Program-made: the position numbers and the translations under genes | Notes under the pieces: generated by a model | Told to the model about the DNA's origin: nothing | Seen by the model: only the letters and a program-made list of their open reading frames with translations | Database searches by the model: none | Part shown: in pieces, positions 1-64,000 of the stretch | Position numbering within the stretch: the stretch's first letter is position 1 | How the letters are laid out: each line of letters opens with the position of its first letter | Origin: Asterias rubens | Taxonomy: Eukaryota | Assembly (NCBI RefSeq): GCF_902459465.1 | Contig: NC_047079.1 | Coordinates: 7,564,001 to 7,628,000 of the forward strand | DNA length: 64,000 nucleotides | Reading direction: 5' to 3'

Positions 1-703
1 TACGATACGTATTCTGCCTGTTTGCAGAGAATGCCATTATCATTAGAGCTACCAGCATGCCCAGTGACAAGAGGCAGTTTTGAGTCCCTGTTGGTCTTAC
101 ATAAACAATAGTATTGTGGGAGTGTATGCAGGAGGGGGGGTTTACATAGGTTTATTAAAAGTACTGCTGGGGTCAGCTCATACTCAAATATTGGATTGAA
201 CTTTGAAGTTAAGTATTCATAATTTTTGAGACCTAGAAAACCACTTGATGAAATCACCTATCAAGCTTGTTTATTGTTATACTAGCAGTATAAAGATGAT
301 GTCATCATGTGTACACATTAAGTCTTTAAGTTCATGGTGGTATATTCACCCCAGTAATTGCCAGTAATTTGTAATCTTAAAGTGTTGATAAACATCTGAA
401 AAGTCTGGCGGTTGTTAATGTGGAGTTTGCTGTAGTCGCCACAATGCATGATTGACTAATTCAAAAGCATTTGTCACCCAATTCAGACATTCTCTGAGTC
501 AATCATCAACCCTTGGCTTGCGTTATTAATAATCTGGAATTCGTCCAACATAACGCTTGCCAGCACACCCTGATTCAGGCTCTGTAGATAATACACAAAG
601 GTTGCTTGTTGACACTAACAGACAACGCCGTGAATGCGTCAAGTGTTTAGCAAATGGACGCACTGTATTATTTACTGGACTTTGCCCCGTAGATGAGTCT
701 AGC

Positions 704-717
704 GTTGCCATGACGCT
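704..717 (+). promoter_or_regulatory. RFX X-box-like motif upstream of the Sfi1-repeat gene
   Basis: GTTGCCATGACGCT versus X-box consensus GTTGCCATGGCAAC: perfect first half, degenerate second half, in a locally CpG-richer patch. RFX sites are typical of cilium/basal-body genes. Confidence 0.3.
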
Positions 718-832
718 GCCCTGGTTTGGACTTAAGCAAACGGAGCATGGATTGAAAGTCAATTCACCTAACTCTGATCAATTCTTTCGTCTGTTTGTTT
801 TACTCTCTTGGTATTTTTTCTTTCTTGAATAG

Positions 833-3800
833 TGCATCGTGTGGAAGAGCTGGTCATAAAGAGCCCTTTACCACCATGGGATAGTCACGTCTACTCGCTG
901 CCATCATTCCACAATCAACTTGGCTGCCCCCTGAACCAGAAAAGATTTGATTCAGATTACGAAGGACATCCCTATTCAGTCTTTCGACAGGATTCTAACT
1001 GCCACCCAGATGACGGCCTTCAGTCAAGGTCAATGTCTTCCCATCAAAGCCAACAAGAAGACGAGCTGTACTCAAAAAGGACTAACAGTTATGACGACAA
1101 ACATTTTATTGGCCGGAGTTTGGATACATTGTCAGGGAGCCAAAGAGACCATCCTGTCGACAACAGGTGGTTGGGAAGTGGTTCTGGAAGTACCTTCTCT
1201 GATGATGGTAGAGCGAGCTTGTACAGTCATGTAACTAACCCTGACAATCACTCCTGGGAAGTCAACTCCTCGTCTCAGAGTGAACTTTTCTCACACAGAT
1301 CAGATTCACATCATCTTAGCAAACACAACCTTGTCTCTGATAAAAACCAACCAATGTCACATTATGCAAGGAACTCATCAGGGAAAAATCGGAACCACAA
1401 CTTGCCGTTTTCTACCTCATCGTTAAGGTCAACTGGTGTTTATCCAAGTCCATCAGATGACAGTTTTGTTTATCCTCATCAAAGTAGCAGTTCTAGTCTC
1501 TCTGACTCGGCTGATGTTGCCGATGTTGATCTTCGAGAATTAGATAAACTAGATGATGCAGACCTTTATAGACTGTCTGAGGCTGATGATTTTATTCATT
1601 TGAAACCTAGGGAGGGTCTGTACACAAGATGTACTCCAGTTAAAGAGAACAAGAGGTTTCAAAAGGAGAGCGGGTCAACGATGAGGTCAATGGATGATGA
1701 TGAACCTGACAAGGAAGATGGCAAAGAAAAGGATGAAAGTGAAGAGGTCAAGGATGTCCATGAGATAAGAGGTCTGTCCAAAAACTGGAACAACAACAAC
1801 CTTGATGATGCCAACAGGATTCCTTCTCGACGAAAAAACCAACAAACTCTTGCATCCAATTCCAAGGATGTTAGGCGGAGAAAGCTCCATCTTGGACATG
1901 GAGTAGATTCAGTAGTAGACTCTGAGGAGAAGCTCAATGATGTGACAAAGGCCCCAACATCATGGAGGACTAACGAGGATAAGAAAAGACCAAGTGCTAA
2001 GAAGGATTTATCAGACAACCGAAGTGTGGTAAAATCACCCGTTAAGTTTCATAACAGATCAACTTCCCCGCTTCAGCTGCCAATCAATCCAAGTGATATA
2101 TTCACAGATGAAAATCTTATTGATGCTGCTCTCTCAAACCAAATGCAGTCTAAAGTGTTTCTGACTCATCAGGAAGGAACAACAGATGCATTTTTACTAC
2201 AATATGGATTGCAGTCAAATTTACCATTACTTGGTCTCAGAAACTCAAGAGAAGGGCCATCAGCAAAAGCTCAGCTTTTTTACCCTCTTCCCAAAAGGGA
2301 CACCAAAGTTAGTGATCCCACCTCTGACACCAAATTATCTCCACTGCGACATTCCCACCCAGGAAGTCCAGGTACCACTCTGAAATATGAAGATCTTGCC
2401 CTGAGTATCTCCCCGAAGCACTTCAGGAAAAATGTGGAAAATGAAGTGGATTTGTCATCTGACCAGTCCAGAGTGAACAGCAGAAAGGTCCGTATTGGTT
2501 CAGCAACTACTACCCATGCAACACATAGATCAGCATCTACAGAATATGCTACAAGGGTTGCCAAAAGTGTCCCAAACAATGAGAGTCAGTTTTTGCCTGC
2601 GAGAGACCAGAGTAGAAATTCGATACAGGACAAAATTGCTGACAAGATGCTTCAAAAAAACAAAAATGTAAGCATGCTTGTTTTTCTTTGTACTTTGCCT
2701 TTGTTCTGGTAAATTAAAGTTTAATATCACAAAACATTGTCTGAATCATCTAGCAAGTCCATGTAGCATATATTGTTTTTCTCATAAAGCAGTGATGATA
2801 TGTTGAGTATCTTTTCTTTGCAGACACGCCACCCAACTAAGGTTCCGCAGATAGTAAAGTCTAAGAGGGTCCCTAAGCAAAGGAACGTCCCTATGGAAGC
2901 CGCATCTAAGAGGTAAGCTAACCTTTGACCTCGTTCCTGCATCATGTTGGCCGCAAACATTTTGTTTCATTTTGCCAAACAATTATTTCTGAGACACTCT
3001 TGATCGATAAACTTCATTTTGCTAGAAGCTCCAAAATCTGCAAAACCAATCTAATGTTATCCATACAATATGAACTATAGACCTAATTGTTTGTATTCAT
3101 ATTTTATTTCTCTCCACAAGCTCATAAAAATTACACACAAAAAAGTGATTTAAAAAGATATGGAGAAGGCAAGACTGAGGAAGAAAGTGTAAATTTTCCT
3201 ATAACCTAAAGGTTCAGTCTGTTGATAAAAACATTTATAAAACTGGTCCTGATGTTGTCTCTTTTGGTCCAGCCATAGCAGTACCCTGTCACTATCCAGC
3301 AGTCGTAGTCCAAGAAGAACGTTCTCTATCCTCTGGGCCTTCAAGATTCTGGACATTCTCCACAGTGCCCCACCAGAGACCCATGAACATCTTGTCACTC
3401 AGGTAAGACAGGGTTGAACTCAGACATATTGACATTATTAAAGCCTAACCCTAACCCTTAGCCCCACCAGAGACCCATGAACATCTTGTCACTCAGGTAA
3501 GACAGGCTTGAACTCAGACATATTGACATTATTAAAGCCTAACCCTAACCCTTAGCCCCACCAGAGACCCATGAACATCTTGTCACTCAGGTATTCTTGG
3601 GTTGAACCATGGATGGTTGAACTAAGATGACTACTCGTTTTAAATCCTCTGTATTATTTAAATCATTTGTATGAAATAATAATTTATAAGTGAACACTGT
3701 ATTTTCAGTTATACTGGTTCAGACGATGGCATCGTAATGTTCGATTGATGAAAGCGCACCAAGCAGAGACTGAAGAGCAATGGGACAGGTGGGATCATCG

Positions 3801-6800
3801 CAGATTAACTTAATCCTAACACTTACTTAATCCTCTAATTTTTAGAGGATTACTACCTTTATCCTACGATTTACAGAATTCTTCCCTCTAAAAATTCTAG
3901 AATGTACTTAATTCTGTGACTTAATTAATCAACCGATTCGTAGTATGAAAGGTTTTTGGTTCGATTCCCGGCTAAGATGGATATTTTTGGATATTTTTGG
4001 ATATTTTTGGATATTTTTCTGTTGGACTTAGAAAGCACTGAGCAGACATTGTGATCTGCCCATAAACTTCAAATTGATCTTGTTTTAGCTGACTGTTATT
4101 ATGGCATGTAACTAGCTTTTTACTTGTCTGGTCTCCTATTTATTGCTTAGAGTTCCTAGTATGAAATTCTTGTCAAATCTGGGGGTCTAGAATAAGAGGG
4201 ACTCAGACCCAGCAAGCCGTTTGTCAGGAATGTTTACATTCATCCAATCTCATCTCTGTAATTATGATGTCCCAAATTCCTCTTCTTTACAGAGCTGTAC
4301 ATCACCACCGAACCAATCTACTCTGGAGAAGCCTCAATGCCTGGCAGCAAGCCCCTCCATCTCACAAGAGGGCAGCAGACCAGCTCAGGCAGAAACATCT
4401 GCTGCGTAAAGGGCTACGAAGCCTCCGATGGTCTGCGATGAAGAGCAGACTGGAGATAGAGGGCGCTGCAAAGAAACACGTTGAGAAAACGCTGGCACAT
4501 CATTTTAGCATCGTGAGTATATTGGGTGCTTGTGTTAACTGTTGTTGGAATTGTGTAGGGTTTGAGAAAATGGATAAGTTTGCTCCAAAGATTTGAGAAC
4601 CAAACAATCCTCTAAAATAATTTTCAAAGTTTTTGTTTCAACTTTCTACAAATTTTTGTGAAAAATTACCTTTGTGATGTTTTTAGTGACGACCAACTGA
4701 GATTCTGTTTTCGCATCAACACCATTTTTTGTTTAACCACAGTGGAAGGAGCTCCATCAGGTACGAACTGAGCATGCTCAGCTCCTGGAGAAACTAACGA
4801 GACACCATTCAGTTTCTAAGACGTTCCGGACGTGGAAAGATCGCTACAGTATGGTCCAGAAAAGGGGAATAGCCAAGCTACACTTCAAGTAAGGAAGGGT
4901 TGCAGAGATTGTCATTTTCAAGCAAAGATTATCCATGGCTACAAAAGTTTGCAAAAGAAGTTTGCAACAAAAGTTGCCCATAAATTGCAATAAAACCATT
5001 GAAAAAATTTATGACAAAACAAAAACTTGTCTTAAGTAGGATTAGAAACTTTGCACAACTCTGGTTTCAACTCATCAGAAGACAATCAGAGCATACTGAT
5101 CGAAACATTGAGTTAAAACCAACGGTTCTTTTCAGAACCACCCCAACTCATTTAGAGATTATCATTACATGGTGTTATCGCAAACCTTTACTATACAACT
5201 TGTGTTGTTCCTAATATTTCTTCTCTCATCTTGCTCTATGTTTCAGAGTAAGCCTTCTGAATCAAGGCTTCCATTACTGGAAGATGTTCACCACTAACTC
5301 CAAGGTCAAAGGTTATCGCATTGAGATGAGCCGAGTACATCGTGAGGAGAGGGTCCTGAAGACGGCCTGGTGTACGATCAAAATGGTCTATGCACGGACC
5401 CAGCAAGCTAAAGAACACTACAGGTAAGTAGCTTTTACTATTGATAGGATTTAAAGCTTTAATAAAAATAGTGGCTTCTTCTATTGTGCCCATATCTGTC
5501 ATAAACTGCGTTGTACGCTTTGAAATAACCATAACTGTATTTTAAAGATGTTCCAATCGATGTTTTCTTAATTCAGCCAAAAACTGCTGTCTATTGTCGT
5601 GCATACCTGGTTGCGAGGTGCGAGCCTCGCCAAAGCCGAACGACACCAGCATCATAGCCAAGCCCTAGAGTTGAGACGTTATGGGCTCATGAGGGCTCAC
5701 TTCAAGCGCTGGATGGAAGAACTGACTGTGGTACGCGTGAAGCAGAGGCTGGACATCGTACGATTACGGTAAGGGTCAAGATTAATTTGTTTTGTTTCCA
5801 GTGAAAATATGACAAGTAGTAGTAGTTGAGCGAGAGGTTGTCTTCAGCCAACAACATCTCGGGAACTGATGGTCACCACCAATCAAAAGGTGGAATTCTT
5901 GTAAGGGGTGTTACAAAAGAAATCAGCGTACTGGAAATCGCAGTTTTCATTGTGTTTGATAGATCCTCACTCAACGATTATTTCTCTAGATACGTCTGGG
6001 AGTTATGGACGCTCCGTATGCAGAGGAAACAACTTTATCGTCAGATTATGGACTCCCAGGCCCGTAAGGTTGCTAAGCAACACCATTTCAACAGATGGAG
6101 GTTGGTTGCTAGGAGACAGAAGGATGCAGCGACTAAGGCTGGTCTTATCTTGAGGCACTTGTATCTCAAGATGGTCTTCAGGGCATGGAGGAATCATATC
6201 ATCAGAGAACGCGATCTACGGTAAGCAGGTTGTTGGTCTGGCTCGCTGATGCAGAATTGTCTGACGTTGGAGTATTTTGAGCAAAAGTGATGTCATTCGT
6301 GCAGAGTGCTGTTTGTGAATCTACTTGCACGCAGTGCAGGCTCTTTATGATCGGTGTCACATGATCACATTTTTTTGCAAAGACTACCAGTTTTTTGTGA
6401 CTTTCCGAAAACCCATTCATGAAACCTGTGGAAAGCACTCTGACATAGTTAGAGACTGTTTTTAACCCCCCCCCCCCCCAAAAAAAAAAAGTCATTAAAA
6501 ATTTTTTTTTTTATAATTCTTAACTAAAGATCAAATTCATAAGAAAATAAAGATAAAACCATATGGAACACCCCAGATCGCAGAGTATGGCTTTCAAAAC
6601 CAAAGATTAATTTATATTAGCAGGCTTTCTGCTGCTTTCGCGCTCTAAGCTTTCACGCTTTGCGCTCGCAAGCTTTCGCGCTTTGGGCTCATAGTTAAGT
6701 TGTTTACATCTCTGTATAATTGTGAAGCAAGTTTTATGAATGAATTCTCCATTTCAGGGACAGTATGACGGCTCTGATTCACAGCAGCCATGTTGTGTCG

Positions 6801-9800
6801 AAGCAGAAAGCTCTTCATACCTGGACATCAAGACTACGAGAGCGTCAGGCTAGGGAGGAAGCCCACAAGGTGTGGTCCATGGGGTGTGTCAAGAAAGCTG
6901 TCAGATGCTGGATGGAAAGGGTGCGGTTTCAACGAATGGAGAGGAAGTTAGCACAGTTTCAGCCGGTCCATCAAATGCATATTCAACGAGGTGAGAACAT
7001 TTTTTGATACAGATTAGTATTAAGAGATTTTTTGAAAATTGGCAAAGAGTTACAATTTTGAATGGATAGTGGGAGGTTGTTCCAGATTTGGGTAGCAACA
7101 AAGGAGAAAGTCCCGTTTGTGCTTCTAAGACCCGCCCATTTCCTTTTATCTGATTTTTGAATAAGTCAATTAACTTGATTGCATAGACGCTGCCCAAACT
7201 ATTAATCTGTTTTTTTGTGCAGATGCATGGAAGAAGTGGTCTCATGAGTTTCGCCTTGCTGTGCGTAACCGCAAGAGGGCGCTGTCAGCTCAACAAACCC
7301 TTCTCAGGAATCGGTTGCTGAGGCTTGTGTTGTCATGGCGACTCCTCGTGAGGGAATCTAAAACTATCGCTCCGTTATTAGAGAGGAAGACTTTCAAACA
7401 ACTTGCTGGGTAGGATTTCAAAATTTCAAATCAGGAATGTTTGTTGTGCCAAGTAACTACCCTCTTTAAAGCTATTGAAGCGAAAACTTTTTTTGTGTTA
7501 AAGGCAACTGTTTGCTTGTTTTAATGCCTTATCAATGTTGATTTATACAATGAAACTAACCTGTAAAAAATTTATTTAAAAAGTTGGTAGCGTTTTTTTG
7601 AGATATCCGTGAAAAAGTATGGAGCGTTTATATCCACGTAGGAAGAGTAAACTGTAATTGGAATACAAGTACGAAATAGAGAACTTGTTGATGAGAAATG
7701 ATTTATTTGTTTTTATTTAGTTTTTTGTTTTGTTTTGCAAATTCAGTTTCTTTGATGCCTGGAGAGGTGTTGTTATCCGACGGAAAAGATGTGAGAAATT
7801 CAAGAAGTTACGTTTGGAGAACACTGTGGATGATGCATTTATCAACTGGAGGTAAGAAAGGAATTGCTTACCTAAACAAAGTGACAGAGGGAATGAGAAT
7901 CCCTCATACAATAATTGATTAATGTCCAAAGAAGACGGGAAAAAAATTTGTTACTTTTTTCTCCAAAAATACAGCACCTCAGTAAGTTATATTTTAAGGG
8001 AAGTTTTCTACTATCATAATGTTCAATCTGTGGACATTGCATTTTATGTTCTACAAAAAGTATTCAGACCCTTTAAAACATGACAATAAACTGTCTAGTG
8101 TGACTGAGAATTGAGATATTCCTTTAAACTTGAGTCTTTGATTCTTCCAGAGAGCAGACCGAAGCGAAGAAGAAAGTCCGCTTCGTTAGGAAAGCTCTTC
8201 TTATTTCCAAGCTAGAGAGAACATTCTCTGGCTGGAGGGATGTCGTTCAACGCACAGCCAACTTAAAGGGTTTCCAGCAGGGCCAGCGAGATGCCTTGGT
8301 GAGAGGGTTGTTTGAATCCTGGAGGGGGACTAGTGAGGGACGAGCTTTGGACCGGGAAATGGAGCATGGTGATAGGGTAGGTTTACAAAGAGTTAATACA
8401 TGGCAAGTGTAGGGATGAGAAATGTTAGACTTTTATTGGAATTCAGATTTTTTGAAGTCTGCATTGTAAATGAAAAATTTTGTATATTTTCTCTTAATTG
8501 ATTATGGCAGGCTCTCTATTCTATTTTTGTAGCACTGAGGTTAATTCTAGAAGCTATCAAAATGTTGGCCATCAACTGGTTGTTTCTGTTTGTATTTTGT
8601 TAAAATTGTTAATAATATAATTTTGTTTTCTAGGCTAGAGAAACTCTTCTGATGATGCACTACTTCAGAGTTTGGGCCGAGAATTCCCATCAACAGAGGG
8701 AAACTGAAAGAAGTCTGGTATCGAGGTGCAGAGATGCACGCTCAACTAGAGCAGTAAAGCAAGCTTATGAGAGCTGGAGGAGGCAGTTGCTAGTCCACAA
8801 TATTCTCAGGTAGGGATTACTATGGTGGACCCCTTCTTTTTTTGGTATGAGTACTGGGTTCTGTTACATGCATCACACAACACACAGGGCCTCCTGCTTT
8901 ATATCCCATCCGAAGGACGCAGCAATAATGGTTACATATTCTGCTCAAAGACACAATTGTCGTGACCTGGACTCTAACACACACTTTGCTGATCAGAAAC
9001 ACCAGGAGTGGATTTCACAATGAGTTAAGACTAGTCTTATCTCGGTTTAAGACCCTAACTCGTCCTAACTTAGGACTAGCAATACGTTATTAATATCTCC
9101 TAGGACTAGTCCTAAGTAAGGACTAGTCCTATCTCTTTGTGAAATCGACCCCAGAGCTTTTAATGAATGCAAACGTGTTATATACAAATGGTGGATCTAT
9201 AATTCGGCCATATCAATACACAATCAGCTACGGTTAAACACCCACAGTCCAAACCTTCAAAACTTGATTGTTTTTCTTTCTTCATCAGGGATTTTCTTGA
9301 TGAGCGGCAGGTTCATCTCCTTCATCGTGTCTTCCAGGCTTGGCATACAGATACTAGATCATCCTACCTTCAACTCACACAGAGATTCAACCAAGCTTAC
9401 GAGGTCATGGGTGTAGGATTCCCGAACGACGTCGGCAGTCCCAAGTTGTCTCCTTCAGCTGTCAATCTGAACCTCTCTCAGAGTATCTCTCAGAGTAGTA
9501 GTAGTGGAGGATCTCAGGGTCTACCGGCAGTCTTCTCAACGTCTGACAGCGGCTTCTATGGAAACGAGCTTCTCATGAGACAAGGGGGTCAGAGCAGTGA
9601 ACCGGAGTTTCCGCAGTTGCCGGCTAGAGGTCTCCGAGATCGGAGTAGCATCCACTCTGACAAATATCTTGGATCAAGCATCCAGGAAGCGCCGCTTCAT
9701 GCCGACAGGTTCAGTGAGCTTCAAGATGTTTCTGCTGGAAGGCATGGCCTTACAGAGTCTTCTGATGAAGATGTTTATCCAGATGAACTACCAGTACAGT

Positions 9801-12800
9801 TGAGAAGTTCCAGATTGAAGGGGCTGTCTCAGCAAAATAAGAAACTACAACTCCCCCAGGCCTCAAGTAGACTAGAGGCTTCACCACAGAGTAACATTGG
9901 ATCTCTTTCTCCAGTGACCAACAAGCGGATGTCCTTTCCGAAGCGGCGTGCAAGTTTAGACCAAACAATGCTCATGAAGACGCATGCTGAACAAACACCT
10001 ACAATATTTTCCTCGGTGAAGCGGCCTCTTGGTATGTTGGGTCCGACCCGTAGATCCAGCGTTGATCAAGGTCTTCTGTCGTCTCAGACGGTTCTCAACC
10101 ACCTCAGGAACATCCATAGGAAGTCCCAGACTGAGAATCCAATATTGACATCCATGGATGAAAGCCAGGAATACCAATTAACAGAGAAGCAGAAATCCTC
10201 GTCAAGACGTCACAGTCAGTTTGACTCCCCTCCTCCACTGAGCCCTGACGCTTCAGGGTATCAAACCCCTACTCGTTCTCGTCGGATACCGATCCCATTC
10301 AACATGATGCAACCTAAAGCCTTCATCCATCCCATCGCCCAAACAGCTTCCCAATCTACCTCATCGCCACTCTCACTCACACCAAGAACCATGTCACCAA
10401 GACCCTCCTTCAGCCCCTTATCCAAGTCCCAATCCCCTCCAAGTTCCCATTTCCAGGCTCTCTCAGAGAGACTCTCCCCAATGGAGGATCACCCAGAGAG
10501 CCGACGCTCTTCTATCTCTGATTGTAGCAGCTTACCGGAGAGCATTCAGGACAGTGAATTGTTAGAGAATGACTTGTGTCAGTCGGCGACAGCGTCTGAT
10601 TATGCTCCGAGTGTCGTCTCAGAAGGTGCTGCTCTTTTTGCTCCTCTCATTGATCAGAGGGTGAGTGGTTTAACAAATTCTTACAATACGAAAATAAAAC
10701 TCTCTCTTTTTTTGCCAGGGAACTGGGGACAAATTTTAAATGAATACTCTATATTTTTTGCCAAATCACACATTTTCTGTTGCGAACTTTTCTTTTGTCG
10801 GGACAGATAAATAATTTGTTATAAAAAATATGTCTTGCTAGTTGTTATCTTGCCTACTTCAGTGTAACTATTTTTATTTTATTTTATACCTTGGGTCCTT
10901 TTGGTAGGTACATGTAAGCAGTTTGCAACAGCTAATACTATTTTGCTAGTTTATACGTTTCTACTTTCTGAACCATTAACTTTACTTTATTCTCGGAGCA
11001 GACCTACTTGAGATCCATCATCCTCCACTGGCGGCTGTGGCCAGCAAGTATAGCCTTCAACCAATGGCTGGACTACACTCGCTACCGTCACAATCTACGA
11101 GAGCTCGCCGATCAGGCTAACGATATGTTCCATCAGACGAGACTCCGTCAAGTCTTGTTTACTTGGCAGAGAAGATGTTACGTTGAGAAGGCAGCTACGA
11201 ACCATTGGGTAAGAACAAAGTCAGGGATTGGTGTCCGAAACGGTGACTTCAGCTGCAGCTACGGCTAGATGGCTTATGTCTGCCTATTCTTCAACACTGG
11301 CAGACCCGCTGATCTAGCCGTAACTGTAGCCGAAGTCGCCAGTTCGGACATGACTGTCGTCTCCAGAGATGTTTTTTTTTCACATAAAATGGCTTCTAAT
11401 CGCAAGCTGTAACAACTCCCCGATATACTGCTCTGGTAGTCTCGCACACAAACAACAATTGTTGTTGTCAGTGACCAGTATGCACACTTTATATGATCTA
11501 ACATTTACATGAAGTAACAAAGCTTTATGGTTGTTACACGCAATAATAACACGGGGCACTGTGTAGGTTAAGACATCTAAAATTTCTTTGAAATTTTTTT
11601 TATAATAAAAACTTTTTAATCAGGAGTCAAAGACCAAGGTAGAGCATCTTCAAGCTTGGGTGCAGTATCATCGAAAGAGCAAACAGTCTGAGAAGAACAA
11701 AGCCAAGGCCAAGGAGGTGTCTAATACCAAGAGACTAAGCCAAGCCTATAACATCTGGAAGACGAAGGTACATGTATACCTCAGTCACTTGTTTCTCTTT
11801 AGTCTTCAAATCGCTCCAAACTGCCTTTCCTGTTGCTCCTGTTGTTTTAGTTTATACAAGCGATTAAAACGCACCATTAACGATTCCCCTGTTAGAAAAA
11901 TTGGTGCACAGCTTTTTATGTAAGAAATATTTACTTCATACACAAGCAATCCATAAATAAACAATGTTAGCCATTATTTGTATTGTTTAAAAGTTGATAT
12001 GATTTTTATAACATTTTGGTATGGTAATTTTATTTTTCAACACTTTTTTTTAAGAGTTGATTTTATAGAAAAATAAAGTCTTCGTTCAAGTTGTTTTCTC
12101 GTGTCCGACTTGTGTTAGATTTACACAGTCTACCCCCTTTATGGCATCTTGCATGCTAGACTTGCATAGTCTACCTACCCCTATTATAACATCTTGACCC
12201 TTTGATCATACAGTACAAGAAACACAAGGCAGTTCTTTGCATCGTCCACAACTGGAAAGGCCACGTCAAGCAGACAGTGAACCTAGAAGGTCGTACTAAA
12301 GACTTGCGTCAACAGATTGGGAAACGGAGTCTGCGTATTTGCTTCTCAATGTGGCAGAAGCGCACCTGGCAGATCTTAGAAGTCACGGCACACCGTAATC
12401 GAGTGGTTGCTAAAAGGTTAGACTGGAACCCTTACAACGTAGCACATTGTAAACCCTAACATTGTAGCACCTAGTAAACCCTTAGAAGTCACGGCTCACC
12501 GTAATCGAGTGGTTGCTAAAAGGTTAGACTGGAACCCTTACAACGTAGCACATTGTAAACCCTAACATTGTAGCACCTTTTAAACCCTTAGAAGTCACGG
12601 CTCACCGTAATCGAGTGGTTGCTAAAAGGTTAGACTGGAACCCTTACAACGTAGCACATTGTAAACCCTAACATTGTAGCACCTAGTAAACCCTTAGAAG
12701 TCACGGCACACCGTAATCGAGTGGTTGCTAAAAGGTAAGACTGGAACCCTTACAACGTAGCACATTGTAAACCCTAACATTGTAGCACCTAGTAAACTCT

Positions 12801-15800
12801 TAGAAGTCACGGCTCACCGTAATCGAGTAGTTGCTAAAAGGTAAGACTGGAACCCTTACAACGTAGCACATTGTAAACCCTAACATTGTAGCACCTAGTA
12901 AACCCTTAGAAGTCACGGCTCACCGTAATCGAGTGGTTGCTAAAAGGTAAGACTGGAACCCTTACAACGTAGCACATTGTAAACCCTAACATTGTAGCAC
13001 CTAGTAAACCCTTAGAAGTCACGGCACACCGTAATCGAGTGGTTGCTAAAAGGTAAGACTGGAACCCTTACAACGTAGCACATTGTAAACCCTAACATTG
13101 TAGCACCTAGTAAACCCTTAGAAGTCACGGCACACCGTAATCGAGTGGTTGGCAATTTGTGATGTATTTTTATACTAACTACTGCGCCTTGAACACCCAG
13201 CAGGGTGGATGTTTGCACATTACGAGTCTTTATTATTTATATTATTAACAGGTGTTTAATGTCTTGGGCATCATGGAGTACAGAGAACGCAGAGAGAGTG
13301 CAGAAGCTTCATGTATTCAGGATCCGTAGAGTCAAACACCTGGTAAGCCATTTTACTTTCATTTTATTTTTTCAAATGGAATGAGGACAAGAGCTGCACA
13401 ATTTCAGAGTAGATAAAAAAAATAACTGCTAGTCAAAAGAGATTTTCACATGGTGTTACAACAAACCTGTCTTAGTTATTCTCCCACCATGCATAGTTTC
13501 AAATCTAACGAGTCAAATCATCAGTTTTTATGGTATTTGATTGACTGAATTCCTGGTTTAACTTAAGACACGATCTCTTAGAAGGATTATGTTATAGTCA
13601 GTGTTGCCTTCTCTCCTATCAAAAGGTCTTGCATCACTGGCATTCACAGCAACTTAAACTCCACGCAGCGAGGGAGTTCCATCGTCGGGCAGTGGCGTCT
13701 CGTCTTCTTGAGATCATGACCAAGTGGAGAGAGTACATCACTGCTAAGCAACATCGGGAGGCTGAAGTAGAGAAGATGCTGCAGGAGAGGCTGGAGACTT
13801 TGATACGGGAGACTTGGGAAGACTGGAAGAGACAGACGAGAACATCACAACAGATGAAACAGATCTTCCATCGAAATTTGGGAGCCAGGTAATAAGTCGG
13901 GAATTTTTAAAGAAAATCACAGAATAAGAAATCCTGTCCTTTGAACGACTTAATCTAGTGCTGAGGACACTGTCTCTCAAAACTCTGTGAAATCTATAAC
14001 CACAAGGGGTTCCCAAATTATTTCAACATGCCCTCTACAGTTTGGATCCTTGTTTTGTCAGCAATGACTCTCACTCCGTTAATTCCTTGTTCAATGACAT
14101 TGTGTCTCTAACCCCAGGTGTATGCGAGCATGGCGCCAGCATACCATCCAGCAACGCAACCTCCATCTTGCTGAATCTATCACTAAGAGTAAGAATGAAG
14201 CTCGTATCCAGGGGGTCGCCATGCGAGCGTGGTACCAGGCATATCAGGCCAATCAGCTCGCTCAGCAGATGCAGGATTCACTGAAGGAGAAACGTGTTAA
14301 GGAAGCGTTTAAAGATTGGAGGAAATCTGTGCAGCAGTGTCGCAGTGACAAGTTCAGAGAGAGGAGCTTGCTGAAACGAGTAAGGGAGAATAAAAATGTA
14401 GAATAATAATGAATAATAATTATAATGAATATTTATATATATTTTCTTTCAAAAGTTAAAACAAGGTTGTTTCTTGTAATAATAGATTTTGACATTTTCT
14501 TCAATGATTAATAACGACTTGGTTATTTCTTCCTCATACAATTTGCAGACTTTCCAAGACTGGAAATCTAGCTTTGTCAAACAGAGGTCGGCAAGATCGA
14601 GTCTACTAAAAATTGCCCAGCATTGGAGGAAACTAACACAAAGATCAAAACATTTGGACCAATCAGTGGCCTCCTACCTTGCCCAACAGAATAGGATGAG
14701 ACAGAGGCAGGCATTGAACAGCTGGAGGTCGTCATGGCAACAGCAGAGGAAGGCAACAGCTTATTGGGGTACAGTGATACTTAGAAGGTGGGTGTTTTAA
14801 GCAGAGTGTGGGTTCAAGTCCCAGTTGTGGCACTTGTGTCCCTGGCAAGATACTTTACCATAATTTGCTTTGTCCTTCGAATGGCTGAATGCACTATGAT
14901 TGTTTGTTCACGAAATGGAAACCAGCATGCTTATCGTTGAAGAGAATGGGTAAACCCTGGTGTTTCTGGTTCACATACATAGCAAGCCCCCTTTTTTACA
15001 GGTTTCCTCGGGCTTGTTAGCTTCAAAAATTAAATTTGCTTATGAGGCATCCTAGGTTTCATTAACAGAGTGTATAAAATAATGTCCTTAGCTTTTATTT
15101 CTTTTCTATAATTTTTGTGTGTAATTCCTCTGATATAGAGAATGTATTGTTTATTGATAATTTTTGCACTGATTTGGTAAAATTTGACGTATTGTTATTT
15201 TGGTCAATTTAACTGATTAATGTAAATGTCTAACTGAAATATTGTACTGAATTGAATGTGGTAAAGCACATTCTTTACACAATGGTTCAACATTGGCCAA
15301 AGGATTCTGTTAACCTCTGAGTCTGTGATATATGATGTAATTTAAAAGATATTTAAAATATATTTACAATATATTTTTTACAGTCGTACATGCTTATTTA
15401 TTTCTTTTCCCAGTTGTAATTTATTTAATTTGTAATCGTTGCTTTAGTTTTCTTTCCGAAGATGTTTCTATTTTTATTGTTAACTATGTAAATACATATT
15501 ATATAGGTTTAATGAATATTTGTGTGTATTATCCTTTCCTGTAATTGGCTGCTCATCCTCTGTTTGGTCAATATATGTAATATAATACTAATATATTATT
15601 GTTTGCTTCAGGTGTATTGATGCATGGCATAAATATTCTGCGACTCAGAAGGAACGAAGGGATAAACTCAAGCTTTATCAAGAGGAGAAACGTCAGAAAA
15701 TGGTATGTTTGAAAAGAATTTAAGTCTTGGACCAGCTCAATAGAGCTGCTTGAGCAGGAATACTGATTAACAATTTTCTGCTAAGCAAAATGGAGTAGGA

Positions 15801-18800
15801 TACCAGTGACAAATTGTGTATGTGAGATAGTATTTTGGTTGGTAACCTTACTCTTGTAAGCATATTATTTTCTGCTTAGCTGTTTTTAACAGCTCTATGA
15901 AAGTGTGCTTTACTTTTGAAACCAAAAGTTTCCAAATACTTTGACAAATAATTTGTTGAACTTGCTTGGTTATCTTCAATCAAATTTCTTAAAAGATCAT
16001 TACCTATGGCTTAAGCTGCTCAATGAATTTAGGCCCTGGTTAGATTTGAAATTATAAAAAAAAAACGGGGATCAAAATTACTGAAAAGATCATTGGAATG
16101 GAAACCTCCGCCCCTCTTTCTGCTTAGGCTTCGTCGATGTTCAAAAGATGGCAGAAAGACTTCCTCCGCTCTAGAGAGCTTGAACGCAGACTGACTGGAC
16201 TCAGCCAACAGAGGGCAGCAGAGACACTACATCATGTGGTGCAGTCGTGGCATCATGTTACCATGGAAACTAATGCTGTGAAACAACATCACAGTGTTGT
16301 ACAATCCCAGGTACTTCGTCATTTACAAAGTCTCGCTCGGATTTTTTGGTTCCACAAATTTGAACGCATGAAAGAAACAAACTTGCGTACTTCAATGAGT
16401 CCCAATGTTTTATTCGAGTGAGACTTGTTCAGTTTATTAGTATGTTGCGCTTCCAGGAAAAAGGGGCGGAGGATTAATAAAAAATGAATGTAACAATTCT
16501 TGAGAAATATAGCTAATATTATAAAAACAGAGAGATTAGGAACCAATTTCATAAAGCTGTTATGCAGAAAATTCTGCTTAGCAAATTCCTTGGTTAAGCA
16601 AGAGATTACCGGGGTACCAGTCACACCAATGGTAACTGTTTGGTGTTCTGGCAAGTTTTTGTGCTTGCGGTCTATGAAATTATTCCCAGTTATAATTGCC
16701 TCTGAAGTGAAGACGATAATTTATCTCATTGTTCTAACTGTTTCAATATTCTTCACCATAGGCGTGGATACAGTGGCAGAAATCTCTCAATAACAACAGA
16801 CGAGCAACGGAGATGGCTGATGCTAAAAAGAACCAGATGAAAAGGGTTACCTTCAGGAAACTGACGAACTGGAGCAAAGGTAAACTTTATTGCCATCCTT
16901 CTGTGACGGGAAATGTTTGTTTGTTTTGATCTTTTTTGAACTTGAGGCATTCCTGTTCGAACATCATGTTCTCCTCATTGGCATAACTAAATATTTTCAT
17001 TTTATGTTTTTATTTTGTTTTTTAGGGGGGGGGCGTGATCAGCCTCCTTAATTATGACTACATAACCTTGGTCTTAGTCAAATCTTTTGCATATTTCTTC
17101 TTCCTTTCACAGCCAGGAAGTCCCAAAAGTCTTCCCATCTTTCAGTCCAGTCCCAGCTTTGTCTACATTCTGTCAAAGCTGCTTTCATTCTGTGGCGATC
17201 AGAGACTCTTAAGAAAGTCAAGGCAGTTACTCATGCTGACCTCGTCTTGCAGACCAAGTAAGTTGATGTAATAAAATGTTAGCTATGATTAGAAAGACAC
17301 AACAAAATTACTTCATTGTTATCCCAAATTCCTGCTGCTTCAAACCACTATAATGCTCTTTTTTTTACTTCTATTTCAGGGTCATGAAGGAGTGGGCTGT
17401 TGTTGTTAGACGGAGGCTCGCTCTGCGAAGACTCAAAGAAACCGTGGAGAAAAAATCAGCAGCACTGAAACTGCAGATGGCGACACGCGTCTGGAAGGAA
17501 CACTTCCAACGTACAAAGCAACTGAAACAGCTCCTAGAGGGTGCCCTCTTGTGTCGAGACCAGGGCATCTTGAACGAGGCGTTTATCCACTGGAGGAAAG
17601 AGGCTGCCACAAGGCGTGCTGTAAAGCACCGGAATGGTGCATTGTTGAAACAGGGGTGGGCCATGTGGCGGATGAGGGTGAGAGAGAAAGTTCTTGAGAG
17701 ACAGTTTGAGGAGGATATGGGAGAAGTGGCAGAGGAACACTATAATTCATGGCTAAGGTAAGGACATTGATCTGTGGTTACGCTTAAAAAACGTAGATTT
17801 GTCTTGATTTCAGTTATCAGCGTTATTCAAAGCCAGGGGTGTCCCAGGGAAATCTGTTCCATGGAGATTTTGTCCCTCTTATGGGAAATTAACATGGGCT
17901 GGAGGAAGACGATTCAAAAGAGGGCGCTATCAGAAGAAGTTTGTAAATGGTTCGCCATGTTGGTGGACAGAATCTACTGGGGGACAGAATCCCCGAAGTG
18001 TCTCAAGAGATCCCCGAAATCTCCGGCCACATCTCAAATTTGACCTCTGATTCTTGTTATCTTTCTCCATATAGTAAGACTGTTCTGGGATTGTGGCTCA
18101 CTGAGGCAAGGGTGGGCAGGCTCCGGAAGAAACATGACAACCGCCTTGCCAAGAAATATGCCCAGATCTGGAAGAATGGGTCTAAGATGGAGGAGATTGC
18201 AACACAACTTGTGAGTATCTTAAGAACCTCTTGCCCTTCTCAGAAATCTTTTCTTCTTTTGTCAGTGTAATTCTTTTTTATTGAAGCTAATTTCTCAAGA
18301 TATGCGTTAATTTATTCATACCTTTCTTGGATGGAATTATTTTTTTCTAAATCAATTTTGAATACTGATCTTTGAAAACTACCAATTAAGTTATTTTGTT
18401 TCTGATGAACCTTCTGTCATTACATTTCCTTTTTTGTTACACAGAATATCTACTGGTCAATGCAGAGAACCTGGGTCATATGGAGACGACATATGATCCA
18501 GACTCTCATGGCTAAAACACTACAGAAACACACTGAGAAGCAAATGAAGGAACAGGTAGGGACCAGTCTATTAAATTTGCTCAACCCCCCACCAACACTT
18601 TGTCTCTTGTCTTTGTCTTTTGAACTAATGTTCCCTTAACTGGAAGATTATATCCAAACTTAATGTCTTTTCATTTTGTACTTCCATCAAATTGTTTTCT
18701 TCTTTTTCATACTGACTCAATATTGTATAAAAGAAAATATTTAATCAATACATGTTTATTGTTTTATCATTAGTAAATATAACTTTTGTTTGTAGGGCTG

Positions 18801-19424
18801 AGTATACAGTGCTCAAACACATTGGTGTGAGGGTAATACCAAAACTAAAATTCTTTATTCCCAAGAATGCAATTTCAACATCTGTTAAATCGTTAGTAAA
18901 TAGTTAACCAGTTCTAGAGATTCTAACTGTGCCATCTTTAGAGTTAACTTTTGTTTCTTACTTTTGTCAAGATGGTCTGGGGGCGTCCATGAGTGCCAGT
19001 GTTATCCTTCTCTTTTTTTTACACGTGTTTATGTACCTTTTATTGCAAATATGATATATTTTTATCTAATAGAACTGAAATAAATAAAAATAATAAATTA
19101 ACCAACTAGTTTGGAGATTCTAACTTGTTATCTTTGTCTCATCAATTTGGTTTTTAGACCTTCAAAGCTTGGCAGAAGCAGGGTAGACACAACAATAACA
19201 ATGGTCTACGTAAGGATCTTCTGAATCGAAGACTACACATGGCCTTTAGGGTCTGGCGGGAGAAAACGCAGTGTGGGAATAAGTCTCGCAGTTCAAGTAT
19301 TAGTAACCACTCATCATCGGCTGGATACACCAGCTCGTCTGGAGCGAGCGAATTGGCTGGAATATGGTTTAATGCTCAGAGGACTGGGGCAGTCTATGGG
19401 GATGGGAGTCCAGCCTCACAGTGA
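833..19424 (+). CDS. SFI1: Very large Sfi1-repeat (centrin-binding-type) protein, SFI1-like; 30 coding exons visible, about 2745 codons, start not resolved
   Basis: Hand-spliced GT-AG exons, all phase-compatible: 833-2667, 2824-2912, 3273-3402, 3709-3788, 4293-4512, 4743-4888, 5247-5423, 5577-5768, 5990-6220, 6758-6990, 7223-7409, 7747-7851, 8151-8376, 8634-8809, 9289-10660, 11002-11208, 11624-11767, 12214-12416, 13252-13342, 13626-13888, 14118-14379, 14549-14787, 15612-15702, 16128-16310, 16762-16879, 17113-17257, 17380-17757, 18075-18210, 18445-18555, 19158-19424 (sum 8237 nt = 2 + 2745 codons, ending TGA). Recurrent basic helical repeats ending in Trp (LLWRSLNAW, KMVFRAWRNH, KEAFKDWRKS, NEAFIHWRKE) match the Sfi1 repeat pattern. 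Orthology to SFI1, rather than another Sfi1-repeat family, is inferred. Confidence 0.8.
3368..3590 (+). repeat. 94-bp tandem duplication (about 2.4 copies) spanning an exon 3' end and its splice donor
   Basis: Unit starts at 3368, 3462 and 3556: CCCCACCAGAGACCCATGAACATCTTGTCACTCAG|GT...GCCTAACCCTAACCCTTAG. Confidence 0.9.
8825..9005 (-). mobile_element. tRNA-derived SINE fragment interrupted by a MITE
   Basis: Minus strand TTGTGTCTTTGAGCAGAATATGTAACCATTATTGC resembles the GTGTCCTTGAGCAAGACACTT core of the copies near 14800, 20700 and 34000. Confidence 0.6.
9006..9151. mobile_element. Harbinger/PIF-like MITE with CAG target-site duplication
   Basis: Imperfect TIRs GAGTGGATTTCACAA / TTGTGAAATCGACCC flanked by CAG..CAG, with internal GGACTAGTCC palindromes. 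The related SINE copy near 20780 shows the empty site ACACCAGAGCTT. Confidence 0.75.
11232..11352. mobile_element. Hairpin MITE, same family as 46863-46989
   Basis: TGTCCGAAACGGTGACTTCAGCTGCAGCTACGGCTAGAT ... ATCTAGCCGTAACTGTAGCCGAAGTCGCCAGTTCGGACA, sharing the core CTATTCTTCAACACTGG. Confidence 0.75.
12375..13149 (+). repeat. 106-bp tandem array (7 full copies plus a partial eighth) copying the end of exon 12214-12416 and its donor
   Basis: CTTAGAAGTCACGG starts at 12375, 12481, 12587, 12693, 12799, 12905, 13011 and 13117. Confidence 0.95.
14801..15010 (+). mobile_element. tRNA-derived SINE fragment
   Basis: B-box-like GGGTTCAAGTCCC followed by GGCACTTGTGTCCCTGGCAAGATACTTTACCATAAT. Confidence 0.6.
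16537..16690. mobile_element. MITE of the GGCCCAATTTCATAAAGC family (degenerate; relatives near 15730-15905, 32483-32700, 40368-40559)
   Basis: GGAACCAATTTCATAAAGCTG ... GGTCTATGAAATTATTCCCAG with internal CTGCTTAGCA motifs shared among copies. Confidence 0.6.
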
Positions 19425-20629
19425 CATGTTTGGTCTGGTGATTTGCATTCTGTGTCTCCATCGAATGGAAATCATTGATATGGATTCAGCTGTGTTTCAT
19501 GGGGGGGGGAGTTTACTACATGGGATTTAGATAATGTGCAGAGGACTGCGACTTTCTTTAAGGATGGGGGTCCAGCCTCACAGTGATGTTTCAATATGAT
19601 TATTGGTATAGTGACTTGCCTCTCTATTGAGGGCAATTTGGGCCAATTTGTCTGAGATTCTTTTTTTTTTTTTTTCTTCTTTTTTTTTTTTTTGGGGGGG
19701 GGGGGGCGTAAGTAATTACAAGAGGTAAAGACTGTTTTAAAGTAGGGAACATTTTTATTTAATTTTGTTCCTATGGAGGGGGGCGCCATGGTATAGCTTA
19801 TACAGATGGTCCTTATTTTTGTTCACTATCATACCTGAAGAAGTATCTATTCACAAACATTTCTGGAACTGCTACATTCATCTCATGTTGGTTATCTCAC
19901 CAAAATTCTTTATAGGATTTTAATTTTTTTTTTTTTTGGGGGGGGGGGGTACAAATGCACAAGTGGAAAATAGTGTTTTAAAGTATATGAACTTTCTTTT
20001 TGTGGGGGGGGGGGGGGGCATGGTATCTAAAAAGATGGTCCTCATTATCATACCTAAAGGATTTATTCACAAAGTTGTCGAGAACTGCTTTATTTGCCTG
20101 GTCTTCTGTCACGTAGCATCGTTTGTGAAAAAAAATTCTACCTGACCTTTATTTTTTTTAATTGTATAATTTTATTTATTAAAAATGTATAAACTATTTT
20201 ACAGAGCTCAGGACAAACTAATAATCCTGGCTATAAATAGCATAATATTTCATGATGTACAGTACAACATCTTTGAAATTATCAAAACTCAAAAACAGTA
20301 ATGAAAAATGTGCTTAAATTTTAAATAAATTTATTGATATGATACAGAATTTGAAATTCTGGTAGTGAAATTAAATGAATCGGTTAAATCTCAACCTTTG
20401 GCTTTTTATTCTTTCCCGTTATTTTTTATATTGAATTTATTGATAGAACTCAAATTGTCTTACCAACCAAATGTCTTTTTTATTTTGGGCGGCAGGATTG
20501 GCTCCATCAGTAAATTTGTAAACATAACCTTGCAGGTACAGAACTACTGCCACAAAGACTTGAGTTTTTTTATGCAAGTTGCCAGACACACAAGGCCTGA
20601 AGGTCACTTCGAGATGTGGGCTACTATGA

Positions 20630-20830
20630 ATTTCTGAAGAGCCTGTTGACACCTACTCCTGCTCCCGGACGTAGGCTTGGGTTTCCAGCAGAAAGCACTA
20701 CCTCCCAAACTTTACGAAGCAGTCGGGGTTAAGTGTCTTGCTTCCACAACCAGAACTCAACCCCACACTCTTCTGACCAAACACCAGAGCTTGAATCTGG
20801 CAGTGCTCTTAACCACTAGGCCATGAAACG
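20630..20830 (-). mobile_element. tRNA-derived SINE with A-box-like head
   Basis: Minus strand CATGGCCTAGTGGTTAAGAGCACTG...GCAAGACACTTAACCCC. Confidence 0.6.
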
Positions 20831-21396
20831 GCACCTGAGTTAAAAAGACTTGTGTTTTCCAGTTTACTAAAAGCAAGAAATCTAGCCATTGTTGACTGAC
20901 GAGAGTGAAAAACACACAGTAGAAGATTTTAAGCGAAGCAAGAGTTCTTTGTAAGCTATGACACATTTTATTGTTTTTCGCATTAAAACTTATGTACACT
21001 AAATTAAAATCTTTCACATGCAATAAATTAAAACAAAAACATGGTTAGCACTAAAAAACAAGAATACACTTAAAAATACTGTACAACCCAATGTGCGAGC
21101 AGATCAACGGAAAATTCAGGCCTATAATCACATCTTTGGGAAGTGAATGCCATTTTCATTTTGTAAAGAGCACTTCTATTAGACAATCTGAGAGTCTAAG
21201 GGAAACATTTGAAGGGGCACCAAGGCCAAAAGAAACAGAGTTCATGGTGTACAGAGCCTCAGTGTTACTCGTAGCCTGTTAATTGTCATTTATAGGATAC
21301 TTCTCAGATTCTGAAGGGATGTGAGAATATTTAATAATGAATAGATTCAAAGATTCTTAGCAAAAAATTGGCTTAGCATGGAAAACAGTTACTTAA

Positions 21397-21879
21397 AGGG
21401 TGGCTGCAGTGTTTTTTTATTTTATTTAAACGATTAAACATGACTTTTTAAACCAGAAATATTTTTTTTCTATTTTTATTTAATGCGCAAGTATTTCAAA
21501 AGTGGTTTTCAAGAGATTAGGGGAACCCACCCCGCCCCTAAAAGGGAGCCTTCATGTGACGTCATGTCGGGAACCCGAGCTGTCGGGCCTCCTGGCTGTG
21601 TGCATATAGAGACGTGTGCATTGTGTGGCCTGGTACCTAGGCGCGTGTAGTTAGGGACCAGACTCTTTTTGCCGACGATATGTTTGAATTGCCGGCGTGA
21701 CGTCGATGGTAGGGGGGCGGTAACAATCCACAAAAGGGGGGGCATGACTTATTCGCTAATTACGCAAGTGAGATATGTCGGGAAAAAACAAAACACATTT
21801 TATTAAGGTTCAATACATATATCAGAAATAAAATGACAGCAAAATTAACTGTTTTATTTTAATTCACTGCAGCATCCCT
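21397..21879. mobile_element. Non-autonomous Kolobok-like DNA transposon (TTAA TSD)
   Basis: TTAA-AGGGTGGCTGCAGTG ... CACTGCAGCATCCCT-TTAA, with a GC-rich interior containing inverted CCGCCCC/TGACGTC blocks. Superfamily inferred from the TTAA TSD and AG..CT ends. Confidence 0.7.
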
Positions 21880-22177
21880 TTAACGAAACAGGTTTCCAGC
21901 CAAAATACTTTGCTATTCATATTGTTGGTCATTGGTACACTGTCAATATAAGCTTGGCAATATTTTCTGCTAAACAATTCCAAGAAATGGGACCCACGAG
22001 GTGGGAACTTGGTCTGAAATATAATGTGCACTGGACGCCATTTCAGTAAGCAACTTTTTTGAAAGTTTGCATTGATTGGCAACTGTTTGCATCATGCCTC
22101 CAAAATACTGGAATTAAGTCAAACAAAATTTTGAACCTAACTTTGATTTAACCATAGCAGTCTGTAGTCACCATGTG

Positions 22178-23925
22178 CTACCTTTTCCCCTTGCTCTGTG
22201 TTGATTCTCCATCATTCTTACTAGATGACTTGGCTTGGCCCACTGCTTGCTTGCTGCAGGAACAAAAGAACAAACAACAACTGATTCCTGTGTTGCTTTT
22301 ATCGCCAAATAATAAACCGGCAAGCAAAAGTACACTGGGTTAACTTTAAATGATTTGGGTTTGAACAAAGAAATACTACTGGAGTGGAATTTTAACCAAT
22401 GACCTTCCGATTATTTAAGTCAGACAGAAAAGACTTCATGGAACTAAAGTAACTACTATCGAGGTCGAGGGTTGCAACTTAAAGCATCACAACATGTACA
22501 AACGACAAGGTGTAAGGGTTGAAAACAGAGAGCTCACAATAAAATGAAAACTAAGACTAAGAGGATTAAGCTCTAAGTTTACCTTTGACCTTCGTCTGGA
22601 TAACTGCTTGATGCTGATCCCATTATTCTCATTCGAGCTGCTGCATACTCCGCTTCTCTCTCTGCCAATGATTTCGTCTTGGCCTTGAAATAAAAACAAC
22701 ATCGTTCAATAATTATGGAAAAGTGACTTCTCAATAATGACTAAGAATTCCCCCTTTTGACAAAGAAGCTTAAAAGGGTTGCAGTTACACCATAAATTGT
22801 GGCCGATTCTGAATGGAACTGATGATGTGTTAACTCAATAGTCAGTTGTCCTTTCACCCAAAAAATAATGTGAACATTCAACATCCAAATGTGAATGGAT
22901 ATTCTCTTCTATGAGATTGCCTGGAACTGGTTGTCTGTAAATTGCCTCATAAGACAAGGTCCTTAGGCTTGTGATTGAAGACGGGAAAAGACACACACCA
23001 CAGAATCATGCTTCGTGCTCTTCCCTGCATCACCAGCGTCTGCATCCGACCCCATAGGTCTCTTGAGGATCTTCAGCTGTGGTTGGTAAGACGTCCTGGA
23101 CGAGTCTTCTTGGAGAACAATTCGACCCTGTGACTGACTTCCTGCTGCTGGGCCGTCTTCTTCTGCTGTCATCTTTTGACGAGACTTTAAGTCCTTCTCG
23201 AGACGCTGCTCCAATGCCTGAAAGGTAACCGGTGGTAAAACATTGGAAAGAATAGACTCTTGAACTATAAAGATGTTTATCTTCAACCAGGCTGTTTTCC
23301 CCTCCAGGAGTCTCCCACTCATACATAGACTCTAAAAAAGAGTTTTTTGGTTTGAAGTTGTCTTAAAAAACATCATTTCAATTGGCATCAAAATCTTTCT
23401 GCTAGACTGAAAAACTCAACCAGCCAGAAGGCACAACTCTTAAAGTTATTTTACTTACTTTTAAGGTATTTAATCGACTCTGAAATGCTCTGACCATAGT
23501 GTTTTCTTCACCAGTGTGCAATTGACCCCCCCCCCACCAGCCCCGCCCCTAAGCAAACCGTACAGACAGAAACAGGGTCAGTGATATTGTCAAGCCTCCA
23601 TGGAGTAGACAAGAGAGGTCAACAACCCAATGTTAGCCAAGTTGTTCTGGAGAAACACAAAACGTCACAAGTTAGTTAACGTTTAGTCTTGAAAGTTGAA
23701 TGATGTGTTTAAATACTGACTGGATCGAGGTGAAAAATCGGCAGCCCCAGTTCAATGAAATGACAATAAAATATAATGTTTTAACTCTTTTTTTTCAGGT
23801 TTGTGTAAATTCAAGAAAATTACTGATTTACCGATCATAAAAAAAGTATTTCTTACCCCACTATCTTCCATTTCTTCCCAGCTTTCCCACACATAATCGT
23901 CTGAATTTTCACCATTTTTCTCCAT
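22178..23925 (-). CDS. SZRD1: SUZ domain-containing protein 1
   Basis: Exons 23925-23857 (MEKNGENSDDYVWESWEEMEDSG), 23217-22999 (ALEQRLEK...PQLKILKRP), 22683-22583 (KSLAEREAEYAAARMRIMGS) and 22253-22178 (ends TAG). Motifs match human SZRD1 ESWEEAADSG, QIRILKRP and [20 protein letters not shown]. The exon 2 donor (GTGTGT) is weak. Confidence 0.9.
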
Positions 23926-24351
23926 CACACTCACAGTTTTTGCTTTCGTTGTTGAGGAACAGCAAAAATGAAAGAATCTTGCGATTGAGTTGCATGGACG
24001 AAAACAGTGAAACGATTTAGAGAGGAACCAGACTACAATGTCTGCATATTCGGGCTACTGTTTACTGTTTGAAGAAATTAAGCTGAAAACTAAATGGGTA
24101 TAAAATTCATTTGACGCTTTAAATTTGATTTTGTTGTTGTAAGATGGATTTCGTATTTCTCTCTCACTTTCAAAAAACCCTTGTTGGTTTGTTTTTGATG
24201 TTTTTATGTTAATTTTAGGAAGCTACTTGTAACAGAAATATCCAAAACAGCAAACAGCCGTTTAGTTTGTTTTGGGAATGGAAGTCTGGCTCTCAGCAGT
24301 AGCGTAGTACACTTTTTTTTTAATTCAGAGAAAACGACAACAACATGCAAC
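23926..24351. promoter_or_regulatory. Compact bidirectional promoter/5' UTR region between SZRD1 and TTC36
   Basis: Divergent start codons 427 bp apart. Confidence 0.55.
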
Positions 24352-35415: not shown

Positions 35416-37386
35416 TACACACGATACTCGGATTGTGAATAGGTAAATCACAGAAACGAAGAGTACAACTTCAACTCTAGCAACATTTCAACATCACTGA
35501 TGAGAACATCCCACAACTCAACAACAGTGGTGTATCTTGAGGGTGCATTACGCAGGGTGCCCCGCCAACTCTTCCAAGTGAAAACTAATATTTAACTAAT
35601 TTAGCCCTTGTATAAGAAATTCTAAAAGGTCTGGAAAAAATGTTTACACTTTTACTGGTGGAGATGGGAATAAGACAGAGGGTGTATTTAATAAGACAAC
35701 CTCTAAGCAACACTCTGAAATATGGCTCACAGTTAAAGGGGCTGAGTCGTTGTTATCATATCAGTCCTGAAGCAGTATATGGAACTATGAACTTTAACCC
35801 AGTTACTACACATGCACTTACGCTGGACATCCCATCACAAAGGACACGATCATCACCATACTGTGATTTTAAAATCCAGTGTGGCGCACACGCGCACTAA
35901 CAGGGTCAAAGGTAAAAATTCCATGGACAGCCACAGGCCTACTAACAATGATGTTGGTCTCCCTCCCTTTAAGGCAAAGATAAAGTGGTTGATTTACAGA
36001 AATTATATTGTTCACTTTTTACAAATATTGTGTTTTGATTATAATTTATTTAAATATACCAATCACAATGATGAAATAATTCTCTACAAACAAGTTGACA
36101 TAAGTAGATTATTAGTTTCCATTATTATTCACTCTAAAATAACAAACAATTGGAAAGAATTACAGCGGTACATAATATACAGGTTTGGTTTGCTGAACAC
36201 AGTGCTGGTAGAAACACCTTATGGATTAATGTGATTTGTTAGATGGTTTTATAGAAGCTATACAAGAGCTGTGAAAGCTGGATGAGAGCAGACTTATGCT
36301 GTGTCCGACTTATCAGCTACGGCTTTGACTAAGGAAGTCCCATGCTTCAATGCATCGTGATACAACGATTAAGCCGTATACAAAGCCATAGCTGCCAATT
36401 CAGACACAGTCTTAAAGGGTCAAATCCACCAGTCTTAGAAATTGAACCATGCTCAGAGTTAACATTATTCCTCCACCAAGCAAAGCCTTGTATCTTTCAC
36501 ACTTTGCCCTTTAACCTTTAACCTTTAACATGACCTATTTATTTACTCCTGAAGACAATGGGATGGCCATATATCTCACTTGTCCCACACAGGGTTACAG
36601 CGCTGGCCAAACAAATCAGGAAATATGAACTTATTTCCAAATGTTGTTACCGTGTAAACAATACTTAACAATAACACCCCTGACAAGGATTCTACCTTTT
36701 GATTGGTTTAGAGTGCATCACATGATATGTCTTAAACGCCAGCAAACATTGATCTAAACCAGTAGCAAACAATGTACTTTACCCATAACAACCAAAGTGC
36801 TATAACCATAGCAACAGTAGTTTCTTGGTACCTAAGCATCTAGGAACAATACTTTGGGGATGTTATCAGACAATATTGACCGTATTGCTTTTGCTGTGGT
36901 TAAATCTATGACTCGGTTTTAACCATACATGTATAACTAAAAGCAGTTACTATTTGTATAAAACACAACAGTGTATGAGTGCAAAGATGCAAACAAACTT
37001 TAGAAGTAACCATGGCATTGTTTGTGTGTATTTACAGTTTAAGAAAGCTGTTCTCATAATGACCGTAATGCATGTGCCACAAGAGCGTATTAAATAGTAA
37101 ACATTGCAATTAAAAAAATGCTCAATAAAACATTCAGATAGACTTGAAACCCACCACCGTAAAATTACACCTATTAAATGCCCTAAAGAGAAAGAAAGTG
37201 TGGTATTCAGATATTAAATGCCCATAAATCTCATTCGCCTGACACAGGGGTACAGTGCTGGCCAGAAAAATCAGAAATATGGACACAAATAAACCTGCAT
37301 AACCCTTAGCTTTAAACTCTGTCTCAACGCACACACACCGGCAAGACTACCTCCATCTTGGGCATCTCTTTATGCCGGAAATAAAC

Positions 37387-37702
37387 TTTTCCTCCGAGGC
37401 CAGGAGGGGCTGATTTCACAGAGCTAAGATAAATCTTAAGTGAGAATCAATCTTGATTGCTAAGCAAAATGGGATGGCACAAAACAGATCACTATGGTGA
37501 TATTGACAACACATCTTAAGATGAATCTTGGTGCTGAGTGATTTAATAATCTCTGGGCTTAGTTCTTACTTAAGCGTTCAAATTCATCCTAAAAGATAAG
37601 TTGTCAATACCACCATAGTGATTTGTTTTGCGACATCACACTTTGCTCAGCAAAGATTGATTCACAGTTAAGATCAATCTTAGCTCTTTGTGAAATCAAT
37701 TC
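37387..37702. mobile_element. Harbinger-like MITE (GATTTCACA family, longer variant)
   Basis: GGGGCTGATTTCACAGAGCTAAGAT ... ATCTTAGCTCTTTGTGAAATCAATTC-CAG. Confidence 0.65.
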
Positions 37703-37869
37703 CAGTCCTGATACTTCACAGAGTCAACAGAGGCAATTGCCACCCTGCCCTTGGTCGTTGCCTTCCTGCCCCTTGAAATGTTCCATTAGAAATGAACATT
37801 TCCCTCTTAGAGGTGCCCTGTGGGGCATGTGAGACATTTCAAAGGGCACCAAGACAGGACTCGGGGCAT

Positions 37870-38096
37870 GGGTGCTATTCACAACGCGCAGCGCACATCC
37901 ACACACGTCTCCTGTCCGCCTTTTTGTGTGTCAAAACATGCACACAAGGAATGGACTGCCCAAAAAAGGCAGAAATCGTAGATGCGTATTGTTCGGAGGT
38001 ACATAAAAACGTGTACCTTTTGTGCACGTTTTTGACACACAAAATGGCAGACAGGAGACACGCAGGTATGCGCGCTGTGAATGTGAATAGGGTCTT
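37870..38096. mobile_element. Fold-back MITE with about 80-bp imperfect arms
   Basis: GCTATTCACA...GTCTCCTGTCCGCCTTTTTGTGTGTCAAAAC versus GTTTTTGACACACAAAATGGCAGACAGGAGAC...TGTGAATAGG. Confidence 0.7.
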
Positions 38097-38656
38097 AATA
38101 CCTTTAAGCTGATAAGCAGAAAACATTGCTTAGCAAATACGTAACAGAATACCAGTCTTGTTAAAACATAAATGTTATGGTTTGGCTGGTAATCACTTCT
38201 GCTTAGCATAATTTATCTGTGCTCAGCAGATTATTGCTCTTCTCACTTGTGAAAGCCTCCTGTTTGGTTAATGCATTAACTGATATGACTAAATGACAAT
38301 GGTATGACAGGTGCTACTAACAACTACACCATGCAAGACATGTTATGTGATGTTATAAAGCGAGACATGCGGCAAGAACAAAAGCACAGTTTGAGTTGCA
38401 ACGCTAAGAAAACTCTATTACTGTACCTTATGACACAAGAAGAGTCGATGGATCCATTGGAAAGTTTTGAGAAGTAGTAACCGTCTCAGGCACAGAAGTC
38501 AAAAGACAAGTTCCAAATAACACATGCACGTTCTTCTCTGTATTGCCAAACTTACTTAGTCATCTTGCTTGCCTAGGGGCTTTATGAGAACAGTTGCTGG
38601 TGTCTTTTTATGTATGGAATTATGAATTTAATGTAGTGAGGCTTGTGGTGACACCT

Positions 38657-39543
38657 TGTACATGAGTAGGATTTGAAACTTTGCATGGCGGAAATACAAT
38701 CAAGTAAGGTTTGCAGTAACACCATGTACATGAGTAGGATTTGAAACTTTGCATGGCGGAGATACAATCTAGTAAGGTTTGCAGTAACACTATGTACATG
38801 AGTAGGATTTTAAACTTAGCATGGTGGAGATACAATCTAGTAAGGTTTGCAGTAACACCATGTACATGAGTAGGATTTGAAACTTAGCATGGTGGAGATA
38901 CAATCTAGTAAGGTTTGCAGTAACACCATGTACATGAGTAGGATTTGAAACTTAGCATGGTGGAGATACAATCTAGTAAGGTTTGCAGTAACACCATGTA
39001 CATGAGTAGGATTTGAAACTTTGCATGGTGGAGATACAATCTAGTAAGGTTTGCAGTAACACTATGTACATGAGTAGGATTTGAAACTTTGCATGGCGGA
39101 GATACAATCTAGTAAGGTTTGCAGTAACACTATGTACATGAGTAGGATTTGAAACTTAGCATGGTGGAGATACAATCTAGTAAGGTTTGCAGTAACACCA
39201 TGTACATGAGTAGGATTTGAAACTTAGCATGGTGGAGATACAATCTAGTAAGGTTTGCAGTAACACCATGTACATGAGTAGGATTTGAAACTTTGCATGG
39301 TGGAGATACAATCTAGTAAGGTTTGCAGTAACACTATGTACATGAGTAGGATTTGAAACTTAGCATGGTGGAGATACAATCTAGTAAGGTTTGCAGTAAC
39401 ACTATGTACATGAGTAGGATTTGATTCTTTGCATGGTGGAGATACAATCTAGTAAGGTTTGCAGTAACAACATGTACATGAGTAGGATTTGATACTTTGC
39501 ATGGTGGAGATACAATCTAGTAAGGTTTGCAGTAACACTATGT
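38657..39543. repeat. 68-bp minisatellite, 13 units
   Basis: TGTACATGAGTAGGATTTGAAACTT(A/T)GCATGGTGGAGATACAATCTAGTAAGGTTTGCAGTAACAC(C/T)A, starting every 68 bp from 38657 to 39473. Confidence 0.95.
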
Positions 39544-39922
39544 TTATCAAATTTCTCATACAAGTTTTGTTGTGGTTCTAAAAAGAGCTGTTGGTGTCAC
39601 AACTTAATAAATGTATTGATATGCTCTGATTATTTGAGAAGACATAAAAGAGCATTCTAATCAAAATGTTGAGTTTTACATCAAACGTTCTTTTCCGAAC
39701 CACAACTTATGAGAGATTTCATGAACATTGTGTTAATACAGTCCCCCAAACTCATTTCTGCTTTGTGTTTCTATGTATTGCTGTCATTGTATAACAAGTT
39801 CAAGAAAGAGATATTTGGCCAGTCCAAGTGACCTTGTTATAACGAGAGTCGACTGTAGCGTCAAATCCTACTTATAAGCGAAACCCTTTGTATATATATG
39901 GAGTCGGAGAACGAGTGGCCTG

Positions 39923-40040
39923 GGGTCAATTTCACAAAGAGCTAGGAGTTATACAAATTGCATGGATAGTCCTAAGTTAGGACGAGTAACTGGTCCTAAC
40001 TCGAGATAAGACTAGTCCTAACTCTTTATGCATTCCACCC
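39923..40040. mobile_element. Harbinger-like MITE with CTG TSD, family of 9006-9151
   Basis: CTG-GGGTCAATTTCACAAAGAG ... CTCTTTATGCATTCCACCC-CTG with the internal TAGTCCTAAGTTAGGACGAG block. Confidence 0.7.
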
Positions 40041-40367
40041 CTGGTCGGATACTTGTTTAATGTGTTTAATGAGACTGGATAGTCTGGGACATAGACTAAT
40101 GTTCCTACCTATCCTGTGGTCAGGCAGATATCCGAATTGGCGGCTACAGCTGTTGCTAAGGGTGTTGTTAAGCACGGACCATACTTCAACGCATGACGTT
40201 GGGGTAACCTAGCCATAGCCGTAGCCATAGCCGCTGATTCGGATAAGGCCTAAGGGTCACTGATAACCAGTTGGCTTTCAAACAAAGACATGCTCATTGT
40301 TACAGTACAGTCACATGCAAAATTTTAATAACATAAACATAACAACACTTAGGGCTGAACTAAACAG

Positions 40368-40559
40368 GGCCCAATTGCATAAATCCTGTAAACACAAAAA
40401 CTTTCTAAGCACAGAAAATGTTTGCTTAACAGAAACAGGTTACCAGCCAAAATGAATTTAAGTTTATATTGCAGTAACTGGTGCCCGCTCATTTTTTTTG
40501 CTTAGCAAAGAAATTTGTCAAGCTGTATTTTCTGCTTAACAGCTTTATGAATCTGGGCC
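40368..40559. mobile_element. Harbinger-like MITE with CAG TSD
   Basis: CAG-GGCCCAATTGCATAAA ... TTTATGAATCTGGGCC-CAG. Confidence 0.75.
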
Positions 40560-42374
40560 CAGGCAGTTGGAACTAAAATATACAACAAAATATCGATGAT
40601 GGATAACACTAATGGGGTGTGTGATTCGATTCGGTGCATTCATTGAAAAAATGGAAATGGTTCTAAATCAGAGACTTTAGGTTTTTTTAACGTTCAATTT
40701 AACGTTTTTGAAGTTATGGTTATTTCAAATGATTTTACTGGAGTTCTTTTTTATTGTGTATCAATCTTACAAATGTTTATTTTGAAACTGACCGATAAGA
40801 CCTCAATATACAGATAAAGGTTAAGGGCTACTTAATCTAAAGTATCAATAAAATACTTTGGATTTGTTTCACATTTTTATCTTTTCTAAATTTGCCCTCT
40901 TCATGATTTGTCCTTTCTGTTTTTCGTTTCCTTTTTGTTTTGTTGGGGGAAACATTTTTTAACCAACTAAAAAAAAATTCTTATGCAAAGGGTCAATTTC
41001 ATTGAAAGAATGGTCATGATTGTTACAAATGGAGCAGCTACAAAAATATGAATTTAATGATATTATTACATGGACCAAAATAAAATGCAAGCGATGTCTT
41101 AACAAATGATATATAATACATTTTTGCTCTTTTGTTTTGGGGGCGAGGTTTTTTGAGAGGCGTTGAGTTTTTACCTCATTTTGATAATGAGTTCACCGAG
41201 TTGGATACCACTGGAAAATTCTTCTAAAGACTAAGTTTTCTTATATCCTTTTTTTTAAGGGAAGGGGGGGGGGGGAGGCATTGGGTACAGGCTACATTTA
41301 CTGTCTATGTTAGCTTATTACGTATCATGCAAACATGCTTGGGTAAATCATAAAAGCTTCACCTTTGCAACACACTCTGACCTTGTCGCGAAGACCCAAA
41401 GATAAATTACGGTTTGCAGACCGACCAAAAAAGAACATTGTTTCTGGTCAGGAGCGACCACAATGGTATGGATTTGTTTCCCCTATAGCATGGATACCAA
41501 AGCACTTGGAATTTGAGGACAATCCTTAACATTGACTGGTACTCAGTCAAAAGGAATTACTGGTAACTTATCCACGATTATTGCTCAAACATGTCCTGAT
41601 AGGGGACTTGCTTAAGTCTACTGTACAGCGCAGTAGTAGGATAATGATTCTTGGCATAGACTTGCTCAAGTCTACTCAGCAGTGCCTTTGGTCATGGTGA
41701 TGACAGCACATGTTGCGAATGTATGCCAGGGTTCTTAGCATAGACTTGCATAAGTCTCTGTACAGTGTGTTTGATGGTGGCAATTACCTTAGATGTTTAG
41801 CAAAAGACTTGCGGAAGTCTTTTGTCCTGTGTATGACTGATTAGTGATGGTGGCAAGCTAGCCAATCAAGATGGTTGTTTATTATGAATTGATGGATAGA
41901 TGTTTGGAATAATTGCCTTCATGAGAGAAACAGTTGGAATGAAACACTTGATCAGACTTGTGAACATAAGTAGATTATGCGGCGCAACTCCTACCTAGCT
42001 ATGACCTTATGACCTTTATGACCTTAATTTAAATTAGTGTGTGTGGATGTCAAGCAATTATAAGGTGTACAACAAAGTTGGATTGAACGGTGGTGGGTTT
42101 CAAGATTTAAACATCTACCATTGAACAATTCTTGGCATCATTTCTTAAAAGAAAACAAGAAAATTATGCAAGAATTATTTCCCAACCAGAGAAAGAGTTT
42201 AACACTGACTTCTTCGGTAGGATTAGAGACAAAAACTGTCCACAAAAAGAACAATAAGGGGAACAAGATTAAGCTACATAATGAAAGTACAAACTGTTGG
42301 GACTGGAAACGCTGACTGGTGCGATATTTCTATTCTTCATTCTCTCTCCCTCTCTTCTGGAAGGCTTGTCGACG

Positions 42375-46483
<4,109 letters not shown>

Positions 46484-46862
46484 TTAAATAATTTTACATT
46501 TTTTAAATCCTTATTATTTTTTTATGATTTTAATCAATTTCAATTTTAGTTAAAACCACTTAAGTCTTAATACTTTTCTGCTTGTATAAGTTGTAGCAAT
46601 TTAATTAAAATGCTTGTCATACATCAAACATACCAATCAAATTAAATTAATAACTAATCTGGTTTTCAGTTTGATTAAACTTTCTTAATCTAATTCTAAT
46701 TCTTTCTTAACTTACAATTTTTTACAAAATACATGTAATTTATTAAAGGATAAAAATAAATAAATAAAATGAATCATGACATAAAACAAAATTAAAAAGT
46801 GGCGACAGGATACGGAATCGTTAAATTATTTCTTCTAATTTTCACGCCTAAAAAGAGACTAA

Positions 46863-46989
46863 GGCCGTGTCCGAAACGGCGACTTCGGCTACAGCTACGG
46901 CTAGATCGCGCGCGTCTGCCTATTCTTCAACACTGGTAGACGCGCTGATCTAGACGTAGCTGTAGCCGAAGTCGTCGTTGGACACGGCC
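46863..46989. mobile_element. Harbinger/Tourist-like hairpin MITE with TAA TSD
   Basis: TAA-GGCCGTGTCCGAAACGGCGACTTCGGCTACAGCTACGGCTAGATC ... GATCTAGACGTAGCTGTAGCCGAAGTCGTCGTTGGACACGGCC-TAA. Older relatives near 36295-36415 and 40127-40250. Confidence 0.8.
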
Positions 46990-49900
46990 TAATTGGTCAT
47001 TTTAGCACCTCCTCCCCGCCCCTCTTTGTGTATGTAGTTTATTCATGTCCGTTAACTGGACAACTGCATAGGATAGCGTACGCGATGAAGGGACGGCCCA
47101 GAAAAAAATTAAGTATTCAGGGGCACATTCTAGCCAGAAAACCCACCGTATTCACTCTTAATTTTCAGTCTAAATGAAATCCTACTTAATCGAATATAAC
47201 TCACACATGTTTCTTGACCATTTAAGGCAATATTACAGAAAAATTCGAAATTATTCAATAAAATATGAACCCACCTTTCTCTGTGTATGGACATTATTCT
47301 CAGAGCGCCCGGAAATGATAATGTGGGCGGGCTGTACTGTTTTATTGTCGCCAACAGAGGGCGTACTTCATAAGCGACCAATTCGGGTTTAATAAAGTGT
47401 TCTAGGTTATGAAAAAGACACACCATCAAACAGTAACAAAAACTACACAGCTAAAAAGCAAAAGGTTTTGTCGATATTTGTCTAAAGTTTCCAACATTAT
47501 AAACGATTTTCATATGTTTTAATGATTAAAAAAAACCGAAACTTTCAGTCAGAATGCATTGCATAACAAAATGGTTTGCTGTTAAAAAAATAATAATTTG
47601 GTAATAATTACATATTTTAAAATTAATTTCTGGAATAATCAAAATCAGAGACCCAATACACTTAATTGCAAAAGTAGCGTCGCACAACCCTAACTTTCAT
47701 ACCATCCCCCACCCTTGCAATACCTTTGGAGAACAATATCCCCGCAAGCAACTTCAGGACAGGTACATGTACGTATAGGCATAGAGTATAGGCTTTCTGA
47801 TCTTCCCTTTTATGTTTCCTTTAAAACTAATACCGAGTCTTGGGGGGGGGGGTGGGGTGAGGGGGGCGCGGTACAGTAGTCTAGACAAACAATACAAGCC
47901 AATCGGCTGTAGCCTCTTTTATATATATATATTTTTTTTGCGCCAAAACCATGACGATTAATATCAATAATTTCGGGAGCCGAAAAGAGGTTGTCATCAT
48001 TATCTGCCTTATGTGTGGTGGGGGTTTTGTGTAGTAGAGAGCAGCAAATTAAACCATGTTATAATCGGTGGTGCGACCGGATAACGTACTCATTATGACA
48101 TCATCTACACAAACAAAATAGTAGTTCACCGAAACTGAATACAAATTTACGATAACACAAAACTATAACATTTTATCATGATTTGTGTCAAACATCAACC
48201 CTCAAATTTATTTATTTTATTGTATTAAGCACAAGTCTGTTTAATTAACGTAGTCTTTTAAACATATTTACACGCGGATGGATATTTGTATGCTAATGAG
48301 GTAATGTTTATTCATGATAACTGTACGCCTGCATAATAAACGCAAACCTCGTGTTTATGTGTGTGCTGCCCATGCATCCGATCCATGTGTATTTCGTGTA
48401 CGTGTGTGTTCTCTTGTTTTGATGTGTTATGGCGGTATGAATCGAACTCTGCTTTCGGATGGAAAAGGCACGCTGGACCCATTAAATAACCACGTTTTCC
48501 CAGTGTGCTACTCAAGTTGGTAAGACAATTTTTTAAATTCCTTAAACATAGCGTAACAATGAATGTTTTAAGTTGTGTAGATTTTGCTGGTAATGGTGGC
48601 AACTTGACAATCTTTCTTGAAAACTACACCAAGTCCAAGGGTGCTAGTGGGCCAACAGTCCCACAACACGTTACCAAAACGTTTTGGTGTGGGGGTGGGC
48701 GTCCATTGCCCATTGAGACCTCTTGCATTCCTGGGTCTCTAACTCTATGGTAGGATAGCGTGGCCAGTCATTTCCAGACTACGTTACGAATAACAAGTCG
48801 TAATTTTTTCCTGAAATTGTAGCCTTTGCATTGTCATTTTGAACAGTTTGGTAAGCAAAATACATTTCTTTGTTTTGCAGGGAGAGAGGGTGATGCAATT
48901 TAGGTTTTATAAATTGGGATTCCCCAGTTTTTATTACACTGACTGACTGCTCGCGCGCAGAGTGGTTCGATGCTGGCTGGCGTGGTGCGGGAACTCTTGG
49001 GATGTAGTGAGTGTTATTGGATATAAATAACTGGAATTCTGTGTTCTTTACAATGATCTTAAATACTCTAACTGTCATGTATTGTTAAGGTATTCCTTTT
49101 GTGTTTTGTGATGTCGAGTTGCTGTGGTATTCCAACCGTTATTGTTTTCTGCACGCTGTCATCAGTCTGCGGTTTAGGTGTCGTTTGTTGTGTACACACA
49201 CTGGTGGTGGCCTTGGTTTAGTGTGAACTTTGTTGTCTTCCGGGGTCATCATTCTATGATCTTTTGCAAACATTTTCATTGTTGTAGTAAATCTACTCTA
49301 GTGCCAGTGGGGTGAACTTGAGGTGCCTTTTCATTAATGAAAACACAAAGCTGAGCCACACTGTGCAGTTCATGAGGAAGATATGGCATAGCCAATTTTG
49401 AAGCGACAACTTTAATTTTGAAGTAAAAAAAAAAAATTATCGTTGAAAAACTTGAATAAGTGTGGAGGTACATAGTGTGGAGGTTAATAGCGGAGGTAGC
49501 TACCATCTGAGTAGATTTAGGTTTAAATTAACAACTGAGATTATAAACTGCAAACTTAGTGTAAATGAGAAGGAAAAAACCCATTGATTATTAATGGTGC
49601 ACGTCTCTATAAAAAGTGTCAATATTAGTGATAGATAATTAGGTATTATTATTTTGTTTCAATACTTTATAAAATTGGTAAGGTCATTTTATTTAAAAAC
49701 AAAACAGTCCAGTTTGGGACTTCCATTTAATCCATGTTAGCTTTTTAGATTAAACAGTGGTAGCCCCCACCCCCAAAGGCACAAAGAAGCGGCTCGATAC
49801 ATTGTACATGAACAAACAAGAAATCCTGAAAGTCTGATTACGCCATTTCTTAGGGAATACAGTCCCAAAACTTAAATTTGCCAAAGCGAAGGATTTAGAA

Positions 49901-50438
49901 GGACTGGTGCTTAATGTAGACCCAAACAGCAAGTGCTTATAAATCACAGGTTCACAGGTTCAGGAATATGTATCTGTTTTCAAGTCTAAACAATTTGATT
50001 TGGAGTGTCATAATCCTAACAACAATCCTAGCCAAACTGCCTAGTCTGTAGCTAAACAAAGACCCAAAATACAAGATCATTACTGATAATGGCTAAAATG
50101 TAGGCTAGTTCTTGAAAAAAAGGTTAAAAAGACTATATGCATTTTTAGACTCAAAAGTTATACAGTTTTACTTGAAGGTACATAGTTAGTAGAAAGAAAA
50201 AAAAATTATTTTGTTTTTTTCATCTGTCATCGTTTTTCCCTAAAGCAAACCACTGTTGGATTGTGGCCAAGAAGTTTGCACGCAAGCCCCATATTGATCA
50301 TCCCTGTGTAATAACCACATATAGAGGCTCGTACAGTCCGTCCTGCCTGCTCTTTATTCCAGAAACAAAACTAAACCTTCTAACTCAGTACTGTCCTGCC
50401 TGGTTTATTTACATTGTCAGTTATTGACACTTTTTATT

Positions 50439-51169
50439 TTAAAGGCACAGGACACGTTTGGTTATTGTCAAAGACAAGTCATTTCATGTGGTGTATACCA
50501 ACAGAAGCATAAAATAACATCTGAAAATTAGGACTCAATTGGTCATCGAAGTTGCTAGAGAATAGTGAACGAAAAAACACCCTTGTTGCACAAGCTGTGT
50601 GCTTTCAGATGCCTTAAAAAGTCTTCATGCCTGAAGTCTTTTAATATTTGAGTGAGAAATTATATAGTACCTTGTTCTTAAAATCTTTGTTACTTAAAAG
50701 ACAATGGACACTATTGGTAATTGTCAAAGACCAGCCTTCTCCTACATGTATGCATAAAATAACAAACCTGTGAAAATTTGAGCTCAATTGGTCGTCGGAG
50801 TTGCGAGATAACTATGAAAGAAAAAACGCTCTTGTCACACTAAGTTGTGTGCCTTCAGATGCTTGATTTTGAGACCTTGAATTCGTGGAAAATAACTTCT
50901 TTCTCGAAAAACTACGTCACTTCAGAGCGGAGCCGTTTCTTACAATGTACTCTTACTACCAACAGCTCCCCAGTCCCCATTACTCGATACCAAGTGAGGT
51001 TTTATGCTAATAATTATTTTGAGTAATTACCAATAGTGTCCACTGCCTTTAAGAGGAGTCATTTCTCACAATGTTTTATAAATATAAATGTCTCTCCATT
51101 GCTCGTTACAAAGTAATTTTTATGCTAACAACTATTTTGAGTAAATATCAATAGTGTCAATGCCTTTAA
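50439..51169. mobile_element. Nested pair of Kolobok-like non-autonomous elements (inner copy 50698-51048)
   Basis: Outer TTAA-AGGCACAGGACAC ... GTGTCAATGCCT-TTAA. Inner TTAA-AAGACAATGGACACTATTGGTAATT ... AATTACCAATAGTGTCCACTGCCT-TTAA. Confidence 0.75.
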
Positions 51170-54100
51170 CAGTTGTGTCATAACTAGATAGTTTGTTGTT
51201 GTCAATGTTATTGAGCCTTTACAAACAAAAGGAAGTAAGTAGTGATACATTAATAATAGGTAGTAGAAGAGACAGCTGGTGGCAAGCTGCCAAGTTACCT
51301 TTGTCAACCAACAGATGTTCTTGTACCGGTGAACATGTATTGCGTCATCAAAAACAGTTTCAGTTTTAAATTGTTTTGAAATCTCATACTATACATTGTT
51401 CATCACCAAGCATGCTTTTGTTTTATTTTAATACTCGTATCTTTCCGTTATGACTTCTGTAACTTTTTGTTTTTTAAAACACAGATGTCATGCCACCCTC
51501 CACTTGGCTTTGGGGTTTGTTCCAGTTTCGGAATAAAATACAAAAGATATTGTAATGATAAAATACAAGACAATTAATATTCAATGTAACATTAAAGATT
51601 TAATTTTAGGTCAAACTGGGTTGAGACGTGAACATGAAAAAATACGATAATTGTGTTGTCATCATTTTAATTAATGCCCCCTGTGTAAGATTTTCCACGA
51701 AGATGGACACACCACCTCACTTCAATACAGGGGTCATACTCGTCATACTATTTGACCTTTAAGCAGTTAGTTTGGTTTTGTATGTGGTCCCCTTTTCTAA
51801 ACTATGGCTTGTGATTGGCCCTGTGTTGGCATACTCCCTACAGTAGTTAATCAATATCTGTGTTCAGTAGGGGGGGAAGGGGGGTAGGGCGGTGAAGTAA
51901 CAAATCCATTGACTTGGCTCATTGTACAAGTAATTCCCACACTATTCAGAGGATAACTGTGTATCGTTGTGGAAGATTCTATCTATCCATGGTCTATTCG
52001 ACCCTTTAGTTGTAATTAATGAACTAATCTATCACCAAGTGTTTAGCATGAGCTGCAATGGGCCGGTTCGATCCTCTCAACATGTATACATACTGTGCAT
52101 ACAATACGTTACTTAGCATAAAATTGACAGCATTCTTGGCATTGTGTATTAACTAGGCAGTGGACAGGTAGCCAGCTTTTTAGTAGCAGTTGGTGAAAAC
52201 AAACAGCATGTGGGCTCGCGGAGCTATGTGTAGTAATGTAGAAATGTTGGTGGACTTGAATGTATTGTGGATGCTTGTGTAATATTTGCAGTCGTTTGGG
52301 TATGTTGACTTGGCTGGGATTAGCATTAATGCAAAGGTAAGCATGTCATTGTATGATTAAGTTTGTGATGTATGCCAAAGGCATGTACACATGCAAATAC
52401 GAGCTGGCCTGACGGTCTTGAAAGGGCAAGGGCACCAAGGTGTTTTCTCATTTGTAAAGGGCTCGTCTACGTTCAAGGGAAGACACATATAATATTGGCA
52501 GTACACTGTGTGGCTGAGTGTGGAGCTCATCATGTACACATCAAATACAGGGCCAGTTTGTAGACAATTAGGGTCGACCCTTTTATAGAGCAATTAATTT
52601 ACAAATCCTGGTAGGCCTATGGTTTTAAAGTCGTCCAGCATTATTTAGTTGCACATTGTATCCGTGATGCTCAATATTTACATGGTGTACCTATAATTTA
52701 TCACTTTCTAGTCACGATAATCGCGCTGATACATTGATACAGAGTGTCCTGGTCACAATTTCATCTCTACTTATCTGCCAATTTTGTGCTTACTGCGCGA
52801 TTTCCATTTCATTGGGCTGCTAGCCGTAAGCACATAAAAATGCATGCTAACCTTCAGAAAATGAATGACGTCACAATGCAAATCCTTGTTGATCCATAGC
52901 AAGTTTTTCTGCTATATTACAAGCCAGAAAATTTGCTTACAATTAGTCAGCGCTTTGAAATTTAGGCCCGTTTGTCTCCAAGATATGAGTTTGTTGTTTT
53001 GTGAAGTGTTGGCTTTTGATTTCTTGTTGAAACTTTTGGAGATTGGAAACATCAAGAGTAGTTACAGCAAACTGAAACCATTCATAGTGTCAGTCTCCAC
53101 CTCATCTTTTTTCACAAATTTCACCGGATTGCAAATCAGAAATTTCTCTGAATCTATGATGTTCCCATTGTACATTGTATGCATGTACAGTAGTAGACCA
53201 TGTGTAATTGTTGGGCATTGTTGTAAAAATGTAGTGCACCCCTTACCCCATGGATAATTGCCAGTATTCATTATACATAGACCTGTGTATTGTTCAGATC
53301 AAGCTGAAATGTATAGCGATACCAAATTAAAAGAAGTGGTGAAAATCCTTAGAAGCCAGAATCTATGAGCAGAATTAATCTAAGACACACTCACAACCCG
53401 ATTACTTGTCATTCATCAATCAACTTGGTACAAATTGAGAAAAAAAATGCATTAAAAAATGCAGAAACGTTGCCTCAATGGAGACCTTGGATGTTGATAT
53501 AGGCCTATGTCGTTAATCGACGTCATAAACTTCGTCATGAGATTGGACGTCTCCCCCCAAAAAAATTCAGATGAGGTTTTTTTCTCTCTGTATGAGTCCA
53601 CAGAGAATAAATAACCAAACATGGTTTACTAGGAACGTCAGTCTCTTTTACCCTGTGATTAAACACGAGGTAAGTACGTGCGTCATTACACGCACACACA
53701 CGTTGTCGAGTGCACACTGTGCTGGGAACGATTCCTGGTATCTCCAGGTCTTATTGACCTTTGACCTTTTAGGGACTTATTTAGATATTCATGACGCTGC
53801 ATCGCTATGACGCTTTGTGTAGTTGTTAAATAAATGGAACAAACGAGGACCGTGAGATGTAACGCAAAGGAAACTAATTTGGTTGTCGACTAATCGTAAT
53901 TTGAGACGAGATAAAGCCTAATGCCTGAATGAGAACAATAAACATCTGTTTTAGTAGTTGGCTTTCCGATGTAGGCTTTTGACATTTTGAAATGACAGGT
54001 TTTTTTCTGCCCTAACATTAATTGTTACCATGGTTGCTTGTGCTGGTACATCCTACATGTGATAATTTTTTCATCTAATAGCTTCTGGTTGTTGAACTAT

Positions 54101-56690
54101 GTATTTATGACTAAATGTTTTCCACCAATTTGTGGAATCAATTTTATGAACCAAATTTCAATAGGGAAAAGGAGTTGTCCGACTGATTTTGCAGGCCGTG
54201 TGTTTTCCTCCACCTTGGATGGGGAGGAGTACTACATTTTACGGTACGATTGTGGATTATAGGAAAACAGTTGGCTTTATGGAAACGGGGGAAATAGTAA
54301 TAATAATATTTTTTTTTTTTAAATTAGGGAAACGGAGTTGTCCATCTCTGATTTTGCAGGCTGTGTGTGCCCCCCCCTCACCTTGGATGGGGAACAGTAG
54401 GTTTGTAAATTATAGGAAAACAAGATCAGGAAAATAACTCATTCAATTGAAATTGGTTGTATGGAAACGGGGGAAATTAAGGAGTTATCCATCTCTGATT
54501 TTGCAGCCCTCGTTTCCTTCCACCCTGGATGGGGAAGATCGAGGTGCGTTCATGGGTGGCCTTGAGCTTGTAGCATTGCGATTCAGACGTGACATCATAC
54601 TTGATGCAATTAATTACACAATGGAGGGTTACCCTTGACATTTTCAGCGTCAAAGGCAAAATTGACAGTGCAGGACAAATATTATGCCGGTTAGGGTGCT
54701 GGACGATGTGTACAGGGATCATAATACATTATTTCTGCAGAGTTTTTGGTCTCTTCTCTTTTTGGTTGCTTGTTTAGGCGGGGGAGGGGCAGGAGAGTTC
54801 TATGGGGATGGGGCGAAGGAGGGCTTGCAATTTCTTTCAGACCTTGAACTCGGGAAGTGGCACGTGGTGCATAATTTTTCTCCGGCTTAGACTCCAGAAG
54901 TCTGTTTGGGAGCCCCTTTCCAAAGTGTACGATTACAATTTGTACAGAGCGTGAGCCAAATTGAAAGACATAACCTAAGCCATGGTACAAGCCAGAGCCT
55001 AAGATGGAGCCTACTGACCTAAGCCAGAGCCTACTGACCTAAGCCAGAGCTCAATATAGAGCAAGGGTTCTAAAAAGTGGCAAAATGTGTCTGCATGAAG
55101 TCCAGATTCTGTGTGTTTCATGATGGAACAGGTTTTATGGTCTTGTTTTTTGACAAGAGTACACCTGTAAGTGACCTGTAACCTCTAATGTGGTTACTTC
55201 TTGAAGAAGATGCTACCAGTATACAATTGTTGCACGCTGTGACGGGGTCCATGGTGTTCTGTAACCCGAGGGGGGAAAAGGCTCCGGAGGCAAAGCCAAT
55301 CCCCAGGACCCCAATCAAACTTCACAGTTTGTTACCGAGATATATCAATATCGTATGGGTTTATCATTCATACTTTGAAGCCAGTCTTTTTAGTGCAAAG
55401 GGGGAAAAAGTTGCCCTCGGTGGGTTTGAACTTTATGCATTATGGAGCTTGTTATTCCATGTTGTGTTACCGCTATTTAGTTTTGTGGTCTGAGAAACCT
55501 CAAGAATTTCATTGTTCAATAAAATATTTGATATACACCAGAAGCTTTTCTACTCCAAACACACACCGGATCCCAAATTTATTTTATGAGAAATGGAGGA
55601 AAATTCAAAATTTATGCAGGTATATTTTTCCTGTGTGCAATTTTAATTACTTTTGAGATCCCCATTTACCTGCCAATACAGGTATGATGCAAATTCCTAC
55701 TATCATCGTATTTCCAGTTTTGTTCTGCTCATGGAAAAATGTTTATTAAATAAGCTGAAAATTCTATCAAAGCACCCACCATGTTTGTCAGCCATTGAAC
55801 TCAATAAGATGCTTTTTTCCAAGGGCCTAAAATATCCATCCTGCTTATTATGTACAATGTACCATAGAGAAATCTGTGGTCCTTTCTCTAAGCTTGTATA
55901 CAGCGCAGACGCCCAAAGTAAACTATCCGAGCCCAATTTGAAAGCCCAATAATAGTGACATATTTACTGTACGTATACTACGTTAGTGGCATTGTGTTGT
56001 ACATGGCTTCTTGTCTGGTGTGTGCATAGAGAGTCCATGTGCGTCACACCGTGCTAGAGGCGTACTGATACGTACATTACCTTTAGACTACAAAAGGTGA
56101 AATCTGCAATTTCAATGCTGCTACCTCCTCACCTCCAATAGTTGGTAAGTCTTGATTTTTTAGCTACTTTCTTTGACCCAGCTTGGTGAGCTGATCTTGG
56201 CAATATCGTGAAGATGAAAACGTTGAATAATGAAAATCAGTCACGTTCACAGCTTCCTAAGAACGTATGTTACGCCCATGGAGACTTTCTATTCCATTTT
56301 TAAATTTACAACATCTGAATGCAAGAGTAGAGATTTTTACTTTCACTAGGCTAAACATACAAAGTAGTGTACTGATAAAATGTCATTTAGCAATATCGAT
56401 GTGATTATATAAGCACTATTGTAGAATGGCTAATTAATAAAGACCCATATAACAAGGTCATACAATGTATTCGGCCTGATAGATCTGCTGTGTCTGTGCA
56501 TACTGGCATACAGTCTGCCTCGGTAAACTTCCTAGCTTTTCTGAAGTATTCTGGACATTTGTTTTTAAATTTCTTTCTATTGGTTTTAGGGGATTTAATT
56601 TGCCCAGTTGTGCATCAAACAATGCCGTGTTTTTGTGGTGTTTTTTTTTTTTTTTTTTGGGGGGGGGGATCTGAGGGTGTGTACCCCTGT

Positions 56691-56760
56691 GTCTCTAGCT
56701 CAGTTGGTAGAGCATCTGCCCGTAGTGTCAGGAGTCTTAGGTTCAAATCTCACTGTGTGT
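56691..56760 (+). mobile_element. tRNA-like SINE head or tRNA pseudogene
   Basis: A-box TAGCTCAGTTGGTAGAGC and B-box GGTTCAAATC are present, but there is no pairing acceptor stem. Confidence 0.55.
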
Positions 56761-57107
56761 TGTTTGATGTTTCTCTCATCCCATGTTTGGTTTGTTCACT
56801 TAAGGGGATTAGGCACCTTTCCAAATATTGTGTTTTAGGGGAAGTAATTTTGTGAGTGACTGCAGGCTGGAAATACACAGAGGCCACGGAGTTCATGGCC
56901 TCTGTTGCCCCTGTTCTTGGCCTTGGTGCCCCTTCAAAAGTTCCCCCATAAACTTATTTAAAGATTTTTCCAATGGAAGTGCCCTTGGCACTATGAAAAT
57001 GACATTGCCCTCTCGAAGATGAAGTTCAATGCCTGGAATGTAAAATGTAATATTGTCAGACAGAAGCTATTATTGCTTTGCAGCGTGCCCTTCCAACGTT
57101 CTCAAGA

Positions 57108-57492
57108 CTGATACTTAACAGAGGTAACAAAGAGATTGCCTCCAAGCCCCTTGGTCACTGCCTTGGTGCACATCCAATGTTCCCAACCCTGATACTTCAT
57201 GGAGGTAACAAAGAGATTGCCTCCAAGCCCCTTGGTCACTGCCTTGGTGCACATCCAATGTTCCCAACCCTGATACTTAACAGAGGTAACAAAGAGATTG
57301 CCTCCAAGCCCCTTGGTCACTGCCTTGGTGCACATCCAATGTTCCCAACCCTGATACTTCACAGAGGTAACAAAGAGATTGCCTCCAAGCCCCTTGGTCA
57401 CTGCCTTGGTGCACATCCAATGTTCCCAACCCTGATACTTCACAGAGGTAACAAAGAGATTGCCTCCAAGCCCCTTGGTCACTGCCTTGGTG
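57108..57492 (+). repeat. 81-bp tandem array (about 4.8 units) built from the end of a dispersed element
   Basis: CTGATACTT starts at 57108, 57189, 57270, 57351 and 57432; the last unit runs into CCTTGGTGCCCTTGAAATG, as at 37740-37850 and 58070-58250. Confidence 0.92.
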
Positions 57493-58042
57493 CCCTTGAA
57501 ATGCCCCAGTAGAAATAGGGAGCCCTTAAGTCAGAAGAAAATGCCTTGGTGCCCTTGCCCATCAAAACGAAGCATACCTGTGTTCCAGTAGAAAATTATT
57601 TAAGAAAAACCTGTCAAATTGCGTTAATAAAGAGTGTGTCTGCTAATTATCTATGCAAGTAGACAGGTGTTTCATGTAGTTTCTCAATCTAGCCCCACGT
57701 CTAAAATTCCCCTCAGTCACGTTTGAGTGCAGTGAAATTTTCACCTGTCCGAGTACTATGGCATTTTGCCAGGGTCTTTAGTTTTACCTGGTTTTACCAA
57801 GGTACCTCCAGTTTGCCCAATACGCCTGGAAATGTTCCCCTGAACTGTTTAGTGGCCTAATGAAGATGCCCTTTAGCTGTATGGTGAGTTAATTGCCTTT
57901 ATTGATGCATGAATACTGCTCATTGTTCTCTTGTGGCACGATTGTACTTGCCTCAGTCTAATTCAATGTCGCCTAACTCACTTTGCTTATAATATATCTA
58001 GGGACTAACAATCTTACATGGGGTGCATATCTGACCACAACT

Positions 58043-58250
58043 AGGCCTGATACTCAAGAATGAAGGTGATTGCCTCCATGTCCCCTGGTCATTGCCTTGG
58101 TGCCCTTGAAATGCTCCAGTAGAAATTTACAATTTCCTCATAGGGTGCCCTTTGCCAAAGAGAAAATGCCTTGGTGCCCTTGTCCTTTCAAAAACGAAGC
58201 ATACAGCCCTGTGATATCATGTGGTGAATGCATCTACACAGAGTACACAG
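58043..58250. mobile_element. Dispersed non-autonomous element, possibly hAT-like (relatives near 37702, 52420, 56880, 57460)
   Basis: AGGCCTGATACT...GCCTTGGTGCCCTTGAAATGCTCCAGTAGAAAT...CGAAGCATACAGCCCTG; imperfect ends resembling CAGG[CG]CTG. Confidence 0.55.
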
Positions 58251-58699
58251 TCAACCCTCCTACTGTCTGACCATTCAATATCACTTTTCTTGTTAATAAA
58301 CTACTACTAGCCAGCCTGCTGCAATGATATTGTTTGAATGCATAGTACATGGTTGTAGCATGGTTGTGTGACCATACACAACCCATGGAATAAGGTTTCT
58401 ATTTAAATCATTGGTCAAATTAGTGAGAATATTTACTTGGAATTGACCACATGTACATGAGGGTACAGAAATAATGAGCGTACAGTACATGAGGGTACAT
58501 CAAATGAGCATAAAACATCCAAAGTGAATTTTGTAAAGAAATAATTAGAAGGGATTAAAAATAGTTGATGTAAAATGGGAAGTGTGTGGTAGCCATACAC
58601 ATTGTACATACAGTGTACATTGTACAATGAATGTACACTGTATGTTGGCCCTTATATACATAGATAATGATGTACACGTCGCAGGCTCGCAGTCTATTT

Positions 58700-59169
58700 G
58701 TAGCGTCCATTTTCCTTCCGCATTGTTATGATTCCACTCTGCCCAGACATAACGTGACTCATGTCTAGGTCAGTTAGCGGTCACTTGTCTTTCTGTTTTT
58801 ATTCCCTCCCCGCTTACCAATCCTAATGAATCCACACTCGCTGACCCAGATCTCTGCGCCGCTCGCTGCTGGCGTGCCTCGATCAACGATGTGGCGCTCA
58901 CGGCGCTAACGGCGGAAAATCGTCATGAATTTTCCTTTCTTTTTGTCCGATGGAGCCGGCTGGCCGGGCGGTCTCCGTCGATGATTTGACGGAGAGATGA
59001 GTGCGACGAGGTGTAATAATGAAATGCTTCTAAGGCTGATTGAGCAGTTGAGAATTATGAAAAATAGTTTAACGTTAACTTTGTTTTCTCTTTTTTTTTT
59101 CGTGTGTGTGTGCCGTCTTGTATTGGCGTATGGCGTATTCCGTCTTGATTTACAGATTAGTATCGGGGT
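58700..59169 (+). promoter_or_regulatory. CpG-rich promoter-like region and putative non-coding first exon, possibly of the p53-family gene
   Basis: Local CpG enrichment, TGACTCA at 58755, CCAAT at 58817, GC-box-like CCCTCCCCGC, no credible ORF, and donor-like GTAAGC at 59170. The link to the downstream gene is inferred. Confidence 0.4.
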
Positions 59170-62100
59170 GTAAGCCACATGAAAATGAACTCTTCAATTA
59201 CAAGTGCTGTGTGGACGGCGTACAATATGTGAATAGTCAAGAAGTCCAAAGTTTAATAATAGTATGGTAGGGGAGCGGTTTGTCTCAGTCTGCGCACCCC
59301 CCCCCCCCCATGTCCATTTGTTAAAATAGAAGAACACCAACTCACGCCCCCCCCCCCCCATCCCCCAAAACAATAATAACAAGTAGAAAAATAGATTAAT
59401 AACTTAAAAACAAAAAAATTAGTAAGAAAATAATTGCGTGAGTGGAAATAAATGTGAATTGAATTTAATTGAAATAAATAATATGTAGCCTGATCTTTCT
59501 TTTGCATGCTGTGATCAAAATAAATCAAAATGAAAAGTAATATAAAAAAATATGTTAATAACAATGTACAAATAATAATGATAAACAAAACATTAAAATG
59601 ATTAAATGAAAAATAATAACAGAAAGGAAAAGTTAAATAAATGCACTAAGTAATAATTTTATTTAACAATGAATTAAATCAAAACAACTGGCATGCATCA
59701 TTTCAGGTAATTTCCTCTTGTTTTTTACATAAAAAAAAGAAACAAACTATTTTGTACAAGGCAGTTTCTGTAATAGAAATAATGAATAAATACCTGTAAA
59801 TCAAATTAAGAAAGGAAAAGCGTTTTAACAACCTAAAATATTTCATAACAATATAATTAGAGCGAACAGTTCTGCAAAATTTACCAAGACCACACTGGTT
59901 AATTTTCTAGTGGCCTACTATCATGACGTGCGTGTGGTTAACCACAACTGCCAGCATACTGTCTGGTTGTCTGGTTATAGAATAAACATTGGCCATGAAC
60001 TTGAAGATAAAATAATTGTCTTCGCTGCTGGTGTTTGCCACCTTGGTTCTGAGCATGTGCATTCAGTTTAAAACAGGACAGTAGAACATGGTAGAAGGTT
60101 TGGCCATGGTAGCCATGGTGGCGATAAATTGTAGAAACAACTCCGACAGTCCTACATATCAGTTCTGATATATTGTTCCCCCCACCCCCATACTCATTTT
60201 AAAGGTTAGATTACCGACCGGTGAAAGTTTTGCCAAAACAATTTTTTTAATTTGTGATGATTTTCATTTGTGCACTGCATATTTACTGCAAAACAATGTA
60301 GCTGTTGGGTTTTAAAAAGTACTAAGTTGGGTAACCAGTGACATTTTAAAATCGGCTCGTTATTGTCGAAACAGTTTTCTAAATTTGTGATGATGTTCTT
60401 TTGTACAGACATGATATCAATAGGGACAGTTGAGCATCCTCTACCAGACATTTAAAGTTAAGCCTTTAGGTTAATATATCAAGTGACCAACAGGGGACCG
60501 TCCAATAGCAACCAAAATACCGGATATTTTCCGCTGTAGGGTTGATACTGGGATGCTTTACTGACGAGAGTCCAGTGGTTTTGAGTTATGGAAGTCAACT
60601 GACAAGAGTCCAGTGGTTTTGAGTTATGGAAGTCAACTGAACAAGCTTGGCGGTCTTCTTTTGATATTCATGGTTTTTTATTTTACATGTACAGGTATAA
60701 ACCATATGTGCCCTGTCAAAGTTAGAAAGTTGAACTTGTTTGGGATATATTTTGTCAGTAGTTGTTCGAGCCCTCATGAAGAAAGATTTGCAATTTGCAA
60801 ATAATATGAAAGGGAAAAATTACTACAAAGACCCTTTCTTATCTAACAATATTTTAGGTCGGGTTGAACATTTTGATCTATGTCTATTGCTACAGACTTG
60901 TACTTATTTCTTTAAGGTTTTCATGACTTGCTGTACATAAGAAATCTATTTATAATTTTCAGCAAGACATTGATATTTAAACACAGATTCTTCAATTATC
61001 AACTTCACACCTGCAGTCACTCTAGGTACATTTGTACATTCGTACATTGTCAATTTGTATCATACATTTGTATACCGTGTACCTACATGTGCATAGAATT
61101 TCTTTCTGAGTAGACATGTCGCAGTATCTGGTGCAGCTACCTGGTACCGCTACCTGGTACCCTGTTCATTCTACCATGCCAGGCTATGCATCTAGACAGT
61201 CAACCAGTGCATGTTATCAATGCGCATAATTTACCCTGTGAAAGGTCAAGATGGCGTGTAAGAATCGGAAAACGCTCTTGATAGAAGAGTAAAGTTCGGC
61301 TGGCTTTTGTCGGAGCGGGACTATCAGCAGACAAACCAACAAAGGAGTTCTGTTGATATAACCGTTCACACAAAGTTTCTTTTTGAAAGAGGAAAAATAG
61401 ATTAGACTAACTTTGAACATTTAATGGGTGAATGAGTAAGGGGTGGAGGGTGGTGTTTAGTTTGTTAATGCATGCCCTTGAACATGCTGTAGGGTTTGAA
61501 AGGGGGGGTACATGTAGTCTGGGACTGACAGAAAACTTGTATTGACATTTTATATTTAGGCCTATCGCTGAATATTTCTACTTAAAAACTTGTTTAAACC
61601 GCTGACTTCTGGATATTAACACTACTGGTTCAAAAAAACTAGAAAACAAATTCAGAAACAAAGTGGAGAAATTTACAATAGAAAAAGTGATGGAAAATGG
61701 ATGAATTAGTGCTTTTTTATAAAAAAGTTTAAGGTCTCAATTACACATGAGTCACACATCTTTGCAAAAAGTTAGCGTGGTTGGACAGTTCATATTCTAT
61801 TAGAAGATATTAATAAGATGTACATTAAGTAACTTTCGTAATGTGGAGAAAACAATATTAAAACCATCTCTTTGGAATAACATAGAGTTGTATTTTGTAA
61901 CTCAAGAGTGGAAAGTCATATGGTTGGAAATAAAGTTAATCAGTCACACTAGATGTTATACTAGACTTTAATTGAAGGATGTATGTGTGTTGGCTGACAA
62001 AGGCTGCATGGGCTCACAATAGCCACTTACAAGCCTGCTGACCACTTGAAGAATGGTCTGAAGTTTGAATGGGAGGGGGTAACTTTATATCTTGTTGTTT

Positions 62101-63130
62101 GGCTGGGATGGGAAACATTTACAAAACAAGGAAGATGATGTGAATGGTTTGAATCCTAGCTTAGTGTGGATGAGATTTGTTTATTTAGTTAGCGAGTGAC
62201 CTGATTGGTTGTGGAATGTAGGGGACTAAGTTTTTAATCTGGGCAATTATGGGCCTCGCACTTTTGACATGAGTTGACGAGATCTTGACTAAAATTACAT
62301 CAATTTAAAGAAAATAGCAACTTCCAGGCTCCAGCCGTGTGAAAGTTTCCTTGTTGTTTTTAACATTGATCCAGACCTAAAAAAAAAAAAAAAAAAAAAC
62401 ATGTTAAAATTACCTTGGTGTAAACTGTCCCATTACCAAGGACCCTTGCTATCATGCACAGAACTTGTCGCTAGTACAAGAAAGTGTTCAATGAATTTAC
62501 AGTCATGACCTTTGCCCCCCTGAAACAAAACATGGGTGCTGCTAGTGTTATAAGTCATCTGAAATCTTGTTAAATAATTTGAATCAACTGAAGTGACATA
62601 CAACAAGCATCCATTACCGAGGAACTTTGTCTGGTGCTCACATGAAAGGTCCTTAAGTAGTTGACCATAAACAGTTACTTGATAACTGCCGAGAATCAAA
62701 TTGAAAACTAATTGGAGATGCTGGTTTAATTAAGACATCTTCGTCATATAAATTGCTTTATCCAACAGGGAAGCTGTTCGTTGTGTCAGTGACTGGCCAG
62801 CCAGACTAGTTTTAATTACAGTGTAGCTTGTCGTTTCATTAGTCAGTCAGCCTCTTCACCTCTTTCTTAAACTGAATTAGCCAGCCAGACTGCTAAGTCA
62901 GAAAATTTTGATTGTCTTAAATTCTTTTAGATTTTAACTTGGAAGAATGTACCAGGCTTCGAATTATCCTACGACCCTTCACCCAACAGCAGAAATTGCT
63001 GTGGTGCCCTTCGCAAAGTTCCAATACACATTTTCCTCACCAGAAAAAATTACTGTGCCCCTTCAAGAAGGGAATTCAAAACCTGCTCTACAATGTAAAA
63101 TTTCCTGTTTGTTTTTCTTCTTTATTGCAG

Positions 63131-63217
63131 GCACTTGATCTTGACCATTTTTGAACGAGTTCCACAGATGTGGTGCTTGTATACTCAATGCATCTCTAGC
63201 TTGTGTCTCTCAGACTC
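63131..63217 (+). other. Putative 5' UTR exon of the p53-family gene
   Basis: Strong acceptor TTTTTCTTCTTTATTGCAG and donor GTGAGT, about 100 nt upstream of the coding ATG. Confidence 0.5.
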
Positions 63218-63319
63218 GTGAGTTTCACTGACTCACTAAATACTCAGAACTCCCACATTACATGCACAAGCTGACTTGGTTTTGGAGAGTTATCCCTGTT
63301 ACGATAACGAAACTCAAAG

Positions 63320-63459
63320 ATGTCTTCCGGGGATCATAAGCCACCACTTTTAGATCCGACGATGTCGCAGGCCTCGGATGGAGGGCTAAGCTCATCGCAA
63401 CCATTGTCAGATGAAACTTTTAATCTACTTTGGCAGCAGATAGCAACTGGATCAATTGA
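63320..63459 (+). CDS. TP53: First coding exon of a p53/p63/p73-family transcription factor (transactivation domain); gene continues beyond the window
   Basis: Translates MSSGDHKPPLLDPTMSQASDGGLSSSQPLSDETFNLLWQQIATGSI, with an in-frame TAA just upstream and a GA|GTAAGT donor. PLSDETFNLLW aligns with human p53 PLSQETFSDLW (FxxLW). Symbol is family-level only; the DNA-binding domain is not in the window. Confidence 0.8.
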
Positions 63460-63764
63460 GTAAGTACATAACTCTGTAACTAACTCCGTAACTAACTTCG
63501 TAACTAACTCCGTACTGCAGGCCCGCGGGCAGAAGGTTTAGCTTTGGGCCAGTGTAAACTCAAGACCGGACTGGAAAAGTCCGGCAGTCTTGAGTTTTCA
63601 ATTGATCAATATTATATCACACAGGAAGAGTGATCTGTAATTAGAATACACTAACTCAGAAACGTATCTGACTTTAACATCTGACGGATTCAAATTTTGG
63701 GGGAAAGAAACTTATCTATTTTCATAGCCACAAAACTGTATACTCAAGCATGATATTCTTTCTA

Positions 63765-64000
63765 CTTAAAGACACTGCACGTTTGGTAATTGTCAAAGAC
63801 CATTTTTTTCCCTCGGTGTATCCCATCATTTAAGCATAAAAATAACAAGGCTGTGAAAATTTGGGCTCAATTGGTCGTCGAAGTTGCGAGAAAATGATGA
63901 AAGAAAAAACACCCTTGTTGGACGAATTTGTGTGCTTTCAGAAAGGAGTAAAAGACTTCTAGCTAGAAGTCTTATAATATTTCAGTGATAAATTACCTCT
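63765..64000. mobile_element. Kolobok-like element (left part) in the p53-family intron, cut by the window edge
   Basis: TTAAAGACACTGCACGTTTGGTAATTGTCAAAGACC...GTGAAAATTTGGGCTCAATTGGTCGTCGAAGTTGCGAG, matching the 50439 and 50698 copies. Confidence 0.75.

What the first reader, a model, noticed from the sequence alone, without database searches (positions are those of the whole stretch)
63320..63459. Hidden p53-family transactivation exon with an intact MDM2-binding FxxLW motif and two in-frame start codons
Seen: a 46-codon exon below the ORF-track cutoff, encoding QPLSDETFNLLWQQI; ATGs at 63320 and 63362, the second giving MSQ. Known: F19/W23/L26 of human p53 (PLSQETFSDLWKLL) bind MDM2; TAp63 starts MSQ and has a longer TA* form from an upstream ATG. 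Here F, W and I occupy the three anchor positions. Inference: the single ancestral-type p53/p63/p73 gene with an MDM2-regulated TAD and possibly TA*/TA-like isoforms.
Basis: partly seen in the sequence, partly recalled or inferred. Interest (0 to 1): 0.8.

Follow-up and report, generated by a model that had tools for sequence, protein, structure and literature searches.

The report
Starfish p53-family transactivation-domain exon
This short exon is almost certainly the start of the starfish's p53/p63/p73-type gene, carrying the conserved motif that in other animals binds MDM2. It is an expected, ordinary part of a well-known gene family rather than something new.

Summary
Window 63320-63459 (+) is 46 codons plus 2 bases. 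It has ATGs at 63320 and 63362 (MSQ), the peptide QPLSDETFNLLWQQI, an in-frame stop 13 nt upstream and a GTAAGT donor at 63460.

A profile built from five published invertebrate p53-family N-termini (amphioxus, acorn worm, sea urchin, two squids) hits this exon at 35.8 bits (E 1.4e-9). It was scored against 3840 six-frame ORF pieces of the window. The next best piece scores 8.9 bits, and 30 shuffles reach at most 11.7. The match begins at MSQ, the start used in amphioxus and squid.

So this is very probably the TAD-coding exon of the starfish p53/p63/p73 gene.

- The DNA-binding, tetramer and SAM exons lie beyond the window and could not be reached.
- MDM2 binding and TA*/TA-like isoforms are untested. 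Published affinities show that the motif alone does not guarantee binding.

Echinoderm p53/p63/p73 genes with this TAD, including one from the starfish Patiria miniata, are already described (PMC5543598). Interest is low.

The parts
63320..63459 (+). Coding part of the exon: 46 codons plus 2 bases (phase 2 at the 3' end), encoding the N-terminus and first transactivation motif of a p53/p63/p73-type protein
   Evidence: profile hit 35.8 bits, E 1.4e-9
63362..63364 (+). Second in-frame ATG, giving MSQ, the conserved start of amphioxus and squid p53-family proteins. The profile alignment begins here
   Evidence: reference sequences from PMC10303687 supplements
63320..63322 (+). First in-frame ATG (context tcaaagATGt, A at -3). 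It adds 14 residues (MSSGDHKPPLLDPT) with no counterpart in the reference proteins
63401..63442 (+). BOX-I / MDM2-binding-type motif PLSDETFNLLWQQI. Anchors are F34 (63419-63421), W38 (63431-63433) and I41 (63440-63442). S30 and T33 correspond to human Ser15 and Thr18. D31 replaces the usual Q, so the S-Q kinase site is absent
   Evidence: PMC5543598 for the Ser15/Thr18 equivalents in echinoderms
63460..63465 (+). Splice donor GTAAGT
63305..63307 (+). In-frame TAA that closes the reading frame 13 nt upstream of the first ATG
   Evidence: sequence read directly
63110..63130 (+). Best acceptor-like site upstream (ttgtttttcttctttattgcag|G). If used, the exon is 63131-63459 with a 189-nt leader. 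Weaker AG sites lie at 63319/63320 and 63353/63354. The 5' end of the exon is unresolved
   Evidence: pattern inspection only, no transcript data
63262..63339 (+). Possible upstream ORF (25 codons, other frame) that runs over the first ATG and ends 23 nt before the MSQ ATG. It matters only if the leader extends this far

Best explanation
Window 63320-63459 (+) is the first coding exon of the p53/p63/p73-family gene of this animal. An earlier scan note, which I did not check, says the genome is a starfish. The gene runs rightward out of the window. The exon encodes the disordered N-terminus with the BOX-I transactivation motif PLSDETFNLLWQQI. By analogy with characterised family members, this segment folds into a short amphipathic helix on binding, presenting F34, W38 and I41 on one face. 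That face would contact transcriptional co-activators and the SWIB pocket of the animal's MDM2-type ligase. S30 and T33 are at the positions of human Ser15 and Thr18. Shown here: the sequence, the reading frame, the donor site and a statistically strong similarity to known invertebrate p53-family N-termini. Inferred: that DNA-binding and oligomerisation exons follow downstream, that the exon is transcribed, and that the motif binds MDM2. Translation most likely yields one main N-terminus. Which ATG is used depends on where the exon or transcript begins, and that is unknown.
For: The reading frame, the two ATGs, the upstream stop and the GTAAGT donor are. A profile of five invertebrate p53-family N-termini (sequences from the supplements of PMC10303687) scores the exon at 35.8 bits, E 1.4e-9, against 3840 six-frame pieces. 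The next best piece scores 8.9 bits and 30 shuffles reach 11.7 bits at most. In leave-one-out profiles the exon scores 26-36 bits, in the range of a true member left out (sea urchin 23.4 bits; the others 45-55 bits). The alignment starts at MSQ and has invariant P28, S30, E32, T33, F34, L37 and W38. Identity to amphioxus is 62% and to acorn worm 56%. Ile at the third anchor also occurs in amphioxus (SQETFNHLWSQI). PMC5543598 states that all deuterostome phyla, including Echinodermata, have p53/p63/p73 genes with a TAD. It lists a Patiria miniata gene with Ser15 and Thr18 equivalents, which matches S30 and T33 here. A rough prior of one such exon per genome (about 1e-4 per window) against a chance expectation of about 1e-9 per window gives odds strongly in favour.
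Against: Pfam P53_TAD (PF08563, cutoff 20 bits) reports nothing for the exon in three trimmings, while controls give 32.2, 28.8, 18.1 and 10.9 bits. No DNA-binding domain could be seen because the window ends 541 bases after the exon. phmmer against 1.84 billion representatives found only spurious bacterial repeat proteins. That is expected for a 46-residue query. It also means no close copy of this exon sat among those representatives. No protein with this exact 47-residue ORF is on record and no short homologue was found. The 9-residue core can arise by chance in very large collections: there were 96 pattern matches in metagenome contigs, and the one tblastn-confirmed match is a bacterial glycosyltransferase-like ORF. 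There is no transcript evidence.
Confidence: 0.88

Rival explanations
1. The exon belongs to the p53-family gene, but only one N-terminus is made and there is no TA*/TA-like pair. Either the first ATG (63320) is simply the start, or it is not in the mature mRNA (acceptor at 63353/63354) or is bypassed (uORF 63262-63339), so the protein starts at the conserved MSQ.
For: The profile alignment and all reference proteins begin at or near MSQ, and the 14 residues before it have no counterpart. Both ATGs have A at -3, so if both are in the mRNA, scanning would favour the first. AG sites and a uORF exist that could exclude or bypass the first ATG.
Against: Nothing here shows which ATG is in the transcript. 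Acorn-worm and sea-urchin proteins have longer N-terminal leaders before the motif, so a 27-residue leader is not unusual.
Confidence: 0.7
2. The exon is a stray or decaying copy, either a duplicated TAD exon or the remnant of a paralogue. No functional DNA-binding domain lies downstream, and the working p53-family gene is elsewhere in the genome.
For: The downstream exons were not seen. Pfam P53_TAD fails and the usual S-Q is S-D. About 33 kb of repeat-rich, apparently gene-free DNA lies upstream.
Against: The frame is open from the ATG to a perfect GTAAGT donor. All invariant motif positions are kept. The start codon context and MSQ are kept. A decaying 140-base fragment would seldom keep all of these.
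Confidence: 0.07
3. Chance: a short open frame in non-coding DNA that happens to resemble the p53 motif.
For: The motif is short. F..LW..[LIMV] occurs five times in the window. S[QDN]ETF[NH]xLW occurs 96 times in metagenome contigs, including inside a bacterial enzyme-like ORF.
Against: In-window E 1.4e-9, shuffles at most 11.7 bits against 35.8. In addition there is the MSQ start, the closed upstream frame and the consensus donor.
Confidence: 0.02

Closest known systems
Invertebrate deuterostome p53/p63/p73 proteins: Branchiostoma belcheri V9I5U2, Saccoglossus kowalevskii XP_002738810/XP_002732135, Strongylocentrotus purpuratus H9N2D3 (sequences in the PMC10303687 supplements)
   Same: N-terminal MSQ start (amphioxus). 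Core (Q/P/L)PLSxETFxxLW. Ile at the third anchor as in amphioxus. 62% and 56% identity to the amphioxus and acorn-worm N-termini over the aligned part. A T/S-G-S-I stretch a few residues after the motif, as in sea urchin (TSGSI).
   Different: S-D instead of S-Q at the Ser15/Gln16 position. A 14-codon in-frame extension lies upstream of MSQ. The rest of the protein is unseen. No Pfam P53_TAD hit, whereas amphioxus and sea urchin pass the cutoff.
Patiria miniata (starfish) p53/p63/p73 gene predicted by Aberg et al. 2017 (PMC5543598, Scaffold 74 JH768681)
   Same: Same animal class and the same expected domain set (TAD, DNA-binding, oligomerisation, SAM). Ser15 and Thr18 equivalents are reported there, and S30 and T33 are present here.
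   Different: Its sequence is not held in the text or supplements I could read. Whether this window is that species or another starfish was not determined.
Human p53 BOX-I (PLSQETFSDLWKLL) bound to MDM2, PDB 1YCR as cited in PMC5543598
   Same: F, W and an aliphatic residue at i, i+4, i+7. The preceding PLS-ETF. Ser and Thr at the positions of Ser15 and Thr18.
   Different: Ile for Leu26. Asp for Gln16. No Pro after the motif (invertebrate TADs in general lack it). Binding to the cognate MDM2 is untested, and published invertebrate pairs are weak (mussel 15 uM) or undetectable (tick, placozoan).
TA*p63 / TAp63 N-terminal isoforms of vertebrate TP63 (from general knowledge, not tested here)
   Same: Two in-frame ATGs, the downstream one giving MSQ.
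   Different: The extension here is 14 residues, in the same exon, and shows no similarity to anything. There is no evidence that both starts are used.

Membership tests
p53/p63/p73 transcription factor family | p53-type DNA-binding domain (Pfam PF00870) | not testable with these tools
   The window ends 541 bases after the exon. No tool gave the downstream DNA or the full-length protein.
p53/p63/p73 transcription factor family | Oligomerisation domain, and a SAM domain in p63/p73-like members | not testable with these tools
   Outside the window.
p53/p63/p73 transcription factor family | N-terminal TAD with the BOX-I motif FxxxWxxL, similar in sequence to known members | tested here: met
   A profile of five invertebrate members gives 35.8 bits, E 1.4e-9 in the window. 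Leave-one-out profiles give 26-36 bits. F34, W38 and I41 are in register.
Pfam P53_TAD (PF08563) | hmmscan score at or above the gathering cutoff of 20 bits | tested here: not met
   No hit at E up to 10 for the 46-, 32- and 23-residue versions. Controls: sea urchin 32.2, amphioxus 28.8, acorn worm 18.1, squid 10.9 bits. Two accepted family members also fall below the cutoff, so this weakens membership of the Pfam model, not of the protein family.
MDM2-regulated TAD | Hydrophobic triad at i, i+4, i+7 | tested here: met
   F34, W38 and I41. Ile at the third anchor is also found in amphioxus.
MDM2-regulated TAD | A cognate MDM2 with a SWIB domain in the same genome, and measurable binding | not testable with these tools
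   No MDM2 gene was seen in the window, the rest of the genome could not be searched, and earlier scan notes hold no 'mdm2'. PMC5543598 says all deuterostomes have the MDM domains. Measured invertebrate affinities are weak or undetectable.
TA*/TA-type N-terminal isoforms | Two in-frame initiation codons, both present in mature mRNA and both used | tested here: inconclusive
   Both ATGs exist with A at -3. Neither the 5' end of the transcript nor start-codon usage can be seen from DNA alone.

The most novel reading that the evidence does not exclude
The starfish p53-family gene makes two N-terminal forms from this one exon: a longer MSSGDHK... form and the ancestral MSQ... form. The choice would be set by an alternative acceptor (63353/63354) or by the upstream ORF (63262-63339) that runs over the first ATG and stops just before the second. 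In addition, the Ser15-equivalent lies in an S-D rather than S-Q context, so control of the TAD by ATM/ATR-type kinases would differ from other animals.
Probability: 0.12. Interest if true: 0.3.

Novelty: new member of a known kind. Interest (0 to 1): 0.15.

Why it matters
It matters little beyond annotation. The finding places the start of the p53-family gene in this genome and gives the sequence of its MDM2-type motif. That peptide could be added to comparative studies of how p53-MDM2 affinity evolved, where echinoderms have not been measured (PMC10303687). Two points of detail might interest specialists: S-D in place of S-Q, and Ile at the third anchor. The presence of a TAD with this motif in echinoderms, starfish included, is already published (PMC5543598).

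Tried and rejected
- Pfam hmmscan of the exon in three trimmings gave no family.
- PDB sequence search gave nothing.
- phmmer against 1.84 billion representatives gave four hits. The two I read are bacterial proteins made of many tandem repeats, and all four were judged spurious.
- ESM Atlas look-alikes returned only unnamed short bacterial clusters and were uninformative.
- An exact-product look-up of the 47-residue ORF found nothing on record.
- A word-indexed homologue search found no candidate. Its length filter excludes full-length p53 proteins.
- Literature searches for the peptide strings ETFNLLW, LSDETF, DETFNLL and FNLLWQ found no paper.
- The metagenome scan with the motif returned one locus, which is a bacterial glycosyltransferase-like chance match.
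- Earlier scan notes hold no p53, p63, p73 or MDM2 words. Nothing is noted near the exon, and there was no look-alike for a sea-urchin DNA-binding-domain peptide.
- RNA folding of the exon is not more stable than shuffles (z = -1.0), so there is no sign of a structured RNA element like the one proposed for the human p53 BOX-I coding region.
- No further p53-like exon lies in the last 541 bases: the best other profile score there is 6.2 bits, E 2.3.
That step was left out.

Full report
**What is there.** Window 63320-63459 on the + strand reads MSSGDHKPPLLDPTMSQASDGGLSSSQPLSDETFNLLWQQIATGSI, which is 46 codons plus two bases (GA).
- The frame is closed 13 nt upstream by TAA (63305-63307).
- A consensus donor GTAAGT follows at 63460.
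- ATGs lie at 63320 and 63362, both with A at -3. The second gives MSQ.
- F34, W38 and I41 are spaced i, i+4, i+7.

**Is it more than chance?** The bare triad pattern F..LW..[LIMV] occurs five times in the six-frame translation of the window, so it means nothing alone. The wider pattern [ST][QDEN][ED][TS]F..LW occurs once.

I took the N-termini of five invertebrate p53-family proteins from the supplements of PMC10303687: Branchiostoma belcheri, Saccoglossus kowalevskii, Strongylocentrotus purpuratus, Loligo forbesii and Euprymna scolopes. I built a profile without the query and searched all 3840 stop-to-stop pieces of the window.
- The exon scores 35.8 bits (E 1.4e-9).
- The runner-up scores 8.9 bits.
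- The best of 30 shuffled windows scores 11.7 bits.
- In leave-one-out profiles the exon scores 26-36 bits. A left-out true member scores 23-55 bits.

The alignment begins at MSQ and has P28, S30, E32, T33, F34, L37 and W38 invariant. Identity to the aligned amphioxus peptide is 62% and to the acorn-worm peptide 56%. The reconstructed bilaterian motif in that paper is SQETFNHLWNTL; here it is SDETFNLLWQQI. Ile at the last anchor is shared with amphioxus.

Pfam P53_TAD (PF08563, cutoff 20 bits) gives no hit for the 46-, 32- or 23-residue versions. The control peptides scored as follows:

| Control peptide | P53_TAD score (bits) |
|---|---|
| Sea urchin | 32.2 |
| Amphioxus | 28.8 |
| Acorn worm | 18.1 |
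| Squid | 10.9 |

So the model does see two of the four controls (sea urchin and amphioxus) above its 20-bit cutoff, and this exon is at the weak end. The likely reasons are Asp in place of the strongly conserved Gln after Ser15, and the QQI tail. Two accepted family members also fall below the cutoff. I therefore treat this as a failed membership test for the Pfam model, not for the protein family.

**What could not be shown.** The window ends 541 bases after the donor, and those bases hold no further p53-like piece. The rest of the gene was out of reach by every route:
- phmmer of the 46 residues against 1.84 billion representatives returned only four hits; the two I inspected are bacterial tandem-repeat proteins.
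- The exact-product look-up and the word-indexed search found nothing.
- The metagenome scan returned a single locus (L001), a bacterial glycosyltransferase-like ORF with FSQETFNSLW, which is a chance match.
- The scan's earlier notes hold nothing on p53 or MDM2 for this genome.

The DNA-binding, oligomerisation and SAM domains are therefore inferred, not seen.

**Context.**
- An earlier follow-up on another piece of this genome calls it a starfish (s1-172674). I did not verify this.
- PMC5543598 states that all deuterostome phyla, echinoderms included, have p53/p63/p73 genes with all four domains. It lists a Patiria miniata gene and notes Ser15 and Thr18 equivalents in Patiria and sea urchin. 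S30 and T33 here fit that.
- Upstream of the exon lie about 33 kb without convincing coding ORFs and with several satellite arrays. Beyond that is a CIDE-N exon on the opposite strand at 29608-29904.

**Start of the exon and choice of ATG.**
- The best acceptor-like site is ttgtttttcttctttattgcag|G at 63130/63131.
- Weaker AG sites sit at 63319/63320 (directly before the first ATG) and 63353/63354 (between the two ATGs).
- A GTGAGT lies at 63218.
- If the leader extends upstream, an ATG at 63262 opens a 25-codon ORF in another frame. It passes over the first ATG and stops at 63339, 23 nt before the MSQ ATG.

The DNA thus allows a long form, a short form or both, and nothing here decides between them. 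The reference proteins support MSQ as the ancestral start. Sea urchin and acorn worm have long leaders too.

**Mechanism.** By analogy with the family, the motif would form an amphipathic helix on binding. That helix would insert F34, W38 and I41 into the SWIB pocket of MDM2 and would also contact co-activators. This is inference. Measured affinities argue for caution (PMC10303687):

| TAD / MDM2 pair | Result |
|---|---|
| Mussel TAD with mussel MDM2 | 15 uM, despite a perfect FxxxWxxL |
| Tick and placozoan pairs | no specific binding |
| Zebrafish 14-26 peptide (Asn at position 26) | not measurable |
| Zebrafish 14-26 peptide with N26L | 0.34 uM |

The S-D context removes the S/T-Q consensus of ATM/ATR-type kinases (general knowledge). 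The squid Euprymna has S-N, so this position is not fixed.

RNA folding of the exon shows no unusual stability (z = -1.0).

**Verdict.** The exon is an expected part of a known gene family, already reported for echinoderms. The more ambitious parts of the interpretation (single gene, MDM2 regulation, TA*/TA isoforms) remain untested. Interest is low.

Noticed in passing
window 29608-29904 (-): A 99-residue ORF with a full CIDE-N domain (PF02017, 85 bits). It is probably the first coding exon of a DFF/CIDE-type apoptosis gene, on the strand opposite to the p53-type exon and about 33 kb from it.
   Followed up: partly
window 5119-5163 (+): Rfam histone 3' stem-loop hit at 35.2 bits, just above the cutoff of 34. 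It may be a chance match or a relic.
   Followed up: partly
window 34011-34849, 38630-39543, 57085-57493: Three satellite arrays: 23 bp x 36.5 (96% matches, open in all three minus-strand frames), 68 bp x 13.4 and 81 bp x 5. They lie in the apparently gene-free stretch upstream of the exon.
   Followed up: no
window 63469-63514 and 63544-63609: Directly after the splice donor there is a 12-bp tandem repeat (TAACTCCGTAAC x 3.8), followed by an imperfect 23-nt inverted repeat with a 20-nt loop. These are intronic features of unknown meaning.
   Followed up: no
window 63262-63339 (+): Possible upstream ORF of 25 codons that overlaps the first ATG of the exon and ends before the MSQ ATG. It is relevant only if the mRNA leader reaches this far.
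   Followed up: partly
L001 3789-3878: A metagenome contig (SPJK01108408.1) encodes FSQETFNSLW inside a bacterial glycosyltransferase-like ORF. This is a chance look-alike of the p53 BOX-I core and a useful warning about motif-only searches in very large collections.
   Followed up: yes
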